In this document: piece by piece, positions 1-64,000 of the stretch | Position numbering within the stretch: the first letter of the stretch is position 1 | How the letters are laid out: each line of letters starts with the position of its first letter | Assembly (NCBI RefSeq): GCF_000027125.1 | Contig: NC_017626.1 | DNA from: Escherichia coli 042 | GTDB lineage: Bacteria > Pseudomonadota > Gammaproteobacteria > Enterobacterales > Enterobacteriaceae | DNA length: 64,000 nt | Direction: 5' to 3' (one strand) | The notes under the pieces: model-generated | The model's database searches: none | What the model saw: the letters and a program-made list of their open reading frames with translations, nothing else | Told to the model about the DNA's origin: nothing | Program-made: the position numbers and the translations under genes

Positions 1-101
1 CCCAATACCTTGATATATTCTGAATTTTTAATGAAGCGGCGTGTTACGATATCTCCGTCAGGGGAATTGATGCACCATAGCGCAAACCGAATTATCAAGG
101 A

Positions 102-713
102 TTGATAATGACGCTCTACCAGATAAAACCGCTCTTTCAGTCGCTGTTAAGGCCGACGATGTTTTGGCTTAATAAGCACCATGTTACAGCGAATCACATC
201 ACTCTTGCTGCACTGGCACTTTCTCTTCTTAGCGGATTGCTGTTGATGTTGGTGGCACAACCCATCCTCTTTTTGCTATTGCCTATCGTGCTTTTTATCC
301 GTATGGCGCTCAATGCGCTGGATGGCATGATGGCGCGTGAGTGCAATCAGCAAACACATCTTGGGGCGATTTTGAATGAAACAGGCGATGTTATTTCCGA
401 TATTGCGCTTTATTTACCGTTTTTATTTTTACCGGAAAGTAACGCATCACTCGTAATACTCATGTTATTTTGCACCATATTGACTGAGTTTTGCGGTTTA
501 CTCGCGCAGACGATTAACGGTATTCGCAGTTATGCCGGTCCATTTGGCAAAAGCGATCGCGCGTTAATATTTGGTCTGTGGGGTCTGGCCATTGCCATTT
601 ATCCACAGTGGATGCAATGGAATAATCTTTTATGGGGCATTGCTTCAATTCTGCTTCTCTGGACTGCGATTAATCGTTGTCGGAGTGTGCTTTTTATGAG
701 TGCAGAAAGATAA
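102..713 (+). CDS. ynbA: CDP-alcohol phosphatidyltransferase family inner membrane protein YnbA
   Basis: 203-codon ORF (likely real start at the second Met, 108); hydrophobic multi-TM protein; matches remembered K-12 YnbA; stop overlaps ynbB ATG at 713. Confidence 0.88.
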   Translation: MIMTLYQIKPLFQSLLRPTMFWLNKHHVTANHITLAALALSLLSGLLLMLVAQPILFLLLPIVLFIRMALNALDGMMARECNQQTHLGAILNETGDVISDIALYLPFLFLPESNASLVILMLFCTILTEFCGLLAQTINGIRSYAGPFGKSDRALIFGLWGLAIAIYPQWMQWNNLLWGIASILLLWTAINRCRSVLFMSAER

Positions 714-877
714 TGCTGGAAAAATCTCTGGCAACACTTTTCGCGTTGTTAATTTTAGCAACGCTGATAAACCGTTTTCTGATATGGCGGTTACCGGAGA
801 GAAAAGGGGGTGAGGTTACATTACGTATTCGTACCTGGTGGGGCATCGTCATTTGTTTTTCAGGTAATGACTCCAAC

Positions 878-1255
878 TTATTGATAGTGTTTTATGTTCA
901 GATAATGCCCGATGACTTTGTCATGCAGCTCCACCGATTTTGAGAACGACAGCGACTTCCGTCCCAGCCGTGCCAGGTGCTGCCTCAGATTCAGGTTATG
1001 CCGCTCAATTCGCTGCGTATATCGCTTGCTGATTACGTGCAGCTTTCCCTTCAGGCGGGATTCATACAGCGGCCAGCCATCCGTCATCCATATCACCACG
1101 TCAAAGGGTGACAGCAGGCTCATAAGACGCCCCAGCGTCGCCATCGTGCGTTCACCGAATACGTGCGCAACAACCGTCTTCCGGAGACTGTCATACGCGT
1201 AAAACAGCCAGCGCTGGCGCGATTTAGCCCCGACATAGCCCCACTGTTCGTCCAT
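878..1255 (-). CDS. insB: IS1 InsB' transposase frame (expressed as InsAB' by -1 frameshift)
   Basis: 125-aa ORF from an internal Met, ...[70 protein letters not shown]; the frame extends further upstream without an ATG, as in canonical IS1. Confidence 0.85.
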
Positions 1256-1299
1256 TTCCGCGCAGACGATGACGTCACTGCCCGGCTGTATGCGCGAGG

Positions 1300-1575
1300 T
1301 TACCGACTGCGGCCTGAGTTTTTTAAGTGACGTAAAATCGTGTTGAGGCCAACGCCCATAATGCGGGCAGTTGCCCGGCAGCCAACGCCATTCATGGCCA
1401 TATCAATGATTTTCTGGTGCGTACCGGGTTGAGAAGCGGTGTAAGTGAACTGCAGTTGCCATGTTTTACGGCAGTGAGAGCAGAGATAGCGCTGATGTCC
1501 GGCGGTGCTTTTGCCGTTACGCACCACTCCGTCAGTAGCTGAACAGGAGGGACAGCTGATAGAAACAGAAGCCAC
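1300..1575 (-). CDS. insA: IS1 InsA transposition regulator
   Basis: 91-aa [45 protein letters not shown]... is the canonical IS1 InsA. Confidence 0.93.
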
Positions 1576-2401
1576 TGGAGCACCTCAAAAACACCATCAT
1601 ACACTAAATCAGTAAGTTGGCAGCATCACCTGTTTTTCAATGGTGATTTCAGGTCCACGCTGGATGACGTTGACGTTTTTTGCGCTGATAAGTTTTCTGG
1701 CATTGAAAGAATATTGTACGCTTATATCTGTACATTTTCCGCGTTGGTTATATTGGGGTATTCCTCTTAACTATTTGCTTATCGGTTTTAATTGCTTTGA
1801 GCTGTTTCTGTTATTTATACCTTTGGCTGGGTTTCTGATATTAGCCACTTGGCGAGTTTTTGTGGGTGACCCCTCCGGTTTTCTGCATACCGTGAGCGCC
1901 ATTTTTTGGGGCTGGATAATGACCGTTTTCGCCTTGAGTCATGCCGCCTGGTTGTTAATGTTGCCAACCATAAATATCCAGGGCGAGGCGTTACTGGTGT
2001 TATTTCTTTTGGCATTAACCGAGTCAAACGATATTGCACAGTATTTATGGGGAAAATCCTGCGGCAGAAGAAAAGTGGTCCCTAAAGTCAGCCCGGGAAA
2101 AACATTGGAAGGTCTGATGGGCGGCGTAATCACCACCATTATTGCGTCACTGATTATTGGACCGTTGCTGACACCGCTAGATACATTACAGGCATTATTA
2201 GCGGGTTTGTTAATTGGTATTAGTGGTTTTTGCGGCGATGTAGTGATGTCAGCCATCAAACGAAATATTGGTGTTAAAGATAGTGGAAAACTATTACCAG
2301 GACATGGCGGACTCCTTGACAGGATTGACTCATTAATTTTCACCGCTCCGGTATTTTTTTATTTTATTCGCTACTGCTGTTACTGAAGGAAAACAGAGAA
2401 A

Positions 2402-5465
<3,064 letters not shown>

Positions 5466-5518
5466 GCGGATTGAGATGTGGACTGAATATCTACAGTCCA
5501 CATCAAGATCGTGTCCGC

Positions 5519-6133
<615 letters not shown>

Positions 6134-6324
6134 TTATAGATGTTTGAATGGGCGATGCCCCGTTGCTTGTTGACACTTTATTCACAATCCTGCCACAGAG
6201 ATAGCGCAATAAATCGAAGCCTATGTTCGAATTTATTGAACAACGCATAGAAAGCCGCGATGTGGTACTCTATATCTATCATTTAAAAGAAAATTAATCA
6301 GGCAGCCTACTGCCCACTAACGTT

Positions 6325-9300
6325 ATGACAGAACAACAAAAATTGACCTTTACGGCCTTGCAGCAGCGGCTGGATTCGCTGATGCTGCGCGACAGACAGC
6401 GTTTTTCTCGCCGTCTGCACGGCGTGAAGAAGGTTAAAAATCCTGATGCACAACAGGCCATTTTCCAGGAGATGGCGAAAGAGATTGACCATGCGGCAGG
6501 GAAAGTCCTGCTGCGTGAAGCGGCACGACCGGAAATCACTTATCCGGACAATTTGCCGGTTAGTCAGAAAAAGCAGGACATTCTCGAAGCAATTCGTGAT
6601 CACCAGGTAGTGATCGTCGCCGGGGAAACGGGTTCCGGTAAAACGACTCAGCTACCGAAAATCTGTATGGAGCTGGGCCGCGGGATTAAAGGGCTGATCG
6701 GCCATACCCAGCCGCGTCGTCTGGCGGCGCGAACGGTGGCGAACCGTATTGCGGAAGAGCTGAAAACGGAGCCGGGCGGTTGCATCGGTTACAAAGTGCG
6801 TTTCAGCGATCACGTAAGTGATAACACGATGGTCAAGCTGATGACCGACGGTATCCTGCTGGCGGAGATCCAGCAAGACCGCCTGCTGATGCAGTACGAC
6901 ACCATCATTATTGACGAAGCGCACGAACGCAGCCTGAATATCGATTTTCTGCTCGGCTATTTGAAAGAGTTGCTGCCGCGGCGTCCTGACCTAAAAATCA
7001 TTATCACTTCCGCGACTATCGACCCGGAACGCTTTTCGCGCCACTTTAATAATGCGCCGATTATCGAAGTCTCCGGTCGGACCTATCCGGTGGAAGTGCG
7101 CTATCGCCCGATTGTTGAAGAAGCCGATGATACCGAGCGCGATCAGTTGCAGGCGATTTTTGACGCTGTAGACGAACTGAGCCAGGAAAGCCCTGGCGAC
7201 ATTCTGATCTTTATGAGTGGTGAGCGGGAAATTCGCGATACCGCCGATGCGCTGAACAAGCTGAACTTACGCCATACCGAAATCTTGCCGCTTTATGCGC
7301 GGCTTTCGAACAGCGAACAGAACCGCGTGTTCCAGTCGCACAGTGGACGGCGCATTGTGCTGGCGACCAACGTCGCGGAAACCTCGCTGACCGTACCGGG
7401 GATTAAATACGTTATCGACCCAGGTACGGCGCGTATCAGCCGCTACAGCTATCGCACTAAAGTGCAGCGTTTGCCGATTGAGCCGATTTCTCAGGCGTCT
7501 GCCAACCAGCGTAAAGGCCGCTGTGGTCGTGTGTCAGAAGGGATCTGTATTCGTCTCTATTCGGAAGATGATTTCCTGTCGCGCCCGGAGTTTACCGATC
7601 CGGAGATTCTGCGTACCAACCTGGCCTCGGTTATTTTACAGATGACCGCGTTGGGGCTGGGTGATATCGCCGCGTTCCCATTTGTCGAAGCGCCGGATAA
7701 ACGTAATATCCAGGATGGCGTGCGTCTGCTCGAAGAGCTGGGCGCGATCACCACTGATGAACAGGCCAGCGCCTATAAACTGACGCCGCTCGGTCGCCAG
7801 CTTTCGCAATTGCCTGTCGATCCTCGTCTGGCGCGTATGGTGCTGGAAGCGCAAAAACATGGCTGCGTGCGTGAGGCGATGATTATCACGTCCGCGCTCT
7901 CCATCCAGGATCCGCGCGAACGACCGATGGACAAACAGCAGGCATCGGACGAAAAACATCGTCGCTTCCACGACAAAGAATCCGACTTCCTCGCGTTTGT
8001 AAATCTGTGGAATTATCTTGGCGAGCAGCAAAAGGCGCTTTCTTCCAACGCCTTCCGTCGCCTGTGTCGTACCGATTATCTCAACTATCTGCGCGTGCGC
8101 GAATGGCAGGATATCTACACCCAGTTGCGCCAGGTAGTAAAAGAACTTGGCATTCCAGTTAACAGCGAACCGGCGGAGTATCGCGAAATTCACATCGCCT
8201 TACTGACCGGTTTGCTTTCCCATATCGGCATGAAAGATGCCGATAAACAAGAATATACCGGCGCACGTAACGCGCGTTTTTCCATCTTTCCCGGTTCTGG
8301 TTTATTCAAAAAGCCGCCGAAATGGGTAATGGTGGCGGAACTGGTAGAAACCAGCCGCCTGTGGGGGCGCATTGCGGCACGCATCGATCCAGAATGGGTG
8401 GAGCCAGTTGCTCAGCATTTAATTAAACGCACCTACAGCGAACCACACTGGGAACGGGCGCAGGGCGCGGTGATGGCAACGGAAAAAGTCACCGTTTACG
8501 GGTTGCCGATTGTTGCCGCGCGTAAGGTCAACTACAGCCAGATCGATCCGGCGTTATGTCGTGAACTCTTTATTCGCCACGCGCTGGTGGAAGGTGACTG
8601 GCAGACACGTCATGCATTCTTCCGTGAAAACCTGAAACTGCGGGCTGAAGTGGAAGAACTGGAACACAAAACACGTCGCCGCGATATTCTGGTGGATGAC
8701 GAAACGCTGTTTGAGTTTTATGACCAGCGCATCAGCCACGATGTGATCTCTGCACGTCACTTCGACAGCTGGTGGAAAAAAGTCAGCCGCGAAACGCCTG
8801 ATTTGCTCAACTTTGAAAAGAGCATGTTGATCAAAGAAGGGGCGGAAAAGATCAGCAAGCTGGATTACCCGAACTTCTGGCATCAGGGCAATCTCAAACT
8901 GCGTTTGAGCTATCAGTTTGAGCCGGGGGCAGATGCTGACGGTGTGACTGTGCATATCCCGCTGCCGTTACTTAACCAGGTTGAGGAGAGCGGGTTTGAG
9001 TGGCAGATCCCCGGTCTGCGCCGCGAACTGGTGATTGCTCTGATTAAATCGTTGCCGAAACCAGTACGCCGTAATTTTGTGCCCGCGCCAAACTACGCCG
9101 AAGCTTTTTTAGGCCGCGTCACACCGCTGGAATTGCCGTTGCTCGACAGCCTTGAACGAGAGCTGCGGCGGATGACTGGCGTCACCGTTGACCGCGAAGA
9201 CTGGCACTGGGATCAGGTGCCCGATCACCTGAAAATCACCTTCCGCGTGGTGGATGACAAAAACAAGAAGCTAAAAGAAGGGCGCTCATTACAGGATCTG

Positions 9301-10227
9301 AAAGATGCTCTGAAAGGCAAAGTGCAGGAAACGCTGTCTGCGGTGGCGGATGACGGTATCGAGCAGAGCGGCTTACATATCTGGAGTTTTGGGCAACTGC
9401 CGGAAAGCTACGAACAGAAGCGTGGCAACTACAAAGTGAAGGCGTGGCCAGCGTTGGTGGATGAGCGCGACAGCGTGGCGATCAAACTGTTTGATAACCC
9501 GCTGGAACAAAAGCAGGCAATGTGGAACGGTCTTCGCCGTTTACTGCTGCTGAATATTCCGTCGCCAATCAAATATTTGCATGAGAAGTTGCCAAACAAA
9601 GCCAAACTTGGGCTGTACTTTAACCCGTATGGCAAAGTGCTGGAGCTGATAGACGACTGTATCTCCTGCGGTGTGGATCAACTGATCGACGCCAATGGTG
9701 GCCCGGTCTGGACGGAAGAAGGCTTTGCTGCGCTGCATGAAAAAGTCCGCGCTGAACTGAACGACACGGTGGTGGATATTGCGAAGCAGGTCGAGCAAAT
9801 CCTTACGGCAGTGTTCAATATCAACAAACGCCTGAAAGGGCGGGTGGATATGACCATGGCGCTGGGGCTTTCTGACATTAAAGCGCAGATGGGCGGGCTG
9901 GTGTATCGCGGTTTTGTCACTGGCAACGGTTTTAAACGGCTGGGCGACACGCTGCGTTATTTGCAGGCGATTGAAAAACGACTGGAAAAACTGGCGGTTG
10001 ATCCGCATCGCGACCGTGCTCAGATGCTGAAAGTCGAAAATGTCCAGCAGGCGTGGCAGCAGTGGATCAACAAACTGCCGCCTGCACGTCGTGAGGATGA
10101 AGACGTGAAAGAGATCCGTTGGATGATAGAAGAGTTGCGCGTCAGCTACTTCGCTCAACAACTTGGTACGCCTTATCCGATTTCGGATAAGCGTATTTTG
10201 CAGGCGATGGAGCAGATTAGCGGTTAA
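6325..10227 (+). CDS. hrpA: ATP-dependent RNA helicase HrpA (DEAH-box)
   Basis: 1300-aa ORF with Walker A GETGSGKTTQ, DEAH box and helicase C-terminal motifs. Confidence 0.96.
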   Translation: MTEQQKLTFTALQQRLDSLMLRDRQRFSRRLHGVKKVKNPDAQQAIFQEMAKEIDHAAGKVLLREAARPEITYPDNLPVSQKKQDILEAIRDHQVVIVAGETGSGKTTQLPKICMELGRGIKGLIGHTQPRRLAARTVANRIAEELKTEPGGCIGYKVRFSDHVSDNTMVKLMTDGILLAEIQQDRLLMQYDTIIIDEAHERSLNIDFLLGYLKELLPRRPDLKIIITSATIDPERFSRHFNNAPIIEVSGRTYPVEVRYRPIVEEADDTERDQLQAIFDAVDELSQESPGDILIFMSGEREIRDTADALNKLNLRHTEILPLYARLSNSEQNRVFQSHSGRRIVLATNVAETSLTVPGIKYVIDPGTARISRYSYRTKVQRLPIEPISQASANQRKGRCGRVSEGICIRLYSEDDFLSRPEFTDPEILRTNLASVILQMTALGLGDIAAFPFVEAPDKRNIQDGVRLLEELGAITTDEQASAYKLTPLGRQLSQLPVDPRLARMVLEAQKHGCVREAMIITSALSIQDPRERPMDKQQASDEKHRRFHDKESDFLAFVNLWNYLGEQQKALSSNAFRRLCRTDYLNYLRVREWQDIYTQLRQVVKELGIPVNSEPAEYREIHIALLTGLLSHIGMKDADKQEYTGARNARFSIFPGSGLFKKPPKWVMVAELVETSRLWGRIAARIDPEWVEPVAQHLIKRTYSEPHWERAQGAVMATEKVTVYGLPIVAARKVNYSQIDPALCRELFIRHALVEGDWQTRHAFFRENLKLRAEVEELEHKTRRRDILVDDETLFEFYDQRISHDVISARHFDSWWKKVSRETPDLLNFEKSMLIKEGAEKISKLDYPNFWHQGNLKLRLSYQFEPGADADGVTVHIPLPLLNQVEESGFEWQIPGLRRELVIALIKSLPKPVRRNFVPAPNYAEAFLGRVTPLELPLLDSLERELRRMTGVTVDREDWHWDQVPDHLKITFRVVDDKNKKLKEGRSLQDLKDALKGKVQETLSAVADDGIEQSGLHIWSFGQLPESYEQKRGNYKVKAWPALVDERDSVAIKLFDNPLEQKQAMWNGLRRLLLLNIPSPIKYLHEKLPNKAKLGLYFNPYGKVLELIDDCISCGVDQLIDANGGPVWTEEGFAALHEKVRAELNDTVVDIAKQVEQILTAVFNINKRLKGRVDMTMALGLSDIKAQMGGLVYRGFVTGNGFKRLGDTLRYLQAIEKRLEKLAVDPHRDRAQMLKVENVQQAWQQWINKLPPARREDEDVKEIRWMIEELRVSYFAQQLGTPYPISDKRILQAMEQISG

Positions 10228-10253
10228 CCCTGCTATTTGCCTGATAAATCTCA

Positions 10254-10286
10254 AACCCGGTAAGCATTTAGCGCCGGGTTTTTTCT
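10254..10286 (+). terminator. Rho-independent terminator downstream of hrpA
   Basis: Inverted repeat aacccgg ... ccgggtt followed by a T-run (ttttttc). Confidence 0.6.
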
Positions 10287-10457
10287 TTATGAATTCTGAA
10301 AAATAGCAAGGGCGGTACTATTTTACATAAGTTACATTCATACTCTGCCCATGGTAAACAGGACGTATTGCAATGAGTAGGCATGATATTTTAATGAGAT
10401 CGTATTATGAGCGAATAATAGAGCTTGATTGCGTCGGTCAGGCTTTAATCTCTTTCT

Positions 10458-10850
10458 ATGAAAAACTTCCAGAGGAAATTTTATCAGAAAATAATGGATT
10501 GGATTAATAGTATGAAAAATGTAGACAATATTATCTGGCATGATGGTGTTTTAGTTGAAACAAGAATGGAATGTCACCACGCCGGGTATAATTTTATATT
10601 GACGACAGAACTTTATGTTGATGAATTTACAGCCGGAAGGGAACGAAAAAGATTCGAGTTTACAGGAGTGGAACATTTATCGCAGGTTATGGATATTGCT
10701 GAGCTTATAGATAACCAAAACGCAGGTAATATTAAAGATGCGACAATTGTTTATAAGGCAAAGAAGTATGAAATTTCACTTCATTTGTTTGGCGGTTTTT
10801 TAAGTTTTACATTTAAAACCATGCGAGTTGTTGACAATGAATTTGAGTAA
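10458..10850 (+). CDS. Hypothetical protein, islet ORF A (start uncertain)
   Basis: 130-codon ORF in an AT-rich block; alternative starts at 10494 and 10512; no recognisable motif; its stop overlaps ORF B. Confidence 0.45.
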   Translation: MKNFQRKFYQKIMDWINSMKNVDNIIWHDGVLVETRMECHHAGYNFILTTELYVDEFTAGRERKRFEFTGVEHLSQVMDIAELIDNQNAGNIKDATIVYKAKKYEISLHLFGGFLSFTFKTMRVVDNEFE

Positions 10851-11286
10851 TGCCAAATGCGACAAATTGTCTTTTTATGAAGAAAAAATCCGCTGGCGAA
10901 TGCGTCGGCAAATCTCGAATGCAGAGGCAATATTTTACGAGAATCAGGAAGAACACATTCAGCGCTTTTTAGGCAGATATACCTGTCGCAAACCGGTTCT
11001 TGTTTATTGGGAAAGTGAACAAAGATGGACATCTGTAAACGGTCTGGAAGTGATGAGTATGTTTGATGGGCATTGTCATCACATCTACCTTGATGATATC
11101 AATAAAAAAATACAAGCTGAATTACCTGAAGATAAAACATTAGGTTTCAAACGTCAATTGCAATTTTTCAGTTTAGGGGATGAGAAGATTAGAATATGGG
11201 TGCCACAGGGGGAATTATATTTCGCATTAATGAATGTATTGCAGATGTTCCCCCTGAAGAAAATGGTTAATGACTGGACAAGGTAA
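10828..11286 (+). CDS. Hypothetical protein, islet ORF B
   Basis: 152-codon ORF (alternative start 10837) overlapping the end of ORF A, suggesting translational coupling; AT-rich; no recognisable motif. Confidence 0.45.
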   Translation: MLTMNLSNAKCDKLSFYEEKIRWRMRRQISNAEAIFYENQEEHIQRFLGRYTCRKPVLVYWESEQRWTSVNGLEVMSMFDGHCHHIYLDDINKKIQAELPEDKTLGFKRQLQFFSLGDEKIRIWVPQGELYFALMNVLQMFPLKKMVNDWTR

Positions 11287-11404
11287 TTTCAAATCACAGT
11301 AATGTCCATCGATTATACATGGTACGTAAACAGACTCGCACCGTTTTTGCAGAAGGTTAATGTGTGTCTATTGAGTGCAGTCTCATATATGAAGGGGTAT
11401 TGAC

Positions 11405-11782
11405 ATGGATGAATGTTTTATAAATATCACTCCGACTTCATTGTCTTTTAAAAACGCCGATCTGTCAGATTTAAGCTATAAAAATGCCAGGCTTGAACTT
11501 ACCCTGATATGCCCGGCGATCAAGTCAGAAGTTAAGTTATCATTTGACTGGATACATTCATTTCGTGTTACTGACGAAGGTGATTTGTTAGGAATGTCAG
11601 GAATGCACGGTATTAACCAAACAGGTATCTATAGAGTAGTGAATTCCGCCTATTTTTCATGGTTTACTATGCAAAGTTGTGAAATTTATAAAAATAATGT
11701 GATCGAGCATTATGTCATTGCCACGTCAAATGATGTTATTGATGTTTTATCAACAGTTTCTCCGCAAATACAGTATGACTAA
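11405..11782 (+). CDS. Hypothetical protein, islet ORF C
   Basis: 125-codon ORF on the same strand, 118 bp downstream of ORF B; AT-rich; no recognisable motif. Confidence 0.4.
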   Translation: MDECFINITPTSLSFKNADLSDLSYKNARLELTLICPAIKSEVKLSFDWIHSFRVTDEGDLLGMSGMHGINQTGIYRVVNSAYFSWFTMQSCEIYKNNVIEHYVIATSNDVIDVLSTVSPQIQYD

Positions 11783-11897
11783 AACCAGTGTCTGGTTCGC
11801 GATGGCGAGGTAGAAAAAGCATCATCTTCCTTTCAGAGTGCTCCGCTTCTCATTATTATCTCACGCAGTATTCTTAAGGAAACGATAAGGAGGAACC

Positions 11898-12698
11898 ATG
11901 AACATTACCCCGTTTCCGACGCTTTCGCCGGCAACCATAGATGCCATAAATGTTATCGGTCAGTGGCTGGCGTAGGATGATTTCTCCGGTGAGATGCCGT
12001 ATCAGGCCGATTGCGTGATCCTTGCAGGCAATGCGGTTATGCCAACTATCGATGCGGCATGCAAGATTGCCCGCGATCAGCAAATTCCTCTACTGATTAG
12101 TGGTGGTATCGGTCACTCGACAACTTTTTTGTATAGTGCCATCGCACAGCATCCGCACTACAACACTATCCGCACCACTGGCAGAGCAGAAGCTACCATC
12201 CTGGCGGATATCGCTCATCAGTACTGGCACATTCCGCATGAAAAAATCTGGATTGAAGACCAGTCAACAAACTGCGGTGAAAACGCACGCTTTAGCATCT
12301 CGCTATTGAATCAGGCCGTAGAACGAGTTCATACGGCTATCGTTGTTCAGGACCCCACAATGCAGCGGCGCACGATGGCGACGTTCCGCCGTATGACTGG
12401 GGACAATCCCGATGCACCACGCTGGTTAAGTTATCCCGGATTCGTTCCTCAGCTAGGAAACAACGCAGACAGTGTAATCTTTGTTAATCCGTTGCAAGGA
12501 TTATGGCCGGTTGAGCGTTATCTCTCACTACTCACTGGCGAGCTGCCACGTTTACGCGATGATAGCGATGGCTACGGTCCACGCGGGCGAGATTTTATCG
12601 TTCACGTTGATTTTCCGGCAGAAGTCATCCAGGCATGGCAAACGCTGAAACACGATGCGGTGCTCATCGAGGCGATGGAAAGTCGCTCGTTACGTTAA
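11898..12698 (+). pseudogene. ydcF: ydcF (DUF218 family) carrying an in-frame amber codon at codon 26
   Basis: Strong SD (aaggagg) plus ATG at 11898; frame reads MNITPFPTLSPATIDAINVIGQWLA, then TAG at 11973..11975, then continues in the same frame; next ATG at 11994 gives the 234-codon ORF. The two parts total 266 codons, the length remembered for K-12 YdcF. Confidence 0.6.
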
Positions 12699-12894
12699 AA
12701 ATTGCCCGTTTGTTAACCATTTGTTTGCAAACGGGCATGACTCCTGACGTTTATTTCTGCCTTTTATTCCTTTTACACTTGTTTTTATGAAGCCCTTCAC
12801 AGAATTGTCCTTTCACGATGCCGTCTCTATGATGATTGATGTTAATTAACAATGCATTTACCAATAACAAACATATAAATCACAGGAGTCGCCC

Positions 12895-14334
12895 ATGTCA
12901 GTACCCGTTCAACATCCTATGTATATCGATGGACAGTTTGTTACCTGGCGTGGAGACGCATGGATTGATGTGGTAAACCCTGCTACAGAGGCGGTCATTT
13001 CCCGCATTCCCGATGGTCAGGCCGAGGATGCCCGTAAGGCAATCGATGCAGCAGAACGTGCACAACCAGAATGGGAAGCGTTGCCTGCCATTGAACGCGC
13101 CAGTTGGTTGCGCAAAATCTCCGCCGGGATCCGAGAACGCGCCAGTGAAATCAGTGCGCTGATTGTTGAAGAAGGGGGCAAGATCCAGCAGCTGGCTGAA
13201 GTCGAAGTGGCTTTTACTGCGGACTATATCGATTACATGGCGGAGTGGGCACGGCGTTATGAAGGCGAGATTATTCAAAGCGATCGTCCAGGAGAAAATA
13301 TTCTTCTGTTTAAACGTGCGCTTGGCGTGACTACCGGCATTCTGCCGTGGAACTTCCCGTTCTTCCTCATTGCCCGCAAAATGGCTCCCGCTCTTTTGAC
13401 CGGTAATACCATCGTCATTAAACCCAGTGAATTTACGCCAAACAATGCGATTGCTTTTGCCAAAATTGTCGATGAAATAGGCCTTCCACGCGGTGTGTTT
13501 AACCTTGTGCTAGGGCGTGGTGAAACCGTTGGGCAAGAACTGGCGGGTAACCCAAAGGTCGCAATGGTCAGTATGACAGGCAGCGTCTCTGCAGGTGAAA
13601 AGATCATGGCGACTGCAGCAAAAAATATCACAAAAGTGTGTCTGGAATTGGGTGGTAAAGCACCAGCTATCGTAATGGACGATGCCGATCTTGAACTGGC
13701 AGTCAAAGCCATCGTTGATTCACGCGTCATTAATAGTGGGCAAGTGTGTAACTGTGCAGAACGTGTTTATGTACAGAAAGGCATTTATGATCAGTTCGTC
13801 AATCGGCTGGGTGAAGCGATGCAGGCGGTGCAATTTGGTAACCCCGCTGAACGCAACGACATTGCGATGGGGCCGTTGATTAACGCCTCGGCGCTGGAAA
13901 GGGTCGAGCAAAAAGTGGCGCGCGCAGTAGAAGAGGGGGCGAGAGTGGCGTTGGGGGGCAAGGCAGTAGAGGGGAAAGGATATTATTATCCGCCGACATT
14001 GCTGCTGGATGTTCGCCAGGAAATGTCGATTATGCACGAGGAAACCTTTGGCCCGGTGCTGCCAGTGGTCGCATTTGACACGCTGGAAGAGGCTATCGCA
14101 ATGGCTAATGACAGTGATTACGGCCTGACCTCATCAATCTATACCCAAAATTTGAACGTCGCGATGAAAGCCATTAAAGGGCTGAAGTTTGGTGAAACTT
14201 ACATTAACCGTGAAAACTTCGAAGCTATGCAAGGCTTCCACGCCGGATGGCGTAAATCCGGTATTGGCGGCGCAGATGGTAAACATGGCTTGCATGAATA
14301 CCTGCAGACCCAGGTGGTTTATTTACAGTCGTAA
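12895..14334 (+). CDS. aldA: Lactaldehyde dehydrogenase
   Basis: 479-aa ORF matching AldA; aldehyde dehydrogenase catalytic Cys/Glu motifs. Confidence 0.96.
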   Translation: MSVPVQHPMYIDGQFVTWRGDAWIDVVNPATEAVISRIPDGQAEDARKAIDAAERAQPEWEALPAIERASWLRKISAGIRERASEISALIVEEGGKIQQLAEVEVAFTADYIDYMAEWARRYEGEIIQSDRPGENILLFKRALGVTTGILPWNFPFFLIARKMAPALLTGNTIVIKPSEFTPNNAIAFAKIVDEIGLPRGVFNLVLGRGETVGQELAGNPKVAMVSMTGSVSAGEKIMATAAKNITKVCLELGGKAPAIVMDDADLELAVKAIVDSRVINSGQVCNCAERVYVQKGIYDQFVNRLGEAMQAVQFGNPAERNDIAMGPLINASALERVEQKVARAVEEGARVALGGKAVEGKGYYYPPTLLLDVRQEMSIMHEETFGPVLPVVAFDTLEEAIAMANDSDYGLTSSIYTQNLNVAMKAIKGLKFGETYINRENFEAMQGFHAGWRKSGIGGADGKHGLHEYLQTQVVYLQS

Positions 14335-14344
14335 TGAGTGAAAG

Positions 14345-14367
14345 AGGCGGAGGTTTTTCCCTCCGCC
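14345..14367. terminator. Hairpin between convergent aldA and gapC
   Basis: Inverted repeat aggcggagg / cctccgcct with a 5-nt loop. Confidence 0.5.
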
Positions 14368-14375
14368 TTTGCGCG

Positions 14376-15377
14376 TCAGAGTTTAGCGAATTTTTCGAGG
14401 GTGCGAATAAGCTGCGTGACGAAGCCATATTCGTTATCGTACCAGGCGACCGTTTTCACCAGTTGTAAATCGCCCACGGCGGTAATTTCCGTTTGCGTGG
14501 CATCAAACACCGACCCGAAATGGCTGCCAATGATATCAGAAGAGACTATTTCTTCATCGGTATAACCAAATGACTCGTTATTGTTTGTCGCCTTTTTAAG
14601 CGCGTTGTTCACCTCTTCGGCAGTCACTTTTTTTCCAAGAATAGACACCAGTTCAGTCACCGAACCTGTTTTCACGGGTACGCGTTGCGCATGACCTTTC
14701 AGTTTGCCGCTCAGTTCCGGGATCACCAGACCAATGGCTTTTGCCGCACCTGTAGTGTGGGGAATGATATTTTCTGCCGCTGCACGTGAAGCGCGTAGAT
14801 CTTTACCTCGCGGACCATCCACCAGTGACTGAGTGCCGGTATAGGCATGAATGGTCGTCATCGTGCCGACTTCTATTCCGAAACTGTCGTGCAAGGCTTT
14901 GGCCATCGGTGCAAGACAGTTAGTGGTGCATGACGCCACGGAAACAATGGTGTCGTTGCCATCCAGTGTGTCGTCATTGACGTTATAAACGATGGTTTTC
15001 ATTTCACCGGCAGGGGCGGAAATCAACACTTTCTTCGCACCAGCATCAAGATGCGCCTGCGATTTCTCGGCGGAGGTATAAAAGCCAGTACATTCGACAA
15101 TGATTTCTGCGCCTTTCGCTTTCCATGGAATATTTTTAGCCTCTTTTTCGGCGTAAACCGCGATACTTTTTCCATCAACGATAAGTGAATCTTCCGTAAA
15201 ATCAACGCGCCAGGGGAACGGACCATAGTTTGAATCATGTTTCAGCAGATAGGCGAGAATTTTTGGGGAAGTGAGATCATTAATAGCAACAATGTCTATG
15301 TTGCTTTTGACTTCAAGTAATCGACGCAACACCAGTCGACCGATACGACCAAAACCGTTAATACCAACTTTACTCAT
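14376..15377 (-). CDS. gapC: Glyceraldehyde-3-phosphate dehydrogenase C (intact)
   Basis: Uninterrupted 333-aa ORF with NAD-binding GFGRIGR and catalytic SCTTNC motifs. Confidence 0.9.
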
Positions 15378-15565
15378 GGTCTTCTCCTGTCAGGAACGTT
15401 CGGATGAAAATTGATCCTTTCCAGGCTTAGACCAGGATGGCGGGATGGGCAATCTACATTCTTGCCGTGAAACGTAACGTACTGAAAACGGGTGAACAAT
15501 ATTTAATGAAATTTTAAGAAAAGCTCGTTATGTTAACGGAAAATTGTTTTAAAGCAGGAAATGTT

Positions 15566-16096
15566 ATGGAAAATAAATACTCAAGGTTACAAATCAGCAT
15601 TCACTGGCTGGTCTTTTTGCTGGTTATCGCAGCGTATTGCGCAATGGAGTTTCGTGGTTTCTTCCCACGTAGCGATCGGCCGCTCATCAACATGATTCAT
15701 GTTTCCTGTGGCATCACAATTCTCGTGCTGATGGTGATTCGTCTTTTGTTAAGGCTGAAATACCCAACCCCGCCGATTATACCTAAGCCAAAACCGATGA
15801 TGACGGGACTGGCGCATTTGGGACATTTGGTGATCTATCTCCTGTTTATTGCGCTGCCAGTGATTGGTTTGGTGATGATGTATAACCGGGGCAACCCGTG
15901 GTTTGCGTTTGGTATGACGATGCCTTATGCATCAGAGGCCAATTTCGAACGGGTTGATAGCTTAAAGTCGTGGCATGAAACGCTGGCAAATCTGGGATAC
16001 TTTGTCATCGGGTTGCACGCTGCGGCTGCACTGGCACACCACTATTTCTGGAAGGACAACACACTTCTACGCATGATGCCGCGTAAACGTTCCTGA
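15566..16096 (+). CDS. cybB: Cytochrome b561
   Basis: ORF from 15530; start placed at MENKYSRLQISIHW (176 aa); multi-TM, His-rich haem ligands. Confidence 0.9.
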   Translation: MENKYSRLQISIHWLVFLLVIAAYCAMEFRGFFPRSDRPLINMIHVSCGITILVLMVIRLLLRLKYPTPPIIPKPKPMMTGLAHLGHLVIYLLFIALPVIGLVMMYNRGNPWFAFGMTMPYASEANFERVDSLKSWHETLANLGYFVIGLHAAAALAHHYFWKDNTLLRMMPRKRS

Positions 16097-16340
16097 AGGA
16101 TATTTAAAGAAAACGCCTGTACTAAAACCGACCCGTGGTACAGGCGAAGAATACGGGTCTACATCGGAAGCGCCTATTATATTTATTTGTGTGACAAATA
16201 AAACCATAATCCTGGTCCATACGTCCATCTGGCTTATCTTTAATCAATTCACCCGATCTTTGATCTCATCAACGGTATCAAAATAAACCAGCGTATAACG
16301 TTCAAATCGAACATAAGATTCGATAAACCATGGAGGTTAT

Positions 16341-16514
16341 ATGAAAAAACTGGCACTCATCTTTGTTATAGGAGCGCTTGTTTCCTTTTATGCCGATGCC
16401 GGGCGCAAACCCTGTTCTGGTTCGAAAGGGGGGATCTCACACTGTACGGCAGGCGGCAAATTTGTCTGTAATGATGGTTCTATTAGTGCATCGAAAAAAA
16501 CATGCACTAACTGA
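16341..16514 (+). CDS. ydcA: Small secreted protein YdcA
   Basis: 57-aa ORF MKKLALIFVIGALVSFYADAGRKPCSG... with signal peptide and SD ggagg; below the 60-aa cutoff of the ORF track. Confidence 0.75.
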   Translation: MKKLALIFVIGALVSFYADAGRKPCSGSKGGISHCTAGGKFVCNDGSISASKKTCTN

Positions 16515-16560
16515 AGCGTAAAAAGGGGTGCCATGAGAAAATGAATCTGCTAGTCAGATG

Positions 16561-16579
16561 CGCGGGGAAAATCCCCGCG
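16561..16579. terminator. Perfect hairpin between ydcA and hokB
   Basis: cgcgggg aaaat ccccgcg palindrome immediately 3' of hokB on the minus strand. Confidence 0.6.
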
Positions 16580-16586
16580 CTTGCCC

Positions 16587-16736
<150 letters not shown>

Positions 16737-16759
16737 AGCCTTTCTCCTTGCCGGATGGC

Positions 16760-16830
16760 GGGTAAGAGGCTAAGATCTGAATTGCTAGGTTCATTCGTTG
16801 GCCTCGGTTGATAGAAATATCGGTCGGGGC
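16760..16830 (+). ncRNA. sokB: Probable sokB antisense RNA region (approximate)
   Basis: Position antisense to the mokB/hokB leader, by analogy with hok/sok loci; boundaries not determined. Confidence 0.3.
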
Positions 16831-17134
16831 CTTCGTCTTTCTGATTCCCGGTTAGCCTGAAAACAGAAAGTCTCAGGCACCCGTGAGCATCCTATGTGGT
16901 TTCCTTAGGGACGAAAATAATCACCTGACGAAATTGCGTGCTGTTTTCCAGAATTTTTCGTCATTCGGTTTAGCCAGTTTAATCATTCGTTACTCTCTTC
17001 ATTCCAATGGCATTATTCTTCTCTGCCATAATTGTTGTAAAAATGTGACGCAAAGAGGTTTTTGGTCGTAAGAAATTACCGTCAAGTGCCGATGACTTTC
17101 TATCAGGAGTAAACCTGGAAGAGAGTCAACGGTA

Positions 17135-18775
17135 ATGAATACAACTCCCTCACAGCGATTAGGTTTTTTGCATCACATCAGGCTGGTTCCGTTATTTGCC
17201 TGCATTCTTGGCGGTATCTTAGTTCTATTCGCATTAAGTTCAGCTCTGGCTGGCTATTTCCTCTGGCAGGCCGATCGCGATCAGCGTGATGTTACTGCGG
17301 AGATTGAGATTCGGACCGGGTTAGCGAACAGTTCAGATTTTTTGCGTTCAGCCCGGATCAATATGATTCAGGCCGGTGCTGCGAGTCGTATTGCGGAAAT
17401 GGAAGCAATGAAGCGAAATATTGCGCAAGCCGAATCGGAGATTAAACAGTCGCAGCAAGGTTATCGTGCTTATCAGAATCGGTCGGTGAAAACACCTGCT
17501 GATGAAGCCCTCGACACTGAATTAAATCAACGCTTCCAGGCTTATATCACGGGTATGCAACCGATGTTGAAATATGCCAAAAATGGCATGTTTGAAGCGA
17601 TTATCAATCATGAAAGTGAGCAGATCCGACCGCTGGATAATGCTTATACCGATATTTTGAGCAAAGCCGTTAAGATACGTAGCACCAGAGCCAACCAACT
17701 GGCGGAACTGGCCCATCAGCGCACCCGCCTGGGTGGGATGTTCATGATTGGCGCGTTTGTGCTTGCCCTGGTCATGACGCTGATAACATTTATGGTGCTA
17801 CGTCGGATCGTCATTCGTCCATTGCAACATGCCGCACAACGGATTGAAAAAATCGCCAGTGGCGATCTGACGATGAATGATGATCCGGCAGGTCGTAATG
17901 AAATCGGTCGCTTAAGTCGTCATTTACAGCAAATGCAGCATTCACTGGGGATGACAGTAGGGACCGTTCGACAGGGCGCGGAAGAGATTTATCGTGGCAC
18001 CAGCGAAATTTCCGCTGGCAATGCGGACCTTTCATCTCGCACCGAAGAACAAGCGGCGGCAATTGAACAAACTGCCGCCAGCATGGAGCAACTCACTGCG
18101 ACGGTGAAACAGAATACAGATAACGCGCATCATGCCAGCAAACTGGCGCAGGAGGCTTCTATTAAAGCCAGCGATGGCGGGCAGACGGTTTCCGGTGTAG
18201 TAAAAACGATGGGCGCTATCTCCACGAGTTCGAAGAAAATTTCCGAGATCACCGCCGTCATCAACAGTATTGCTTTCCAGACGAATATTCTGGCACTGAA
18301 TGCTGCCGTTGAAGCCGCGCGAGCGGGTGAGCAAGGGCGTGGATTTGCCGTTGTCGCCAGCGAAGTACGGACACTCGCAAGCCGCAGCGCCCAGGCGGCG
18401 AAAGAGATTGAAGGCTTGATCAGTGAATCAGTCAGGTTAATTGACCTGGGGTCGGATGAGGTAGCAACGGCAGGGAAAACCATGAGCACTATTGTTGATG
18501 CCGTCGCGAGTGTCACACATATCATGCAGGAAATCGCCGCCGCCTCGGATGAACAAAGCAGAGGCATAACACAGGTTAGCCAGGCGATTTCTGAAATGGA
18601 TAAGGTGACGCAACAGAATGCTTCTCTGGTAGAAGAGGCCTCAGCGGCGGCGGTGTCCCTTGAAGAACAGGCGGCACGATTAACTGAGGCGGTGGACGTA
18701 TTCCGTCTGAACAAACATTCTGTGTCGGCCGAACCTCGCGGAGCGGGTGAACCAGTTAGATTCGCTACGGTGTGA
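17135..18775 (+). CDS. trg: Methyl-accepting chemotaxis protein III (ribose/galactose)
   Basis: 546-aa ORF with two TM segments, HAMP domain and conserved MCP signalling domain. Confidence 0.95.
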
Positions 18776-18812
18776 AAATGTTAAAGGAGGGATCGACAGA
18801 TCCCTTCACCTT

Positions 18813-19736
18813 TCAGAACGGCATTGATTTTCGAATAGCGTTAATCATCAACTGGCAACCAGAAGAGAACGTCGCATCTACGCGGGTCAGTATTCCAATC
18901 GGTTCGCCTGCACCATGACCCGGAACAGGCAGGGCCACCAGCGTGGCATGACGCAGGTCGTCTTTTACAGCGCCAGAAGGGACAAACCACACGTAGTCGT
19001 ATTCAACCGTAAGTTGACGAGATAGCGAAGCAGACAGTGTTTCGATACAGCCCGAAGGAATTTTACAGCCCTGGCTCTGCACTAATGCATCTGAATGCTG
19101 GCGTGGCGCAGTGCCTTCTGGTGATACAACAACCGGCCATTCCAGCACCCGGCTTAGCGTTACGTTCTCCTGAAGTAGCGGGTGATTAGGGCGGACAACC
19201 AGCTTCAGCGATTCAAGAAACAGCAGTTCGTAATTAAGCCCGGTCATCAGTTCAGGATCTGACATCCGACCAATGCCGATATCGATTTCCCCGGTTTTTA
19301 AACCTGCCAGAATCATAGGGTTACTCATTGTCGCAACTTGCAAGGTCGTCTCTTTTTGTTGCTGATGAAACTGACCTATAACCGAAGGTAATATCCCCAG
19401 TGCCGCAGTAGGTAGTGCACCAACCCTGACGACATCATTATTAAGACCTTCTTTACGATGAAGCGACTGTCCGGCAGTGTTGATGGCGTCAAGAACTCTG
19501 ACTGCATGCGTTAAAAATTGTTCGCCGGGTAAGGTAAGTTGCGCCCCCTGACGACCACGCTCAAACAAGCGAGCGCCCGTCAGTTGCTCCAGTTCATTCA
19601 ATGTCTTAGAGAGCGCAGGTTGACTCAAATTAAGGGTTTCAGCCGCGCGCCCCAAAGTTCCTTGTTGTGCGACAGCTACGAATGTATGAAGGTGGCGCAA
19701 ACGGATGCGCTGACTAAACAGACTATTTTTTTCCAT
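18813..19736 (-). CDS. ydcI: LysR-family transcriptional regulator YdcI
   Basis: ORF extends to 19805; start placed at MEKNSLFSQRIRLRHLHTFVAVAQ (307 aa); N-terminal HTH. Confidence 0.88.
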   Translation of the reverse strand: MEKNSLFSQRIRLRHLHTFVAVAQQGTLGRAAETLNLSQPALSKTLNELEQLTGARLFERGRQGAQLTLPGEQFLTHAVRVLDAINTAGQSLHRKEGLNNDVVRVGALPTAALGILPSVIGQFHQQQKETTLQVATMSNPMILAGLKTGEIDIGIGRMSDPELMTGLNYELLFLESLKLVVRPNHPLLQENVTLSRVLEWPVVVSPEGTAPRQHSDALVQSQGCKIPSGCIETLSASLSRQLTVEYDYVWFVPSGAVKDDLRHATLVALPVPGHGAGEPIGILTRVDATFSSGCQLMINAIRKSMPF

Positions 19737-19952
19737 AAGCGATGTTAAAAACGAAGCGGTGTCGCTGACAAGTGAAGTTGTTTGATTATGATAACTTGAT
19801 TGCAAAATATTATTAACAATTAAAGCAATTGTATTACATCAAAATGGGTAATATTAATGTTTTCGCGGCGAGATCACAGTTTGCAAATTCTTCCCGCCAG
19901 AGTGAATGCGGTTACCTACACTCCAGATTACTGACCACTGGAGGCAGACATT

Positions 19953-21296
19953 ATGGCGAACAGCATCACGGCGGATGAGATTCGGGAACAGTTTTCGCAG
20001 GCAATGTCAGCCATGTACCAGCAAGAAGTTCCGCAGTACGGCACGCTGCTGGAACTGGTAGCTGATGTGAATCTGGCTGTGCTGGAAAACAATCCTCAAC
20101 TGCACGAAAAAATGGTAAATGCAGACGAGCTGGCGCGACTGAATGTTGAACGTCATGGGGCGATTCGCGTTGGGACTGCACAAGAGCTTGCTACTCTTCG
20201 GCGGATGTTTGCCATTATGGGGATGTACCCGGTGAGCTATTACGATCTCTCGCAGGCGGGCGTGCCGGTACATTCCACAGCATTTCGGCCCATTGATGAT
20301 GCTTCTCTGGCGCGTAATCCCTTCCGCGTTTTTACCTCCTTACTCCGCCTTGAGCTTATCGAGAACGAAATTTTGCGCCAGAAAGCGGCGGAGATTCTGC
20401 GTCAGCGCGATATCTTCACCCCACGTTGTCGACAACTGTTAGAGGAATATGAGCAGCAGGGCGGTTTTAACGAAACACAGGCACAGGAGTTTGTGCAGGA
20501 AGCCCTGGAAACGTTTCGCTGGCACCAGTCAGCGACGGTGGATGAAGTAACCTATTGCGCCTTGCATAACGAACATCGGCTGATTGCTGATGTGGTCTGT
20601 TTTCCTGGATGCCATATCAACCACCTGACGCCACGCACGCTGGATATTGACCGGGTGCAGTCGATGATGCCTGAATGCGGAATTGAACCCAAAATTCTGA
20701 TCGAAGGGCCGCCGCGCCGCGAGGTACCGATTTTACTACGCCAGACCAGTTTTAAAGCACTGGAAGAGACGGTGTTGTTTGCAGGGCAGAAACAGGGCAC
20801 GCATACCGCGCGCTTTGGTGAAATAGAGCAGCGTGGCGTGGCATTAACGCCGAAAGGACGACAACTGTATGATGATCTACTGCGGAACGCTGGAACCGGG
20901 CAGGATAATCTCACTCACCAAATGCATTTACAGGAAACCTTCCGCACTTTTCCTGACAGTGAGTTTTTAATGCGTCAGCAAGGGTTGGCATGGTTCCGGT
21001 ACCGTCTGACGCCTTCAGGTGAGGCGCATCGTCAGGCGATTCATTCCGGAGACGATCCACAGCCCTTAATTGAACGTGGTTGGGTAGTGGCGCAACCCAT
21101 TACCTATGAAGATTTCTTGCCCGTTAGCGCGGCGGGGATCTTCCAGTCAAATCTGGGTAATGAAACGCAGGCACGCAGTCACGGTAATGCCAGTCGCGAA
21201 ACATTTGAGCAGGCGTTGGGCTGCCCGGTTTTGGATGAGTTCCAGCTTTATCAGGAAGCGGAAGAACGCAGTAAACGTCGCTGTGGTTTGCTTTAA
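19953..21296 (+). CDS. ydcJ: DUF1338 family protein YdcJ
   Basis: 447-aa ORF at the conserved position, divergent from ydcI. Confidence 0.88.
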   Translation: MANSITADEIREQFSQAMSAMYQQEVPQYGTLLELVADVNLAVLENNPQLHEKMVNADELARLNVERHGAIRVGTAQELATLRRMFAIMGMYPVSYYDLSQAGVPVHSTAFRPIDDASLARNPFRVFTSLLRLELIENEILRQKAAEILRQRDIFTPRCRQLLEEYEQQGGFNETQAQEFVQEALETFRWHQSATVDEVTYCALHNEHRLIADVVCFPGCHINHLTPRTLDIDRVQSMMPECGIEPKILIEGPPRREVPILLRQTSFKALEETVLFAGQKQGTHTARFGEIEQRGVALTPKGRQLYDDLLRNAGTGQDNLTHQMHLQETFRTFPDSEFLMRQQGLAWFRYRLTPSGEAHRQAIHSGDDPQPLIERGWVVAQPITYEDFLPVSAAGIFQSNLGNETQARSHGNASRETFEQALGCPVLDEFQLYQEAEERSKRRCGLL

Positions 21297-21520
21297 ATTC
21301 TGACCATCCGCCTTTGCAAAAATTTGCCTGATTTTACAAACGAATCAGGCTCATCCCATCGACATAAAAAAATTGCCGATTAATGCATATTCTCTCAGTT
21401 CAACAATTGGATTATTAATAAATATTGTCTAGAGTGAGCGGTCATAAATAAGCACTTTCTTGCCGCTGAAAACGACCAGCGCGGGACCATTCACAACACC
21501 AGAAGGACTCACTTTCAGGT

Positions 21521-23176
21521 ATGGATCGTAGACGATTTATTAAAGGTTCAATGGCTATGGCCGCCGTGTGCGGTACCAGCGGCATTGCTTCTCTTTTTTC
21601 TCAGGCGGCATTCGCGGCAGATTCTGATATTGCCGACGGGCAAACCCAGCGTTTTGACTTCTCCATTCTACAGTCAATGGCGCACGACCTAGCGCAAACA
21701 GCGTGGCGTGGTGCGCCGCGTCCGTTACCTGACACTCTGGCGACAATGACGCCGCAGGCTTATAACAGTATTCAATACGACGCCGAAAAATCGCTCTGGC
21801 ATAACGTTGAGAACCGTCAACTGGACGCTCAGTTCTTCCATATGGGAATGGGTTTCCGTCGCCGCGTTCGTATGTTTTCTGTTGATCCCGCAACACATCT
21901 GGCGCGTGAAATTCACTTTCGCCCGGAGTTGTTCAAATACAACGATGCGGGTGTTGATACCAAACAATTAGAAGGGCAAAGCGATCTCGGCTTTGCCGGT
22001 TTTCGCGTGTTTAAAGCCCCCGAACTGGCGCGTCGTGATGTAGTATCATTCCTCGGTGCGAGTTATTTCCGCGCCGTTGATGACACATATCAATATGGTT
22101 TGTCGGCTCGCGGCCTGGCGATCGACACTTACACCGACAGTAAAGAAGAGTTCCCCGACTTTACCGCCTTCTGGTTTGATACGGTAAAACCGGGGGCAAC
22201 TACCTTTACCGTTTATGCGTTGCTCGATAGCGCCAGTATTACTGGTGCCTATAAGTTCACTATCCATTGTGAGAAAAGTCAGGTGATTATGGATGTGGAA
22301 AATCACCTGTATGCGCGCAAAGACATTAAACAGCTGGGCATTGCGCCGATGACCAGCATGTTCAGCTGCGGCACTAATGAACGTCGGATGTGCGACACCA
22401 TTCATCCGCAAATCCATGACTCTGATCGTCTGTCCATGTGGCGGGGCAACGGCGAGTGGATTTGCCGTCCGCTGAATAATCCGCAAAAATTGCAGTTCAA
22501 TGCTTACACCGACAACAACCCGAAAGGGTTTGGTTTATTGCAACTGGATCGTGATTTCTCCCATTATCAGGACATTATGGGCTGGTATAACAAACGCCCA
22601 AGTCTGTGGGTGGAACCGCGTAACAAGTGGGGTAAGGGCACCATCGGCCTGATGGAAATCCCAACAACGGGCGAAACGCTGGATAACATTGTCTGCTTCT
22701 GGCAGCCAGAAAAAGCTGTAAAAGCGGGTGATGAGTTTGCATTCCAGTATCGTCTGTACTGGAGTGCGCAACCGCCTGTTCATTGCCCATTAGCGCGCGT
22801 TATGGCGACGCGTACCGGCATGGGCGGTTTCCCGGAAGGTTGGGCGCCAGGTGAACACTATCCCGAAAAGTGGGCGCGTCGTTTTGCCGTCGATTTCGTT
22901 GGTGGTGATCTGAAAGCTGCCGCACCAAAAGGCATTGAGCCGGTGATTACGCTTTCCAGTGGGGAAGCGAAGCAAATCGAAATTCTCTATATTGAACCCA
23001 TTGAAGGTTATCGTATTCAGTTTGACTGGTATCCGACTTCGGACTCCACTGATCCGGTCGATATGCGGATGTATCTGCGTTGTCAGGGCGACGCTATCAG
23101 TGAAACATGGCTGTATCAGTATTTCCCACCAGCGCCGGATAAACGTCAGTATGTTGACGACCGCGTGATGAGTTAG
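21521..23176 (+). CDS. opgD: Glucans biosynthesis protein D (periplasmic, Tat-exported)
   Basis: 551-aa ORF; N-terminal twin-arginine motif [10 protein letters not shown]. Confidence 0.94.
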
Positions 23177-23315
23177 TCGTTTTTTCTTCGGCACCTTCTT
23201 CGGGAGGTGCCGTCTGGTTAAACACGATCCCGCTCGCATTTTTCCCTAAGTTAAATGAGTAATCTGATGGTGTGTATTTCAGATACACCTTGTCAGCCAC
23301 TAACAGGGAGTGCGT

Positions 23316-23540
23316 ATGTTTCCAGAATACCGAGATTTAATATCCCGTCTGAAAAACGAAAATCCTCGCTTTATGTCCTTGTTCGATAAACACAATAAAC
23401 TTGATCATGAAATTGCCAGAAAGGAAGGTTCCGACGGTCGAGGGTACAATGCGGAAGTGGTCCGCATGAAAAAACAAAAGCTACAGTTAAAAGATGAGAT
23501 GCTCAAAATCCTGCAGCAGGAGAGCGTCAAAGAGGTGTAA
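23316..23540 (+). CDS. ydcH: DUF465 family protein YdcH
   Basis: 74-aa coiled-coil ORF MFPEYRDLISRLKNENPRF... Confidence 0.8.
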   Translation: MFPEYRDLISRLKNENPRFMSLFDKHNKLDHEIARKEGSDGRGYNAEVVRMKKQKLQLKDEMLKILQQESVKEV

Positions 23541-23548
23541 ACTTTCCT

Positions 23549-23575
23549 AAGCCGCCAGCCAGGCGGCTTTTTTAA
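23549..23575 (+). terminator. Rho-independent terminator after ydcH
   Basis: gccgcc agcc aggcggc hairpin followed by tttttt. Confidence 0.7.
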
Positions 23576-23602
23576 CAACTGCATGGAGTGACTGGAGATA
23601 AG

Positions 23603-24142
23603 ATGACTGAAACGATAAAAGTAAGCGAATCACTTGAATTACATGCTGTTGCAGAAAATCACGTCACACCTCTTTATCAGTTAATCTGTAAAAATAAAAC
23701 CTGGTTACAGCAGTCGCTAAACTGGCCGCAGTTTGTTCAAATTGAAGAGGACACACGAAAAACGGTGCAGGGCAATGTAATGTTGCATCAACGCGGCTAT
23801 GCCAAAATGTTCATGATTTTCAAAGAAGATGAACTTATCGGCGTTATCTCGTTTAATCGTATTGAACCACTGAATAAAACCGCTGAAATCGGCTACTGGC
23901 TGGACGAATCTCATCAGGGGCAGGGGATCATTTCTCAGGCGCTGCAGGCATTGATTCATCATTATGCTCAGTCTGGTGAACTTAGACGCTTCGTGATCAA
24001 ATGTCGGGTGGACAATGCGCAAAGCAACCAGGTCGCTTTGCGCAATGGTTTTATCCTTGAAGGTTGCCTGAAACAGGCTGAGTTTCTGAATGATGCCTAT
24101 GATGATGTGAACTTATACGCGCGTATTATCGATTCACAATAA
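23603..24142 (+). CDS. rimL: Ribosomal-protein L7/L12 serine acetyltransferase (GNAT)
   Basis: 179-aa [23 protein letters not shown]... with GNAT motif [11 protein letters not shown]. Confidence 0.9.
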
Positions 24143-25114
24143 CCCTGCCAGCGGCGTTCGCGTAATGCGCTCTTCGCCGTTAATGACTTTTGGACCACGG
24201 ACATGAACCGTGTCGCCATCAAAGGCTTCAACGACGGCGTGGTCGGTTAACTCCACATGGTTTTCAATTATCACCGCACCTGTAATACGGCTCTCACCTT
24301 GTATTACAACGTGCTCGTCGAGCAGAATCGGTCCGCCACGTACCACGGCATTTCCGCCAATCAAGACATGATGTTTTAACACACAATTACCTTCCACAAT
24401 GGCATATTCCGCTACCTGCGAACTGTAATGAATTGTCGGAATGGCATCTTCTTCTATGCCAGCTTTCACCTGCGCGTGACCGTAGACTTTAGCACAATCG
24501 CATAGCCAGACGTTGTTCTCTTCATTACCTTCAACGCTGGCAAAATCAAAAACTTCGGCGCGATGTTCAATAAAAGCATACCGGACGACGGCATCGCCAT
24601 AAATTTGTGCCTGGTGAACAATACGCGAGGCGCTAACCCTTGCGCGATCATAAATTTGTAGCAGGAGTTGATGGTCGGAGGTTAAGCCTTGCGCGGCGAC
24701 GATCATAGAATGTTGATCAATTAAGGCGTGACCAAATATTCTACATTGACCGCAAACTAATGCGTCACGAATGGTGACGCTGTCACTTATATGTGCACCC
24801 TGACTGATTTCACTATTATCGATCCAGACGTTATCCGTTGCGTAAACCTCTCCCCAAAGGACGCTGGTGCCGGTGATACGCGTATTACCGGAAATCACCG
24901 TTCCGCCGAACGCAATAGCATTCTGATCGTAAATCCAGCAATTTCCTTCCTGCGCTAACACCGTTTCGCGATCGATCCAGCCGCCAGCGGTTCCTGCTAT
25001 CACATCGTTAAAATCGCTCATGGCGATAATTTGCCGTAATAACACACTTTTTTTAGTGCCATCATCCTGATAACTAAAGGCTCGCTGTTCTTCACTTAGA
25101 CGATATTTGCGCAT
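24134..25114 (-). CDS. ydcK: Hexapeptide-repeat (LbH) protein YdcK
   Basis: 326-aa ORF with repeated G-x-x-x-I/V hexapeptide-like segments. Confidence 0.88.
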
Positions 25115-25237
25115 AGCGTTTTCCCACAGGTGACTTACTATAACCGTAGCAAATTCTGCGGCTCTGGCTATGCTCGAGAAAATTCCATAAAATGCATTTC
25201 AAATATACTTTATAAATTAAACAAAATGAGTAAGAAG

Positions 25238-26230
25238 ATGCAGAGCGATAAAGTGCTCAATTTGCCGGCAGGCTACTTTGGTATTGTGTTGGGGACGATA
25301 GGGATGGGATTTGCCTGGCGCTATGCCAGCCAGGTTTGGCAGGTCAGCCACTGGTTAGGGGATGGGCTAGTGATTCTGGCGATGATCATCTGGGGATTAT
25401 TGACTAGCGCATTTATTACCCGACTCATACGCTTTCCGCATAGCGTGCTGGCGGAAGTGCGTCATCCAGTGATGAGCAGTTTTGTGAGTTTGTTTCCGGC
25501 AACGACGATGCTGGTGGCGATTGGTTTTGTTCCGTGGTTTCGCCCACTGGCGGTGTGCCTGTTCAGTTTTGGCGTCGTGGTGCAACTGGCTTATGCCGCC
25601 TGGCAAACTGCGGGATTATGGCGCGGATCTCATCCTGAAGAAGCTACCACGCCTGGACTGTATCTGCCGACAGTTGCCAACAACTTTATCAGCGCAATGG
25701 CCTGTGGTGCATTGGGCTACACCGACGCTGGTCTGGTGTTTTTAGGCGCAGGCGTTTTCTCATGGTTAAGCCTGGAACCGGTGATCTTGCAGCGTCTGCG
25801 CAGTTCGGGAGAATTACCCACGGCGCTGCGGACATCACTCGGCATTCAGCTCGCTCCTGCGCTGGTGGCCTGTAGTGCCTGGCTGAGCGTCAACGGCGGC
25901 GAGGGTGACACGCTGGCGAAAATGCTTTTCGGTTATGGGCTGCTGCAACTGCTGTTTATGCTACGTCTGATGCCATGGTATCTCTCCCAGCCATTTAATG
26001 CTTCATTCTGGAGTTTCTCGTTCGGCGTATCTGCACTGGCAACCACCGGTTTGCATCTGGGGAGTGGCAGCGATAATGGATTTTTCCATACGCTGGCGGT
26101 GCCGCTGTTTATCTTTACCAATTTTATAATTGCAATACTGCTCATCCGTACTTTCGCGCTTCTGATGCAGGGGAAATTGTTAATCAGAACCGAGCGCGCC
26201 GTTTTAATGAAAGCTGAGGACAAAGAATGA
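25238..26230 (+). CDS. tehA: Tellurite resistance / dicarboxylate-type transporter TehA
   Basis: ORF from 25130; start placed at [19 protein letters not shown] (330 aa); ~10 TM helices. Confidence 0.9.
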
Positions 26231-26820
26231 TCATTCGTGACGAAAACTATTTTACTGATAAGTATGAATTAACCCGCACACACTCTGAAGTACTGGAAGC
26301 GGTGAAAGTGGTTAAACCCGGTAAAACGCTGGATCTGGGCTGTGGCAATGGTCGTAATAGTCTTTACCTGGCAGCCAATGGTTATGAAGTTGACGCATGG
26401 GATAAAAATGCCATGAGTATCGCCAACGTCGAGCGTATTAAATCCATTGAAAATCTGGATAATTTACACACCCGGGTCGTTGATCTGAATAACCTTACGT
26501 TTGATGGGCAATACGATTTTATTCTTTCGACTGTGGTGCTGATGTTCCTTGAGGCTAAAACCATCCCAGGGCTGATTGCCAATATGCAACGTTGCACTAA
26601 ACCTGGCGGTTACAACCTGATTGTGGCGGCGATGGATACCGCTGATTATCCATGTACCGTCGGCTTCCCGTTTGCCTTCAAAGAGGGAGAATTACGTCGA
26701 TATTACGAAGGCTGGGAGATGGTGAAATACAATGAAGACGTCGGCGAGCTGCACCGCACCGACGCCAACGGTAATCGTATTAAACTGCGTTTCGCCACGA
26801 TGCTGGCACGTAAAAAATAA
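26227..26820 (+). CDS. tehB: Tellurite methyltransferase TehB
   Basis: 197-aa ORF with SAM-binding motif [11 protein letters not shown]; start overlaps tehA stop. Confidence 0.94.
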
Positions 26821-26982
26821 CCTGGTAAGAACAAGGCGCGTGAAAATTCCCCACGCTGAGATGGTCTACTGTTCTTCTTTTCGGTAAGCATAATTTTTAT
26901 CGAATGGATGTGAAATTAATCACAGTAGTCGAAGTTTTTTAGCAGCTTAACTTACTGAAATTTAACTACTGATGATTGACTT

Positions 26983-27024
26983 AGCCCCTTTTTCGGCATT
27001 GACTATGTCGTCTGAAAAGGGGCT
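26983..27024. promoter_or_regulatory. Perfect 10-bp inverted repeat upstream of ydcL
   Basis: agcccctttt (26983..26992) and aaaaggggct (27015..27024) separated by 22 nt, about 100 bp upstream of ydcL. Confidence 0.3.
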
Positions 27025-27122
27025 GAAAAATTTATTTTCACCAACACTTTTTTTGCCACAACACGAAGCGGCGCTTTTTGCTATAACTTAGAAAGTAATA
27101 TAATCATCTCAGGAAACTATTC

Positions 27123-27791
27123 ATGCGTACCACATCAATTGCGAAAGTTGCAGCTTTATGCGGCTTGTTGGCTCTGTCTGGTTGTGCCTCTAAAATCACC
27201 CAGCCAGATAAATATTCTGGTTTTTTAAACAATTACTCTGATTTAAAAGAAACAACCTCAGCAACAGGTAAACCTGTTTTACGTTGGGTAGACCCGAGTT
27301 TTGATCAAAGCAAATATGACAGCATCGTCTGGAACCCAGTCACTTATTATCCGGTACCGAAACCATCTACCCAGGTAGGGCAGAAAGTTCTGGATAAAAT
27401 TTTGAGTTATACCAACACCGAAATGAAAGAAGCGATTGCGCAGCGTAAACCACTGGTTACCACCGCTGGGCCGCGTAGTCTGATTTTCCGTGGGGCCATT
27501 ACCGGTGTTGATACCAGCAAAGAAGGGCTGCAATTCTATGAAGTGGTTCCTGTCGCATTAGTGGTCGCGGGGACGCAAATGGCGACGGGCCACCGTACCA
27601 TGGATACTCGCCTGTATTTTGAAGGTGAGCTGATTGATGCAGCTACTAATAAACCGGTTATCAAAGTCGTTCGTCAGGGCGAAGGTAAAGACCTGAATAA
27701 CGAAAGTACGCCAATGGCTTTCGAAAATATTAAACAAGTTATTGATGACATGGCGACCGATGCCACCATGTTTGACGTTAACAAAAAGTAA
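27123..27791 (+). CDS. ydcL: Lipoprotein YdcL
   Basis: 222-aa ORF with lipobox LALSGC. Confidence 0.9.
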   Translation: MRTTSIAKVAALCGLLALSGCASKITQPDKYSGFLNNYSDLKETTSATGKPVLRWVDPSFDQSKYDSIVWNPVTYYPVPKPSTQVGQKVLDKILSYTNTEMKEAIAQRKPLVTTAGPRSLIFRGAITGVDTSKEGLQFYEVVPVALVVAGTQMATGHRTMDTRLYFEGELIDAATNKPVIKVVRQGEGKDLNNESTPMAFENIKQVIDDMATDATMFDVNKK

Positions 27792-27825
27792 TTCCAGCCG
27801 CGCCATCGTAAGATGGCGCTTTTTA

Positions 27826-29001
27826 TTATCGGTTTCTGTGAGCGATTAAATTCAACACCACGTAACAAACGCCTCCGGCAATTAATCCCCAGAACGCAGA
27901 ACCAATCCCGACCAGCGTCAATCCACTTGCCGTTACCAGAAATGCCACCACCGCCGCGTCGCGCTCACGCTCATTATGCAGCGCCTGATACAAACTGCCG
28001 CCAATGGTACTCAACAGCGCCAGACCTGCCAGCATCTGGATCCAACTTACGGGCAGGGCAGCCATCATCCCGGTAATGGCACTACCAAAAAGACCTGCGA
28101 GCAAATAAAAAATGCCTGCAACGGCAGCTGCCAGCCAACGTTGATCTTTATCCGGATGCGCTTCCGGGCTTTGACAAATAGCCGCGGTGATTGCCGCAAT
28201 ACCGACGGAATAAACGCCGAAAGGGGAAAAAACAAGCGCCAGCAATCCAGTAAACACAATCAACGGCGAAACAGGAGCCGAATACCCGGCTGCTTTCATT
28301 GCTGCGATACCTGGAGCGTTTTGCGATGCCATCGTCACCAGAAAAAGGGGGAGTGCAACGCTCAGACTGTGAGCAAACGAAAAATCAGGGGTAATATAAG
28401 TGGGGAGAACGGGTTTAAAGACAACATCATTTGTGACAACGTCACCTTGCGCCATAACGATCACGATCCCAATAATCATCGCGGCAATTACCGCATAGCG
28501 CGGCGCAACGGCCCTGGTTGCCAGCCATACCAGCAACATACTGCCACACAACGTAAATTGACCATCCAGACTGGCAAACGCCTGTAAACCAAAGCGTAAT
28601 AAAATCCCGGCAAGCATTGCTGCCGCAAGCGAGTGCGGAATAATGCGCATCAGACGAGCAAAGAGTCCCGTTATGCCGCAGAGGACTATTAACGCGTTGG
28701 TGACAATAAAAACGCCGATGGCTTCGTTAAGTGTTAGTCCCTGTAATCCGGTGACCAACAAAGCCGCGCCAGGCGTTGACCATGCGGTGAGAACAGGTAC
28801 GCGATACCATAATGTCAGAGTCAGCGTACTGACGCCCATTGCCAGCCCCAGCGCCGTCATCCAGCCAGAGATTTGTGCAGTGGTGGCTCCGGCGACAATC
28901 GCTGCTTGCCAGATTATTGCCGCTGAACTGGCGTAGCCAATTAATACCGCCAGAAACCCCGCCAGTAGCGTGGGTGGAGGAATAGAAAACAGACGCATAG
29001 T
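27826..29001 (-). CDS. ydcO: BenE-family inner membrane transporter YdcO
   Basis: ORF extends to 29259; start placed at MRLFSIPPPTLLAGFLAVLIGY (391 aa); multi-TM. Confidence 0.88.
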   Translation of the reverse strand, partial: TMRLFSIPPPTLLAGFLAVLIGYASSAAIIWQAAIVAGATTAQISGWMTALGLAMGVSTLTLTLWYRVPVLTAWSTPGAALLVTGLQGLTLNEAIGVFIVTNALIVLCGITGLFARLMRIIPHSLAAAMLAGILLRFGLQAFASLDGQFTLCGSMLLVWLATRAVAPRYAVIAAMIIGIVIVMAQGDVVTNDVVFKPVLPTYITPDFSFAHSLSVALPLFLVTMASQNAPGIAAMKAAGYSAPVSPLIVFTGLLALVFSPFGVYSVGIAAITAAICQSPEAHPDKDQRWLAAAVAGIFYLLAGLFGSAITGMMAALPVSWIQMLAGLALLSTIGGSLYQALHNERERDAAVVAFLVTASGLTLVGIGSAFWGLIAGGVCYVVLNLIAHRNR

Positions 29002-29089
29002 CACCTCGTGCGTTATAGCGTACAGGTACCGTAGCATTTGTCCGTTATAACGCACAAGTGATAAACTTCCGTTTTGCCGGAGGAGTCGC

Positions 29090-29626
29090 ATGGAAAATCT
29101 CGCTCGCTTTTTATCCACCACACTTAAACAACTACGCCAGCAGCGCGGCTGGAGTCTTTCGCGACTGGCCGAAGCGACAGGCGTTTCTAAAGCGATGTTA
29201 GGGCAGATTGAGCGTAATGAGTCCAGCCCGACGGTCGCGACATTATGGAAAATTGCCACCGGGTTGAATGTGCCATTTTCGACATTTATTTCTCCGCCGC
29301 AGTCCGCTACGCCTTCAGTTTATGATCCGCAACAGCAGGCGATGGTGATCACTTCGCTGTTTCCTTATGATCCACAACTCTGCTTTGAACACTTCTCGAT
29401 TCAGATGGCACCTGGTGCAATAAGTGAATCGACGCCCCATGAGAAGGGAGTAATCGAACATGTTGTCGTCATTGATGGGCAACTTGATCTGTGCGTTGAT
29501 GGTGAATGGCAGAGCCTTAATTGTGGAGAAGGCGCTCGATTTGCTGCAGACGTTACGCATGTCTATCGTAATGGTGGGGAGCAAATCGTACATTTTCATT
29601 CCCTCATCCATTACCCACGCAGTTAA
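29090..29626 (+). CDS. ydcN: XRE-family HTH / cupin-domain transcriptional regulator YdcN
   Basis: 178-aa ORF with N-terminal HTH (LRQQRGWSLSRLAEATGVSKAMLGQIERNES). Confidence 0.9.
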   Translation: MENLARFLSTTLKQLRQQRGWSLSRLAEATGVSKAMLGQIERNESSPTVATLWKIATGLNVPFSTFISPPQSATPSVYDPQQQAMVITSLFPYDPQLCFEHFSIQMAPGAISESTPHEKGVIEHVVVIDGQLDLCVDGEWQSLNCGEGARFAADVTHVYRNGGEQIVHFHSLIHYPRS

Positions 29627-29698
29627 GCGGGAAAACTATTTCGCAACGTCGCGCTTGTGGCTAAAATAGCCGCCATTTTTCAGCTACTGGATAAGAAT

Positions 29699-31660
29699 GT
29701 GACCGTATCTTCTCATCGACTTGAACTGTTAAGCCCGGCACGCGATGCCGCCATTGCCCGCGAAGCTATTTTGCACGGTGCCGATGCTGTTTATATCGGC
29801 GGCCCTGGTTTTGGTGCCCGTCATAATGCCAGTAATAGCCTGAAAGATATTGCCGAACTGGTGCCGTTTGCCCATCGTTATGGTGCAAAAATTTTCGTCA
29901 CGCTTAACACCATTTTGCATGATGATGAGCTGGAACCTGCGCAACGGCTGATTACCGACCTCTACCAGACCGGCGTCGATGCGCTGATTGTTCAGGATAT
30001 GGGGATTCTGGAACTTGATATTCCGCCGATTGAACTGCACGCCAGTACGCAGTGCGATATTCGCACAGTAGAAAAAGCGAAGTTCCTCTCTGATGTTGGC
30101 TTTACGCAGATTGTGCTGGCGCGAGAGCTGAATCTTGAGCAGATCCGCGCGATTCACCAGGCCACGGACGCGACCATTGAATTCTTTATTCATGGTGCAT
30201 TGTGCGTGGCCTATTCTGGTCAGTGCTACATTTCTCATGCGCAAACAGGGCGTAGCGCCAACCGTGGCGATTGCTCGCAGGCATGCCGTTTGCCATACAC
30301 ATTGAAAGACGATCAGGGGCGGGTGGTTTCTTATGAAAAACATCTGCTGTCGATGAAAGATAACGATCAGACTGCCAACCTTGGCGCGCTGATTGATGCT
30401 GGCGTGCGCTCCTTCAAGATTGAAGGGCGTTACAAAGATATGAGCTACGTGAAGAATATCACCGCGCATTATCGCCAAATGCTGGATGCCATTATTGAAG
30501 AACGTGGCGATCTGGCGCGTGCTTCATCAGGTCGTACTGAACATTTCTTTGTTCCATCGACGGAAAAGACTTTCCACCGTGGTAGCACAGATTATTTTGT
30601 GAATGCCCGTAAAGGGGATATCGGCGCGTTCGATTCGCCGAAATTTATCGGCCTGCCGGTGGGTGAAGTATTGAAAGTGGCGAAAGATCATCTTGATGTT
30701 GCCGTCACCGAGCCACTGGCAAATGGCGATGGCCTGAACGTGATGATTAAACGTGAAGTAGTCGGTTTTCGTGCCAATACGGTAGAAAAAACCGGAGAAA
30801 ATCAGTACCGCGTCTGGCCAAATGAGATGCCTGCGGATTTGCATAAAATTCGTCCGCATCATCCGCTTAATCGTAATCTGGACCATAACTGGCAGCAGGC
30901 GTTGACCAAAACATCCAGCGAACGTCGCGTAGCGGTAGACATTGAACTGGGCGGATGGCAGGAACAACTGATTCTGACCCTGACCAGTGAAGAGGGCGTC
31001 AGCGTCACGCATACGCTGGATGGACAATTCGACGAAGCTAATAACGCCGAAAAAGCGCTTAATAACCTGAAAGATGGTCTGGCTAAGCTGGGGCAAACCA
31101 TCTATTACGCCCGCGATGTGCAAATTAACCTGCCTGGTGCGCTGTTTGTACCGAACAGTCTGTTAAATCAGTTCCGCCGTGAGGCCGCCGAAATGCTGGA
31201 TGCTGCGCGTCTTGCCAGTTATCAGCGCGGCAGTCGTAAACCGGTTGCTGATCCTGCGCCGGTTTATCCGCAAACGCATCTGAGTTTCCTCGCGAACGTT
31301 TACAACCAGAAAGCGCGTGAATTTTATCATCGCTATGGTGTGCAGCTGATTGACGCGGCGTATGAGGCACATGAAGAGAAGGGCGAAGTCCCGGTGATGA
31401 TCACCAAGCATTGTCTGCGCTTTGCCTTTAATCTGTGCCCGAAACAGGCGAAAGGCAATATCAAAAGCTGGAAGGCGACGCCAATGCAACTGGTTAATGG
31501 CGATGAAGTGTTAACGCTGAAATTTGATTGCCGTCCGTGTGAGATGCACGTCATCGGCAAAATTAAAAATCACATTCTGAAAATGCCGTTACCGGGAAGC
31601 GTAGTGGCATTCGTAAGTCCGGATGATCTGCTGAAAACATTGCCGAAGCGAAAAGGGTAA
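29699..31660 (+). CDS. ydcP: U32-family peptidase-like protein YdcP (RlhA)
   Basis: ORF from 29657; start placed at GTG 29699 (653 aa); U32-type Cys-rich motifs. Confidence 0.88.
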   Translation: MTVSSHRLELLSPARDAAIAREAILHGADAVYIGGPGFGARHNASNSLKDIAELVPFAHRYGAKIFVTLNTILHDDELEPAQRLITDLYQTGVDALIVQDMGILELDIPPIELHASTQCDIRTVEKAKFLSDVGFTQIVLARELNLEQIRAIHQATDATIEFFIHGALCVAYSGQCYISHAQTGRSANRGDCSQACRLPYTLKDDQGRVVSYEKHLLSMKDNDQTANLGALIDAGVRSFKIEGRYKDMSYVKNITAHYRQMLDAIIEERGDLARASSGRTEHFFVPSTEKTFHRGSTDYFVNARKGDIGAFDSPKFIGLPVGEVLKVAKDHLDVAVTEPLANGDGLNVMIKREVVGFRANTVEKTGENQYRVWPNEMPADLHKIRPHHPLNRNLDHNWQQALTKTSSERRVAVDIELGGWQEQLILTLTSEEGVSVTHTLDGQFDEANNAEKALNNLKDGLAKLGQTIYYARDVQINLPGALFVPNSLLNQFRREAAEMLDAARLASYQRGSRKPVADPAPVYPQTHLSFLANVYNQKAREFYHRYGVQLIDAAYEAHEEKGEVPVMITKHCLRFAFNLCPKQAKGNIKSWKATPMQLVNGDEVLTLKFDCRPCEMHVIGKIKNHILKMPLPGSVVAFVSPDDLLKTLPKRKG

Positions 31661-31729
31661 AACGCCAGTTTTCTGGTTACTCACAACTTATCAAATCTGC
31701 ATGATATTGTTGGCCGGGTAAGGCGTTAC

Positions 31730-32484
<755 letters not shown>

Positions 32485-32588
32485 ATCAGCATACTTGTCC
32501 TTAGCCTTCTGCAGTGACAGCTGGTAGTACAGCGTGCTTCTGGCCAGCCCTGCAGCCTTTAACAGGTCAGACTGGCAGTGTCCGCACC

Positions 32589-33119
32589 TCAGGCTCCGGA
32601 TGACTTTCGTTTTTTCTCCAGCTCCTGGCGCTTTTTTTCCAGGAGATGCTCCTGCATGGCTTTCAGATATGCATTTTCTGCGCGAAGATAACGCAGCTCA
32701 TTCTTCATCTCTTCCGGCGTCATGTTTGCCTCGTTTTCATGGGTATCATCAGAACGGGTCATGCTTTTCTCCTTCCTGCGCCTGATAAAGGCCTCATTAC
32801 CAGATTTGCGGTAGCCTTTTATCCAGTTTTTAACCGTGTTGTGGCTGGGAATGTTAAACCGGGCAGCTACCCGGGGTAGAGACTCAGAATGCCCGAGAGC
32901 ATAAAGAACCACGCAAAGTTTATCTTCAGGAGAATAGCTACGCTTGTGTCTGCAATCCAGTGCCCGAGGACCGTGAAGAAGAAAAAGATTAATCCAGTGT
33001 GAGAGGCTGGTGTGAGAAAGTTGAAAGAGTTTTGCCGTAGAAATGATGCCTGCATGACCAGCCAGGTAATGATTTACAGCGGCAAGTTTTACTTCAAATG
33101 AATGTTTCATAAACTGCAC
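32589..33119 (-). CDS. IS3-family transposase OrfA (HTH)
   Basis: 176-aa ORF with HTH and leucine-zipper-like C-terminus, ending in an A-rich slippery run (gagaaaaaacga). Confidence 0.88.
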   Translation of the reverse strand: MQFMKHSFEVKLAAVNHYLAGHAGIISTAKLFQLSHTSLSHWINLFLLHGPRALDCRHKRSYSPEDKLCVVLYALGHSESLPRVAARFNIPSHNTVKNWIKGYRKSGNEAFIRRRKEKSMTRSDDTHENEANMTPEEMKNELRYLRAENAYLKAMQEHLLEKKRQELEKKRKSSGA

Positions 33120-33186
33120 CTTCAGATGTCAGATTATGTCCAACATTTGGGGTGCAGTTCATACGCCGCATCCGGCAATAAATGAC

Positions 33187-33417
33187 TCAACGTTGTCCCG
33201 CTTCTGGTTTGCGCGATTTTTGCCAGTAAAAATGCTCGCGCAAACCTTCCGCCGACTCTTCCGCCACAGCACGCAATTCATCGCTGTCCGCTTCATGACG
33301 CAGTTGATGATCCACATTCTTTACCCACATAAATTCATGTCCTTTGTGCCCTGCCATGAGTTGTCCTGAGAACAGCGCACACGTTAATAAGACAACCGAT
33401 AACGCCTTCGTAAACAT
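33187..33417 (-). CDS. yncJ: DUF2554 family secreted protein YncJ
   Basis: 76-aa ORF MFTKALSVVLLTCALFSGQLMAGHKGHEF... with signal peptide. Confidence 0.85.
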   Translation of the reverse strand: MFTKALSVVLLTCALFSGQLMAGHKGHEFMWVKNVDHQLRHEADSDELRAVAEESAEGLREHFYWQKSRKPEAGQR

Positions 33418-33638
33418 CCCGCCACCTTTTTCTCACCTTTTGCCGCTATGATGCCGATCGTTTCTTGAGGTTATTATTCAGTTTTGCAAATTAGCGCAAA
33501 GAAATTCTGGAATCTTCCTTCCTGATTTTGCATTGCATTCTGCCGTTGCGGCGATTAAGTGCTATTTTCGAGAAAATTACACACGGAGGTAAACAATAAT
33601 GTTTACTTTGTTGATATACTCAGCGGCAGGGAGGCGAT

Positions 33639-33815
33639 GTGAAACAAAGCGAGTTCAGACGTTGGCTCGAATCTCAGGGCGTCAATGTAGCAAATGGCAG
33701 CAACCATTTAAAACTCAGGTTTCACGGGAGGCGCAGTGTCATGCCGCGTCACCCCAGCGAAGAGATTAAAGAACCATTACGTAAAGCCATTCTGAAACAA
33801 CTCGGTTTGAGTTAA
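33639..33815 (+). CDS. hicA: Type II toxin HicA (mRNA interferase)
   Basis: 58-codon GTG-initiated ORF (V)KQSEFRRWLESQGVNVANGSNHLKLRFHGRRSVMPRHP...; below the ORF-track cutoff, translated by hand. Confidence 0.8.
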   Translation: MKQSEFRRWLESQGVNVANGSNHLKLRFHGRRSVMPRHPSEEIKEPLRKAILKQLGLS

Positions 33816-33839
33816 TCGCCAATTAAAAAGGTTAATGAC

Positions 33840-34277
<438 letters not shown>

Positions 34278-34355
34278 TAACAGTTAATGAAAAGTTGTCA
34301 TTTTTAACAACTGATATAGACTGCCGAATCACCTGCACATAATAACGATTCGATA

Positions 34356-35762
34356 ATGAAAAAATACCAGCAGCTTGCAGAACAATTACGCGAGCAGATT
34401 GCGTCGGGTATCTGGCAACCCGGAGATCGTTTGCCTTCGTTGCGTGACCAGGTGGCGCTTTCTGGCATGAGCTTTATGACTGTCAGCCATGCCTATCAGT
34501 TGCTCGAAAGTCAGGGATATATTATCGCGCGACCGCAGTCGGGTTATTACGTTGCGCCACAGGCAATAAAAATGCCGAAAGCGCCAGTCATTCCAGTCAC
34601 ACGAGATGAAGCAGTCGATATCAACACCTATATTTTTGATATGTTGCAGGCCAGTCGTGATCCGTCGGTAGTTCCGTTTGCCTCGGCCTTTCCCGACCCG
34701 CGACTTTTCCCCCTCCAACAACTAAACCGCTCGCTGGCGCAGGTAAGCAAAACCGCCACGGCGATGAGCGTGATTGAAAACTTACCGCCAGGAAACGCAG
34801 AACTGCGTCAGGCTATTGCTCGTCGCTATGCCTTACAGGGCATCACTATTTCTCCTGATGAAATTGTCATTACCGCCGGGGCGTTAGAGGCATTAAACCT
34901 CAGTTTACAAGCGGTAACGGAACCAGGCGATTGGGTGATAGTAGAGAATCCTTGTTTCTACGGCGCGTTGCAGGCGCTGGAGCGGTTACGGCTGAAGGCG
35001 TTATCGGTGGCGACGGATGTTAAAGAAGGGATCGATCTTCAGGCGCTGGAACTGGCGTTGCAGGAGTATCCGGTGAAAGCGTGCTGGCTGATGACTAATA
35101 GCCAGAATCCACTCGGATTTACCTTAACGCCGCAAAAAAAAGCACAACTGGTGGCGTTGCTCAATCAGTACAACGTAACGCTGATTGAAGATGACGTGTA
35201 CAGCGAACTTTATTTTGGACGGGAAAAACCGCTGCCTGCGAAAGCGTGGGATCGCCACGATGGTGTTTTGCATTGCTCTTCGTTTTCGAAATGTCTGGTG
35301 CCTGGTTTTCGTATTGGTTGGGTCGCCGCCGGAAAACATGCACGTAAAATTCAACGATTGCAGTTGATGAGTACGCTTTCCACCAGCTCACCGATGCAGC
35401 TTGCGCTGGTGGATTACCTTTCCACGCGCCGATACGACGCCCATCTTCGTCGCCTGCGTCGCCAGCTTGCGGAACGTAAACAACGTGCCTGGCAGGCACT
35501 GCTGCGTTATCTGCCTGCGGAAGTGAAAATTCATCATAATGACAGCGGTTATTTTCTCTGGCTGGAACTCCCCGCGCCGTTAGATGCGGGCGAATTAAGC
35601 CTGGCGGCACTGACGCATCATATCAGTATTGCGCCGGGTAAAATGTTTTCTACCGGTGAAAACTGGTCACGTTTTTTTCGTTTTAATACCGCGTGGCAGT
35701 GGGGAGAACGTGAAGAACAGGCGGTAAAACAATTAGGCAAATTTATTCAAGAACGGCTGTAA
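34356..35762 (+). CDS. ydcR: GntR/MocR-family regulator with aminotransferase domain
   Basis: 468-aa ORF, N-terminal GntR HTH plus PLP aminotransferase-like domain. Confidence 0.92.
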   Translation: MKKYQQLAEQLREQIASGIWQPGDRLPSLRDQVALSGMSFMTVSHAYQLLESQGYIIARPQSGYYVAPQAIKMPKAPVIPVTRDEAVDINTYIFDMLQASRDPSVVPFASAFPDPRLFPLQQLNRSLAQVSKTATAMSVIENLPPGNAELRQAIARRYALQGITISPDEIVITAGALEALNLSLQAVTEPGDWVIVENPCFYGALQALERLRLKALSVATDVKEGIDLQALELALQEYPVKACWLMTNSQNPLGFTLTPQKKAQLVALLNQYNVTLIEDDVYSELYFGREKPLPAKAWDRHDGVLHCSSFSKCLVPGFRIGWVAAGKHARKIQRLQLMSTLSTSSPMQLALVDYLSTRRYDAHLRRLRRQLAERKQRAWQALLRYLPAEVKIHHNDSGYFLWLELPAPLDAGELSLAALTHHISIAPGKMFSTGENWSRFFRFNTAWQWGEREEQAVKQLGKFIQERL

Positions 35763-36006
35763 TAGCGTTTAATTAAATTCCTCTCAGGTTGGGTAATATG
35801 AATTTCGAATAGCAGTCATATTTCCTAACTCCTTGTCTATACTCCAGAAGATAACCTTACAGACGGCATAATGCGCGGTAGCTCACAACCTGATTAAATT
35901 TTCTCAGGGGCGAAGGTGTGCCTGCAAGCCGCCGTCTATGGTTAAACAAGGAGATATTTTTACGGCACGGCGGCTGAACAATTAATTACGACAGGAGTAA
36001 GACCTT

Positions 36007-37152
36007 ATGAGCAAGACATTTGCCCGCAGCAGCCTGTGTGCGCTCACCATGACAATAATCACCGCTCATGCCGCCGAACCGCCTACCAATTTAGATAAAC
36101 CGGAAGGGCGACTGGATATTATCGCCTGGCCGGGATACATCGAACGCGGACAAACTGATAAACAATACGACTGGGTAACGCAATTCGAAAAAGAGACAGG
36201 CTGCGCGGTGAATGTGAAAACCGCCGCGACTTCCGATGAAATGGTCAGTCTGATGACCAAAGGGGGTTACGATCTGGTTACAGCATCCGGCGATGCCTCG
36301 CTGCGCCTGATTATGGGCAAACGCGTGCAGCCGATTAATACCGCATTGATTCCCAACTGGAAAACGCTCGATCCGCGCGTGGTTAAAGGCGACTGGTTTA
36401 ACGTTAGTGGCAAAGTTTATGGCACACCCTACCAATGGGGGCCGAACCTGTTGATGTACAACACTAAAACCTTCCCGACGCCGCCGGATAGCTGGCAAGT
36501 GGTCTTTGTTGAGCAGAATCTGCCGGACGGCAAGAGCAATAAAGGCCGCGTACAGGCCTATGATGGCCCTATCTACATTGCGGACGCTGCGTTGTTCGTT
36601 AAAGCCACTCAGCCGCAGTTGGGCATCAGCGATCCGTATCAACTCACCGAAGAACAGTACCAGGCGGTGCTGAAAGTGCTGCGCGATCAACACAGTTTGA
36701 TCCATCGCTACTGGCATGACACGACCGTGCAAATGAGCGATTTCAAAAACGAGGGTGTGGTTGCTTCCAGTGCCTGGCCCTATCAGGCCAACGCCCTGAA
36801 AGCCGAAGGCCAGCCTGTCGCTACCGTTTTCCCGAAAGAGGGCGTTACCGGTTGGGCTGACACCACCATGCTACATAGCGAAGCGAAACATCCGGTTTGC
36901 GCCTACAAATGGATGAACTGGTCATTAACGCCAAAAGTGCAGGGCGATGTGGCGGCCTGGTTTGGCTCGTTACCAGTAGTGCCGGAAGGGTGTAAAGCCA
37001 GTCCGTTATTAGGCGAGAAAGGTTGTGAAACAAACGGTTTTAACTATTTCGATAAAATCGCCTTCTGGAAAACGCCTATAGCAGAAGGGGGCAAGTTTTT
37101 TCCCTACAGTCGCTGGACGCAGGATTACATTGCCATTATGGGCGGTCGCTAA
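36007..37152 (+). CDS. ydcS: Periplasmic polyamine/substrate-binding protein of ABC transporter
   Basis: 381-aa ORF with signal peptide; PotD/PotF-like. Confidence 0.92.
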   Translation: MSKTFARSSLCALTMTIITAHAAEPPTNLDKPEGRLDIIAWPGYIERGQTDKQYDWVTQFEKETGCAVNVKTAATSDEMVSLMTKGGYDLVTASGDASLRLIMGKRVQPINTALIPNWKTLDPRVVKGDWFNVSGKVYGTPYQWGPNLLMYNTKTFPTPPDSWQVVFVEQNLPDGKSNKGRVQAYDGPIYIADAALFVKATQPQLGISDPYQLTEEQYQAVLKVLRDQHSLIHRYWHDTTVQMSDFKNEGVVASSAWPYQANALKAEGQPVATVFPKEGVTGWADTTMLHSEAKHPVCAYKWMNWSLTPKVQGDVAAWFGSLPVVPEGCKASPLLGEKGCETNGFNYFDKIAFWKTPIAEGGKFFPYSRWTQDYIAIMGGR

Positions 37153-37169
37153 CTTCGCTGGGGTGTTTT

Positions 37170-38183
37170 ATGACGTACGCAGTGGAGTTTGACAACGTCT
37201 CGCGGTTGTACGGTGACGTGCGCGCAGTAGATGGCGTCAGTATTGCGATAAAAGATGGTGAATTCTTCTCTATGCTGGGGCCGTCCGGCTCCGGCAAAAC
37301 CACCTGCCTGCGCCTGATTGCTGGCTTCGAACAGCTTTCCGGCGGGGCTATCTCTATCTTTGGTAAACCCGCCAGCAATCTGCCACCGTGGGAGCGGGAC
37401 GTGAATACCGTCTTTCAGGACTACGCGCTATTTCCGCATATGTCGATTCTTGACAACGTGGCCTATGGGCTGATGGTCAAAGGCGTGAATAAAAAGCAGC
37501 GGCATGCGATGGCGCAAGAGGCGCTGGAGAAAGTGGCGTTGGGGTTTGTACAGCAACGTAAACCGTCACAACTTTCTGGTGGTCAGCGCCAACGGGTTGC
37601 TATTGCCAGAGCACTGGTGAATGAACCGCGCGTATTGCTGTTGGATGAACCGCTCGGCGCGCTGGATCTCAAATTGCGTGAGCAGATGCAACTTGAGCTG
37701 AAAAAGCTGCAACAGTCTCTCGGTATCACTTTTATCTTCGTTACCCACGATCAGGGCGAAGCGTTATCGATGTCCGATCGTGTTGCGGTTTTCAATAATG
37801 GACGCATTGAGCAGGTCGATTCCCCGCGTGACCTCTATATGCGCCCGCGCACGCCGTTTGTTGCCGGATTCGTCGGGACATCGAATGTTTTTGATGCACT
37901 GATGGCAGACAAACTTTGTGGCATGACGGGAAGCTTCGCCCTGCGACCGGAACATATCCGCTTCAACATCCCCGGCGAAGTGCAGGCCAATGGCACGATC
38001 CAGGCGGTGCAATATCAGGGCGCAGCGACTCGTTTTGAACTGAGACTGAACGGTGGTGAAAAACTGCTGGTGAGTCAGGCCAATATGACAGGCGAAGAAC
38101 TGCCTGCCACGCTCACGCCCGGACAACAAGTGATGGTTTCCTGGTCGCGTGATGTGATGGTGCCGCTGGTTGAGGAGAGGTGA
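37170..38183 (+). CDS. ydcT: ABC transporter ATP-binding protein
   Basis: 337-aa ORF with Walker A GPSGSGKTT and signature LSGGQRQR. Confidence 0.94.
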   Translation: MTYAVEFDNVSRLYGDVRAVDGVSIAIKDGEFFSMLGPSGSGKTTCLRLIAGFEQLSGGAISIFGKPASNLPPWERDVNTVFQDYALFPHMSILDNVAYGLMVKGVNKKQRHAMAQEALEKVALGFVQQRKPSQLSGGQRQRVAIARALVNEPRVLLLDEPLGALDLKLREQMQLELKKLQQSLGITFIFVTHDQGEALSMSDRVAVFNNGRIEQVDSPRDLYMRPRTPFVAGFVGTSNVFDALMADKLCGMTGSFALRPEHIRFNIPGEVQANGTIQAVQYQGAATRFELRLNGGEKLLVSQANMTGEELPATLTPGQQVMVSWSRDVMVPLVEER

Positions 38184-39125
38184 ATGGCGATGAACGTATT
38201 GCAATCACCTTCACGTCCAGGAGTTGGAAAGATATCCGGCTTTTTCTGGCGAAAACCAGGACTGGGGCTGTTTTTGTTGCTGCTTGGCCCGCTAATGTGG
38301 TTTGGCATTGTCTATTTCGGCTCGCTGCTAACGCTGTTATGGCAGGGCTTTTATACTTTTGACGATTTCACCATGTCGGTAACGCCGGAACTGACGCTGG
38401 CGAATATCCGTGCGCTGTTTAATCCGGCGAATTACGACATCATTCTCCGCACGCTGATTATGGCTGTGGCAGTCACTATCGCCAGCGCCATTCTGGCTTT
38501 TCCAATGGCGTGGTATATGGCGCGCTATACCAGCGGGAAAATGAAAGCGTTTTTTTATATCGCGGTAATGTTGCCGATGTGGGCGAGCTACATTGTTAAA
38601 GCCTATGCCTGGACGTTATTGCTGGCGAAAGATGGTGTGGCGCAGTGGTTTTTACAACATCTGGGGCTGGAACCACTGCTGACAGCGTTCCTTACATTAC
38701 CAGCGGTGGGCGGTAACACGCTGTCAACTTCCGGGCTGGGGCGCTTTCTGGTGTTTCTCTATATCTGGCTGCCGTTCATGATCCTGCCCGTGCAGGCGGC
38801 GCTTGAGCGTTTGCCGCCGTCATTGTTGCAGGCGTCGGCTGATCTTGGCGCACGTCCACGGCAAACCTTTCGCTATGTGGTACTGCCGCTGGCAATCCCG
38901 GGTATTGCCGCTGGCTCTATCTTTACCTTTTCACTCACACTGGGCGATTTTATCGTCCCGCAGCTGGTTGGCCCTCCAGGATATTTTATCGGCAATATGG
39001 TTTATTCCCAGCAGGGAGCGATTGGCAATATGCCGATGGCGGCGGCATTCACCCTGGTGCCGATTGTTCTCATCGCACTGTACCTGGCGTTCGTGAAACG
39101 TCTGGGAGCGTTCGATGCACTCTGA
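38184..39125 (+). CDS. ydcU: ABC transporter permease
   Basis: 313-aa multi-TM ORF immediately following ydcT. Confidence 0.92.
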
Positions 39126-39909
39126 ACGCGCACCGTTTTTCCTCAAACTGGCGGCCTGGGGCGGCGTGGTTTTCCTACATTTTCCCATTCTGATTATCGC
39201 CGCCTATGCGTTTAACACTGAAGATGCGGCGTTTAGTTTTCCACCGCAAGGCCTGACGCTGCGCTGGTTTAGCGTGGCAGCACAGCGCAGTGATATTCTT
39301 GAGGCTGTGACACTGTCACTTAAAGTGGCGGTGCTGGCGACATTAATTGCGCTGGTGTTAGGGACGCTGGCCGCTGCCGCGCTGTGGCGACGAGACTTTT
39401 TCGGCAAAAACGCCATTTCGCTGTTACTGCTGCTGCCCATTGCGCTGCCGGGTATTGTCACTGGTCTGGCGCTATTAACCGCCTTTAAAACCATCGATCT
39501 GGAGCCGGGATTTTTCACCATCGTGGTCGGTCATGCGACTTTTTGCGTAGTGGTGGTGTTTAACAATGTCATCGCCCGTTTTCGCCGCACCTCGTGCAGT
39601 CTGGTTGAGGCGTCAATGGATCTTGGGGCCAATGGCTGGCAAACCTTCCGCTACGTAGTGTTGCCGAATCTCAGTTCGGCGCTACTGGCAGGAGGAATGC
39701 TGGCGTTTGCCTTGTCGTTCGATGAAATCATCGTGACGACCTTTACGGCAGGTCATGAACGAACGTTACCGTTGTGGTTGCTCAATCAGCTTGGGCGACC
39801 GCGTGATGTACCGGTAACCAACGTGGTGGCACTGCTGGTTATGTTGGTAACAACCTTGCCGATCCTGGGAGCCTGGTGGCTAACCCGCGAAGGCGACAAT
39901 GGTCAATAA
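39115..39909 (+). CDS. ydcV: ABC transporter permease
   Basis: 264-aa multi-TM ORF overlapping the ydcU stop. Confidence 0.92.
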
Positions 39910-39930
39910 CCACTGATACAGGAATATGCT

Positions 39931-41355
39931 ATGCAACATAAGTTACTGATTAACGGAGAACTGGTTAGCGGCGAAGGGGAGAAACAGCCTGTCTATAATC
40001 CGGCAACGGGGGAAGTTTTACTGGAGATTGCCGAGGCATCTGCAGAGCAGGTCGATGCCGCTGTTCGTGCAGCAGATGCAGCATTTGCCGAATGGGGGCA
40101 AACCACGCCGAAAGCGCGTGCGGAATGCCTGCTGAAACTGGCGGATGTAATCGAAGAAAATGGTCAAGTTTTTGCCGAACTGGAGTCCCGTAACTGTGGC
40201 AAACCGCTGCATAGTGCGTTCAATGATGAAATTCCGGCGATTGTCGATGTCTTTCGCTTTTTCGCCGGAGCAGCTCGCTGCCTGAATGGTCTGGCGGCAG
40301 GTGAATATCTTGAAGGTCATACTTCGATGATCCGTCGCGATCCGTTGGGGGTCGTGGCTTCGATCGCACCGTGGAATTATCCGCTGATGATGGCTGCGTG
40401 GAAACTGGCTCCGGCGCTGGCGGCAGGGAATTGCGTAGTGCTCAAACCATCAGAAATTACCCCGCTGACAGCGTTGAAGTTGGCAGAGCTGGCGAAAGAT
40501 ATCTTCCCAGCTGGCGTGATTAACGTGCTGTTTGGCAGAGGCAAAACGGTGGGCGATCCGCTGACCGGACATCCCAAAGTACGGATGGTGTCACTGACGG
40601 GCTCTATCGCCACTGGGGAACACATCATCAGCCATACCGCGCCGTCCATAAAGCTTACTCATATGGAACTTGGAGGCAAAGCGCCAGTGATAGTTTTTGA
40701 TGATGCGGATATTGAAGCGGTGGTCGAAGGTGTACGTACTTTTGGCTATTACAATGCCGGACAGGATTGTACTGCGGCTTGTCGGATCTACGCGCAAAAA
40801 GGTATTTACGATACGCTGGTGGAAAAACTCGGTGCTGCAGTGGCAACGTTAAAATCTGGTGCGCCGGATGACGAGTCTACGGAGCTTGGACCTTTAAGCT
40901 CACTGGCGCATCTCGATCGCGTCAGCAAAGCAGTAGAAGAGGCGAAAGCGACAGGGCACATCAAAGTGATCACTGGCGGTGAAAAGCGCAAGGGTAATGG
41001 CTATTACTATGCGCCGACGCTACTGGCTGGCGCATTACAGGACGATGCCATCGTGCAAAAAGAGGTATTTGGTCCGGTAGTGAGTGTTACGCTCTTTGAC
41101 AATGAAGAACAGGTGGTAAACTGGGCAAATGACAGCCAGTACGGACTTGCATCCTCGGTATGGACGAAAGATGTGGGCAGGGCGCATCGCGTCAGCGCAC
41201 GGCTACAATATGGTTGTACCTGGGTCAATACCCATTTCATGCTGGTAAGTGAAATGCCGCACGGTGGGCAGAAACTTTCTGGTTACGGCAAGGATATGTC
41301 ACTTTATGGGCTGGAGGATTACACCGTCGTCCGCCACGTCATGGTTAAACATTAA
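39931..41355 (+). CDS. patD: Gamma-aminobutyraldehyde dehydrogenase
   Basis: 474-aa aldehyde dehydrogenase ORF (MELGGKAP, catalytic Cys region). Confidence 0.94.
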
Positions 41356-41577
41356 GTTAAATGTTAGTGGCTGTTATAGGGCGGCCACTATCGTTTTAGG
41401 TTCTGAGTGTAATGGTGATTAAGTATCAGAATGATTACATTAATAACTAGCGGAAAAATTAGGCAGTTATTATGATCTAAATGTATGTTGGTGATTTTTC
41501 ATCCTGTCATAGTTGATTCGCATAAGGCTTTAGAGTATCGTTATTAACCTAATAATTTATAAGTAGAAGTATTAACA

Positions 41578-42387
41578 ATGAAAGTTCAATTGTATAAATT
41601 CACGGAAGATAAAAATAAAACCCTTACCTTCAGGTGGACGAAAAAACACTTTGAGTTTTGTATGGATAATAAAATCTTTTTAAATCATAAGGGGAAGAAG
41701 TCGTATAAAGAAAGAAATTTATTTCTTTTCTCAAAAGGTGACAAGATAACAATTGAAGATAATGTTATTGCTGAAGAATATTCAACAATGCCTGTAAAAA
41801 ATTTCTCCAGTGTCGGCGCTTTTTCATTCCCGACCTGTCATTTTACAGGGAATATACATATAGGTCGATTTTGTAGTATTGCATCAAATGTAAAAATAAT
41901 GGGTGGAAATCATCCTTTGAATCGTTTTACTACTCACATGATGACTTATAACGGTGAATTTGATAAGTTTGCTAAGAGTGAGTTTGAACGTAGCTGGACA
42001 TTGAAACCATTCATTACCAAACCTGAAAATCCGATTATAGGAAATGATGTCTGGATAGGAAATGATGTTGTACTGAAAGGTGGCATCGCAATAGGTGATG
42101 GTGCTGTTATTGCTGCCAATTCCGTTGTTACCAAAGATGTGCCCCCATATGCCATAGTTGCAGGAGTTCCTGCAAAAATAATCAGATTTAGATTTGATTC
42201 AAATGTTATTGATGAATTGTTGAGAATAAAGTGGTGGAATTATAATTACTCAGATCTTCCGGATAATAACAAATGTGATGATATAAATTATTTTGTTGAA
42301 GAGATGAATCGATTGATATCAAATGGAAATATTCAAGAGATGGACTATAAAAAATTCAATCTTTCTGAGATATTTAGAGACCTATAA
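41578..42387 (+). CDS. Hexapeptide-repeat xenobiotic-acetyltransferase (XAT/Vat/CatB-like) family protein with N-terminal extension
   Basis: 269-aa ORF in an AT-rich block; C-terminal half has a left-handed beta-helix signature (GNDVWIGNDVVLKGGIAIGDGAVIAANSVVTKDVPPYAIVAGVPAKIIRFRF) and an XAT-like loop GGNHPLNRFTTHMMTY; about 80 N-terminal residues have no counterpart in typical 210-220-aa Vat/CatB proteins. Confidence 0.6.
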   Translation: MKVQLYKFTEDKNKTLTFRWTKKHFEFCMDNKIFLNHKGKKSYKERNLFLFSKGDKITIEDNVIAEEYSTMPVKNFSSVGAFSFPTCHFTGNIHIGRFCSIASNVKIMGGNHPLNRFTTHMMTYNGEFDKFAKSEFERSWTLKPFITKPENPIIGNDVWIGNDVVLKGGIAIGDGAVIAANSVVTKDVPPYAIVAGVPAKIIRFRFDSNVIDELLRIKWWNYNYSDLPDNNKCDDINYFVEEMNRLISNGNIQEMDYKKFNLSEIFRDL

Positions 42388-42788
42388 TTATCTGTTCTGC
42401 ATGATAAATGGGCAAGATAACCAGTTCGGGGTTTGCAATTTCAATGGGACAGCGTCATCAAGGAGGTTGCAATCATCCTGCCATGCATATACTTTACGCC
42501 ATCTTTTTATATTTACTTTATTCCCTGAAAGTATAAAGCATTTATAGACTCCCGCGCGTCTAAAGTATTGATGATAGAAAAATGTGAAAACAAGGTTCCC
42601 TTTGAATCAGTAAGCTGTCTGTATAGACGACAGGAGGGGGATGTTTTCTACTTATTTCAATGTAGATGTCAGGAAAAAGAAGTAAATATTAAGGATAATG
42701 TTGTAAACCTGGAGAGTATGAGATGATCTTGCGTACTGTCAGAGCACTGATTTCTCTGACAGTACGTGCTGCGTGCAAAATCACTACA

Positions 42789-42884
42789 TCAAATAAACCA
42801 GCCAAATCTCATAGAGATAAGAGTAAACAAACCAACAGCAGCAAAGACATTTATCAGTACTACAGTTCTACTGGAAACATTCAT
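42789..42884 (-). CDS. yncL: Small membrane protein YncL
   Basis: Minus-strand 31-aa ORF MNVSSRTVVLINVFAAVGLFTLISMRFGWFI with SD aaggtgg; an inverted repeat (42733..42766) follows its 3' end. Confidence 0.75.
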   Translation of the reverse strand: MNVSSRTVVLINVFAAVGLFTLISMRFGWFI

Positions 42885-43078
42885 TTTTGCCACCTTTTAT
42901 CATTGCCCCTATGTGTATAGTACGGGTTAAGAAAATCCGCAATAATACTCATTCTGAAGATGGATAAGGGCAAGTTGCTGTTTGATGATTTTTTCTCAAA
43001 CTGGTGAAAAAACTTGATGCACGTCAAAAAATGACGCATATTTGCGCGCGTTTTATTCATCTGGCTGGACGCCCGTAC

Positions 43079-43252
43079 ATGTCTCTCTATCAACACATGC
43101 TTGTTTTTTATGCGGTTATGGCAGCAATCGCATTTCTTATCACCTGGTTTCTTTCTCACGATAAGAAACGCATCCGTTTCTTAAGCGCCTTTCTGGTGGG
43201 GGCAACATGGCCGATGAGTTTCCCGGTGGCGCTGTTGTTTTCACTGTTTTAA
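43079..43252 (+). CDS. ortT: Orphan toxin OrtT (YdcX), GhoT-like membrane peptide
   Basis: 57-aa ORF MSLYQHMLVFYAVMAAIAFLITWFLSHDKKRIRFLSAFLVGATWPMSFPVALLFSLF. Confidence 0.8.
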   Translation: MSLYQHMLVFYAVMAAIAFLITWFLSHDKKRIRFLSAFLVGATWPMSFPVALLFSLF

Positions 43253-43337
43253 ATCTTACTCACTGGCTTGACGGCACCACACAGACTTATATCATTTGGA
43301 TGAATCGATAAATTTCACAAGTGGCTAAGGAGAAAGT

Positions 43338-43571
43338 ATGTCGCATCTGGATGAAGTCATCGCGCGCGTGGATGCCGCGATTGAAGAGAGCGTCATTGCC
43401 CATATGAACGAATTATTAATCGCCCTGAGCGATGACGCGGAGTTAAGTCGGGAAGATCGCTATACCCAGCAGCAGCGTTTGCGCACCGCTATTGCTCATC
43501 ATGGTCGCAAGCATAAAGAAGATATGGAAGCGCGCCACGAACAGTTAACCAAAGGCGGTACCATCCTCTGA
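43338..43571 (+). CDS. ydcY: DUF2526 family protein YdcY
   Basis: 77-aa ORF MSHLDEVIARVDAAIEESVIAHMNELL... Confidence 0.85.
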   Translation: MSHLDEVIARVDAAIEESVIAHMNELLIALSDDAELSREDRYTQQQRLRTAIAHHGRKHKEDMEARHEQLTKGGTIL

Positions 43572-44021
43572 TTAAAATGAGCGTCTGGCCACCAGCCAGG
43601 CGCCAACCACAAGTAAAATTGCGCCACAAATTGGGCCGATCAACGCCCGAAGTGGTACGCCATGGCTGCGGAAGATATCCAGCACCAGACCGCCAATCAG
43701 CTGGCTGGCGACCAGTACTGCAATAGTTGTTGCCGCTCCCACATTCTGATATCCGCTGATACTGGCGAAGACAAAAAACGATCCAAGCAAGCCAGGTATA
43801 AGTGTCCACCAGCGCACGCTGGACACCAGTTCACCAAACCCCTCCATACCTTGTTTAAACCACAAAATAGAAACGAACAGCACAATTCCTACCAAAGAGT
43901 TCAGCAACATGGCGATGAGAATGGTAGAGGAGCTCTGGGTGATGCGCACCATCAGCGTGTTTTGCACCACCAGACCAATTCCGGCGGCAATCAAAAAAGC
44001 AAGGGTAAGCGACTGATTCAT
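43572..44021 (-). CDS. ydcZ: Inner membrane protein YdcZ (DMT-like)
   Basis: 149-aa hydrophobic ORF. Confidence 0.85.
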   Translation of the reverse strand: MNQSLTLAFLIAAGIGLVVQNTLMVRITQSSSTILIAMLLNSLVGIVLFVSILWFKQGMEGFGELVSSVRWWTLIPGLLGSFFVFASISGYQNVGAATTIAVLVASQLIGGLVLDIFRSHGVPLRALIGPICGAILLVVGAWLVARRSF

Positions 44022-44536
44022 CCAATCGCGTCCGGTTCAGTGCGCTCGTCGAGTTGCAACTGCATAAATGTCAGATCCAGCCAGCGCCCAAATTTAGTGC
44101 CTACCTGCGGCATTTGCGCGGTGACGACAAATCCCAGCGACTGGTGGAGATGCAGCGAAGCCTGATTTTGCGATTCGATCCCCGCGACCATGACATGCTT
44201 CCCGCAATCCCGCGCTTCATCAATCAATCGGCTTAACAATTTACGCCCCAGACCTTTGCCCTGATGATCGGGATGGACATAAACCGAATGTTCCACGGTA
44301 TGGCGAAAACCATCGAAACTACGCCAGTCGCCAAACGAGGCATATCCTGTAACGACGCCATCTTCTTCACTCACCAGCACCGGATAACCTGCTATGGTCC
44401 GCGCTTCAAACCAGGCAATGCGGTTATCTGCATCCACCGTTTGGTCATTCCAGATAGCCGCCGTATACAACACGGCGTGGTTATAAATTTCCGCAATGGC
44501 AGCACAGTCGGCTTTGCGGGCAAAACGGATGGACAT
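44018..44536 (-). CDS. mnaT: L-amino acid (methionine derivative) N-acyltransferase, GNAT
   Basis: 172-aa GNAT ORF (HQGKGLGRKLL). Confidence 0.9.
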   Translation of the reverse strand: MSIRFARKADCAAIAEIYNHAVLYTAAIWNDQTVDADNRIAWFEARTIAGYPVLVSEEDGVVTGYASFGDWRSFDGFRHTVEHSVYVHPDHQGKGLGRKLLSRLIDEARDCGKHVMVAGIESQNQASLHLHQSLGFVVTAQMPQVGTKFGRWLDLTFMQLQLDERTEPDAIG

Positions 44537-44716
44537 GTCTGGCCTCGATTAAATAATGATGATGACGTTATCAATACTATCGAAAACAGCCCGAAGCAAC
44601 GGATTCCTCGATGAAATTATTGCGTGTTGCAGAGGGGATGTGACGGCTGCAAACAAAACCAATCCCGTGAGCCTGCTACTATTGATCGATTCATGCCAAA
44701 AGCACAGGAGAGCATT

Positions 44717-45754
44717 ATGGGGCAACAAAAACAGCGTAATCGACGTTGGGTTCTGGCCTCGCGTCCGCATGGCGCGCCGGTTCCGGAGAATTTCCGTCTT
44801 GAAGAAGATGATATCGCCACACCGGGTGAGGGACAGGTGTTACTGCGCACAGTTTATTTGTCACTGGACCCGTATATGCGTGGACGTATGAGCGATGAGC
44901 CATCTTATTCACCGCCGGTTGATATTGGCGGCGTGATGGTCGGCGGCACGGTGAGCCGTGTCGTGGAGTCGAATCATCCTGATTATCAGCCTGGCGACTG
45001 GGTGCTGGGCTACAGTGGATGGCAGGACTATGACATATCCAGTGGTGATGATCTGGTGAAACTTGGCGATCATCCGCAAAATCCATCGTGGTCGCTGGGT
45101 GTGCTGGGGATGCCAGGCTTTACCGCTTATATGGGGCTGCTGGATATCGGTCAGCCCAAAGAGGGCGAAACGCTGGTGGTAGCTGCGGCGACAGGACCAG
45201 TGGGGGCGACGGTGGGTCAAATCGGCAAACTTAAAGGTTGCAGGGTGGTGGGGATAGCCGGTGGCGCGGAAAAATGCCGCCATGCTACCGAGGTGTTAGG
45301 CTTTGATGTTTGTCTTGACCATCACGCGGATGATTTTGCCGAACAACTGGCGAAAGCGTGCCCAAAAGGCGTTGATATCTATTATGAAAACGTGGGCGGT
45401 AAAGTATTTGATGCGGTGCTACCGTTACTTAATACATCTGCGCGCATTCCCGTCTGCGGCTTAGTGAGCAGCTATAACGCTACAGAGCTACCACCCGGCC
45501 CGGATCGTTTACCTCTGCTGATGGCTACGGTGCTGAAAAAACGTATTCGCTTGCAAGGATTTATTATCGCTCAGGATTATGGTCACCGCATCCATGAGTT
45601 TCAGAAGGAGATGGGGCAATGGGTGAAAGAGGATAAAATCCACTACCGCGAAGAAATTACTGACGGTTTAGAGAATGCGCCACAGACATTTATCGGCCTG
45701 CTGAAGGGTAAAAACTTCGGCAAAGTGGTGATCCGCGTGGCGGGTGATGATTAA
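44717..45754 (+). CDS. curA: NADPH-dependent curcumin/dihydrocurcumin reductase
   Basis: ORF from 44624; start placed at MGQQKQRNRRWVLASRPHGAP (345 aa); MDR/zinc-free reductase motif AAATGPVG. Confidence 0.9.
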   Translation: MGQQKQRNRRWVLASRPHGAPVPENFRLEEDDIATPGEGQVLLRTVYLSLDPYMRGRMSDEPSYSPPVDIGGVMVGGTVSRVVESNHPDYQPGDWVLGYSGWQDYDISSGDDLVKLGDHPQNPSWSLGVLGMPGFTAYMGLLDIGQPKEGETLVVAAATGPVGATVGQIGKLKGCRVVGIAGGAEKCRHATEVLGFDVCLDHHADDFAEQLAKACPKGVDIYYENVGGKVFDAVLPLLNTSARIPVCGLVSSYNATELPPGPDRLPLLMATVLKKRIRLQGFIIAQDYGHRIHEFQKEMGQWVKEDKIHYREEITDGLENAPQTFIGLLKGKNFGKVVIRVAGDD

Positions 45755-45951
45755 AGATACGACGGCGGCGTAAGCCGCCATAAAAATCCAGGCAAAAAGC
45801 TTATTTTCAGCTTTAATTAACTAACCACGTCATTGTTCTGCTGCTAATAACAACAAAGGTGAGTGGTTTATGATTATTCACTTTAATACCCCAGGTGAAC
45901 TCCTTCTGCCATGCAGGCAGGGTTGGACAGAAAACACGCGAAGGAATTAAA

Positions 45952-46617
45952 ATGCCTGGAACGGAAAAAATGAAACATGTCAGTTTGACTCTGCAGGTTG
46001 AGAATGACCTGAAACATCAGCTTAGTATTGGCGCACTAAAACCTGGCGCACGCCTGATTACTAAAAATCTGGCGGAGCAATTAGGTATGAGTATTACACC
46101 TGTGCGTGAAGCATTATTACGTCTGGTTTCGGTGAATGCGCTTTCTGTCGCACCAGCGCAAGCATTTACAGTTCCGGAAGTGGGGAAACGTCAATTAGAC
46201 GAAATCAATCGGATCCGCTACGAGCTGGAATTAATGGCAGTTACTCTGGCTGTTGAAAACCTCACCCCGCAAGACCTGGCGGAACTCGAGGAATTGCTCG
46301 AGAAATTACAGCAGGCGCAAGAAAAGGGCGACATGGAACAAATCATTAATGCGAACAGGCTATTTCGCTTAGCGATTTATCATCGTTCAAATATGCCCAT
46401 CCTGTGTGAGATGATTGAGCAACTGTGGGTCAGGATGGGACCTGGTTTACATTATCTCTATGAAGCGATTAATCCAGCGGAATTACGGGAGCGTATAGAA
46501 AACTATCGTCTATTACTCGCCGCGTTAAAAGCAAAAGACAAAGAGGGATGCAGACATTGTCTTGCTGAAATTATGCAACAAAATATTGCTATTTTATACC
46601 AGCAATACAATCGTTAA
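45952..46617 (+). CDS. mcbR: GntR-family regulator McbR (YncC)
   Basis: ORF from 45895; start placed at MPGTEKMKHVSL (221 aa); GntR HTH plus FCD domain. Confidence 0.9.
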   Translation: MPGTEKMKHVSLTLQVENDLKHQLSIGALKPGARLITKNLAEQLGMSITPVREALLRLVSVNALSVAPAQAFTVPEVGKRQLDEINRIRYELELMAVTLAVENLTPQDLAELEELLEKLQQAQEKGDMEQIINANRLFRLAIYHRSNMPILCEMIEQLWVRMGPGLHYLYEAINPAELRERIENYRLLLAALKAKDKEGCRHCLAEIMQQNIAILYQQYNR

Positions 46618-46633
46618 AGTAAATGCCCGGCAA

Positions 46634-46653
46634 ATACCGGGCATCAAGGTAAT
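46634..46653. terminator. Hairpin between convergent mcbR and yncD
   Basis: tgcccgg caaata ccgggca. Confidence 0.55.
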
Positions 46654-48755
46654 TACTCAAATCGCCATGCAATATTCATGCCGACACCATAATTTCGCCC
46701 GGGCGCAGGTTCGTAATATCGCCCGTTTGACTCATTGACAATGACAGAACCAACGTATTCTTTATCGAATAAATTATCGACACGACCAAATAAATCCACA
46801 GTTAAATTGTGGTAATTGTATTTATACCCGGTGAATAAGCCGACGAGAGTATAAGACGGCGCTTTGGCCGTATTTTCATCATCTGCCATAATATCGCCCA
46901 TATAACGCGCTTCCGTACCTGCATACCAGCCATCCTCCGGTACATAACCTATCGACGCAAAGCCCATATTACGGGCGATCCCTGGCATCCGATTACCGTT
47001 ACAATCCTGTTCATTGCAAACATTGCTGCGATAGGTCGCATCGAGCCAGGTCCAGGACGCTTTTACACGAAAATCTCCCGCGAAACGTTGATCCCATGCC
47101 AGCTCAGCGCCTTGACGACGGGTCTTTCCGGCATTTTTGTAAGTCGTACGCCCACCGCTACTGCTATCGACAACAATTTCATCATCGGTGTCGGTCTGGA
47201 ACAATGCGAGACTAAGCAGCCCATCACCAATACGCGTTTTACTGCCGATCTCAATTGTATCGTTGGTGGATGGTTTTAAACCAAAGTTCATACCGCTTTG
47301 ACCGTCAGCACGATAAGACAGCTCATTAATCGTCGGCGTTTCAAAACCTCGCCCGGCTGCCAGATAGATATTCCAGGCATCGGTCATTGCATATTTTAAC
47401 GAACCGGCAGGTAGCCATTTGTGATAACTGGCATCACCGCTGTCATCGCCGTTACCCGGAGTAACGTAATGGTCGTTGGAATCAAACCATACGGAGCTGT
47501 AGCGCACGCCAGCATCCAGCGACAGTTTTTCGCTCAGCTGCCACTGTGTCTGCAAATAGGGATCGACGTTCCACATCAGATTGCGTTCGTCACGGCGCAA
47601 CTCACCTTTTTGCCCGTATTCCGGCACGCCGCTATTCAGGCGGAAGTTATTGTAGCCTTTGCGATTTTCACTCATGTTTTCGTAGTTCAGGCCGGTAGTG
47701 AACGTGAGCGGAACGCCCAGCTCGCCACGGTGTGTCCAGCGGCTGTCTATCCCCTGATAATGGCGTTGCAGAGTAATCACGCCGCCCGCATGCGACGGGT
47801 TAAGTTGTGGTGCCATCGGGATTGACTGGTACTGGGTCGTTTCTCGCTCCCCGGCATACATCATCACACTCATATCATCTTGTGCGCTCAGGCTACGTTC
47901 ATAGCGCAACCCAGCCTGAGTTTGCTTGATGGTTTTTCGCGTGTCGTACTGTTCAGCGCGTGGCGCTTGTTGCGGATTCGCCTTCCATTCTGCTTCGGTT
48001 AGCCCACCTGGGTCATCTGCTTTGATATCCACACTATTGAAAATCAGGCTTAATTTGCTGGCGTCATCAATGCGTACGCCCAGTTTGGCATTGGCTAAAT
48101 TTTTCTGTGCGCCACTATGATCACGATAGCCGTGGGTCGTAAAGCGCGTGGTTGAGACGGTGTAATCGACATCGCCAGGCTGAGTGCCGTCGCCCATTGC
48201 GCCTGTTGCTTTCAGCCCATAGCGCCAGCTGCCAAAACTGCCGTAGTAACTACTGGCTTCAATGGTTGGTGGCTGTTGTCCGGTCTGGGTGATGACATTC
48301 ATTACACCGCCAGACGCGTTGCCATACAGAGCAGAGAAGGGGCCGCGCAGCACTTCCACATTTTGTACACTGCTTAAATCGATGTTGGATGTTTGCCCTT
48401 GTCCGTCGGGCATGGTGGCGGGAATACCGTCCACATACAGGCGAATACCGCGAATTCCGTAAGTGGAGCGGGAGCCAAATCCGCGAATCGACAGCTGTAA
48501 ATCTTGCGCATAGTTCTGCCGGTTTTGTACCTGCAAACCAGGCACGCTGGTCAGTGATTCGGACAAGTTAATGCGCGGTGTTGCCAGGCGCATCTCCTCG
48601 CCATCCACCACGCTCACGGCTGCTGGGGTATCCAGTTCTGAAACCACCTGCGGCGTGGCACTGACAATCATGGTCTGTTCATCAGCGGCAAAAACAACAG
48701 GGGAAAGGACAAGCAGTGCGGGCAAAACGGTCTGTCGGACGGAAAAAATCTTCAT
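46653..48755 (-). CDS. yncD: TonB-dependent outer membrane receptor YncD
   Basis: ORF extends to 48914; start placed at MKIFSVRQTVLPALLVLSPVVFA (700 aa); signal peptide, TonB box, C-terminal beta-barrel ending in W-R-F-E. Confidence 0.9.
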   Translation of the reverse strand: MKIFSVRQTVLPALLVLSPVVFAADEQTMIVSATPQVVSELDTPAAVSVVDGEEMRLATPRINLSESLTSVPGLQVQNRQNYAQDLQLSIRGFGSRSTYGIRGIRLYVDGIPATMPDGQGQTSNIDLSSVQNVEVLRGPFSALYGNASGGVMNVITQTGQQPPTIEASSYYGSFGSWRYGLKATGAMGDGTQPGDVDYTVSTTRFTTHGYRDHSGAQKNLANAKLGVRIDDASKLSLIFNSVDIKADDPGGLTEAEWKANPQQAPRAEQYDTRKTIKQTQAGLRYERSLSAQDDMSVMMYAGERETTQYQSIPMAPQLNPSHAGGVITLQRHYQGIDSRWTHRGELGVPLTFTTGLNYENMSENRKGYNNFRLNSGVPEYGQKGELRRDERNLMWNVDPYLQTQWQLSEKLSLDAGVRYSSVWFDSNDHYVTPGNGDDSGDASYHKWLPAGSLKYAMTDAWNIYLAAGRGFETPTINELSYRADGQSGMNFGLKPSTNDTIEIGSKTRIGDGLLSLALFQTDTDDEIVVDSSSGGRTTYKNAGKTRRQGAELAWDQRFAGDFRVKASWTWLDATYRSNVCNEQDCNGNRMPGIARNMGFASIGYVPEDGWYAGTEARYMGDIMADDENTAKAPSYTLVGLFTGYKYNYHNLTVDLFGRVDNLFDKEYVGSVIVNESNGRYYEPAPGRNYGVGMNIAWRFE

Positions 48756-48996
48756 GAAAAAAGCCAGGTTAAGAATGGGAAAACGCCGCCATGGTAATAA
48801 AATTGTAAATATATGGAAAACGAAACGGCACGATACGTTAAGTAATTGAGAAAATTGTAGTCGTAACGGCAAGAAATGCTCCACATTTGAGAAAATAATG
48901 ATTACCATTCCCATTTATAACAAGAGCGTAACGATGATTACGCTTAGCGAAGCATTGTGAAGCAGCAAAAATATCGGTTCATCAAAGGGAGTCGTC

Positions 48997-50058
48997 ATGC
49001 ATTTACGTCATCTGTTTTCATCGCGCCTGCGTGGTTCATTACTGTTAGGTTCATTGCTTGTTGCTTCATCATTCAGCACGCAGGCTGCAGAAGAAATGCT
49101 GCGTAAAGCGGTAGGTAAAGGTGCCTACGAAATGGCTTATAGCCAGCAGGAGAACGCGCTGTGGCTCGCCACTTCGCAAAGCCGCAAACTGGATAAAGGC
49201 GGCGTGGTTTATCGTCTTGATCCGGTTACTCTGGAAGTGACGCAGGCGATCCATAACGATCTCAAGCCGTTTGGTGCCACCATCAATAACACGACTCAGA
49301 CGTTGTGGTTTGGTAACACTGTAAACAGCGCGGTCACGGCGATAGATGCCAAAACGGGCGAAGTGAAAGGCCGTCTGGTGCTGGATGATCGTAAGCGCAC
49401 GGAAGAGGTGCGCCCGCTGCAACCGCGTGAGCTGGTAGCTGATGATGCCACGAACACCGTTTACATCAGTGGTATTGGTAAAGAGAGCGTGATTTGGGTC
49501 GTTGATGGCGAGAATATCAAACTGAAAACCGCCATCCAGAACACCGGTAAAATGAGTACCGGTCTGGCGCTGGATAGCAAAGGCAAACGTCTTTACACCA
49601 CTAACGCTGACGGCGAATTGATTACCATCGACACCGCCGACAATAAAATCCTCAGCCGTAAAAAGCTGCTGGATGACGGCAAAGAGCACTTCTTTATCAA
49701 CATTAGCCTTGATACCGCCAGGCAGCGTGCATTTATCACCGATTCTAAAGCCGCAGAAGTGTTAGTGGTCGATACCCGTAATGGCAATATTCTGGCGAAG
49801 GTTGCGGCACCGGAATCACTGGCTGTGCTGTTTAACCCGGCGCGTAATGAAGCCTACGTAACGCATCGTCAGGCAGGTAAAGTCAGTGTGATTGACGCGA
49901 AAAGCTATAAAGTGGTGAAAACGTTCGATACGCCGACTCATCCGAACAGCCTGGCGCTGTCTGCCGATGGCAAAACGCTGTATGTCAGTGTGAAACAAAA
50001 ATCCACTAAACAGCAGGAAGCTACCCAGCCGGACGATGTGATTCGTATTGCGCTGTAA
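48997..50058 (+). CDS. yncE: Periplasmic beta-propeller protein YncE
   Basis: 353-aa ORF with signal peptide and repeated propeller blades. Confidence 0.92.
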   Translation: MHLRHLFSSRLRGSLLLGSLLVASSFSTQAAEEMLRKAVGKGAYEMAYSQQENALWLATSQSRKLDKGGVVYRLDPVTLEVTQAIHNDLKPFGATINNTTQTLWFGNTVNSAVTAIDAKTGEVKGRLVLDDRKRTEEVRPLQPRELVADDATNTVYISGIGKESVIWVVDGENIKLKTAIQNTGKMSTGLALDSKGKRLYTTNADGELITIDTADNKILSRKKLLDDGKEHFFINISLDTARQRAFITDSKAAEVLVVDTRNGNILAKVAAPESLAVLFNPARNEAYVTHRQAGKVSVIDAKSYKVVKTFDTPTHPNSLALSADGKTLYVSVKQKSTKQQEATQPDDVIRIAL

Positions 50059-50140
50059 TAGATATGGCGAGGGTGAAAACGGAGAGACTTGCCTGACTTT
50101 TATCACGCCGTATCCGGTACCTTCGTCAGTAATTTGAATT

Positions 50141-50168
50141 TGCCCGGCACGTAGCCGGGCAATTTTGC
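50141..50168. terminator. Hairpin between convergent yncE and ansP
   Basis: gcccggc acgta gccgggc followed by aatttt. Confidence 0.55.
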
Positions 50169-50170
50169 AA

Positions 50171-51670
50171 TTAACTCGCCGTTTCAGGCTTAAACACAAT
50201 TTCCTGTTGTTCTTCATCTTCCTCGACGACTGGCGCAGTGCTGTGAATTTCAGCAACGCGTTTGCGCACACCAAACCAGCCTATAACCAGCAGAATACCG
50301 ATAATCGGCAGCGCCGCGATGGTATAAGTCCCGTTCGGGTAATCGAACGCCATCAGCACGAGGACGCTCAGCAAAAACAGTAATGTCAGCCAGGAAGTGA
50401 AGGGCGCGCCAGGCAGTTTAAAACTCACATCCGCGGCTTTGCCTTCTTTAATCGCTTTACGCAGGCGCATCTGGCACACGATGATAAACGCCCATGAGGC
50501 GATGATTCCCAGCGACGCGAAGTTCAACACAATCTCAAATACGCGCGACGGCACCAGATAGTTGAGGAATACGCCGACGACATACACAACCAGTGTCGCC
50601 AGAATCCCGGCATACGGCACATGCTGACGACTCATTTTCGCCATAAAACTCGGTGCGGAACCGCCCATCGCCATTGAGCGCAGAATACGTCCGGTGCAGT
50701 ACAGACCTGAGTTCAGGCTGGAGAGGGCAGCGGTCAGCACCACAATGTTCATAATGCTGCCGATATATGGCACACCCAGTTTAGAGAAAAACGTCACGAA
50801 CGGACTTTGCCCCGCCTGATATGCGCTCCACGGCAATAACATAACCAGCAACACCACGGAGCCGACGTAAAACAGGCCAATACGCCAAATCACACTGTTA
50901 ATCGCTTTAGGCACCATGGTCTGCGGATCTTTACATTCTCCGGCAGCTGTACCCACCATTTCAATGGAGGCAAAAGCAAACACTACGCCCTGAATCAACA
51001 CCAGCGCAGGCAGCAAACCGTGGGGGAAGAAGCCGCCATTATCGGTAATTAAATGAAAACCAGTGGTGTTGCCATCCAGCGGCTGACCACTACCGAGGAA
51101 CACTGTACCCACGACCAAAAAGGTCACAATGGCGAGCACTTTAATAAGCGCAAACCAGAACTCCATCTCGGCAAACCATTTCACACCGATCATATTCATG
51201 GTGCCAACGATGGTCAGCGCAGCGAGCGCAAAGACCCACTGCGGCACGCCGCCAAACGCACCCCAGTAATGCATATACAGAGCGACGGCGGTAATATCGA
51301 CAATCCCCGTCATCGCCCAGTTGATGAAGTACATCCAGCCTGCAACGTAAGCGGCTTTCTCTCCTAAAAACTCACGGGCATAAGAGACAAAACTGCCACT
51401 GGAAGGGCGGTGTAGCACCAGCTCACCCAATGCACGCAGAATAAAAAATGAAAACAGGCCGCAGATTAAATAGACCAGTGCCAGTGCTGGCCCCGCCATT
51501 TGCAGTCGGGCTCCCGCGCCTAAAAACAAACCCGTACCAATCGCGCCGCCAATGGCGATCATCTGTACCTGGCGATTGCCCATCGCTTTGTGATACCCCT
51601 CTTCGTGGGCATTAAGCCAGCGGCGTTTCGCGGCGTGCTGATCTGAAGTGTCGGTGTCGTGTTTACTCAT
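50171..51670 (-). CDS. ansP: L-asparagine permease (APC family)
   Basis: ORF extends to 51721; start placed at MSKHDTDTSDQHAAKRRWLNAHEEGYHKAM (499 aa); 12 TM. Confidence 0.92.
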   Translation of the reverse strand: MSKHDTDTSDQHAAKRRWLNAHEEGYHKAMGNRQVQMIAIGGAIGTGLFLGAGARLQMAGPALALVYLICGLFSFFILRALGELVLHRPSSGSFVSYAREFLGEKAAYVAGWMYFINWAMTGIVDITAVALYMHYWGAFGGVPQWVFALAALTIVGTMNMIGVKWFAEMEFWFALIKVLAIVTFLVVGTVFLGSGQPLDGNTTGFHLITDNGGFFPHGLLPALVLIQGVVFAFASIEMVGTAAGECKDPQTMVPKAINSVIWRIGLFYVGSVVLLVMLLPWSAYQAGQSPFVTFFSKLGVPYIGSIMNIVVLTAALSSLNSGLYCTGRILRSMAMGGSAPSFMAKMSRQHVPYAGILATLVVYVVGVFLNYLVPSRVFEIVLNFASLGIIASWAFIIVCQMRLRKAIKEGKAADVSFKLPGAPFTSWLTLLFLLSVLVLMAFDYPNGTYTIAALPIIGILLVIGWFGVRKRVAEIHSTAPVVEEDEEQQEIVFKPETAS

Positions 51671-51936
51671 TGCTCTCCCTGATTGCTTTAATGAAAAAGT
51701 CATATAAGTTGCCATGAACAATGTTTATTCATCCTGGCGATGATAGTTATCACCATTATTCTTTATGGGTATAAAACTATCGGCGCAGCATCCTACCCGT
51801 TATCGATAAACGATGCAAAACATCCCCTTACAATCCTGAAGGGGAATAATACAACTGACGAAAAAATGACAAATCCTTTTGCTGGTTAACCTGTGTACTG
51901 TCCTACACTTAATCTTTAAAAGATTGTGAGGGGCAT

Positions 51937-52554
51937 ATGATTAAGGTGTATGGCGTACCCGGATGGGGCTCTACAATCAGTGAGCTGATGCTAACACTGG
52001 CTGATATTCCTTATCAGTTCGTTGATGTCAGTGGTTTTGACCACGAGGGAACCTCACGCGAGTTATTGAAAACCCTGAACCCGTTGTGTCAGATTCCGAC
52101 ACTGGCGCTGGAAAATGACGAGATTATGACGGAGACAGCGGCGATTGCATTGATGGTTCTCGATCGTCGCCCGGACCTTGCGCCACCGGTTGGGCGCGCC
52201 GAACGTCAGCAGTTTCAACGGCTATTGGTCTGGCTGGTTGCTAATGTCTATCCAACATTCACTTTCGCCGATTACCCTGAGCGTTGGGCTCCTGACGCAC
52301 CCGAACAGTTAAAGAATAATGTTATTGAATATCGTAAATCGCTTTATATCTGGCTGAATTCACAATTGACCGCTGAACCTTATGCCTTTGGCGAGCAACT
52401 AACGCTGGTGGACTGTTATCTCTGCACCATGCGCACATGGGGGCCGGGGCATGAATGGTTTCACGATAATGCGCAGAATATCAGCGCGATCGCTGAAGCT
52501 GTATGTCAGTTACCGAAATTACAAGAAGTATTAAAAAGGAATGTCATTATTTAA
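51937..52554 (+). CDS. yncG: Glutathione S-transferase homologue YncG
   Basis: 205-aa GST-fold ORF. Confidence 0.9.
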   Translation: MIKVYGVPGWGSTISELMLTLADIPYQFVDVSGFDHEGTSRELLKTLNPLCQIPTLALENDEIMTETAAIALMVLDRRPDLAPPVGRAERQQFQRLLVWLVANVYPTFTFADYPERWAPDAPEQLKNNVIEYRKSLYIWLNSQLTAEPYAFGEQLTLVDCYLCTMRTWGPGHEWFHDNAQNISAIAEAVCQLPKLQEVLKRNVII

Positions 52555-53093
52555 CAATAATGCCGGAGGTTAATGTTAATGAATCACTGGCGTAATTAAC
52601 TGGATATCCATTTGTTTGCTATGAATAGTAATTAAAGTTGGTACAACTATTTATATGATTGATGTAATTTCGTTTTTTATATGAAATATCAATTTAATAT
52701 AATCCGAAAATAAAACATCTTTTCGCATGTAGAGAAACATGTCGATATGATAGTGCAGTGCAGATCATGTCATCAGGGTAGGGCGGTAGCGTATTTAATC
52801 AGGGAAAGATTACGCAACGCTGCTTTTTTGTATTGAACGATTCGCATTTTATGTTTAAAAATTGCGATATTCCTTATTTCCTGAAGCTGTTTTTATTGCT
52901 TATACATGATCAAATACTCCTTACATAATTAAGGAGAACAAAATGGAACTTAATACACGCCAACAATTTGTATTACTTAAATAGACCAGTGAAGGTACGC
53001 ATCAGAACATCCGGTGAAGTGATTAATATTTCGTTGAATATTTCTCCCGATTTTTGAAACCTGCTGCTGTAGAAATTCTGAACAGGAGGAATT

Positions 53094-53378
53094 ATGCCTT
53101 TAGCAGCCAAACTCACCGACAAAGGCACCCAGCACGACGGTTATTACGAGACCGTCATCACCGCCGGGTCATCCACCGTCTTTATCGATGGTCTTCCCGC
53201 AGCCCGTCAGGGAGATCCGCTGACGCCGCATGCTAAACCGAAGCATCCCCCTCATCCCCGTAAAATCGCCAGAGGTTCTTCAACCGTCTTTATTGACGGC
53301 CTGCCCGCCGCCAGAAGCGGTGATGCTGTTGACTGCGGCGGCGTGGTTATTGGTGGCGGTACGGTAAATATAGGCTGA
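53094..53378 (+). CDS. PAAR-repeat protein (T6SS spike tip)
   Basis: 94-aa ORF with two LPAAR motifs (VFIDGLPAARQGD, VFIDGLPAARSGD); SD aggagg; 18 bp upstream of vgrG. Confidence 0.8.
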   Translation: MPLAAKLTDKGTQHDGYYETVITAGSSTVFIDGLPAARQGDPLTPHAKPKHPPHPRKIARGSSTVFIDGLPAARSGDAVDCGGVVIGGGTVNIG

Positions 53379-53396
53379 TATGTCTGAGAGGTATTT

Positions 53397-55802
53397 ATGT
53401 CCTTAAAAGGTCTTCGCTTTACGCTGGAGGTTGACGGCCAGGAGCCGGACACCTTTGCAGTGGTGAATTTCAGGTTAATCCAGAACCAGTCATATCCGTT
53501 TGTGATGAGTGTGGATGTTGCCAGCGACTCTTTTATGCAGACGGCGGAGATGCTGCTGGAGAAGAAGGCGACACTGACCATCTGGCAGGGCGCAGTGGCG
53601 CAGCGTTATGTCACCGGCGTGGTGGCGGGTTTTGGCATGCAGGAGAATAACGGCTGGCAGATGCGTTATCACCTGCGTATTGAGCCGCCGTTATGGCGGT
53701 GCGGGCTGCGGCAGAACTTTCGTATCTTCCAGCAGCAGGATATCCGGACGATATCGGCCACGTTACTGAACGAGAACGGCGTCACGGAGTGGACGCCGCT
53801 GTTTTATGAGGACCATCCGGCGCGGGAGTTCTGTGTCCAGTACGGGGAGTCGGACCTGGCGTTTCTGTCCCGGCTGTGGGCGGAGGAGGGTCTTTTCTTC
53901 TTTGAGCGGTTTGCGGCGGACAGTCCGGAGCAGAAGCTGACGCTGTGCGACGATGTGGCGGGGCTGTCACAGGCGGGGGAGTTTCCGTTTAACCCGGACA
54001 CATCGGCAGGTGCGGAGACGGAGTGTGTCAGTATGTTCCGTTATGAGGCGCATGTCCGCCCGTCATCGGTGCAGAGCCAGGATTACACCTTTAAGGTGCC
54101 GGACTGGCCGGGGATGTATGAGCAGCAGGGTGAGAACCTGAACGGACAGCTGGAGCAGTATGAGATATTTGATTATCCGGGAAGGTACAAGGATGAACAG
54201 CACGGCAAGGATTTCACGCTGTACCAGATGGAGAGCCTGCGCAGTGATGCGGAAAAGGCCACAGGGCAGAGTAATTCGCCGAAGCTGTGGCCGGGAACGC
54301 GGTTTATGCTGACGGGGCATCCGCAGAAGATGCTGAACCGTGAATGGCAGGTGGTACAGAGCATACTGTCAGGAAACCAGCCGCAGGCGCTGCACGGCAG
54401 CCAGGGAAAGGGAACCACGCTGGGCAATCAGTTAGAGGTGATACCGGCGGACCGGACGTGGCGTCCACGGCTGCAAAACAAACCGAAGGTGGACGGGCCA
54501 CAGAGCGCCATCGTCACCGGTCCTGCGGGAGAGGAAATCTTCTGCGATGAACATGGACGGGTACGGGTGAAGTTCCACTGGGACCGTTATCACGGGATGA
54601 CGGAGGCGAGTTCATGCTGGGTGCGGGTATCGCAGGCGTGGGCGGGGCCGGGGTTCGGTAACCTGGCGATACCACGGGTGGGTCAGGAGGTGATAGTGGA
54701 CTTCCTGAACGGCGACCCGGACCAGCCGATAATCATGGGGCGGACGTACCATGAGGACAACCGTTCGCCGGGCGACCTGCCGGGAACGAAGACGCAGATG
54801 ACCATCCGGTCAAAAACCTATAAAGGAAGCGGATTTAACGAGCTGCGGTTTGAAGACGCCACCAGTAATGAGCAGGTGTATATCCATGCCCAGAAGAACA
54901 TGGATACGGAGGTGCTCAACGACCGGACAACGGATGTGAAACATGACCATACGGAAACCATCGGGAACGACCAGAAGATAACGGTGGTGAAGGGGCAGAC
55001 GGTTCAGGTCGGGACCAGAAAAGAAGGGGGCCACGACCAGAGTATCACGGTGGCGAACGACCGGTGCATCACGGTACGTAATGACCAGACGCTGCAGGTG
55101 ACGAATGACCGGACGGTGAGCGTGAGTAATGATGACGGCCTGTACGTCAGAAATGACCGTAAAGTGACGGTGGAAGGGAAGCAGGAGCATAAGACGACGG
55201 GGAACCATATCAGTCTGGTGGAGGGAAAGCACAGCCTGGTGGTGAAGGGGGACCTGGCGAGGAAGGTGAGTGGCGCGCTGGGGATAAAGGTGGACGGGGA
55301 TATCGTGCTGGAGAGCAGCAGCCGGATAAGCCTGAAGGTGAGTGGCTCGTTTGTGGTCATCCATTCAGGGGGCGTGGACATCGTCGGGCCGAAAATCAAT
55401 CTCAATAGCGGCGGTAGTCCGGGGACGCCGGTGCCGGCGCTGCAACCGGCGGTGCTGAAGACACTGGGGGATGAGAAGAGTGGTGATGGCAGTGATTCCG
55501 GAGAAGAAAATGAAGACTCTGGAGGGAACTGCGTGACCGGAAGTGGTGGTGATGATCGAGGTGACGATGAGGATGAACCTGAAAAATATACTCTCCAGTT
55601 CCATTTTACAGACGATGACGGGATACCGTATTCAGAAACCCGCTACATTGCCTTCTTTGAGGATGGCACGCAGACCCGCGGAGAAACGGATGAAGAGGGG
55701 TATACAGAGCGTTTTTTTGTATCTAGCAAACATGAAATTAAAGTGAAGTTGTTATTTGCGAATGATGATTTTCTCTCAATGGAAGGACACTATGGACGAT
55801 AA
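53397..55802 (+). CDS. vgrG: Type VI secretion spike protein VgrG with C-terminal extension
   Basis: 801-aa ORF with gp27/gp5-like N-terminal two thirds, beta-helix repeat region (TVSVSNDDGLYVRNDRKVTV...), then an acidic Gly/Ser/Asp linker and a ~70-aa C-terminal domain. Confidence 0.9.
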   Translation: MSLKGLRFTLEVDGQEPDTFAVVNFRLIQNQSYPFVMSVDVASDSFMQTAEMLLEKKATLTIWQGAVAQRYVTGVVAGFGMQENNGWQMRYHLRIEPPLWRCGLRQNFRIFQQQDIRTISATLLNENGVTEWTPLFYEDHPAREFCVQYGESDLAFLSRLWAEEGLFFFERFAADSPEQKLTLCDDVAGLSQAGEFPFNPDTSAGAETECVSMFRYEAHVRPSSVQSQDYTFKVPDWPGMYEQQGENLNGQLEQYEIFDYPGRYKDEQHGKDFTLYQMESLRSDAEKATGQSNSPKLWPGTRFMLTGHPQKMLNREWQVVQSILSGNQPQALHGSQGKGTTLGNQLEVIPADRTWRPRLQNKPKVDGPQSAIVTGPAGEEIFCDEHGRVRVKFHWDRYHGMTEASSCWVRVSQAWAGPGFGNLAIPRVGQEVIVDFLNGDPDQPIIMGRTYHEDNRSPGDLPGTKTQMTIRSKTYKGSGFNELRFEDATSNEQVYIHAQKNMDTEVLNDRTTDVKHDHTETIGNDQKITVVKGQTVQVGTRKEGGHDQSITVANDRCITVRNDQTLQVTNDRTVSVSNDDGLYVRNDRKVTVEGKQEHKTTGNHISLVEGKHSLVVKGDLARKVSGALGIKVDGDIVLESSSRISLKVSGSFVVIHSGGVDIVGPKINLNSGGSPGTPVPALQPAVLKTLGDEKSGDGSDSGEENEDSGGNCVTGSGGDDRGDDEDEPEKYTLQFHFTDDDGIPYSETRYIAFFEDGTQTRGETDEEGYTERFFVSSKHEIKVKLLFANDDFLSMEGHYGR

Positions 55803-56583
55803 TAATCAAACTTCTGGACAACCAAAGCCAGAGCCAGAAGAATGTGTGAAAGAGCAAAAAATAACTGATCATTTTAAAATAATGATTGATAAGGCTCGTA
55901 AGGCACAAAAGTTGGTTTTGATAAAAAGAGCAGATGATCTTTTGAGATGGGGAGCACAGGAGGAATATGATTTCAGTAAGATCTTTGGTGTTAAAGGAAA
56001 TAAGGAGGTTAATATAAGAAAATATGGACATAATACAGGTAGGCGCATGAATGCTAGATTTCTTATGATGGATGGTGTGAGAAGATTAATGATTATAGCT
56101 AATGATTTAACAATGAGCAGTTTTATAAATTATACAGGTTGTAATGAATTTGCAGCATTCGTCAGCCCAAGTAAGGATATGCCCTATATAATTAACATAG
56201 GCGCAAAATTTGAGTATAGAGATGGCAAAAAAAATCCAGTAACGGGAAAGGATTCTCATGTTGCTACTTTATGTCATGAAATGTCTCATATTCAGTGGTA
56301 TTATGGGGATAATAAAAAAGGTGGTATGTGGTCACAGGATTATACAACTACTGATAAATATTCAACGTGCAAAGAGGATGAAGTTTCATATGACGAACAT
56401 ATCCGTATTGCAACTAAACTGATCTCTAAACAAAAAGATCAAATATTCGAGAATGCATATAACATAGAAAGATATTTTGAAATAAGATTAATTGAAAGTG
56501 AGATAGACTCGATTAATGATGAAATATTAAGCAATTCAGTTAAGAAAAAAATAGCGGAATTAGAAAAAGCACTTCTCCATTAA
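55792..56583 (+). CDS. Putative T6SS cargo effector with HExxH zinc-metallopeptidase motif
   Basis: 263 codons from ATG 55792, which overlaps the last 11 bp of vgrG; motif TLCHEMSHIQWYYG (HEXXH); no signal peptide or TM segment. Confidence 0.6.
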   Translation: MDDNNQTSGQPKPEPEECVKEQKITDHFKIMIDKARKAQKLVLIKRADDLLRWGAQEEYDFSKIFGVKGNKEVNIRKYGHNTGRRMNARFLMMDGVRRLMIIANDLTMSSFINYTGCNEFAAFVSPSKDMPYIINIGAKFEYRDGKKNPVTGKDSHVATLCHEMSHIQWYYGDNKKGGMWSQDYTTTDKYSTCKEDEVSYDEHIRIATKLISKQKDQIFENAYNIERYFEIRLIESEIDSINDEILSNSVKKKIAELEKALLH

Positions 56584-56606
56584 CTAATAAGTCGAGAAAT
56601 ATATTA

Positions 56607-57428
56607 ATGCTGCAAGCTATAAAAAAAATCATAATAATGACAATCGTAAATATTATATTTTTCTATTCCTTTCAATCGACTGCGGATGAAATGGTTTTAA
56701 TAAAAAAATACGGGTTTGGGCTTGAGAGAGATATCAAAGGAAGGCCATTAATTTATCCTATCGAAAATTATGATGAGTGTAAGAAAAAATGCAATCATAT
56801 GAATTATATAGCGGATGTCAATGCTCAATTAGCTATGAGTAAAAAAAATAACAGGATTTTTGCTAACATAACCTTTACTAACAATAGCTCTACCACGTAT
56901 TTTTTTTCTAAATATTACCTACCTATGAAAGTAAAAGATGGAAAAGGAGATGAATATGATGCGATATGCAAAAAACCATTCAGAATCAACTCTGGGAATA
57001 TCACGTTGGACTACTTAGGTGGTTCATGTCCTTTTGAAATTAATACGAATCCTGAACGGTGGAATACTATTAAACCAGGTCGTAGTTTTTTGTTGAGTAT
57101 AACCTTAAATGATATGTATGCCTTTATACCAGGAGATAATTATTATTTTATAAAATCATCTGGCTATAAATTTGTTAATGACAAGTGGTTTACACTCAAA
57201 TCAATCAATAATATTTTTCTTTATTTTTTAAATTTAAAAATTAATTGTGCTGATGATTTTTTTGATATTAATAATTTTACTACATGTGATAATTTGTTAT
57301 TAGATGAAAAAAAACACTTTTTTATTAATCAGTTATGGGCAATTGAGGATGAAAAAAATTCTATTTACGTCACCCCTGATGAAATTTCTATAAGTATAGA
57401 CGGCGATAACTTAAAGTTGCCATATTAG
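56607..57428 (+). CDS. Putative cognate immunity protein (secreted/periplasmic)
   Basis: 273-aa ORF 23 bp after the effector; N-terminal signal peptide (IIIMTIVNIIFFYSFQSTA/DE); AT-rich; no recognisable domain. Confidence 0.5.
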   Translation: MLQAIKKIIIMTIVNIIFFYSFQSTADEMVLIKKYGFGLERDIKGRPLIYPIENYDECKKKCNHMNYIADVNAQLAMSKKNNRIFANITFTNNSSTTYFFSKYYLPMKVKDGKGDEYDAICKKPFRINSGNITLDYLGGSCPFEINTNPERWNTIKPGRSFLLSITLNDMYAFIPGDNYYFIKSSGYKFVNDKWFTLKSINNIFLYFLNLKINCADDFFDINNFTTCDNLLLDEKKHFFINQLWAIEDEKNSIYVTPDEISISIDGDNLKLPY

Positions 57429-57447
57429 GAATCTGTGAAAGAACAAG

Positions 57448-57936
57448 GTGCGCCGCTTTTTTGTACTAAATAATTCGCATTTTAGTCACGGCAGAGAAGA
57501 AATCCATCTTCATATTGTTTGCGATGTCCCTGATGAACTTATTGATTTCACGTTTGAATGGAAAGGTCAGAAGAAATTATGCGTGGCAGTCTCCTTTTGG
57601 TCAATAATAGCAGAACAAAAGAAAGAGCCAGAAATGACGGTCAGATATTATATCAGTTCTGCTGATTTAACCGCAAAAAAGTTCGCCACAGCGATACGAA
57701 ATCACTGGCACGTGGAGAATAAGCTGCACTGGCGTCTGGACGTGGTAATGAACGAAGACGACTGCAAAATAAGAAGAGGAAACGCCGCAGAATTATTTTC
57801 AGGGATACGGCACATCGCTATTAATATTTTAACGAATGATAAGGTATTCAAGGCAGGGTTAAGACGCAAGATGCGAAAAGCAGCTATGGACAGAGACTAC
57901 CTCGCGTCAGTCCTTGCGGGGAGCGGGCTTTCGTAA
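57448..57936 (+). pseudogene. H-repeat-associated (ISAs1-family transposase) C-terminal remnant
   Basis: 162-aa ORF whose C-terminal ~110 aa ([63 protein letters not shown]...) matches the C-terminus of H-rpt / ISAs1 transposases; N-terminal catalytic part absent. Confidence 0.75.
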
Positions 57937-58044
57937 TCTTGCCCTGGCGATCGAATAGCGCAGATGACGGTGCTCTAAATTTGAATCTAATAAGCCGGTG
58001 TTATTTTTCATCCACTATTAAAATCTTGACACAACGAGGCAACA

Positions 58045-58605
58045 ATGAAAAAAAGCAAAAAAATTAAAACAATGAACCATCAAAATAATAGCGGGATACA
58101 AAATCAACCAGACTATCACATCGAAATAGAAAGAAAAAATATGGTAAGATTGCTTGATGAACGTATTGATAAAGTTTACGGTTCATTGCTAGGACCAATG
58201 AAAAAGAAAAATATAGATAAAATACGTCATTTTACACTTGATGTAATGGTGTTTATTCTTGACACGAACCCTCGTGTTTGTAATAAATTATCCAGGGAAA
58301 TAATATCTTTAGCGCAAAATACCTTCATTGAAAAAAACGTTAATTTTTCAACTTTTAATAATGAACAGCATAGAATAAGGGAGTATATGAATGAAGGTGG
58401 TGGAATACGATGGTTTACATGGGATAACCCCGAGATATCTTTTGTTCGTGCATCTTTTGGCCTTTTTGTCAAAATGGAAACAAAAGGTGATCATGAACAT
58501 ACACTAAGTGACACATTTCTTCAGATTGTTGAGTGTGTTAATTTAAATATAGGACTTATTGCAAAAGATGAACTGGTAAAAATCATCAATAAACACTTTA
58601 TGTAA
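58045..58605 (+). CDS. Hypothetical protein (AT-rich orphan)
   Basis: 186-aa ORF in a low-GC block downstream of the H-rpt remnant; no recognisable motif. Confidence 0.4.
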   Translation: MKKSKKIKTMNHQNNSGIQNQPDYHIEIERKNMVRLLDERIDKVYGSLLGPMKKKNIDKIRHFTLDVMVFILDTNPRVCNKLSREIISLAQNTFIEKNVNFSTFNNEQHRIREYMNEGGGIRWFTWDNPEISFVRASFGLFVKMETKGDHEHTLSDTFLQIVECVNLNIGLIAKDELVKIINKHFM

Positions 58606-58964
58606 AAATATACTTCTGTATGAAGTTATAATAATACAGTGAAAATCATCAAATTATTAATTAATGATGCTCTTTGTTATTATTTACTTTTTACAATTGA
58701 ATCAGGGGTTTTATTTTCTGTAGTAAAGTTGTATTTTTGCTAAAGGTGATAAAGTACAGGTGTTTATATTAAATTAGAACTCCCCTTAATTATCATAAAT
58801 ACAAAGAGGTGAAAACATGCGGGGGTGTTTTCGTTAAATAATACCATGGTGAATTAATAACATGCTATCAGTGATATACATATTTTCTCTAACAAAGTTT
58901 TAGTAAAATTACGCGTAGTAAGAAGATTCCGCCAAAGATTCCATATAATAATATTAAGGTTGTT

Positions 58965-59600
58965 ATGAATAAAGGTAATAGATTACAACAGTTAGAAGAT
59001 GCGTGTCGTGATATTATTAAAATTAACATGTGGTATGAACTCCCCGATTATGTATTTTTTTCAATATCTGACACCATCGATGGGACGAGTGATGAATTCG
59101 CAATAAATGTGTATAAAAATATCGATAAAAGTCTTCTTGAAATATTATTGCATCCATCTGTTTTACTGTCAGTTGTTGAGTCCTTACAAAGTAATACTAT
59201 AGCTGAGTATATCGTGAAATTGTCTGAAATAGAGATGAATTATGACGACTTGCTAATATCGGATGTTAAATCATGTCTTTTTATCAACTATGGATTCAAT
59301 AACAGTGAATCGGTTGCGCTATTTAATAAGATTTACCGCGAATTAAAAGATATTGTAAAATCATCAAGAGTACATATAGATCATGAGAAAGATATTTTTG
59401 ATGGCCTTAATCAAATCTTGGCTTTTTCCGATAATAATAAACATGAGTATTTTTTATATATAAAGGCATATTGGCTCAGTTTATACTTTTGTGAAATTTC
59501 ACAGAACGTGAGAGAAAGAGATAAGTTGTCATTTTATTATAATGAATTTTCTGTCCGATTTCCTAATGTTGTCCTATATCCGTCATGCTACAAATTGTAA
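58965..59600 (+). CDS. Hypothetical protein (AT-rich orphan)
   Basis: 211-aa ORF in a low-GC block; no signal peptide; no recognisable motif. Confidence 0.4.
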   Translation: MNKGNRLQQLEDACRDIIKINMWYELPDYVFFSISDTIDGTSDEFAINVYKNIDKSLLEILLHPSVLLSVVESLQSNTIAEYIVKLSEIEMNYDDLLISDVKSCLFINYGFNNSESVALFNKIYRELKDIVKSSRVHIDHEKDIFDGLNQILAFSDNNKHEYFLYIKAYWLSLYFCEISQNVRERDKLSFYYNEFSVRFPNVVLYPSCYKL

Positions 59601-59779
59601 GGCTTGGCACCTGAAATTCATTGTTAATTCGAGACGCTTGATTGTCCACTATATCAAAACAGTCATACCTCGGAATTTTCTCGCATTAGTCCATACGGTA
59701 TTCAATATTCGCAACTGTGCCCTGAAATAAAAAACTGCAAAACTGCTTTTTCTTGACCTGTCCCAATCACGCAAGACTA

Positions 59780-59926
59780 CTTTTAGTAGAGACCTCCAGC
59801 TATGTCGATTTTAGTGCCGCCCGCGCATTTTATACAAAACAGGGCTTTATTAATGAAGCTATAATACGCAATTACTATGATGTTGGTGAGGATAAATTAA
59901 TCTTCACTAAAAATATGCAATCGTGA
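59780..59926 (+). pseudogene. C-terminal remnant of a RimI-like GNAT acetyltransferase
   Basis: Hand translation ...LLLVETSSYVDFSAARAFYTKQGFINEAIIRNYYDVGEDKLIFTKNMQS* resembles the C-terminal motif of RimI-type GNATs; frame is closed by TGA about 55 codons upstream, so no full-length gene. Confidence 0.4.
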
Positions 59927-59992
59927 GATAAAATATGCTTTTAACTCATATTGAAACATTGCTTAAGCAACTTGGTTGCTGCATATGATTCT

Positions 59993-60562
59993 TTAGCCCG
60001 CGGTGACTCGCTTGCCGCTGGTAACAAACGTGCCAGCACCTAAGTGATGTAGTGTATTGAGTTTATCATCATCAAACTGCCAGCGGCCTTCGACAAATAC
60101 CCGTGCGTCTGCCGCTGCTGATACCACCTCGCCAAACAGCGTGTCGTATTTTTCTTGCGCGGAAGTCGCAGGTAGCAAGCGGCACTCCATCCACGCCAGA
60201 CATTTTTCCTCGACCAGAGGCAAACCAAGTACCGGACCTTTCACTACTGGAATGCCGTAGCAATTAAATTTATCTTCTTCACGACCCGACACACTTCCCA
60301 CCGCCCACGTCCAGTTAGTTGCTGCAACGCCCGGGATAACGATGCCAAATTTACCGTTACGTTCAATCAACTCCCTGGTCCATGTCGATTTATCTACCAC
60401 GATCGCAACACGTGGCGGTTCAAACTCTACCGGCATCGACCAGGCCGCAGCCATCACATTACGTCGCTGTGATTTTTCATCAAAAGTTGTTATCAAAATA
60501 GTTGGGCCATGATTTAACAGACGGCTGGCATGGTGTAATTCGACAGGGATGAATCGGCTCAC
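59993..60562 (-). CDS. yddH: Flavin reductase-like protein YddH
   Basis: 189-aa ORF at the conserved position before nhoA. Confidence 0.9.
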   Translation of the reverse strand: MSRFIPVELHHASRLLNHGPTILITTFDEKSQRRNVMAAAWSMPVEFEPPRVAIVVDKSTWTRELIERNGKFGIVIPGVAATNWTWAVGSVSGREEDKFNCYGIPVVKGPVLGLPLVEEKCLAWMECRLLPATSAQEKYDTLFGEVVSAAADARVFVEGRWQFDDDKLNTLHHLGAGTFVTSGKRVTAG

Positions 60563-60736
60563 GGTATCGCCTCGCTAAGAAGGGGGTTTTAAAAGCGTAG
60601 CTCGTAACGCTATAAGTAACGAAATTAACGGGATTGGCGATTTGCGAACGTGATGCATGTCCGCGATCGCACAAAATAGCCGGTGCGGCGTCTATTCCAG
60701 GTTATAAGTTGAGAAAACCACTAAGGGAAACGCCTG

Positions 60737-61582
60737 ATGACGCCCATTCTGAATCATTATTTTGCCCGTATTAACTGGTCGGGAGCTGCTGCGGTCAATA
60801 TTGATACGCTGCGTGCATTGCACCTGAAACACAATTGCACCATTCCATTCGAAAACCTCGACGTTTTGCTGCCAAGGGAAATACAGCTTGATGATCAATC
60901 GCTGGAAGAGAAACTGGTGACAGCCCGTCGTGGTGGTTACTGTTTTGAGCAGAATGGCGTGTTTGAGCGGGTGTTACGCGAGCTGGGGTTTAACGTTCGC
61001 AGCTTGTTAGGGCGCGTAGTGTTATCAAATCCGCCAGCATTACCGCCGCGCACCCATCGTTTGTTGTTGGTGGAACTGGAAGGGGAAAAATGGATTGCTG
61101 ATGTCGGTTTCGGTGGACAGACGCTAACCGCGCCGATTCGTTTAGTTCCCGATCTCGTGCAGATCACGCCACACGGAGAGTATCGGTTGTTACAGGAGGG
61201 TGATGATTGGGTGTTGCAGTTTAATCATCATCAGCACTGGCAGTCGATGTACCGTTTTGATCTCTGCGAGCAGCAACAAAGCGATTATGTAATGGGCAAT
61301 TTCTGGTCTGCGCACTGGCCGCAGTCGCATTTTCGCCATCATTTGCTGATGTGCCGCCATTTGCCGGACGGCGGCAAGCTGACACTGACCAATTTTCATT
61401 TTACCCATTATGAAAATGGGCACGCGGTGGAGCAGCGAAATCTACCAGATGTGGCGTCGTTATATGCCGTGATGCAGGAACAGTTTGGTCTGGGCGTAGA
61501 TGATGCGAAACATGGCTTTACTGTGGATGAGTTAGCGATGGTGATGGCGGCGTTTGATACGCACCCGGAGGCGGGAAAATAA
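60737..61582 (+). CDS. nhoA: N-hydroxyarylamine O-acetyltransferase
   Basis: 281-aa arylamine N-acetyltransferase ORF with catalytic Cys in RGGYCFEQN. Confidence 0.94.
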   Translation: MTPILNHYFARINWSGAAAVNIDTLRALHLKHNCTIPFENLDVLLPREIQLDDQSLEEKLVTARRGGYCFEQNGVFERVLRELGFNVRSLLGRVVLSNPPALPPRTHRLLLVELEGEKWIADVGFGGQTLTAPIRLVPDLVQITPHGEYRLLQEGDDWVLQFNHHQHWQSMYRFDLCEQQQSDYVMGNFWSAHWPQSHFRHHLLMCRHLPDGGKLTLTNFHFTHYENGHAVEQRNLPDVASLYAVMQEQFGLGVDDAKHGFTVDELAMVMAAFDTHPEAGK

Positions 61583-61593
61583 TTTATGTCAGG

Positions 61594-61658
61594 TTGCCGG
61601 ATGCGGCGTAAACGCCTTATCCGGCATACATAGACCTGATAAGCGAAGCGCATCAGGC
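61594..61658. repeat. REP/BIME palindromic units
   Basis: gccggatgcggcgtaaacgccttatccggc followed by a second palindrome cctgataagcgaagcgcatcagg between convergent nhoA and yddE. Confidence 0.8.
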
Positions 61659-61665
61659 AACGGTT

Positions 61666-62559
61666 TCAGAATTCAATTGCCCATTCGGCATGAAACAAAA
61701 TCACCGCTGTGCCAGAAATGGTGACTTTCTCCGGTTGGTTATTGCGAATTGTCACCGTCACTTCAATCACGCCGTCACGCCCCAATGCGCGCCCCTGATG
61801 GCCTTTAACATGCAACACGTTGCCATCGTGGGGCAATACGTTGTGATGTACCAACCATGCACCCATCGGGCCATTGGCATTGCCAGTCACCGGATCTTCC
61901 ACAATACCAATCGCAGGCGAGAACATGCGACCATCGGTTTCATTTTTGCCTGGGCGGATCTGGAACGGGAAGAAACCATTGCAGCCAATCTGTTTGCTGA
62001 TAGCGGTCAGCGCAGCAAGATCAGGCGAAAGGGCGTCGATATCCACTTCTGGTTTCAGTGGGATCATCACTTTTGAGTGTCCTGTGGTTGCCACCTGAAT
62101 TGGCAAGCCTGACAAAATATCGTCCTCAGTGAGATGAAGCGCGTTGATAATCGCTGCACGTGTTTCACCTTCCAGCGGTGGCTCAAAGCCCGGCGTACCT
62201 TGTTCCAGCGAAATACGATAATCATCGTTGTGATTTTCGATAGTCACGCGATGTTTTCCTGACAGTGACGTTTGCCAGACCGTGCAATTTCCTAAACCTA
62301 ACACCTTCGCACGTACATAGTGCGCAGCTACTGTCGCGTGACCACAAATCGGCACTTCAACTGTTGGCGTAAAGTAGCGGATGCGCACATCGCTGTCGTC
62401 GCTGTGCAGCAGAAAAGCAGTTTCCGAATGACCTAATTCGCGGGCGATAAGCTGCATTTGCGCTTCACTGAGATTATCGGCGGGGAAAACAACACCGGCA
62501 GAATTGCCGCGAAACGGTTGTGAGGTAAAAGCATCGACGTGGTACACCTGCGGTTTCAT
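61666..62559 (-). CDS. yddE: PhzF-family isomerase-like protein YddE
   Basis: 297-aa PhzF-fold ORF. Confidence 0.92.
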   Translation of the reverse strand: MKPQVYHVDAFTSQPFRGNSAGVVFPADNLSEAQMQLIARELGHSETAFLLHSDDSDVRIRYFTPTVEVPICGHATVAAHYVRAKVLGLGNCTVWQTSLSGKHRVTIENHNDDYRISLEQGTPGFEPPLEGETRAAIINALHLTEDDILSGLPIQVATTGHSKVMIPLKPEVDIDALSPDLAALTAISKQIGCNGFFPFQIRPGKNETDGRMFSPAIGIVEDPVTGNANGPMGAWLVHHNVLPHDGNVLHVKGHQGRALGRDGVIEVTVTIRNNQPEKVTISGTAVILFHAEWAIEF

Positions 62560-62637
62560 TAACGTTCTCCTGTGGCTGGAGAACTATCATAGCCTGCAAG
62601 TGGCCGGAGAGCGAAGGGCTATCCGGCCAGGGTGAAA

Positions 62638-63318
62638 TTATCGCCGCGAGCGCACAATCTGATACCGACGAGTAAAGTACTCAAACGGCGCGCTCCACAC
62701 ATGCACCAGTCGGGTGAACGGGAAGAGCAGGAAGATGGTCATTCCCAACACCAGATGCAGGCGGAAAACGAACGCTACGCCGTTAAGCATTTCTGACGAT
62801 CCACCACGGAAAGTGACAATGCTTTGCGCCCAACCCACCAGCTTCATCATTTCGCTACCATCAGGATACTGTGCTGAAAACGGTATGGTACTTAGCCCCA
62901 GCAGACACTGAATCAGCAAAATGCTCATGATGATAATATCCGGCGTAGTGGAAGTGGCACGCACGCGCTGATTAGTCAGCCTGCGCCACAGCAGTCCTGC
63001 GCCGCCAATCAACGTCAATACACCGCAAATACCACCGAGCACCATCGCCATCTGCTGTTTTACCGCCACCGGCAGAAACCACGCGTACATCCAGTGCGGC
63101 GTTAACATGCCGAACAGGTGCCCGAAGAAAATCCCCAAAATGCCGATATGGAACAGATTCGACCATATCACCATCCCGCGTTTATCGAGCATCTGACTCG
63201 AGGAGGCGCGCCAGGTATACTGCCCGTAGTCGTAGCGCAGCCAGCTGCCGAGGAAAAACACTGTCGCACAAATGTACGGGTAGATATCATAAAAAAAGAC
63301 GTTCAGATACTGAATCAT
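62638..63318 (-). CDS. narV: Respiratory nitrate reductase Z gamma subunit
   Basis: 226-aa multi-TM haem-b subunit ORF. Confidence 0.93.
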
Positions 63319-64000
63319 TTCCCACCTCCCGCACTGATGTCGACATACTGCGGCGCGACATCCTGGCTAAAGCGTCGCTGATATTGATTAAGCGGCGAGC
63401 TGTCACACGCCGTGGCGTTATCTTCAATAAACTTCACCTGTTCCTCTTCCCACACCGCATCCAGTGCCTGGCGGGTGTCATCGCGCTCCTCACTGTTCAC
63501 CTGTTTTGTGACACTGTCACTTGAAAGTGTACTTCCTGCCAGTTGCAACAGGGTGTCAAATAACGCGTACCACGGTGCCTCGCGTTGTTTTAAGCGTCCG
63601 CCAAGCAGGGCGAGGATCGGCGCAACGTTGAGCAAGCCTTCTTTCGCCTGATCGTCCGGCAGTACGCTTAAGTACTCCAGATACAGCGGTAGATAATCGG
63701 GCAGTTCTCGACAATCCAACTGCAGGCCGACCTTTTCATACTCCGCCAGCAGGTCCACCATTGCCTGGCCGCGATCGCGGGACTCGGCATGAACATGTTC
63801 GAACAGCAGCAGCGATGTGGTACGTCCACGGTCAAACACTTCGCACCATTCGGCCTGTTTATCCAGCAGCGGCGCGTTAAGCAGGTTGCGGGTAAAATCC
63901 GTAAGCATCGGTGCGTCGCGGCGGATCAACGCCAGCGCGTCCTCCTTACATTCCCATAACAGCTCGTCCGGATACTCCATCAACAGGCCGATCACTTTGA
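63315..64000 (-). CDS. narW: Nitrate reductase Z assembly chaperone NarW (5' end outside window)
   Basis: ORF ...[26 protein letters not shown]... runs to the window edge; the start codon lies beyond position 64000. Confidence 0.88.

Follow-up and report, generated by a model that had tools for sequence, protein, structure and literature searches.

Several systems close to the locus studied here have been described. In fact, the island itself and the toxicity of its effector are already published for BCE049, where the locus appears as 'effector locus 1, module 5' (PAAR / VgrG-O2 / M35-peptidase; Front Vet Sci 2021, PMC7904677). That paper reports that the M35 peptidase arrested E. coli growth only when it was sent to the periplasm by a PelB leader, and T6SS2 delivery of the module is predicted there from VgrG phylogeny; immunity, secretion, the TTR domain, fold and substrate are not addressed in the sections consulted. 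Annotations exist in RefSeq too, with the names PAAR, VgrG and "peptidase M35" for the island genes. Moreover, the toxin of Pseudomonas aeruginosa VgrG2b is neutralised by a periplasmic immunity protein (PA0261), whose cysteines matter (Wood et al. 2019, PMC6899460). The VgrG2b family is called "M35" in PMC10673891, and its E. coli PAR homologue is loaded via a separate DUF2345 protein.

We analyzed the corresponding island in a window of 64,000 nucleotides (the whole stretch of DNA under study) from Escherichia coli 042. The effector of the window and BCE049 FQU84_RS13640 are identical at 262 of 263 residues. The effector/immunity pair, which the original prediction had not recognised, is thus recognisable, as a RefSeq "peptidase M35" whose near-identical counterpart was published as toxic. 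Module 5 of BCE049 and the window share the yncG...yddH slot and the gene order, but upstream of it BCE049 carries a further module (PAAR-VgrG-DUF2169-PAAR-like) that the window lacks, and the BCE049 immunity gene is annotated in two parts while the window copy is full length. All features given below are on the + strand. The four co-directional ORFs were found exactly where they had been placed, with spacings of 18 bp, an 11-bp overlap and 23 bp. The module is bounded by yncG and yddH, the slot of the RhsE relic in K-12; the original prediction was right on this, the K-12 order being yncG-yncH-rhsE'-ydcD-yncI'-ydcC-pptA-yddH. The leader between yncG (ending at 52554) and the PAAR gene is indeed AT-rich (52555..53093; GC 0.31-0.38), but its length is 539 bp, not 530 bp. 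We read in it an AGGAGG ribosome-binding site 5 nt upstream of the PAAR-gene ATG, and promoter-like matches in the leader are at chance level (15 observed vs 12.4 expected). The downstream edge is an ISAs1 (H-repeat) transposase fragment (57448..57936; NF033564, 117 bits), which matches model positions 201-314 only and is labelled 'incomplete, missing N-terminus' in RefSeq. As had been claimed, T6SS core genes are absent from the window, which is collinear, bar IS elements, with an annotated T-HYM1 region containing none; the segments found in the window but not in T-HYM1 are an IS1 at 863-1630 and an IS3-family element at 31730-33161.

We consider it probable that these genes form an auxiliary T6SS spike-and-cargo module in the RhsE slot, consisting of PAAR, VgrG, a TTR-docked peptidase and a prodomain-like immunity protein. 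All parts of the original prediction of an auxiliary cargo island found support. Judged by their profile matches, the first two genes encode bona fide spike proteins. The PAAR tip protein (94 aa, 53094..53378) matches NF033420 over its full length with 156.5 bits (cut-off 124), and the two motifs expected in it are present as GLPAAR. The VgrG/TssI spike (801 aa, 53397..55802) matches TIGR03361 with 599 bits and contains the Pfam domains Phage_GPD, Phage_base_V and two copies of Gp5_trimer_C; its architecture is a gp27-like and gp5-like core, a beta-helix, an acidic linker and a C-terminal domain. The Pfam domain search found DUF2345 neither as a domain nor as a gene. Since vgrG and the HExxH gene overlap, there is no space for an adaptor gene between them, in agreement with the original prediction.

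The third gene (55792..56583) encodes a protein of 263 aa without signal peptide or prodomain, and its translation and profile comparison support a metallopeptidase-fold effector of the aspzincin (M35) type. The HEXXH motif noticed earlier is HEMSH at 56275-56289. Together with D183, the proposed third zinc ligand, it makes up the putative catalytic set H162-E163-x-x-H166 plus D183 (56275..56340, HEMSHIQWYYGDNKKGGMWSQD), and none of these four residues varies among 19 homologues. D183 lines up with the second Asp of the AsaP1-type GTDD, and the canonical GTxDxxYG of aspzincins is cut down to this Asp alone. The invariant block NAYNIERYF (56452..56478) is the aligned counterpart of the NADNHEYF helix in AsaP1-type enzymes. 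Compared as a single sequence with Pfam Aspzincin_M35, the effector stays below significance (E 0.005). Effector homologues lie directly 3' of a vgrG in 17 of 17 modules; on Cronobacter plasmids the effector domain is fused to VgrG, the TTR domain is absent and an immunity-family member comes next.

The fourth gene (56607..57428, 273 aa) encodes a putative periplasmic immunity protein, as its signal peptide, conserved linkage and prodomain homology suggest. Its product had been called secreted, and it carries a Sec signal peptide at aa 1-26 (56607-56684), with the N-terminus MLQAIKKIIIMTIVNIIFFYSFQSTA followed by DE. Its family is next after the effector in each of the 17 modules, and an orphan copy persists in Nissle 1917, both of which strengthen the earlier proposal of an immunity candidate. 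C121 and C141 are invariant in an 8-sequence alignment and nearly invariant in a 57-sequence alignment. The beta-sandwich (aa ~71-186, 56817-57164) is homologous to the aspzincin propeptide: comparison of the immunity family with the AsaP1-type propeptide gave an hhalign probability of 91.6% (E 8.3e-7, 102 columns), and the immunity HMM matches residues 28-134 of a Pseudoalteromonas M35 zymogen. These alignments suggest that the immunity protein derives from the inhibitory propeptide of the protease itself, an origin for which we found no earlier report in the literature. The beta-sandwich is only distantly related to the N-terminal propeptide holding AsaP1-type aspzincins inactive, and the protein would most likely cover the active-site cleft of the effector in prodomain fashion. 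The immunity family does not preserve the Lys-Arg that AsaP1-type propeptides share, so the details of inhibition may differ.

The TTR-like C-terminal domain of VgrG (aa 727-801, 55575..55799) is the proposed docking site of the effector. All 13 VgrGs that precede an effector homologue retain the motif YxxQFxFTDDDGIPYxxTxYIAxFxDGTxxxGxTDxxGxTE of this domain, and the domain profile matches residues 781-829 of EAEC VgrG1 (6SJL; E 1.1e-4). Two VgrG backbones with only 27% identity to each other carry the domain, which is itself 53% identical between them, and the VgrGs with other cargo in the examined loci do not have it. TTR domain, effector and immunity gene follow in fixed order and tightly packed in all 17 modules, which come from 16 loci of Escherichia, Salmonella, Citrobacter, Buttiauxella, Franconibacter and Rahnella (five of the 16 found independently of those used for profile building). 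TTR-domain identity does not track effector identity (Spearman 0.26, p 0.18), so the docking-site case stands on presence or absence of the domain only. We propose that this C-terminus accounts for the missing adaptor: the TTR-like domain (~60 residues) would bind the product of the next gene directly, and a separate adaptor would not be required.

A T6SS elsewhere had been presumed to serve the module, and such a system is found in JNE12-007, which is identical to the window over 7.5 kb and has a complete tssA-M and hcp cluster at aspV. Over aa 1-500, the window VgrG shares ~95% of its residues with the VgrG encoded inside this T6SS cluster. Since its core appears to be of the same aspV-linked type ("T6SS2" of ExPEC papers), the spike should be mountable on the aspV machine. 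Among the genomes sampled that carry the complete effector-immunity pair, 41 of 44 also have the aspV tssC type. We infer from these observations that delivery depends on the T6SS. Nissle 1917 has an intact module of the same kind and no megablast match to the aspV tssC type, so the link between module and T6SS is not absolute. The PAAR protein would cap the VgrG trimer, and firing would put the zinc metallopeptidase, made without signal peptide or prodomain, into the periplasm of a Gram-negative neighbour, where it would cleave an envelope substrate and halt growth, while the Sec-exported product of the fourth gene would shield sister cells. In the literature on this effector we found no demonstration of secretion, of T6SS-dependent killing or of neutralisation by the fourth gene.

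Other explanations were also considered. The peptidase might be mainly an anti-host effector acting on eukaryotes, with the downstream gene as a safeguard only. We think this unlikely, though AsaP1, the closest solved relative, is described as a toxic extracellular endopeptidase and fish toxin, and T6SS2 plays a part in ExPEC virulence. According to PMC7904677, BCE049 mutants in T6SS1 and in T6SS2 were attenuated in mice. The same paper reports that deletion of effector locus 1 did not attenuate BCE049 and that toxicity was observed in the E. coli periplasm. Moreover, a dedicated periplasmic immunity gene in all loci, found as an orphan in non-producers, is the signature of an interbacterial toxin, although the two roles are not mutually exclusive.

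Slightly less credible again is a decaying relic like K-12 RhsE, whose intact-looking ORFs would be fired by no machine and have no function in the cell. The unchanged mouse virulence of BCE049 after deletion of the whole effector locus would fit it, but the periplasmic toxicity of the BCE049 protein would not (both from PMC7904677). The island does sit in the RhsE slot and end in a transposase fragment, the JNE12-007 aspV cluster has a truncated vgrG and a frameshifted VasL-domain gene, and the module of O145:H28 RM12761 is clearly pseudogenised, with vgrG truncated and the effector gene fragmented. However, RM12761, the one inspected of three carriers without the partner tssC, is where decay was seen, while tssC is kept in the great majority of sampled carriers. 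The four window ORFs are full length. Identity of the effector-immunity pair reaches 99% or more in 587 records, and query coverage is 80% or higher in 509 of 5426 genomes. A divergent allele has taken the place of the VgrG C-terminus, effector and immunity gene in Nissle 1917, where the older, window-type immunity gene is kept downstream, behind a 32%-identical replacement effector and that effector's own immunity gene. ABU 83972 likewise retains the window-type gene without matching effector. Such allele replacement and orphan retention indicate ongoing selection.

It is very improbable that the fourth gene, instead of an immunity protein, codes for a chaperone, an adaptor or a partner secreted along with the effector, such as a trans-acting foldase prodomain required for effector folding. 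The protein does resemble a prodomain, protease prodomains are often folding catalysts, and no other adaptor is encoded. But its Sec signal peptide and conserved cysteines place it in the periplasm while the effector, lacking a signal peptide, would be loaded in the cytoplasm, and its retention without effector in Nissle 1917 and ABU 83972 fits immunity, not a chaperone. Finally, membership of the effector in the VgrG2b C-terminal metallopeptidase / PA0261 family of P. aeruginosa is hardly credible and was rejected: the two have in common that they are HExxH T6SS toxins of the periplasm whose immunity proteins carry signal peptides, and the VgrG2b C-terminal crystal structure opens with a TTR-like stretch weakly matching the TTR profile (6H56 residues 24-59, E 0.08), but no sequence or fold relationship with the VgrG2b or PAR M35 catalytic domains was detected, 6H56 is absent from single-sequence and family-profile matches at E<=10, DUF2345 is lacking here, and the immunity protein of 273 aa differs in size and kind from the small ORF of VgrG2b (Wood et al., PMC6899460).

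Read as an auxiliary spike-and-cargo module with a prodomain-like immunity protein, the locus can be compared with four known systems. EAEC VgrG1-Tle1 (6SJL/6SK0) has, as here, a small TTR-like VgrG end and a cargo gene directly downstream without adaptor, and Flaugnatti et al. reportedly found in 2016 and 2020 that the TTR-bearing end of VgrG1 binds Tle1. Its cargo is a phospholipase, whereas the window has a metallopeptidase with candidate TTR docking, on a VgrG backbone of T6SS2 type without DUF2345. The P. aeruginosa VgrG2b metallopeptidase with PA0261 and the E. coli PAR M35 protein are T6SS-delivered HExxH periplasmic toxins, as proposed here, and a fused form exists for VgrG2b as for the window effector family in Cronobacter; however, they are loaded by covalent fusion or through DUF2345, unlike the window module. 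Orphan-immunity arrays are known from Rhs, CDI and Vibrio cholerae auxiliary T6SS loci. An old immunity gene is likewise retained in Nissle 1917, but as a single orphan only. The aspzincins of MEROPS M35 (GfMEP 1G12, AsaP1 2X3A, deuterolysin 1EB6) share with the effector the HExxH with an Asp third ligand, the TGxDS motif before HExxH and the NA-N-E-YF helix. Their GTxDxxYG is degenerate in the window effector, and the Asp of their NAD is an invariant Tyr in its family, so Lys specificity is not to be assumed. They are secreted signal-peptide zymogens carrying the prodomain in cis, whereas the enzyme here would be injected, and the homologue of the AsaP1 propeptide, its putative inhibitory partner, is the product of a separate gene and is separately exported.

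The island between yncG (51937–52554) and yddH (59993–60562, minus strand) carries four plus-strand genes at exactly the positions predicted from the sequence, namely a PAAR gene (53094–53378, 94 aa), vgrG (53397–55802, 801 aa), a predicted effector gene (55792–56583, 263 aa) and a predicted immunity gene (56607–57428, 273 aa). The spacings also agree with those predicted: an 18-bp gap, an 11-bp overlap between vgrG and the effector gene, and a 23-bp gap. RefSeq labels the four products as PAAR, TssI/VgrG, “peptidase M35” (WP_000342577.1) and hypothetical protein. The AT-rich leader that had been noted after yncG is present (GC 0.31–0.38), and its length is 539 bp rather than 530 bp. The GC content is 0.55–0.62 in the PAAR and vgrG genes and about 0.30 from the effector gene to 59750. 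A scan of the leader and the module for promoters and terminators gave results no better than those for shuffled sequence. A 13-codon ORF (MELNTRQQFVLLK; approximately 52944–52985, plus strand) with a strong TAAGGAG RBS lies in the leader upstream of the PAAR gene, and could be either a leader peptide or a chance occurrence.

The two spike proteins were assigned by profile. The PAAR protein matches NF033420 over its full length (residues 1–94) with 156.5 bits, above the curated cut-off of 124 bits, and has two GLPAAR motifs, as the original prediction had it. VgrG matches TIGR03361 (599 bits) and the Pfam families Phage_GPD, Phage_base_V and Gp5_trimer_C (twice), so that the gp27-like and gp5-like domains and the beta-helix that go with the VgrG call are present; no match to DUF2345 was found in it. 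Nor is any adaptor encoded between vgrG and the effector gene, in keeping with the prediction: these genes overlap, and the island proteins show no matches to DUF4123, DUF1795/Eag or DUF2169. The absence of T6SS core genes also holds for the whole window, which extends from ydbD through narW on the E. coli chromosome and which, IS elements aside, is collinear with an annotated T-HYM1 stretch that has none.

The island lies in the slot that the original prediction gave, correctly, as the place of the degenerate RhsE element in K-12. MG1655 has yncH, the rhsE pseudogene, ydcD, yncI', ydcC and pptA there; pptA is absent here. The Rhs YD-repeat core is likewise missing, as predicted, since vgrG is the only gene between yncG and yddH encoding more than 275 aa and the scanned proteins gave no Rhs matches. 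Directly after the fourth gene lies an ISAs1 (H-repeat) transposase fragment (57448–57936). Between this fragment and yddH are two plus-strand ORFs with a GC content of about 0.30 (58045–58605, 186 aa, and 58965–59600, 211 aa), which RefSeq designates as hypothetical and for which NCBIfam, Pfam and PADLOC scans returned nothing significant; they may be orphan immunity genes from earlier Rhs or VgrG cargo. A 57-aa ORF (59753–59926, plus strand) weakly matches RimI-type acetyltransferases at their C-terminal end (E 2.6e-4) and looks like a gene fragment. The only segments of the window that T-HYM1 lacks are an IS1 copy with InsA/InsB ORFs (863–1630), inserted in the ynbA–ynbB region, and an IS3-family element (31730–33161) adjoining rlhA; T-HYM1 instead has IS150 near trg. 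Identity to T-HYM1 is 97.5–98.3% over 1–31729 versus 99.8–99.95% over 33162–64000, a jump that points to recombination with a boundary at, or close to, the IS3-family element.

The HExxH motif predicted in the third protein is HEMSH (aa 162–166), which is invariant in 19 homologues. A search of 5.8 billion proteins yielded 29 relatives of the effector, mostly from Escherichia, Salmonella, Buttiauxella, Franconibacter and Rahnella, and in the family alignment H162, E163, H166, D183 and the block NAYNIERYF are invariant. As a single sequence, the effector gave a partial and non-significant match to Pfam PF14521 (Aspzincin_M35; E 0.005, 17.7 bits). The family profile searched against the PDB matched the M35 aspzincin AsaP1 (2X3A) with E 1.8e-6 and GfMEP (1G12) with E 1.3e-3, and the effector has the M35 catalytic-domain fold. 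A place in the family of the VgrG2b C-terminal metallopeptidase (the PAR “M35” family) was rejected, because no similarity in sequence or fold to PDB 6H56 was found. The fold is that of an aspzincin, not of the VgrG2b family.

Two motifs of the aspzincin site are altered. D183, the putative third zinc ligand, aligns with the Asp ligand of GTxDxxYG. AsaP1-type enzymes and the Cronobacter fusion protein treated below have GTDD at this place; the Asp alone is left in the window effector, G, T, Y and G being absent. Moreover, NAYNIERYF aligns with NADNHEYF of AsaP1-type enzymes, with an invariant Tyr in place of the Asp and the Glu retained. In aspzincins, acidic residues of the NADxxE helix make up the Lys-specific S1' pocket. 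Neither a signal peptide nor an N-terminal propeptide in cis, the features of a zymogen, is found in the effector; its N-terminus is hydrophilic, with disorder over the first 16 residues, and the catalytic fold sets in near aa 26. M35 peptidases of about 200 aa with signal-peptide-like N-termini and no propeptide are also encoded on a Ruegeria plasmid and a Polaromonas plasmid, each with a separate hypothetical gene upstream. The upstream Ruegeria protein was not matched by the HMM of the immunity family, and these two peptidases are possible further prodomain-less aspzincins.

How the peptidase would be loaded is suggested by the end of VgrG, a TTR-like domain at aa 727–801 (55575–55799). A profile built from 13 VgrG C-termini matches residues 781–829 of EAEC VgrG1 (6SJL) with E 1.1e-4, at the end of VgrG1 formed by the Tle1-binding TTR domain; the profile also matches, weakly, the start of the VgrG2b C-terminal structure. 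In every context examined, the effector homologues begin within or just past the last vgrG codons. Homologues 57–63% identical to the effector stand behind VgrGs of the T6SS2 type (the aspV-linked T6SS), some within a core cluster by tssB/C/E/F and hcp and others in orphan PAAR-vgrG islands. Those with about 30–35% identity stand behind T6SS1-type VgrGs with DUF2345, between clpV and tssM. The two VgrG types are 24–27% identical overall, yet have in common a C-terminal domain of about 60 residues at 46–62% identity. In all 17 modules, which come from 16 loci, the HMM matches stand in the order TTR domain, effector, downstream protein; five of the loci (two from Citrobacter and one each from Rahnella, Buttiauxella and Escherichia sp.) came from a separate scan. 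The scan of species-representative genomes relies on two peptide patterns and gave only five loci, which is an undercount and not the true range of the family.

The VgrGs of the same loci that carry DUF4123- or DUF2169-type cargo contain no TTR-like domain. Moreover, on Cronobacter sakazakii plasmids a 970-aa VgrG without a TTR domain carries the effector domain as a fusion at its end (effector profile E 5.6e-32), and the next gene encodes a member of the immunity family (E 3e-30). This pattern of presence and absence suggests that the TTR-like domain may serve as the docking site of the effector in place of an adaptor. The pairwise identities of TTR domains and effectors were not significantly correlated (rho 0.26, p 0.18). 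In plasmid pCrono589-1 of C. sakazakii (1355–4944), the fusion VgrG has the canonical GTDD motif and lies in a plasmid T6SS cluster, and the immunity-family gene has no signal peptide as annotated. Two back-to-back vgrG(TTR)-effector-immunity modules, whose effectors are 43% identical to each other, were observed inside a T6SS1 cluster of E. coli GCA_053725335.1 (3498–12156). The family, in which an aspzincin effector goes with a TTR domain of its own and an immunity protein, is clean, widespread and biochemically unstudied. It moves between two unrelated T6SS types and is well suited to asking how TTR domains choose their cargo.

The fourth protein begins with a typical Sec signal peptide, as predicted, and its gene adjoins the effector gene, its product is predicted to be exported and the pairing is conserved, as expected of a periplasmic immunity gene. 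In each of the 17 modules the gene after the effector is a homologue, and the Cronobacter fusion is likewise followed by one. NCBIfam, Pfam and PADLOC scans of the effector and the immunity protein found nothing significant, and a word-indexed homology search with the immunity protein returned only near-identical E. coli sequences. Its relatives came to light only once the genes behind effector homologues had been collected and an exhaustive profile search run. The genes 3' of eight effector homologues encode proteins 24–42% identical to the fourth protein, with C121 and C141 invariant and signal peptides in most, and at E≤1e-3 the profile search gave 152 cluster representatives, 64 of them reaching E≤1e-30. 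The immunity gene of the mastitis strain BCE049 (NZ_CP042250.1, 2401062–2401833) is annotated as two ORFs of 264 and 456 bp, with the effector intact, and in UTI89 the effector (253 aa) and the immunity protein (261 aa) fall a little short of those of the window. Real decay could account for this, as could a frameshift or a sequencing error.

Nissle 1917 has a different allele at the same locus (NZ_CP007799.1, 1649957–1655234). Its VgrG is 92% identical to that of the window, and the allele comprises the end of the TTR domain, an effector with 32% identity and an adjacent immunity gene with 33% identity over 90 residues. Just downstream, a window-type immunity gene has been kept, 98% identical over 240 residues, and the same immunity-only match was found in ABU 83972 and other strains. 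Displacement of the effector with retention of this gene is the pattern expected of an immunity gene. It is indirect evidence that the fourth gene would neutralise its cognate effector, an orphan copy having apparently been kept in Nissle 1917 after the effector was replaced. Nissle 1917 gave no megablast match to T6SS2-type tssC, though its module is intact. The probiotic Nissle 1917 and ABU 83972 have the immunity gene of this toxin without the toxin, which may bear on how they compete with ExPEC strains in the gut or bladder.

The immunity family resembles the part that the effector lacks. Profile-profile comparison by hhalign aligned immunity residues 71–186 with propeptide residues 3–102 over 102 columns (91.6% probability, E 8.3e-7), and the immunity HMM matches residues 28–134 of a Pseudoalteromonas M35 zymogen. 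The full-length zymogens were obtained by tblastn on the plasmid collection; an 83-aa AsaP1 fragment as query gave only short fragments. The family has the beta-sandwich fold of the AsaP1-type propeptide together with profile homology to it. Searched against PDB sequences, the immunity profile gave no AsaP1 match and only spurious hemocyanin matches, so the link to the prodomain rests on the comparison of folds and of profiles. From the hhalign result and the match to the zymogen, the immunity family is a remote homologue of the aspzincin propeptide.

In AsaP1, structural work reportedly showed that the propeptide inhibits the enzyme intramolecularly, and its Lys-Arg loop presumably plugs the S1' pocket. 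This loop (K62-R63, invariant in three propeptides) is not conserved in the immunity family, where LDYLGxxCxF stands at the aligned place and a Cys is nearly invariant. It may be, as a speculation, that plug and pocket changed together, the Lys-Arg being lost and the Asp of NAD becoming Tyr. The immunity protein seems to be the former prodomain of the protease itself, released from it. A fuller scenario, to which we give roughly equal chances of being right and wrong, is that of a split zymogen: an ancestral secreted M35 protease would have lost its prodomain, its catalytic domain would have become T6SS cargo, either docked on a TTR domain or fused to VgrG as in Cronobacter, and the prodomain would have become a separate, Sec-exported immunity protein that inhibits by the ancestral mechanism. 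If this is true, it documents an evolutionary route from autoinhibition to immunity. Immunity by a freed prodomain, as it appears here, would make the way of neutralisation open to experiment and would illustrate concretely where immunity genes can come from. The searchable literature yielded nothing relevant on aspzincins and T6SS or on propeptide-like immunity, and no report of a prodomain-like T6SS immunity protein or a split-zymogen pair was found in it; Ma et al. 2018 (BBA) reportedly list “peptidase” VT modules.

Many complete genomes contain the 7.5-kb island with 100% identity, and 174 of 5426 have 80% or more of it. For the effector-immunity pair, 509 of these 5426 genomes, UTI89 and APEC O18 included, match 80% or more of the query, and the frequency of the island comes to about 9% of complete E. 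coli genomes, with the same two strains as examples. Co-carriage of a T6SS was assessed with a chimeric query that joined the pair to tssC of a T6SS2-type cluster, by the matching places in each genome. Of 44 genomes with the full pair, sampled at even intervals along the ranking, 41 also contain a T6SS2-type tssC. The three without it are O145:H28-like strains, and RM12761 (O145:H28), the one inspected of the three, shows truncation of vgrG and an effector gene split into several fragments.

A T6SS of the kind presumed to lie elsewhere was found in JNE12-007, a strain identical to the window over the 7.5 kb, whose core cluster at aspV comprises tssB, C, E, F, G, J, K, L, H, A and M along with tagH, vasI and a pair of hcp genes. 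The first 500 residues of the window VgrG are about 95% identical to the VgrG of this cluster, and the protein shares 90% identity with another in-cluster VgrG, one whose effector is 57% identical. A T6SS that would be compatible with the module is thus present in a strain with the window-identical island, and the module has decayed in RM12761, the inspected strain that lacks such a system. The finding is real, and the reading of the island as an auxiliary T6SS cargo module is supported. In the annotation of JNE12-007, the cluster's own vgrG is truncated, with the C-terminus missing, and the VasL-domain gene carries a frameshift. Should the truncation be real, spikes from genes elsewhere, e.g. 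the island VgrG, may be of greater weight for the machine.

The effector/immunity pair had not been recognised in the original prediction, and here it fell short, as the effector was already described, though barely characterised, under its RefSeq name and as a protein of BCE049. According to PMC7904677, BCE049 is a bovine mastitis strain whose “effector locus 1” (FQU84_13600–13645) holds modules 4 and 5, with VgrG-O1 and VgrG-O2 of this locus grouping with the T6SS2 VgrG. In the same study, the “M35-peptidase” of module 5 stopped E. coli from growing only if it carried a PelB leader, and deletion of the whole locus left mouse virulence unchanged; the sections consulted report no immunity, secretion or substrate experiment. 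On the BCE049 chromosome, locus 1 occupies the same yncG-yddH slot and module 5 consists of the same four genes, with 262 of 263 peptidase residues identical, but BCE049 has an extra PAAR-VgrG-DUF2169-PAAR-like module upstream. This identity, together with the published toxicity, makes the unrecognised pair that of a described effector. The novelty of the locus is low: it is a known kind of system, it is annotated, and the toxicity of a near-identical protein has been tested in a published study. The locus as such is ordinary, cargo-bearing VgrG islands being common in E. coli. What this analysis adds to the known systems is the aspzincin fold assignment, the TTR domain common to two T6SS types with its fused variant, natural-history evidence for T6SS dependence and immunity, and the apparent origin of the immunity protein from a prodomain.

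Follow-up and report, generated by a model that had tools for sequence, protein, structure and literature searches.

What does the small AT-rich gene behind vgrG in the ansP-yncG / yddH-nhoA site of the Escherichia coli chromosome encode, how does its product reach its target, and what protects the producer? We analysed a window of 64,000 nucleotides of E. coli 042 containing this site. An orphan island of four genes opens with the gene of a 94-aa PAAR spike-tip protein (53094..53378, + strand; annotated in RefSeq and matched by NCBIfam NF033420 with E=1.4e-46, which passes the curated cutoff), followed by vgrG, a candidate effector gene and a candidate immunity gene. The downstream edge of the cassette is the 3' fragment of an ISAs1-family transposase (H-repeat; 57448..57936, + strand; NCBIfam NF033564, E=7.5e-34, profile positions 201-314 of 314), a pseudogene in RefSeq. 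With no T6SS core genes in the window, firing relies on a T6SS cluster elsewhere in the genome. Taking all the evidence jointly, we consider it very likely that the island encodes a VgrG-borne M35-like aspzincin toxin acting in the target periplasm, and that the gene downstream of it confers immunity. The gene is already known, and as a discovery it adds little: RefSeq lists it by name, it occurs commonly in E. coli, and the compartment in which a near-identical copy is toxic has been published.

The effector gene (55792..56583, + strand) encodes 263 aa (RefSeq WP_000342577.1, labelled "peptidase M35" or "M35 family metalloendopeptidase"), and this protein is found in 640 of 5426 complete E. 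coli genomes. Two claims of an earlier sequence-only reading were confirmed at this point. The ATG start codon at position 55792 falls 11 nt inside the 3' end of vgrG, which ends in ...GGA CAC TAT GGA CGA TAA, and the protein has no signal peptide, its N-terminus being hydrophilic (highest Kyte-Doolittle 15-mer of 0.5 in the first 50 aa). The list of open reading frames includes an alternative TTG start at 55756; RefSeq and all homologues take the overlapping ATG. The final vgrG codons contain a Shine-Dalgarno-like GGAAGGA (55781..55787, + strand, read directly from the sequence), 4 nt 5' of the ATG, and purine-rich GGAGG-like elements occupy the equivalent position in the related loci examined. 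From this arrangement of the sequence, the two genes are probably translationally coupled. Promoter and terminator scans of 52500-60000 gave counts that were not above those of shuffled sequence, and hence allow no statement on an internal promoter or on operon ends. An Rfam scan of 50000-64000 gave no match, and neither did NCBIfam and PHROGs for the effector, the immunity candidate and two downstream orphans.

The same reading had taken HEMSH (aa 162-166; 56275..56289, + strand) for a zinc-binding motif of a metallopeptidase toxin, and the homologues bear this out. None of 20 homologues, with identities down to 30%, deviates at H162, E163 or H166, and a protein of the effector's composition would contain only about 0.015 HExxH motifs by chance. 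The motif aligns with the canonical aspzincin HExxH, predicting H162 and H166 as zinc-binding and E163 as catalytic. In aspzincins, zinc has its third ligand in the Asp of a further motif, GTXDXXYG (PMC7215534). The counterpart in the effector is degenerate: it reads GGMW-S-Q-D183-YTT, lacks the "YG" and has an 8-residue insertion relative to the H+9 spacing. Across the effector family the motif takes the form GGM-x-[TS]-x-D, equivalent to the aspzincin GTxD, and it reads GTSD or GTDD in some relatives. Asp183 (codon at 56338..56340, + strand) is an invariant column and corresponds in the alignment to the GTxDxxYG Asp of aspzincin domains fused to VgrG, Rhs and PAAR, which are distant relatives of the effector with canonical motifs. 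In view of these alignments, Asp183 is the predicted third zinc ligand. Further downstream, NAYNIERYF (aa 221-229; 56452..56478, + strand), invariant or near-invariant in the family, is the counterpart of the C-terminal M35 helix NADN(F/H)EY(Y/F) in alignments with canonical domains and with AsaP1 and GfMEP. Relative to that helix, Asp is replaced by Tyr and Tyr by Arg, and Glu is retained. The acidic residues of the NADNxEY helix are pocket residues of M35 peptidases and underlie their specificity for peptidyl-Lys (Lys in P1', as in GfMEP). Lys-specificity should therefore not be assumed for the effector, given the change from NAD to NAY.

The fold agrees with the motifs. Structure prediction followed by a structural search had been proposed beforehand as a check, and the AF2 model (pLDDT 88, pTM 0.87) has aspzincins exclusively as its top fold matches and shows the M35 catalytic-domain fold. 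Together, motifs and predicted fold support a zinc metallopeptidase toxin. Sequence searches recover the relationship mainly at the level of the family: as a single-sequence query against PDB sequences the effector had no significant match, whereas the family profile matched AsaP1 (2e-6) and GfMEP (1e-3). The Pfam profile Aspzincin_M35 (PF14521) matched the effector partially (model positions 48-104) and below threshold (E=0.005); among 20 relatives, two had E<=0.001 and 15 had E<=0.1. The effector is 17-21% identical to the MEROPS M35 aspzincins GfMEP (1g12), AsaP1 (2x3a) and deuterolysin (1eb6), and differs from them by the insertion between HExxH and Asp and by the loss of the "YG". Secreted M35 zymogens have a signal peptide and a pro-domain; the effector has neither the former nor a covalent copy of the latter. 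It ends in a C-terminal helical extension (aa ~232-263; 56485..56580, + strand; AF2 helices 235-240 and 243-262), which is present in close "long-form" homologues (55-63% identical, P0005-P0013) and in the more distant P0021, and missing in the remaining, shorter members of the family.

Carriage of the effector by VgrG had been deduced from the overlap of the two genes, and comparisons of related loci add to it. The vgrG/tssI gene (53397..55802, + strand; TIGR03361, E=5e-180) encodes a T6SS-2-like spike protein of 801 aa without the DUF2345 Pfam domain, whose first 600 aa are 96-97% identical to VgrGs of E. coli T6SS-2 clusters and to VgrG-O2 of strain BCE049. An acidic/Gly-rich linker precedes a C-terminal module of about 70 aa (aa ~728-801, KYTLQFHFTDDDGIPYSETRYIAFFEDGTQTRGETDEEGYTERF..IKVKLL; 55578..55799, + strand). 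This module is 47-72% identical in every VgrG preceding an M35-like gene, even in DUF2345-type VgrGs that are only 28% identical over the first 600 aa, and it is absent from VgrG-O1 of BCE049, which has a 93% identical N-terminal part and another cargo. Pfam gave no match on the C-terminal 162 aa of VgrG, hence the label "TTR-like" is not confirmed. From these sequence comparisons, the module is probably an adaptor that holds M35-like cargo. A similar arrangement is known from VgrG1-Tle1 of EAEC, where, as summarised in a later paper, the cargo is loaded via a C-terminal extension of VgrG (Flaugnatti et al. 2016, cited in PMC6899460). According to that summary, both systems have a separate cargo encoded right after vgrG and a cargo-specific VgrG extension; unlike here, Tle1 is a lipase and the VgrG1 extension is unrelated in sequence, and binding by the module at our locus is proposed by inference.

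Salmonella, Buttiauxella, Franconibacter and one metagenome contig have the three genes in the same order (vgrG, M35-like gene, partner gene), as do both types of E. coli T6SS clusters, and vgrG and the effector gene overlap by 8-14 nt in eight of the nine junctions compared. The GC content is 56.6% in vgrG, 32.4% in the effector ORF and 28.2% in the gene downstream (48.3% for the entire window), and has already fallen to 45% at the C-terminal module. The expectation of an AT-rich, swapped cargo was borne out, as the fall from ~59% to ~33% GC is repeated across all related loci. The VgrG tail, effector gene and immunity gene would form a single AT-rich cassette that moves among vgrG genes.

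Two published relatives bear on the function. The effector is identical at 262 of 263 positions (99.6%, the difference being N242D) to the "M35-peptidase" of BCE049 (FQU84_13640, WP_000342575.1), a protein of effector module 5 in that strain, which arrested growth when fused to PelB and had no such effect in the cytoplasm (Sun et al. 2021, PMC7904677). These data support the periplasmic action suggested earlier for the effector. The BCE049 locus occupies the same site (yncG ... yddH-nhoA) with the same order of PAAR, vgrG (801 aa) and effector, but it has a second PAAR-vgrG module upstream, and the gene following its effector, annotated as two ORFs, has three indels in homopolymers. The second relative is M35^PAR of E. 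coli PAR (AKO63_2955/2956), a toxin neutralised by the product of the downstream gene (Commun Biol 2023, PMC10673891), which is 30% identical to the effector (E=2e-33); its partner is 31% identical to our immunity candidate over the core (E=3e-21), AKO63_2955/2956 being assigned to the RefSeq features of strain PAR by gene order only. M35^PAR co-immunoprecipitates with a C-terminal fragment of its VgrG (PMC10673891), further support for carriage by VgrG from a paralogue. Both loci share the overlapping vgrG junction and the VgrG C-terminal module. Unlike the effector studied here, M35^PAR is of the short type, lacking the C-terminal helices, and sits in a T6SS-1 cluster behind a DUF2345-type VgrG, which is frameshifted in PAR. 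No papers were found in the literature under the terms aspzincin with type VI secretion, or peptidase M35 as T6SS effector.

The downstream gene (56607..57428, + strand; 273 aa) had been proposed to encode a secreted protein that protects the producer. A Sec-type signal at the N-terminus (aa ~1-26, nt 56607-56684) agrees with secretion: it is strongly hydrophobic over aa 8-22 (Kyte-Doolittle 2.35), and ...STA|DE follows. A partner gene with a signal peptide is strictly conserved after M35-like effector genes, and this conserved family, along with the published neutralisation within the paralogous pair (PMC10673891), supports its role as cognate immunity gene. The alignment of the partner family and the predicted model show a beta-sandwich core with two invariant cysteines, C121 and C141. 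The best match of the model, which is of medium confidence, is the AsaP1 zymogen, and mature-only M35 structures were not matched, which points to the inhibitory propeptide. The model resembles protease pro-domains and protease inhibitors. Sequence comparison did not connect the immunity family with the pro-domain of AsaP1 or with any solved protein, and the family HMM matched only its own family among 189 fetched proteins, including the N-terminal extensions of distant M35-domain proteins; the pro-domain idea is thus drawn from the fold. From these models, we put at slightly less than an even chance that effector and immunity protein resemble an M35 zymogen split over two genes, in which the antidote would be a Sec-exported, BsuPI-like relative of the pro-domain that plugs the active site. 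We found no paper on immunity by pro-domain mimicry for a T6SS effector/immunity pair.

A functional parallel would suggest another peptidase family. VgrG2b of Pseudomonas aeruginosa carries a HEXXH zinc peptidase on the T6SS spike, behind a TTR-like linker, that is toxic only in the periplasm and is neutralised by a small downstream periplasmic protein, PA0261; it is a DUF4157-family gluzincin of thermolysin-like fold, with Glu983 on a downstream helix as third ligand (Wood et al. 2019, PMC6899460). The HEXXH motif, periplasmic toxicity, small downstream immunity gene and association with VgrG of our effector run parallel to it, and acidic residues are found 28-36 aa beyond HEMSH. The sequence-only reading had suggested a gluzincin-type third ligand in KEDEVSYDEH. 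This was not upheld, as the columns of the acidic run vary or contain gaps among homologues, in contrast to the invariant Asp183. There is also no DUF4157 match, the top fold matches are aspzincins, and both Pfam and the PDB profile search choose M35. Membership in the VgrG2b group is therefore rejected, and a gluzincin is highly improbable and largely refuted. The VgrG2b toxin domain also differs from our effector, a separate cargo, in being covalently fused to VgrG. The published equation of M35^PAR with the toxin domain of VgrG2b ("M35 domain of VgrG2b", PMC10673891) is likewise not supported by our fold and profile data.

An aspzincin need not poison bacteria, nor need an M35 fold be a protease. 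Among solved proteins, the closest relatives of the effector are secreted and act on eukaryotic proteins as toxins or proteases, and the gene is carried by ExPEC/APEC strains, as expected of a host-directed toxin like the exotoxin AsaP1 of a fish pathogen, with a downstream protein that is not an immunity protein. Yet the near-identical protein of BCE049 poisons E. coli from within the periplasm, the partner gene with its signal peptide is strictly conserved and that of the paralogue neutralises toxicity, and deletion of the whole effector locus of BCE049 left virulence in mice unchanged (PMC7904677). We regard an exclusively host-directed role as unlikely, although the effector may serve both purposes. 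It is somewhat less likely still that the protein has the M35 fold without being a protease, poisoning cells by another route as a zinc binder (Candida Pra1) or an RNA N-glycosidase (lyophyllin). No residue of the catalytic set, H-E-x-x-H plus Asp, varies in the family, and the partner resembles protease pro-domains and inhibitors. Pra1-type proteins lack the Glu of HExxH, unlike the effector with its invariant E163. Toxicity of the effector would depend on catalysis.

The M35-like aspzincin toxin would then operate as follows. The effector would be made in the cytoplasm, probably via re-initiation at the ATG overlapping the vgrG stop, bind the conserved C-terminal module of its own VgrG, and be carried by the PAAR-VgrG spike into neighbouring Gram-negative cells. 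In the target periplasm, zinc would be held by His162, His166 and Asp183, with Glu163 as general base, and cleavage of an envelope protein or peptide would lead to growth arrest. Producer and kin would be protected by the exported beta-sandwich protein of the next gene, most likely blocking the active site as the M35 pro-domain blocks its own protease. Its observed basis is the fold, the motifs and the synteny, along with the published data on the near-identical protein and on the paralogous pair; translational coupling, the cargo-binding part of VgrG, Asp183 as ligand, the dependence of toxicity on catalysis, the mode of inhibition and the envelope substrate are the elements of this scheme that we infer.

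The analysis splits the HEXXH peptidase toxins of the T6SS, now lumped together as "M35" in the literature, into two families that are unrelated to each other: cargo effectors that are aspzincins, and gluzincins of the VgrG2b type. As the likely element of cargo recognition it designates the short C-terminal module of VgrG and not the DUF2345 domain itself, a point useful for engineering spike loading, and it offers immunity by pro-domain mimicry as a testable mode of action. If the mimicry and the altered helix (NAD to NAY, Tyr to Arg) hold true, an aspzincin lineage would have been adapted to a substrate in the bacterial envelope, and its immunity would derive from the mechanism that keeps zymogens latent. 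The cell-envelope substrate of the effector would be the main prize.

The candidate effector ORF (55792-56583, 263 aa) lies between vgrG and the ORF of a 273-aa partner protein (56607-57428). vgrG (53397-55802, 801 aa; TIGR03361, E=5e-180) is itself preceded by a PAAR gene (53094-53378; NF033420, E=1e-46). The ATG of the candidate is 11 nt inside vgrG, with a GGAAGGA element ahead of it, and its product has a HEMSH motif at residues 162-166, where its composition would lead one to expect ~0.015 HExxH motifs by chance. The N-terminus of the candidate is hydrophilic, i.e., without a signal peptide. The partner has a strongly hydrophobic start followed by STA|DE, which fits a Sec signal. The GC content is 32.4% in the candidate and 28.2% in the partner gene, against 56.6% in vgrG and 48.3% in the window. 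Every element observed in the sequence-only reading was thus confirmed, and its interpretation, a zinc-metallopeptidase toxin coupled to vgrG, is supported except for the detail of the zinc ligand. The C-terminal helices (aa 232-263) are found in close long-form homologues and in one more distant member.

The Pfam profile Aspzincin_M35 matched the window protein marginally (E=0.005) and passed E<=0.001 in two out of 20 relatives; NCBIfam had no match to the window protein. The profile that we built from 20 homologues finds solved M35 enzymes (AsaP1, E=2e-6; GfMEP, E=1e-3). The M35 family is defined by HEXXH and GTXDXXYG, the Asp of the latter being the third zinc ligand (PMC7215534). Past HEMSH, our family alignment is invariant at Asp183, which lies in the family motif GGM-x-[TS]-x-D, and in the C-terminal stretch NAYNIERYF. 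Distant relatives carry the canonical HEMSHF..GGTxDxxYG..NADNFEYY, and NAYNIERYF aligns on their NADNFEYY. As judged from this alignment, the effector is a divergent aspzincin, because Asp183 falls on the canonical Asp and because the acidic run previously put forward as a gluzincin-type third ligand occupies variable or gapped columns. The effector differs from canonical M35 enzymes by an 8-residue insertion before the Asp, by the absence of the "YG", and by two substitutions in the pocket helix (NAYNIERYF). In GfMEP that helix lines the specificity pocket, and Lys-specificity should not be assumed for the effector. It is also a different kind of enzyme from the toxin domain of Pseudomonas aeruginosa VgrG2b, a thermolysin-like gluzincin (ligand Glu983) usually annotated as DUF4157 (PMC6899460).

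An exhaustive profile search for the M35-like domain yielded 251 representatives. Among the distant ones are fusions of the domain with VgrG (P0111), with an Rhs core (P0129), and with a PAAR domain (P0077); the toxin domain therefore serves all three T6SS delivery formats. For closer relatives we fetched the genomic contexts in Salmonella, Buttiauxella, Franconibacter, a metagenome contig, and both E. coli cluster types. The M35-like gene follows vgrG in all of these contexts (with an overlap of 8-14 nt at eight of the nine junctions), is followed by an ORF of 200-310 aa lacking Pfam domains, and coincides with a fall in GC content from ~59% to ~33%.

This is a known kind of object, and the window protein itself is already annotated and partly characterised. 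The segment encoding effector and partner was matched by megablast in 640 of the 5426 complete E. coli genomes, with at least 99% identity in 587 of these, and RefSeq names the protein (WP_000342577.1) "peptidase M35" or "M35 family metalloendopeptidase". In the mastitis strain BCE049, for which seven T6SS effector modules were predicted, the "M35-peptidase" of module 5 was shown to stop E. coli growth when fused to a PelB leader, but not in its cytoplasmic form (Sun et al. 2021, PMC7904677). This module (FQU84_13630-13640) lies at the yncG/yddH site as well and encodes a protein identical to the window's at 262 of 263 positions. Compared with 56607-57428, its immunity gene (L003 21062-21833, in the BCE049 locus) has three 1-nt indels, which fall in A8, T8, and A7 homopolymers, and the annotation splits it into two short ORFs; the indels could be sequencing errors or a true inactivation of immunity beside an intact toxin gene. 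BCE049 has an extra upstream module at this site (L003 12158-16202: PAAR, a 654-aa VgrG, DUF2169, and a PAAR-like protein); the locus therefore gathers cassettes in tandem.

A second experimental case is M35^PAR of E. coli PAR, which is toxic, binds VgrG only via the product of a gene fragment named DUF2345^PAR, and is neutralised by AKO63_2956, the gene downstream of it (PMC10673891). The PAR chromosome has a frameshifted vgrG followed by genes of 262 and 308 aa, identified by gene order as M35^PAR and its immunity gene. The two proteins resemble the window pair, with 30% identity for the effector (E=2e-33) and 31% over the core of the immunity protein (E=3e-21). The PAR T6SS-1 cluster holds two tandem vgrG / M35-like / partner cassettes (L014 10770-14636 and 15120-19429, in the PAR locus), whose effectors have 34% and 30% identity with the window protein. 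The second vgrG is the frameshifted one, and what was published as a "stand-alone DUF2345 gene" therefore seems to be the 3' portion of a broken vgrG.

The eight downstream proteins that we collected are homologous (23-42% identity). A hydrophobic signal at the N-terminus is common to all of them, as are two invariant cysteines, a pattern that fits a disulfide-bonded periplasmic protein. The AlphaFold model of the partner is of medium quality (mean pLDDT 66.6, five uneven models), with a beta-sandwich core at pLDDT ~85-90 in two stretches. Foldseek against AFDB50 retrieved its own family first, then M35 precursors of a sponge and BsuPI-domain inhibitors (E ~1e-7). The model also matches the AsaP1 zymogen chain, of which the effector fold alignment covers 161 of the 293 residues, so that the partner must match the pro-domain; the mature-only M35 structures 1g12 and 1eb6 were not matched in the partner's fold search. 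At the sequence level, profile and HMM searches with the immunity family gave no support for this likeness. Such a pair might have come from the simple split of a zymogen gene, but the order, protease then inhibitor, is the reverse of that in a zymogen, which makes such an origin unlikely. From the models, we tentatively suggest that the immunity protein may be a pro-domain-like plug of the active site. In AFDB, the E. coli entry A0A447XXP0 (348 aa, "putative zinc-dependent metallopeptidase") has 100% identity with the immunity protein over 212 columns; it is probably an effector-immunity ORF that was mis-called, or fused by a frameshift, in a single assembly.

The window is part of the E. coli chromosome, and the island lies between ansP/yncG and yddH/nhoA, the site occupied by rhsE in K-12. 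Downstream, the swapped cassette ends at a fragment of an ISAs1-family (H-repeat) transposase gene (its 3' third, 57448-57936). This fragment abuts the immunity gene, as in the arrangement at Rhs loci. Beyond it lie two AT-rich orphan ORFs (58045-58605 and 58965-59600; 186 and 211 aa, ~30% GC) that lack a signal peptide and match nothing in Pfam, NCBIfam, or PHROGs. Perhaps these are immunity genes left over from earlier cassettes. Directly before yddH, a 57-aa ORF (59753-59926) resembles by eye the C-terminal end of an acetyltransferase; it may be what remains of a gene at the border of the island. At the other end, the 540 nt between yncG and the PAAR gene (52555-53093) are non-coding and AT-rich (36-40% GC). 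They contain promoter-like matches at 52676-52703 (10 of 12) and 52722-52751 (9 of 12), and the promoter scan of the region including this gap found sites no more numerous than in shuffles.

The VgrG of the window lacks DUF2345 and ends in a module of ~70 aa, KYTLQFHFTDDDGIPY...GYTE...IKVKLL (55578-55799, VgrG aa ~728-801), which has no Pfam match. Among the VgrGs compared, the module is present in every one preceding an M35-like gene, including those of the PAR locus (L014) and of other fetched loci (L004, L006, L008, L015, L017). Between the two cluster types, VgrGs have only 28% identity over their first 600 residues, yet they have this end module in common (47-72% identity). In the spike part, VgrG-O1 of BCE049 and the window VgrG share 93% identity, but VgrG-O1 lacks the module and has a different cargo. 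The module is thus probably a cargo-specific adaptor. The PAR "DUF2345" fragment that binds M35^PAR would include it, which means that the module, rather than DUF2345 itself, may account for the binding reported. The unit of exchange is probably the VgrG tail together with effector and immunity genes.

Follow-up and report, generated by a model that had tools for sequence, protein, structure and literature searches.

How is the toxin of an orphan T6SS island carried on its VgrG spike when no adaptor gene accompanies it? This question was raised by a locus of Escherichia coli 042 lying between yncG and yddH in the window, the whole stretch of 64,000 nt that was analysed and to which all positions refer. 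The island begins with the PAAR gene and also contains genes for VgrG, an effector and its presumed immunity protein, besides two unassigned ORFs and a fragment of an IS.

53094..53378, + strand: PAAR tip protein, 94 aa (NCBIfam NF033420 T6SS_PAAR_dom, E 1.4e-46; RefSeq annotation of the identical locus)
53397..55802, + strand: vgrG/tssI, 801 aa (TIGR03361, E 5e-180; Pfam; PDB VgrG1 matches, E 1e-87); the identical gene is labelled TssI/VgrG, WP_000053613.1, in RefSeq
55792..56583, + strand: M35 aspzincin-like zinc metallopeptidase, the presumed cargo effector, 263 aa (profile, fold, RefSeq)
56607..57428, + strand: presumed periplasmic immunity protein, 273 aa (adjoins the 3' side of the effector gene; hydrophobic, signal-like N-terminus)
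57448..57936, + strand: ISAs1-family transposase fragment, the cassette boundary (RefSeq annotation of the identical locus)

No adaptor gene of the DUF4123/Tap, DUF1795/Eag, DUF2169 or Tla3 type was found in or beside the island by RefSeq annotation and NCBIfam, in agreement with the preliminary description of this DNA, which had claimed that a separate adaptor was absent. As that description also implied, the effector gene overlaps vgrG, namely by 11 nt. The end of this VgrG is most likely an ordinary, previously unlabelled case of a known loading mechanism, in which a TTR domain would hold the toxin encoded by the next gene.

Architecture of the VgrG C-terminus

Matches of VgrG in Pfam (Phage_GPD, Phage_base_V and Gp5_trimer_C) together covered aa 34-621 only, and those in NCBIfam aa 8-519 only, so the final ~130 residues were left unannotated. 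In this part a Pro-rich segment is followed by a 35-aa acidic linker, a 57-aa beta domain and a 14-aa tail.

55404..55481, + strand: beta-helix end, then a Pro/Ala-rich exit segment; aa 670-695, NSGGSPGTPVPALQPAVLKTLGDEKS (read from the sequence)
55482..55586, + strand: acidic low-complexity linker, aa 696-730, GDGSDSGEENEDSGGNCVTGSGGDDRGDDEDEPEK (from composition)
55587..55757, + strand: TTR-like beta-sandwich of 57 aa, aa 731-787, presumed to dock the cargo
55758..55799, + strand: variable C-terminal tail, aa 788-801, ANDDFLSMEGHYGR (predicted disordered)

The extension does not begin at 55400, where it had been placed, since this position is still within the last beta-helix turn (…GPKINLNSGG). 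In alignment, the NSGG motif that closes the beta-helix fell at the point where the VgrG1 needle of P. aeruginosa ends. The Gly/Ser/Asp/Glu-rich linker that had been quoted as following the beta-helix was present at aa 696-730; D, E, G and S make up 77% of it, against 31% of the whole VgrG, and its net charge is -12. Its length and sequence differ among homologues, and it was missing from DUF2345-type VgrGs that have the same domain. It was interpreted as a flexible tether.

Of the terminal segment of ~70 aa described next, the quoted peptide (YTLQFHF...ANDDF) was present from aa 731 (nt 55587), but the conserved domain takes up 57 aa, and the other 14 aa form the variable tail. The pLDDT of the tail was <=50 in the isolated and the fused AlphaFold2 models (the last ~12 residues in the isolated model), and several types of tail were seen among homologues. 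In the Nissle type of vgrG the tail is NDYYIFEVNCNEHQ, and the effector there is a 200-aa M35 protein.

A TTR-like domain at the end of VgrG

AlphaFold2, run on the isolated domain with a 57-sequence alignment, gave five beta strands and a pLDDT of ~90 over residues 1-57; the terminal segment is beta-rich and not disordered, as had been expected. With HMMER, 66 representative proteins were matched at E<=1e-3, nearly all of them at VgrG C-termini or in VgrG fragments. The 57-aa segment is a true domain rather than a chance feature. It sits at the extreme C-terminus of VgrG, past the needle and behind the 35-aa acidic low-complexity segment. Across genera it is 40-60% identical on intact reading frames, and 659 of 5426 complete E. 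coli genomes (~12%) carry its sequence.

A profile of the domain (A1) matched residues 781-830 of 6sjl (E 5.6e-8) and residues 22-66 of 6h56 (E 5.4e-8) in the PDB, both being solved VgrG TTR domains. These profile matches make the domain a homologue of the TTRs in VgrG1 of EAEC and VgrG2b of P. aeruginosa. Together with the small beta-sandwich fold, this homology bears out the transthyretin-like character suggested before. The profile was needed for the homology, since the last 130 aa searched against the PDB as a single sequence gave chance matches only; Pfam returned no family for the domain, even when searched with the alignment.

Two other assignments were rejected. The transthyretin / 5-hydroxyisourate hydrolase fold proper is an eight-stranded prealbumin sandwich of ~110 aa, and the segment is smaller and has fewer strands. 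An evolved VgrG with a fused C-terminal toxin does not fit either, because the 57-aa sandwich matched no enzyme family in Pfam and the toxin has an ORF of its own. Some VgrGs whose domain is a more distant relative precede Ntox44 or proteins of unknown family; by itself the TTR domain is thus not specific to M35 cargo, and the idea of an M35-specific TTR subfamily was rejected at the level of the whole family.

The effector and the presumed immunity protein

HEMSH was found at aa 162-166 of the effector, with H162, E163, H166 and D183 invariant in 23 homologues. The profile of the effector family (A3) matched AsaP1 (2x3a, E 2e-7) and GfMEP (1g12, E 9e-5), and the effector model matched 1ge6 (E 5e-5) and also deuterolysin 1eb6 in Foldseek, while the effector alone gave a weak match in Pfam (E 0.005); the name in RefSeq is 'peptidase M35'. 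With HExxH, a predicted downstream Asp zinc ligand and the aspzincin fold, the protein is assigned by these matches to the M35/aspzincin peptidases. Profile A3 did not match the VgrG2b peptidase in 6h56, and a cargo split off from a VgrG2b-type peptidase was rejected.

The product of 56607..57428 had no family in Pfam or NCBIfam. Equivalents of its gene were present downstream in the loci listed or read, and it is probably the immunity protein of the M35 effector.

Association of TTR-tailed VgrG with the M35 effector family

Pairs of VgrG and effector were assembled from E. coli genome matches and from contigs encoding the proteins, and a search of the 12-sequence domain alignment against genome contigs gave 5 loci. 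Every locus of the effector family (14/14) had a VgrG ending in the TTR domain directly upstream; 6 of the loci had been reached starting from the effector side. Two VgrG backbones are used by these loci. They are 24% identical overall, with the N-half of the TTR ~60% identical between them, and the TTR is the sole part that the two VgrG clades have in common at high identity.

In E. coli PAR, M35-PAR was bound in co-immunoprecipitation by a 250-aa C-terminal piece of VgrG ('DUF2345-PAR') and was not co-precipitated by the N-terminal piece, in a heterologous host in which only the two proteins were expressed (PMC10673891). The PAR locus was located at metV, and the VgrG there is a pseudogene that an internal stop divides in two, the 250-aa piece being the C-terminal part; this piece includes the beta-helix and ends in the same TTR domain as the VgrG of the window (aa 182-237 of the piece). 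M35-PAR is 32% identical to the effector of the window, and the HExxH and NAYNIERYFE motifs are common to both. For direct docking, as suggested in the preliminary description, homology thus gives good though indirect support, through the association in 14 of 14 loci and the PAR co-immunoprecipitation.

The authors of the PAR study credited toxin binding to DUF2345 and not to the TTR (PMC10673891), which would fit a TTR that is accessory or dispensable, as would the contact of EAEC Tle1 with the gp5-like domain (PMC10715212) and a fused AlphaFold2 model (described below) that has no confident TTR-effector interface. Such a dispensable TTR is unlikely, however, because the effector family stands behind both needle types with the TTR as their common high-identity element in every locus, the toxin-binding PAR fragment contains the TTR as well, and VgrG1 (PMC10715212) and VgrG2b (PMC6560169) no longer bind their partners once the TTR is deleted.

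It is quite improbable that the TTR recruits a partner other than the toxin, either an adaptor encoded elsewhere, like Tla3 for VgrG2b, or a ligand of the prey envelope, with the toxin taking another route to the spike. No gene of an adaptor family lies in or beside the island, the tight gene overlap and the strict co-occurrence with one effector family favour a direct pair, and the PAR co-immunoprecipitation used two proteins only in a heterologous host (PMC10673891).

Proposed docking mechanism

The C-terminal ~130 residues of VgrG probably act as an internal adaptor, a tethered TTR which would hold the M35 toxin of the overlapping gene. The Pro-rich exit segment and the 35-aa acidic disordered tether would carry the 57-aa TTR beta-sandwich, and in the VgrG trimer the TTR of each protomer would hold one copy of the toxin. 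In this proposal no separate adaptor would be needed, because the TTR would hold the toxin directly, and the spike would take the toxin with it into the periplasm of the prey.

That the two proteins of the window bind each other is inferred, and strand complementation is suggested as the geometry by analogy with Tle1 and Tae17. The N-terminal strand of Tle1 completes the TTR fold of VgrG1 (PMC10715212; PMC10433429), and the TTR of VgrG17 pairs with a strand of Tae17 (PMC11796386). The likely contact here would be edge-to-edge pairing of beta strands, in which the effector takes part with a conserved strand near its N-terminus (aa ~18-23, ECVKEQ). The TTR of EAEC VgrG1 is also on a flexible linker, which was invisible in the cryo-EM map (PMC10715212).

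A fused construct, TTR-(GGGGS)6-effector, was modelled by AlphaFold2 with a partly paired alignment. Both domains were folded with a pTM of 0.69, a value which the effector domain alone could give, and the model gave no readable interface. In the fused model aa 18-23 of the effector formed a strand, and strand 1 of the TTR was a continuous ladder, against a patchy one when isolated; these changes are no more than suggestive of pairing between TTR and effector. The confidence of the TTR was no higher in the fusion, with 65-78 for the first strand against ~90 alone.

Cassette junction and signals for coupling of vgrG with the effector gene

The 3' end of vgrG holds two more features, which overlap the domain and the tail.

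55710..55802, + strand: last ~30 vgrG codons (TTR strands 4-5 and tail), part of an exchangeable effector cassette
55778..55802, + strand: translational-coupling region, which has within the tail codons the SD-like GGAAGGA, the start of the effector gene (ATG, 55792) and the stop of vgrG (55800-55802)

A cassette junction was located near 55700, within the TTR domain and past the conserved TDxxGYTE motif. Compared with the Nissle vgrG, the nucleotide sequence is ~95% identical as far as about 55700 and ~50% identical beyond, and the GC content of 55710..55802 is 0.323, compared with 0.584 in the vgrG body and 0.324 in the effector gene; the last 93 nt therefore move with the cassette. Variation in the C-terminal segment tracks the identity of the effector (Mantel rho 0.60, p 4e-4), while the N-half of the TTR had no clear covariation with the effector (rho 0.20, p 0.08). 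The covariation of the C-half could come from physical linkage during exchange, without functional coupling. Because they travel with the effector-immunity cassette, the last ~30 codons are the most promising candidate for the part that is specific to the cargo, and the C-half of the TTR may thus have a role in specificity.

It is possible, though doubtful, that TDxxGxTE in the middle of the TTR is a demarcation point for cassette exchange, as VENN is in CdiA and PxxxxDPxGL in Rhs. The constant N-half would then serve as homology arm. The last two strands and the tail would be exchanged along with the genes for effector and immunity protein, and would specify the M35-type toxin that the spike can carry. 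If so, one crossover inside a folded domain would re-arm a VgrG scaffold.

In each of the 12 loci examined (12/12), the effector ATG had a purine-rich SD 5-9 nt before it. Overlap of the vgrG stop with the first effector codons was seen in 10 of them, and in the other 2 the stop is 2-8 nt upstream of the ATG. Given the 11-nt overlap and the effector SD inside the tail codons of VgrG, the synthesis of carrier and cargo should be coupled. The last 5-6 residues of the tail are conserved because their codons are the effector SD and start codon. The conserved tail end (…EGHYGR, …GGVxE) was largely rejected as a docking motif at protein level, since its codons are the SD, the ATG and the vgrG stop, and the tail was of low confidence in both models.

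The arrangement could also be read as a remnant of an ancestral evolved VgrG that had TTR and peptidase in one chain, as VgrG2b has, and was split, leaving a TTR without docking role whose covariation is hitch-hiking in cassette recombination. The direct fusion of the VgrG2b TTR to a metallopeptidase, the natural split past the TTR in P. aeruginosa BL21 (PMC6899460), the movement of the last 93 nt with the cassette and the constraint of SD and ATG on the tail end would agree with it, but it is highly improbable, because the M35 profile misses 6h56 and the pair is therefore not a simple split of VgrG2b, a split cargo toxin would still need a means of staying on the spike, and the domain is conserved across genera on intact frames.

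Significance

With docking by the TTR as the preferred reading, a common E. coli element is now labelled which no Pfam family or RefSeq feature covers. A published claim is refined as well: the M35-binding 'DUF2345' protein of E. coli PAR is a C-terminal fragment of VgrG that ends in this TTR domain. New in detail are the effector-cassette junction inside the TTR and the last vgrG codons that double as ribosome-binding site and start codon of the effector. For spike engineering, exchange of the last ~30 residues of VgrG is predicted to switch the M35-type toxin that is delivered.

Comparison with known systems

VgrG1 of EAEC (E. coli 17-2) loads the phospholipase Tle1 through its C-terminal TTR (PDB 6SJL/6SK0; Flaugnatti 2016, 2020). 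Identity is only ~26-28%; the needle of the VgrG of the window has gp5-C repeats and the 35-aa acidic linker, whereas EAEC VgrG1 has DUF2345, and the cargo is the lipase Tle1 in EAEC and a predicted M35-like peptidase in the window.

E. coli PAR is similar in that the effector family is the same and the same TTR domain ends the C-terminal piece of VgrG there; for that strain, experiments have demonstrated both the toxin-immunity pair and toxin binding by the C-terminal piece (PMC10673891). The PAR VgrG, however, belongs to the T6SS-2, DUF2345-type clade, is 24% identical to the VgrG of the window, lacks the acidic linker and is interrupted by a stop codon, and the paper left the TTR undelimited with the binding ascribed to DUF2345 (PMC10673891).

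P. aeruginosa VgrG2b (PA0262; PDB 6H56) has the layout VgrG-DUF2345-TTR-metallopeptidase, with a homologous TTR (E 5.4e-8) followed by a zinc metallopeptidase toxin that acts in the periplasm. Its peptidase is covalently fused and of another family, while the toxin of the window is a separate, translationally coupled gene; the TTR of VgrG2b binds Tla3, the adaptor of another effector (PMC6560169).

[quoted passage not shown] The final 16 aa of VgrG17 are dispensable (PMC11796386), a parallel to the disordered tail of the VgrG of the window. Tae17 is an enzyme of a different kind from the M35 cargo, a peptidoglycan hydrolase, and docks by its own Ig-like and LysM domains.

VgrG-effector island between yncG and yddH

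[quoted passage not shown] The gene is located in an orphan type VI secretion island on the E. coli chromosome (53094-57936), with yncG and yddH on either side:

53094-53378, PAAR gene
53397-55802 (+), vgrG, 801 aa
55792-56583, 'peptidase M35', 263 aa, the effector
56607-57428, 273-aa protein with a signal-like N-terminus, the presumed immunity protein
Island end, after the gene of the 273-aa protein, ISAs1 fragment
58045-58605 and 58965-59600, two AT-rich ORFs of 186 and 211 aa, with the ISAs1 fragment on one side and yddH on the other

Of 5426 complete E. coli genomes, 472 contained at least 80% of the length of the 2.2-kb segment that runs from the 3' end of vgrG to the ISAs1 fragment. Neither AT-rich ORF had an NCBIfam match; each may represent an orphan immunity gene or what is left of a cassette. 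In O145:H28 RM13514 (locus L009) and ESDR8 (L010) the island was degraded: vgrG was cut to about 490 codons, the cysteine-protease effector-immunity pair Cpe1/Cpi1 was inserted, and only fragments of the broken M35 gene were left.

C-terminal end of VgrG

Both peptides cited in the preliminary description were found in VgrG. Pfam reached aa 34-621 and NCBIfam aa 8-519, leaving the C-terminal end without annotation in either. The last needle turn (…GPKINLNSGG) was followed by a Pro/Ala-rich segment, then an acidic stretch of 35 aa (aa 696-730, nt 55482-55586; net charge -12) with 77% D/E/G/S against 31% in the whole VgrG, then a conserved 57-aa module (aa 731-787, nt 55587-55757) and a 14-aa tail. 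Thus the terminal domain described earlier exists, although it measures 57 aa, with a disordered tail behind it, instead of about 70 aa. Structure prediction (AlphaFold2, 57-sequence alignment) gave five strands, with pLDDT about 90 over residues 1-57 and 50 or below in the tail.

Searched as a single sequence, the domain had no match in PDB or Pfam. HMMER, run over all 1.8 billion representative proteins, revealed 66 relatives at E<=1e-3, nearly all of them VgrG C-termini or pieces thereof; some metagenomic VgrGs (P0023, P0024, P0025, P0028 and P0057) ended in a tandem pair of the module. Weaker matches occurred as 4-5 tandem repeats in the non-VgrG proteins P0033, P0075 and P0076. In PDB, the matches of the family profile were precisely the two VgrG TTR domains of solved structure, 6sjl (EAEC VgrG1 residues 781-830, E 5.6e-8) and 6h56 residues 22-66 (the TTR segment starting the VgrG2b C-terminal construct, E 5.4e-8), so the domain belongs to the VgrG 'TTR-like' family. 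The transthyretin-like reading put forward earlier holds in this sense, but a full transthyretin fold was rejected.

The M35-like effector

HEMSH was located at effector aa 162-166, and D183 was invariant among 23 homologues. The effector family profile matched the aspzincins AsaP1 (E 2e-7) and GfMEP (E 9e-5) and gave no match to the VgrG2b peptidase, while the structure model resembled 1ge6 and deuterolysin 1eb6. An M35-type peptidase of an E. coli mastitis isolate was toxic only if targeted to the periplasm (PMC7904677), in line with the presence of a signal on the presumed immunity protein.

All M35-like effectors shared one N-terminal layout (family alignment A3; 55792-55870): some 15 polar residues preceded C-[VI]-x4-[IV]-T-[ND]-x-F-K, and a long helix came next. 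A polar stretch, judged by eye over the first 70 residues, also began the unrelated cargo behind distant TTR-VgrGs (L003, L015, L016 and L017). This N-terminal part may supply the strand presented to the TTR domain. In two Trabulsiella/Buttiauxella loci (L005 5183-5306, L006 1977-2052) the M35 ORF as called began 75-123 nt past vgrG, without the conserved strand region; either the start was mis-called or the N-terminus has decayed.

Association of domain and cargo

Fourteen VgrG/effector pairs were assembled, six from the effector side via exact-protein look-ups and the rest from E. coli and species genomes. In every one (14/14) a VgrG ending in the TTR domain stood directly upstream of the effector. 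These VgrGs formed two clades only 24% identical overall, one with a gp5-C needle and acidic linker, the other with a DUF2345 needle and no acidic linker; the TTR N-halves were about 60% identical, and TTR is the common denominator. More remote members of the family preceded Ntox44 and proteins of unknown family, therefore the domain is a general platform. In E. coli 33E (L008, 2347-9205) the main T6SS-1 cluster contained a TTR-VgrG/M35/immunity module and, after it, a 3' fragment of vgrG and then DUF4123, DUF3304 and Tle1, an arrangement suggestive of effector modules displaced one after another.

Cassette junction and translational coupling

The effector-cassette junction falls within the TTR domain, a point added here. 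Compared with the Nissle allele, whose effector is a different M35 type (200 aa), vgrG was about 95% identical in nucleotides until about nt 55700, against about 50% in the last 30 codons, effector and presumed immunity gene; about 128 genomes likewise matched only as far as the junction. GC content fell from 0.584 (vgrG body) through 0.496 (TTR N-half) to 0.323 in the C-half with the tail, and was 0.324 in the effector. Two Salmonella fragments had the same break, being identical over TTR residues 1-38 and then diverging in C-halves and tails. Among 12 pairs, identity of the last ~30 VgrG residues tracked effector identity (Mantel rho 0.60, p 4e-4), with no clear relation for the N-half (rho 0.20, p 0.08). 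Such covariation would fit a C-half specific to the cargo, and could also arise from physical linkage alone.

The vgrG tail, as is also new here, is built into the translation-initiation signals of the effector. A Shine-Dalgarno-like purine-rich motif was present 5-9 nt upstream of the effector ATG in 12/12 loci, within the codons of conserved tail residues E-G or G-G; the vgrG stop overlapped the first effector codons in 10 loci and was 2-8 nt upstream of the ATG in two. What looks like conservation of …EGHYGR and …GGVxE is explained by this coupling, and both were largely rejected as protein motifs. Low tail confidence in both models agrees with coupling.

Model of the complex and comparison with known systems

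When a fused TTR-(GGGGS)6-effector chain was modelled with the partly paired alignment A4, both parts folded well, with pLDDT <50 in the tail, artificial linker and effector aa 1-17. Effector aa 18-23 formed a strand, and TTR strand 1 became a continuous ladder, compared with a patchy one in the isolated model; TTR confidence was not improved by fusion. These predicted strands are compatible with strand complementation, which the model does not prove.

The E. coli PAR module of PMC10673891, its vgrG annotated 'frameshifted; internal stop', was one of the 14 loci (L014, NZ_CP012379, 20771-29430). This T6SS-2 cluster at metV contained a tandem pair of VgrG-M35-immunity modules. In the second module vgrG was a pseudogene with an internal stop, and its 560- and 250-aa pieces are the published 'VgrG-PAR' and 'DUF2345-PAR'. 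The 250-aa C-terminal ORF had TTR at its end (aa 182-237), so what was published as the 'DUF2345' adaptor is a piece of VgrG that carries the TTR domain, which is a further addition of this analysis. 'DUF2345-PAR' co-precipitates M35-PAR and the N-terminal VgrG piece does not (PMC10673891), giving experimental support for docking through the C-terminal region in a homologous pair, with the contact not narrowed to TTR.

In EAEC VgrG1 the TTR domain is on a flexible linker and the Tle1 N-terminal strand binds by fold complementation (PMC10715212, PMC10433429); VgrG2b TTR binds the adaptor Tla3 (PMC6560169). In A. baumannii the VgrG17 TTR and a strand of Tae17 pair edge-to-edge, and VgrG17 can do without its final 16 residues (PMC11796386). 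The VgrG end described here is an unannotated new example of this already known TTR-type domain.

Follow-up and report, generated by a model that had tools for sequence, protein, structure and literature searches.

Two probable orphan immunity genes and an H-rpt scar beside the vgrG islet of Escherichia coli 042

Introduction

Ross et al. are said to have described, in 2019, toxin-less poly-immunity loci, the acquired interbacterial defence (AID) clusters. Polyimmunity loci are described in PMC3482391, and the small ORFs behind rhs genes are immunity genes, with orphan modules being common (PMC3150448). The mobile element H-rpt goes along with Rhs C-terminal tips (PMC3032704). For toxins with the EndoU_bacteria domain (PF14436), the described immunity partners include the Imm28, SuFu, SUKH and MafI types (Zhang et al. 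2012, PMC3482391; Salmonella SPI-6, PMC10469887).

Here, we consider the distal end of a vgrG islet in a 64,000-nt stretch of E. coli 042 DNA (the window), where an H-rpt remnant is followed by two ORFs, ORF186 and ORF211. Leftover antidote genes are a known and fairly ordinary feature, and ORF186 and ORF211 are most likely genes of this kind, because their relatives elsewhere always follow a deaminase-like or an RNase toxin. A first-pass annotation placed three ORFs of 162, 186 and 211 aa at 57448-57936, 58045-58605 and 58965-59600, and these coordinates and lengths are correct. What it proposed about their origin and function held up in part, as discussed below.

The H-rpt remnant is an inactive scar

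The H-rpt sequences at the two ends of the islet are as follows.

52800-52953, plus strand: solo H-rpt left end, running from the left inverted repeat (IRL) CAGGGAAAGATTACG into the transposase ORF as far as its 11th nt; proximal limit of the vgrG islet
57434-57946, plus strand: internally deleted H-rpt (ISAs1 family), with 95-97% blastn identity to full copies in K-12 (ydcC), PCP07014 and EC42405
57448-57936, plus strand: 162-aa ORF with a GTG start, non-functional; only 57475-57936 is transposase-derived (the C-terminal ~164 of 378 residues)

The left end of the distal copy is degenerate at 57434-57457. H-rpt nt 26-52 (57458-57484) are then joined at 57484 to H-rpt nt ~829-1291 (57484-57946), an internal deletion of nt ~53-828, or about 776 bp, that leaves the last ~164 codons of the transposase. 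The right inverted repeat (IRR), CGTAATCTTGCCCTG, is intact at 57932-57946. It terminates in CCCTG at every locus compared, and the flanks differ each time.

The first-pass annotation took the 162-aa ORF for the C-terminal part of an ISAs1 (H-rpt) transposase, and profile searches agree. The ORF covers positions 201-314 of the 314 in the NCBIfam ISAs1 transposase model NF033564 (E 7.5e-34; 117 bits against a cut-off of 70) and positions 139-200 of the 200 in Pfam DDE_Tnp_1, and aligns at 72% identity with a full 378-aa ISAs1 transposase over residues 215-378 of the latter. The first ~9 codons of the ORF, the GTG included, are not transposase but derive from H-rpt left-end DNA that is non-coding. 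No complete ~378-aa DDE transposase was found at the remnant, where only residues ~215-378 are kept; in an identical genome, PGAP labels the same stretch as a pseudogene, “ISAs1 family transposase, missing N-terminus”.

No direct repeat indicative of a target-site duplication surrounds either pair of H-rpt ends (57434/57946 or 52800/57946). With most of the element lost internally, a degenerate left repeat and no target-site duplication, the remnant is best read as an inactive rearrangement scar. The solo left end at 52800 sits exactly where homology to vgrG-less strains ends, and the whole vgrG module was considered as a composite H-rpt transposon, with the IRL at 52800 as one boundary and the IRR at 57946 as the other. 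That candidate was dropped, and the structure left as a rearrangement scar, because a target duplication is absent and the two boundaries come from distinct H-rpt subtypes, the two left ends being 76% identical to each other.

ORF186 and ORF211 are conserved genes without recognized motifs

Downstream of the scar lie the following features.

57975-58044, plus strand: ORF186 leader, with a GAGG Shine-Dalgarno sequence 7 nt 5' of the ATG; common to vgrG-less strains from 57975 on
58045-58605, plus strand: ORF186 (186 aa), a predicted cytoplasmic orphan immunity protein of a family found behind an Rhs C-terminal YwqJ-like deaminase toxin
58606-58964, no strand: AT-rich spacer between ORF186 and ORF211 (GC 0.27), with an AAGG Shine-Dalgarno sequence 5 nt 5' of the ORF211 ATG and without a toxin remnant
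58965-59600, plus strand: ORF211 (211 aa), a predicted cytoplasmic, all-alpha orphan immunity protein of a family found behind an EndoU RNase T6SS effector

The GC content of both ORFs is 0.30, and that of the spacer between them 0.27, versus 0.51 in the flanking yddH and nhoA. AT-rich spacers had been noted before both ORFs; the description fits the second, but the first (57937-58044) has a GC content of 0.42 and is not very AT-rich.

Judged by their conservation, both ORFs are genuine coding sequences, because full-length homologues in other genera, with 53-72% identity, give dN/dS values of 0.11-0.29 (0.11-0.21 for the ORF186 family and 0.26-0.29 for the ORF211 family). Many residues are invariant, and the alternative frames of the two ORFs carry no comparable conservation signal. 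It is next to impossible that AT-rich non-coding DNA has produced the two ORFs by chance, as spurious open frames. Such a reading would suit their base composition, their lack of a family annotation, and a promoter and terminator scan in which sites around the ORFs were no commoner than in shuffled sequences, but the full-length conservation across genera refutes it. Nor are they conserved core genes, the other state that the first-pass annotation had weighed against its own reading: the whole segment is accessory, and 175 of 5,426 complete E. coli genomes carry at least 80% of its length. Among the 176 window-type genomes, identity of the copies is 99% or more.

The first-pass annotation also saw no recognizable motifs and no signal peptides in the two ORFs, and was right on both counts. 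Searches of Pfam, NCBIfam, PADLOC and PHROGs gave nothing above a curated cut-off, and sub-threshold matches to Phage_min_tail and lipoamide DH were set aside as not credible. The highest Kyte-Doolittle value over 15 residues within the first 45 is −0.58 for ORF186 and 0.54 for ORF211, versus 2.35 for a neighboring 273-aa ORF. Hence, there is no N-terminal hydrophobic segment and no signal peptide, and both proteins are predicted to be cytoplasmic.

The search against polymorphic-toxin immunity families that had been suggested as a check came back empty. Neither ORF matched an immunity model in Pfam or NCBIfam at E ≤ 0.1, and neither matched the described Imm6, Imm28, SUKH, SuFu or MafI. AF2 models were mediocre (pLDDT 67 for the all-helical ORF211 and 54 for ORF186), and fold searches with them returned only generic helical repeats. 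PDB sequence searches with both ORFs, and with both of the toxins described below, found nothing. The accessions WP_000748591 and WP_001032567 are mentioned in none of the papers found. An exhaustive profile search of 1.84 billion representatives with the ORF186 alignment recovered the same family only. The ORF211 family comprises 20 clusters in a few Enterobacteriaceae, and a profile search with its alignment added only fragments. The label “aminopeptidase”, given to some ORF211 relatives by some sources, has no profile or structure support and was treated as an annotation artefact.

Relatives of both ORFs follow toxin genes

What might the two genes encode? Their relatives in other genomes lie directly behind toxin genes, and the toxin differs between the two families. 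For ORF186, the toxin is the C-terminal domain of an Rhs protein. In Citrobacter portucalensis (JANBWU010000062), genes for VgrG, DUF2169 and a 1481-aa PAAR-like Rhs, whose last ~132 residues form the domain, are followed, 3 nt past the Rhs stop, by an ORF186 homologue (58% identity). In E. coli (locus L007), the order is an orphan Rhs fragment with this C-terminal domain (81% identity), an ORF186 homologue (72%) and a full ISAs1. At locus L006, an 89-aa remnant of the same domain lies 5' of the same ORF186-family gene. The 3-nt gap recurs in three co-oriented contexts, and the Rhs C-terminal domains in the contexts of this family are 80-100% identical to each other. The domain has a CAE...CxxC motif and matches the YwqJ deaminase model at E 7.4e-5 with 23.4 bits, below the Pfam gathering score of 25.9; a PDB sequence search found no relative of it. 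The closest toxin-linked relative of ORF186 is only 72% identical, which makes cross-protection uncertain.

For ORF211, the toxin is an EndoU-type RNase (EndoU_bacteria, 57 bits, cut-off 25.3). At locus L022, an intact 388-aa EndoU effector lies behind DUF2169 and Tox-PAAR-like genes, with an ORF211 homologue 16 nt downstream. Other contexts hold a frameshifted effector (Pseudocitrobacter, L010-12), an 88-aa remnant (Shigella, L015) and an EndoU end at a contig edge (L020). Thus, ORF211 relatives stand 16 nt behind the effector or its remnant, in the same orientation, in four contexts, and the EndoU domains are 71-97% identical to each other. E. albertii, too, has a plainly recognizable EndoU 3'-end relic upstream of its ORF211-family copy. 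The closest toxin-linked relative of ORF211 is only 63% identical, and here too cross-protection is uncertain. By these neighborhoods, the ORF186 and ORF211 families are two tiny putative Enterobacteriaceae immunity families that are absent from Pfam.

The window itself holds neither toxin: tblastn with the deaminase-like and EndoU toxins found neither in its 64 kb, and a blastn search of 5,426 complete E. coli genomes was negative for both, an absence at blastn sensitivity. The first-pass suggestion of orphan toxin-tip or immunity cassettes is thus divided by the evidence, with the synteny elsewhere supporting immunity families but the tblastn result counting against toxin tips. The toxin-linked modules and the window share DNA homology only from ~20-24 nt 5' of the immunity start codons onward, which sets the cassette boundaries. 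What may be left of the deaminase-like toxin gene, a candidate vestige of its 3' end, lies at about 57997-58040 (~50 nt), collinear with the toxin 3' ends of L007 and L005 with a 10-nt gap. Its score was reached by 13 of 2000 shuffles in the comparison with L007 and by 208 of 2000 in that with Citrobacter, a weak signal, so that the ORF186 leader may hold a degenerate trace of that toxin gene. Upstream of ORF211 in the window, tblastn with EndoU toxins was negative for a remnant and shuffle tests were not significant.

The genes probably belong to an array independent of the islet

The first-pass annotation viewed the two ORFs as cassettes accumulated by the vgrG islet, and the locus at large argues otherwise. 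Two further features matter here.

57947-57974, no strand: 28 bp of unassigned DNA that separate the H-rpt right end from sequence common to vgrG-less strains, without a counterpart in L002/L003 or past the IRR of other loci
59771-59923, plus strand: C-terminal 51 codons of a GNAT N-acetyltransferase gene, the last member of the resident segment

In strains LHM10-1 and XJ5.2 (L002/L003) and in those of L035-37, the locus reads yncG, 90-aa, 118-aa and 140-aa ORFs, ORF186, ORF211, an intact GNAT gene and yddH, and contains no vgrG, rhs or H-rpt/ISAs1. Their stretch from ORF186 through GNAT has about 92% nt identity to the window. For the 140-aa member, a homologue with 48% identity lies directly behind a full-length Rhs in E. 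coli ECONIH1, bringing the array members with toxin-linked homologues to three (the 140-aa ORF, ORF186 and ORF211), of which two are in the window. The GNAT remnant matches residues 105-155 of the intact 155-aa GNAT of XJ5.2 at 90% identity (tblastn) and gives a weak RimI match in a profile search; the remainder was lost by a 463-bp deletion whose junction, from blastn breakpoints, is at 59765-59767.

Could the ORFs nevertheless be distal cassettes of the present vgrG islet, gained by recombination and serving the effectors of this VgrG? Their position just downstream of PAAR-VgrG-effector genes and H-rpt recalls classic Rhs elements, and the homologous families occur elsewhere downstream of vgrG-rhs. 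However, we consider this improbable. First, both ORFs lie outside the H-rpt IRR at 57946. Second, the islet-specific DNA is exactly 52800-57974, and the same array occurs in the vgrG-less strains described above. Third, the islet VgrG effector is an M35-like peptidase with a signal-peptide partner, unrelated to the deaminase-like or the EndoU toxin.

It is less likely still, to the point of being barely credible, that the ORFs are passenger genes of ISAs1/H-rpt or accessory genes of another type, such as phage defence genes or a toxin-antitoxin pair. They do adjoin an IS remnant, their DNA is AT-rich and accessory, and H-rpt flanks homologues at L006, L007 and L022. However, the ORFs lie beyond the inverted repeat rather than between repeats, they occur without H-rpt, and the side on which H-rpt is found is not constant, being upstream here and downstream of the homologues at those three loci. 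PADLOC and PHROGs gave no match, and the strict adjacency to polymorphic toxin domains elsewhere also argues against this reading.

The preferred reading, an array independent of the islet, also takes in the other variants of the locus. In window coordinates, the position adjoining the H-rpt IRR is 57947 here, 58759 in EC42405 and 59351, a point within ORF211, in PCP07014; Nissle has an ISAs1 fragment next to GNAT, and K-12 has the IRR next to pptA. The comparison across E. coli that the first-pass annotation had proposed, with alternative cassettes in mind, did reveal structural variants; these are an array-only state and nested H-rpt junctions, and the array looks independent of the islet. 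Together, ORF186 and ORF211 look like members of an older resident array, eroded by H-rpt-linked deletions, rather than cargo of the vgrG islet.

Proposed function and significance

We consider it probable that ORF186 and ORF211 are unrelated orphan immunity genes for polymorphic T6SS toxins that act in the cytoplasm, within a resident array independent of the islet, with the H-rpt remnant as a scar. Their status as toxin-less orphans is proposed because their relatives follow toxins elsewhere, the window encodes neither toxin, and blastn is negative in complete E. coli genomes. Each would be a small, soluble, helical protein that binds and blocks one toxin delivered by the T6SS of a competitor, the target being the deaminase-like Rhs C-terminal domain for ORF186 and an EndoU-type RNase for ORF211; the cell itself would carry neither cognate toxin. 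The lack of signal peptides agrees with toxins whose targets are cytoplasmic nucleic acids. The resident array between yncG and yddH would have held at least three orphan immunity genes and a GNAT gene, of which ORF186 and ORF211 survive. Since the H-rpt right end is found at successively deeper points of the array in different strains, H-rpt-linked insertion or deletion is probably removing the array stepwise. The sequences themselves show the identity of the remnant, the coding status of the ORFs, the synteny rule in other genomes, the absence of the toxins and the structural variants of the locus; toxin neutralization, and any protective benefit today, are inferred.

Are the genes still in use? 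It is possible, if rather doubtful, that they are former immunity genes, now functionless relics that are intact here through recent clonal expansion and are drifting to loss. Within E. coli, dN/dS is 0.88 for ORF186 and 0.44 for ORF211, based on few substitutions, which suggests weak constraint. There are independent frameshifts, in ORF211 of LHM10-1 and XJ5.2 and in ORF186 of L036, and one or both genes are deleted in EC42405, PCP07014, GN25, Nissle and K-12; both are missing through deletion from many lineages. The failure of blastn to detect the cognate toxins in complete E. coli genomes points the same way, and the near-identity of the 176 window-type copies is compatible with clonal spread. 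However, the window lineage and thousands of assemblies have both ORFs in intact form and conserve their start codons and Shine-Dalgarno sites; the ORFs are 96-97% conserved, versus 87% for the intervening spacer in a comparison with XJ5.2; and Citrobacter, Pseudocitrobacter and E. coli that bear the toxins occur in overlapping habitats.

A bolder version of the preferred reading, which we offer only tentatively and regard as unlikely in full, is that the toxin-less yncG-yddH immunity array of some E. coli, with its two undescribed immunity families, actively guards the strain against the T6SS of Citrobacter, Pseudocitrobacter and other E. coli. It would be an enterobacterial counterpart of Bacteroidales acquired interbacterial defence, remodeled or deleted by H-rpt.

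What are the implications? First, two families annotated as “hypothetical protein” or mislabelled “aminopeptidase” in thousands of E. coli assemblies gain a testable functional label, and each is assigned its own toxin, either the deaminase-like Rhs C-terminal domain or the 388-aa EndoU effector; both pairs lend themselves to direct cloning. Second, DNA beside a vgrG islet need not belong to the islet; here, it would be an older orphan-immunity array eroded from a fixed H-rpt end. The locus is a natural example of hotspot turnover and not a new kind of system.

Comparison with known systems

The kept part of the H-rpt resembles the H-rpt/ISAs1 elements of E. coli Rhs elements (YdcC, YhhI), with 95-97% nt identity to the K-12 ydcC copy, the same terminal inverted repeats (CAGGGnAAGAT...) and a place at the distal end of a vgrG/rhs islet. 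Unlike a full H-rpt, it has lost about 776 bp internally and has a degenerate left repeat and no target-site duplication.

As in Rhs toxin/immunity modules (PMC3150448; Koskiniemi et al. 2014, PMC3967940), ORF186 homologues in Citrobacter and E. coli lie directly behind an Rhs C-terminal toxin, and orphan copies gather downstream of rhs genes beside H-rpt, as seen at L006 and L007. In contrast, the window has the immunity gene alone: it lacks an rhs core or CT fragment that could serve to restore a toxin through recombination, and its copy is not downstream of any rhs gene. ORF211 homologues are placed like the known EndoU immunity partners, directly behind an EndoU effector in a DUF2169/PAAR-like T6SS module, and the family is, like Imm28, predicted to be mostly alpha-helical and cytoplasmic. 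Unlike Imm28, SuFu, SUKH and MafI, it has no sequence match to any of these types and is confined to a few Enterobacteriaceae.

Finally, the array differs from AID clusters in being very small, in having no dedicated integrase or mobile machinery, and in the frequent pseudogenization of its members. It would nonetheless resemble poly-immunity and AID loci in combining heterogeneous putative immunity genes (the 140-aa ORF, ORF186 and ORF211) without their cognate toxins, and protection against the T6SS toxins of other species is plausible.

Organization of the locus

The chromosome region in the window runs yncG ... yddH-nhoA-yddE-narVWYZ. ORF coordinates and lengths from the first-pass annotation match exactly.

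Features from yncG to yddH (window coordinates)
52800-52953, solo H-rpt left end, the first feature after yncG
53095-53379, PAAR
53397-55802, vgrG
55756-56583, M35-like peptidase ORF
56607-57428, 273-aa ORF with a hydrophobic segment at the N-terminus
57448-57936, 162-aa transposase-remnant ORF
58045-58605, ORF186
58965-59600, ORF211
59771-59923, C-terminal stub of a GNAT acetyltransferase
59993-60562, minus strand, yddH

GC content is 0.27-0.33 across 55.7-59.6 kb, except in the H-rpt remnant (0.43) and the first spacer (0.42); core genes have 0.51. The C-terminus of the vgrG ORF (55543-55802) is a long, acidic, Gly/Ser-rich extension, and the ORF overlaps that of the M35-like effector (start 55756) by 47 nt; this may reflect translational coupling, or the extension may be an adaptor region between VgrG and effector. 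The 273-aa ORF, with its signal peptide, is presumed to encode the immunity partner of this effector. It is whole in the window and frameshift-split in many near-identical assemblies (219+58, 240, 251, 106+167 aa), and likewise in Ecol_316 and Nissle, suggesting either a slippage-prone site or decay.

ORF186 and ORF211 belong to small families linked to toxins

Their conservation shows that ORF186 and ORF211 are genes. Full-length relatives of ORF186 share 92, 72, 58 and 57% identity with it, and 74 positions are invariant; relatives of ORF211 range from 91% to 53% identity, with 70 invariant positions. In Nei-Gojobori comparisons with divergent relatives (dS ~0.4-1.9), ORF186 gives dN/dS values of 0.11-0.21 and ORF211 values of 0.26-0.29, and plausible Shine-Dalgarno sequences precede both. 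The two families are tiny. When 1.84 billion representatives were searched exhaustively by HMM, the ORF186 alignment returned seven proteins, all of its own family; a profile built on the ORF211 alignment returned 20 clusters, whose named sources are E. coli, Shigella, E. albertii and Pseudocitrobacter. Neither ORF has a match in Pfam, NCBIfam, PADLOC, PHROG or PDB sequence.

The ORF186 family is linked to an Rhs toxin. In Citrobacter portucalensis, VgrG and DUF2169 genes are followed by an Rhs of 1481 aa whose N-terminus is PAAR-like, and an ORF186 homologue begins 3 nt past the Rhs stop. The Rhs C-terminal domain, ~130 residues after a DPxGL-type motif, carries "...YHGKCAEVDA...ACTTCNPLL" and weakly matches dCMP_cyt_deam_1. 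It is probably deaminase-like, with the reservation that its YwqJ-deaminase score (E 7.4e-5, 23.4 bits) just misses the cut-off of 25.9. At two E. coli loci near cobUST, this toxin domain (81% identity), as the end of an orphan 440-aa Rhs fragment in one and an 89-aa remnant in the other, is followed by a 72%-identical ORF186 homologue and then a full H-rpt.

The ORF211 family is linked to an EndoU effector. One Logan assembly (L022) encodes, in this order, DUF2169, Tox-PAAR-like, an effector of 388 aa with EndoU_bacteria at its end, an ORF211 homologue (63% identical, 16 nt after the effector) and a full ISAs1. Pseudocitrobacter faecalis has the same module with a frameshift-split effector (EndoU 57 bits). 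Shigella flexneri has an 88-aa EndoU remnant 16 nt upstream of an ORF211-family copy, and a metagenome contig opens with the last 38 EndoU codons, followed by another copy. In E. albertii, the 3' end of EndoU survives as a DNA relic that is unmistakable (local alignment score 110, reached by 0 of 2000 shuffles).

ORF186 and ORF211 as probable orphan immunity genes

In an established arrangement, a polymorphic toxin is followed by its cognate immunity gene (PMC3150448, PMC3482391). The contexts of the ORF186 and ORF211 families match it, with one toxin type per family. By genomic-context criteria both ORFs count as immunity genes; neither protein matches the profile of any described immunity family. 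Their lack of signal peptides is consistent with toxins whose targets are cytoplasmic nucleic acids. We consider it probable that both genes are immunity-derived.

What has become of the toxins? Neither, used as a tblastn query, matched anywhere in the 64-kb window. Toxin-plus-immunity DNA was also compared by blastn with the complete genomes of 5,426 E. coli. Matches were confined to the immunity halves (186 and 237 genomes; one place per genome), with homology beginning ~20-24 nt before the start codons; the toxin halves matched in 0 of the 5,426. The DNA preceding ORF186 holds, at best, a degenerate vestige of ~50 nt of the toxin 3' end, collinear and weak (score reached by 13 of 2000 shuffles), and no such vestige lies upstream of ORF211. 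In the window, ORF186 and ORF211 thus look like immunity-only orphans; toxin tips they are not.

Within E. coli, constraint appears weak. The window copy of ORF186 differs from that of XJ5.2 by 4 synonymous and 15 non-synonymous changes (dN/dS 0.88); for ORF211, compared over its N-terminal 157 codons, the counts are 7 and 13 (dN/dS 0.44). Frameshifts disrupt ORF211 in LHM10-1 and XJ5.2, and ORF186 in one comparison locus (L036). Orphan immunity genes may be useful only episodically. The nearest toxin-linked relatives are 72% (ORF186) and 63% (ORF211) identical, and the window alleles may have kept or lost the ability to neutralise a circulating toxin; we are far less confident of present-day protection than of an immunity-derived origin.

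The H-rpt remnant

The first-pass annotation took the 162-aa ORF for the C-terminal part of an ISAs1/H-rpt transposase, and this is borne out. The ORF matches only the last third of NF033564 (ISAs1 transposase; positions 201-314 of 314, E 7.5e-34) and positions 139-200 of 200 of DDE_Tnp_1, and shares 72% identity with residues 215-378 of a complete 378-aa ISAs1 protein. The ydcC-carrying H-rpt of K-12 and other strains is 1,291 bp long; its right ~463 bp match 57484-57946 at 95-97% nucleotide identity, and 57458-57484 corresponds to H-rpt nt 26-52; therefore, ~776 bp have been lost inside the element. The GTG start and first codons of the ORF derive from the non-coding H-rpt left end. Position 57946 is the last of the right inverted repeat, CGTAATCTTGCCCTG; seven other copies, each with different flanking DNA, end in exactly the same way. 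The remnant is an inactive scar.

Full H-rpt copies elsewhere adjoin further H-rpt fragments, before or after them. For example, transposase-coding sequence begins directly after the right inverted repeat in L022 (6604 onward), and an additional left-repeat-like site lies 179 bp upstream in another locus (L004, 7532). Hence, tandem H-rpt debris is common at such islands.

By the array we mean ORF186, ORF211, GNAT and the small ORFs between yncG and yddH. Its left boundary is fixed, being the H-rpt right end from strain to strain, and the point of the array that adjoins this end lies deeper and deeper.

Junctions of the H-rpt right end (window coordinates)
57947, window strain
58759, EC42405; ORF186 lost, ORF211 retained
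59351, PCP07014; ORF211 truncated
ISAs1 fragment adjoining GNAT, Nissle 1917 and ~435 other genomes
pptA, K-12

This nested series fits either deletion next to an IS or recombination in which H-rpt copies with different vgrG/rhs islands took part. Other deletions at the locus are IS1-bounded (AST240) or 2.5 kb long (GN25).

A probable older array beside a vgrG islet

The history of the locus was read against LHM10-1 and XJ5.2, which are collinear with the window in three blocks, all at ~92-93% identity: 52001-52799 (yncG flank), 57975-59767 (ORF186-ORF211 segment) and 59765-60600 (GNAT 3' end and yddH). The window-specific insert is therefore 52800-57974, comprising two H-rpt pieces and the PAAR-vgrG-M35-273aa module (the islet) between them. 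The islet is bracketed by an H-rpt left end, whose inverted repeat at 52800 is the exact point where homology to vgrG-less strains ends, and an internally deleted H-rpt (57434-57946) with a whole right repeat. No target duplication surrounds these pieces, and their left ends are ~76% identical, so they represent different H-rpt subtypes; the islet may or may not once have travelled as a unit between H-rpt ends. The 28 bp at 57947-57974 (GCGATCGAATAGCGCAGATGACGGTGCT), between the H-rpt right end and DNA common to array-only strains, have no counterpart in the loci compared.

Instead of the insert, LHM10-1 and XJ5.2 have 1,152 bp with three small AT-rich ORFs of 90, 118 and 140 aa (7870-8962 of the XJ5.2 locus, L003). 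The 90- and 118-aa ORFs have no profile match and no informative context. In E. coli ECONIH1 (L024, 6949-7338), a 48%-identical homologue of the 140-aa ORF overlaps the stop codon of a full-length 1617-aa Rhs, in the order VgrG, DcrB-like, Rhs, homologue, Rhs fragment, ISAs1. The 140-aa ORF would therefore be a third orphan immunity gene, and the array would hold at least three. LHM10-1 and XJ5.2 also have a whole 155-aa GNAT gene. The window stub (59753-59926; GNAT-derived 59771-59923) keeps only the last 51 codons, the rest having been taken by a 463-bp deletion relative to these strains (junction 59765-59767); K-12 has pptA at the GNAT position. Loci L035-37 represent another array-only variant.

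What the first-pass annotation observed is confirmed. It had the gene class right (orphan immunity cassettes, an H-rpt scar) and the ownership and history wrong: it assigned the ORFs to the vgrG islet, and LHM10-1 and XJ5.2 carry them with no vgrG, rhs or ISAs1 at this locus. ORF186 and ORF211 would instead be residents of an older, toxin-less immunity array, itself possibly the residue of a vanished rhs island, and the present islet would have been placed beside it.

The core gene yddH (59959-60600 with its flank) is unusually divergent among E. coli, with 89% nucleotide identity to K-12 and 93% to Nissle and XJ5.2. Against XJ5.2, dS is 0.29 for yddH and only 0.04 for ORF186, a mismatch possibly due to recombination around a hypervariable locus or to more recent spread of the array.

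What is new is a pair of immunity families, unnamed and of narrow distribution, within an array of orphans. This is a useful annotation and a neat locus history; the kind of gene is already known and will not surprise a T6SS/Rhs specialist.

Follow-up and report, generated by a model that had tools for sequence, protein, structure and literature searches.

A truncated GNAT acetyltransferase gene next to yddH in Escherichia coli 042, very probably the remnant of an internal 466-bp deletion

In the window (the whole stretch of 64,000 nucleotides of E. coli 042, contig NC_017626.1, that was analysed), a short open frame next to the yddH gene ends like an acetyltransferase of the GNAT family and has no N-terminal half. 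The locus raises the question of which gene this piece comes from, how the rest was lost, and whether the break is the right-hand scar of the vgrG island, as a preliminary description of the locus had proposed. No feature is annotated over the remnant in RefSeq. The two elements concerned are the following.

59726-59926, plus strand: the open frame of the preliminary description, 66 codons (59726-59923) and a TGA stop codon (59924-59926).
59768-59926, plus strand: 3' remnant of a GNAT acetyltransferase gene, codons 104-155 of a 155-codon gene and the stop codon, placed by BLASTP, DNA alignment and codon mapping.

The frame itself was found as first described: it is closed upstream by a TGA codon (59723-59725), it adjoins yddH on the upstream side in the window, yddH being convergent, and its translation ends in ...ARAFYTKQGFINEAIIRNYYDVGEDKLIFTKNMQS, also given as ...ARLLLVETSSYVDFSAARAFYTKQGFINEAIIRNYYDVGEDKLIFTKNMQS. 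The GNAT-derived part is limited to the last 51-52 of the 66 codons (59768-59923), equivalent to residues 104/105-155 of a 155-aa parent, and the first 14 codons (59726-59767) are former intergenic sequence that is open in this frame by chance. The reported C-terminal GNAT signature was borne out by BLASTP, in which residues 16-66 of the fragment matched residues 105-155 of a GNAT protein of E. coli MB53 with 47 identities out of 51 (92%, E 1e-34) and a Phytobacter homologue with 39 out of 51 (E 3e-28). As DNA, the remnant shares 93.7% identity with the MB53 gene and 85-88% with a full-length paralogue in strain R32_14_1F. A Pfam profile search with the 66-aa fragment alone gave no match and the NCBIfam rimI profile matched it below its cut-off (E 3.4e-4, 20.8 bits); since these fragment-only matches are weak, the identification rests on the full-length relatives. 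The fragment can thus be placed in the GNAT superfamily (PF00583/PF13508) by descent, through its 92% identity to the C-terminus of the parent. The acetyl-CoA-binding half was rightly described as missing: the window has neither the motif QRQGVG (parent residues 84-89) nor the N-terminal beta1-beta4 core, and a copy that lacks both motif A (Q/R-x-x-G-x-G/A) and this core would not be a functional GNAT enzyme. The window is 100% identical over the test stretch to E. coli Ecol_316 and many other strains. In Ecol_316 the locus tags go from BE963_RS21865 to RS21875, RS21870 being skipped exactly at the remnant, where an earlier annotation round probably called something that a later one withdrew.

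A full-length parent had been predicted to exist in other E. coli, and the DNA search did find it next to yddH in a few strains, MB53 and 2014C-3075 among them. In MB53, the intact 155-aa gene adjoins yddH (positions 7017-7484 of the extracted locus L005; WP_000470660.1, named 'GNAT family N-acetyltransferase' in RefSeq), and in 2014C-3075 it occupies the same locus (L015, 7107-7574; WP_123000022.1). The MB53 protein exceeds the Pfam cut-offs for GNAT domains (Acetyltransf_7, 39.7 bits versus 27; Acetyltransf_1, 33.5 versus 20.7). The term 'RimI-like' used for the fragment holds loosely, as a database name, and fails in the sense of a rimI equivalog: the parent reaches 37.4 bits against an equivalog cut-off of 86.4 for TIGR01575 and 26.7 against 173 for NF007025, so that its identification as RimI was rejected. 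RimI chains of the PDB (5isv, 2cnm) match the parent at E 6.5e-5 to 2.4e-4 only, and among solved structures the nearest is 2r7h (E 1.4e-14), an uncharacterised protein listed as 'putative D-alanine N-acetyltransferase'. Homologues of about 155 aa with 60-77% identity occur in Salmonella, Phytobacter, Enterobacter (including a plasmid), Kluyvera, Citrobacter, Serratia, Yokenella and Aeromonas, and their names in these genera are generic. The Phytobacter homologue has MarR and MFS genes as neighbours and a left flank that varies, the Salmonella one lies on an integrase-bearing island, and no conserved partner gene was found in these two neighbourhoods. A toxin-antitoxin GNAT of the TacT/AtaT type was also considered and rejected: no RHH/DUF1778 antitoxin partner is present in MB53, 2014C-3075 or R32_14_1F, and the Phytobacter and Salmonella homologues are stand-alone genes with unrelated neighbours. 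On these comparisons, the parent is best described as a stand-alone accessory GNAT distinct from RimI, to which no substrate is assigned. A literature search retrieved general descriptions of the variable region and none on this GNAT.

How the gene was truncated was read from the alignment of the window between 58900 and 60000 with MB53, which revealed a single clean gap, flanked on either side by sequence of about 93% identity. The MB53 sequence missing from the window is exactly 466 bp long, is also present in strain JNE112863, and begins 158 bp before the GNAT start (MB53 position 6860; ATG at 7017), extending to codon 103/104. The elements on the left-hand side and the junction are as follows.

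58045-58605, plus strand: ORF186, a hypothetical gene, also upstream in MB53 by colinearity.
58965-59600, plus strand: ORF211, a hypothetical gene, located ahead of the GNAT gene in undeleted strains (MB53 alignment).
59601-59767, plus strand: spacer 3' of ORF211, in which colinearity with MB53 and JNE112863 extends as far as the junction; the non-GNAT codons at the head of the open frame come from its final 42 bases.
59764-59771, without strand: deletion junction, best placed at 59767/59768 by the MB53 alignment and ambiguous within this range.

The junction reads CCTGTC/CCAATCACGCAAGAC, with the slash at the break, and close to each parental breakpoint there is a short, imperfect CAAT repeat. 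The presence of ORF211 ahead of the GNAT gene in undeleted strains shows that the DNA to the left of the break is in its native surroundings. Pfam and NCBIfam searches found no family for ORF186 or ORF211, and tblastn gave no matches for them beside GNAT homologues elsewhere, where the neighbourhoods are unrelated. Both genes are AT-rich (30% GC). Owing to a CAT to TAA change, ORF211 falls 9 codons short of the length of its homologue in MB53; a homologue is named 'aminopeptidase' in some RefSeq records, for which the family searches gave no support.

When 5,426 complete E. coli genomes were searched at the DNA level in distant mode, GNAT sequence was detected at the locus in 660, and in 238 the junction was spanned in one aligned piece. 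The identical junction is found behind four left-hand configurations in total, including that of ST70 and HCP5S3_I2, where it follows an Rhs core, an immunity gene, a complete ISAs1/ydcC and the 3' part of ORF211, and that of AST240, where it follows an Rhs' gene and then an IS1B insertion. Because both flanks are colinear with undeleted strains and the same junction stands behind other cassettes, the break is very probably one old internal deletion of 466 bp in an accessory GNAT gene, and the remnant a non-functional pseudogene piece left by it. Intact alleles at the orthologous position (MB53, 2014C-3075), together with the loss of essential parts in the window, are what one would expect of a pseudogene.

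In this lineage, events very probably took the following course. An accessory 155-aa GNAT gene took the slot by yddH, where the yncG-yddH region (the RhsE/H-repeat site) ends on the right, displacing the tautomerase gene pptA except for its last ~47 bp. A single spontaneous deletion of 466 bp then removed the promoter region, the start codon and codons 1-103, joining the spacer 3' of ORF211 to codon 104. The leftover piece, deprived of acetyl-CoA binding and of a start codon, would since have been drifting. The deletion was presumably a product of illegitimate recombination or slippage and not of an IS, although the microhomology at the junction is short and imperfect.

This reading has to be weighed against the one in which an insertion or exchange of the vgrG island left the truncation behind as its right-hand scar of recombination or deletion. 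The neighbourhood speaks in its favour, since the genes of the variable region end with the GNAT remnant, some 70 bp away from yddH, and the content to its left differs among strains throughout. The breakpoint does not: MB53, where vgrG is missing from this site, has ORF186, ORF211 and the spacer arranged in the same order, and the vgrG-M35 block stops 1.8 kb further left, at an insertion sequence remnant that divides it from the ORF186-ORF211-GNAT' segment.

57437-57946, plus strand: ISAs1/ISEc1 (H-repeat) remnant, in which 48 bp of the left end (57437-57484) are fused at 57484 to the right ~463 bp.

Moreover, UTI89 shares the PAAR-VgrG-M35 block with the window (97% identity over 4.4 kb) and yet has a full-length GNAT pseudogene. 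The junction common to the Rhs-immunity-ISAs1 and Rhs'-IS1B strains must predate the vgrG-M35 configuration or be independent of it. Thus the locus was correctly located at the edge of a variable region, but both flanks of the break are colinear with undeleted strains, the breakpoint does not coincide with the variable/core junction, and an island scar is very unlikely. An adjacent deletion caused by an ISAs1/H-repeat element that formerly occupied the junction and later disappeared or decayed is also quite unlikely, in spite of the abundance of ISAs1 relics in the region (52800-52953, 57437-57946) and of other strains in which ISEc1 directly abuts the GNAT upstream region. No IS terminus was found at the junction (59764-59771). 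The segment 59566-59700 weakly resembles, in one frame, the last 45 residues of the ISAs1 transposase YdcC (36% identity), but this likeness is not significant (E 0.6, and a DNA score within the range of shuffled sequences) and its putative end, at about 59725, lies 42 bp to the left of the junction. The segment may be a very degraded H-repeat right end 3' of ORF211.

Finally, the remnant could be read as a functional small ORF of 57 codons starting at TTG 59753, a GNAT C-terminal peptide with a new role. Its frame is open, it is 98-100% conserved in most carriers, and over the GNAT part of the 66-codon frame its protein sequence is still 92% identical to the intact allele. The high identity among carriers is nevertheless accounted for by recent common ancestry. 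Against a functional peptide, there is no in-frame ATG, the TTG at 59753 is the only candidate start and lacks a Shine-Dalgarno sequence, and a search over the remnant for a promoter-like site on the plus strand, a terminator or an Rfam family found none; the remnant is presumably not expressed. The acetyl-CoA motif and the beta1-beta4 core are gone, HCP5S3_I2 bears a 12-bp deletion just upstream of the remnant, and substitutions in the remnant among deletion-bearing alleles are mainly non-synonymous (5 versus 2 synonymous, counts too small for dN/dS). Small as these numbers are, they are consistent with drift, and a functional small ORF is scarcely credible. The pseudogene reading also fits into the wider fate of the gene in E. 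coli. In the UTI89-type allele, codon 72 is changed from TGG to TGA and a 1-bp frameshift is present (416 genomes at least 99% identical); in JNE112863, AAA to TAA at codon 127 gives a product of 126 aa; and in GF4-3 the GNAT product has 108 aa. An undeleted, non-UTI89 allele occurs in only about 15-17 genomes and is intact in some of those only. As judged from these alleles, at least four different lesions have inactivated the GNAT gene within the species.

The true right-hand limit of the variable region is found about 20 bp past the GNAT stop codon, where three elements follow each other.

59927-59944, plus strand: 3' flank of the GNAT gene, common with the paralogous GNAT locus of R32_14_1F, and end of the GNAT module.
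59945-59992, plus strand: relic of the 3' end of pptA, about 47 bp (tautomerase gene b1461 of K-12), from colinear alignment and BLAST.
59993-60562, minus strand: yddH, flavin reductase family (Pfam Flavin_Reduct, E 1e-21; RefSeq), the core gene that anchors the locus.

Homology to the R32_14_1F paralogue stops 18 bp past the GNAT stop codon, at 59944. From there, the 48 bases of 59945-59992 match the last 46 bases of K-12 pptA at 31 of 48 positions in a fixed colinear register, a score reached by none of 5000 shuffles; in the pptA frame, the relic reads ...HIETLLKQLGCCI* and the K-12 gene ...QMEALIKKPGYSMNA*, the asterisk standing for the stop codon. The BLAST alignment of K-12 over yddH reaches back to 59959. 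In K-12, pptA adjoins the 3' end of yddH with an overlap of 4 bp and lies about 100 bp after ydcC (ISAs1); in 2014C-3075, the gap between a complete ISEc1 and the intact GNAT gene is 117 bp. The position of the GNAT gene after ISEc1 mirrors that of pptA after ydcC and, together with the pptA relic, places the GNAT module in the slot of pptA, so that the variable region ends on the right with the GNAT/pptA' join, at about 59945. The yddH gene and its flanks (59959-60700) are about 90% identical to K-12 and about 93% to UTI89 and MB53. Typical E. coli core genes are much less diverged than this, which suggests old allelic lineages of yddH or recombination tracts reaching into it from the variable region.

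The variable region itself bears several marks of exchange. The PAAR-VgrG-M35-hypothetical block (53095-57393) is bracketed by two left ends of ISAs1/ISEc1 (52800-52953 and 57437-57484), an arrangement that suggests recombination between H-repeat copies as the route by which the vgrG cassette entered or was exchanged; from its structure, the second copy (57437-57946) can be classed as an internal deletion of the IS. Within 55793-57393, a gene annotated 'peptidase M35' overlaps the end of the VgrG gene and is followed by a hypothetical gene of 261 aa, and the two look like a candidate type VI secretion effector-immunity pair. In R32_14_1F (L002, 5482-6347), a second, intact GNAT paralogue with 85% DNA identity lies beside flagellar genes and is flanked on both sides by relics of the ISAs1 3' end. 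A database protein of 187 aa (P0072) joins the ISAs1 N-terminal domain (PF13808) to GNAT-like sequence. H-repeat elements seem to carry the GNAT module along with them. Taken further, the location of the GNAT gene right after the ISAs1 right end in 2014C-3075, the ISAs1 relics at the R32_14_1F locus and the P0072 fusion would make it a dedicated passenger of H-repeat (ISAs1)/Rhs-VgrG orphan-module arrays with a role in effector/immunity traffic, an idea that we regard as remote. If it were true, the role could be, for example, the neutralization of a toxin by acetylation, and the inactivations, at least four and independent, would stand for the loss of that role instead of plain drift.

The feature as a whole is of an ordinary and already known kind. 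The parent is annotated in RefSeq and the region has been published as variable, both as the RhsE site b1455-b1461 (PMC3032704) and as 'GR11 yncG..yddH' of ExPEC genomes (PMC12928451). The significance is mostly one of annotation, and no new biological question is raised: the remnant and the ~47-bp pptA relic, which is likewise unannotated in RefSeq, together show exactly where the yncG-yddH (RhsE) region ends on the right, and the 466-bp deletion may serve as a handy neutral marker for following how Rhs, VgrG and ISAs1 cassettes were swapped on the left while the right-hand anchor stayed constant.

Compared with known systems, the remnant stands closest to the alleles of its own locus. WP_000470660.1 and WP_123000022.1 are products of the same gene at the same locus, with 155 aa, a start codon and the QRQGVG motif, whereas the window keeps the last third. 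The GNAT pseudogene of the UTI89 type is also at this locus, dead, and 95% identical over the shared part, its N-terminal piece being annotated as the hypothetical protein WP_000470661.1; it is of full length with a nonsense codon and a frameshift, whereas the window has the 466-bp deletion instead. With RimI, the ribosomal protein S18-alanine N-acetyltransferase, the parent has in common the GNAT fold, a similar size and the C-terminal beta-strand region, and RimI is its best NCBIfam match. As to the site, the RhsE/H-repeat locus of K-12 (yncH to pptA) is the same slot with the same arrangement, in which ISAs1 (ydcC/ISEc1) is followed by a small gene and then by the convergent yddH; in K-12 this slot holds a complete pptA, whereas in the window about 47 bp of pptA are left and a truncated GNAT gene stands in its place.
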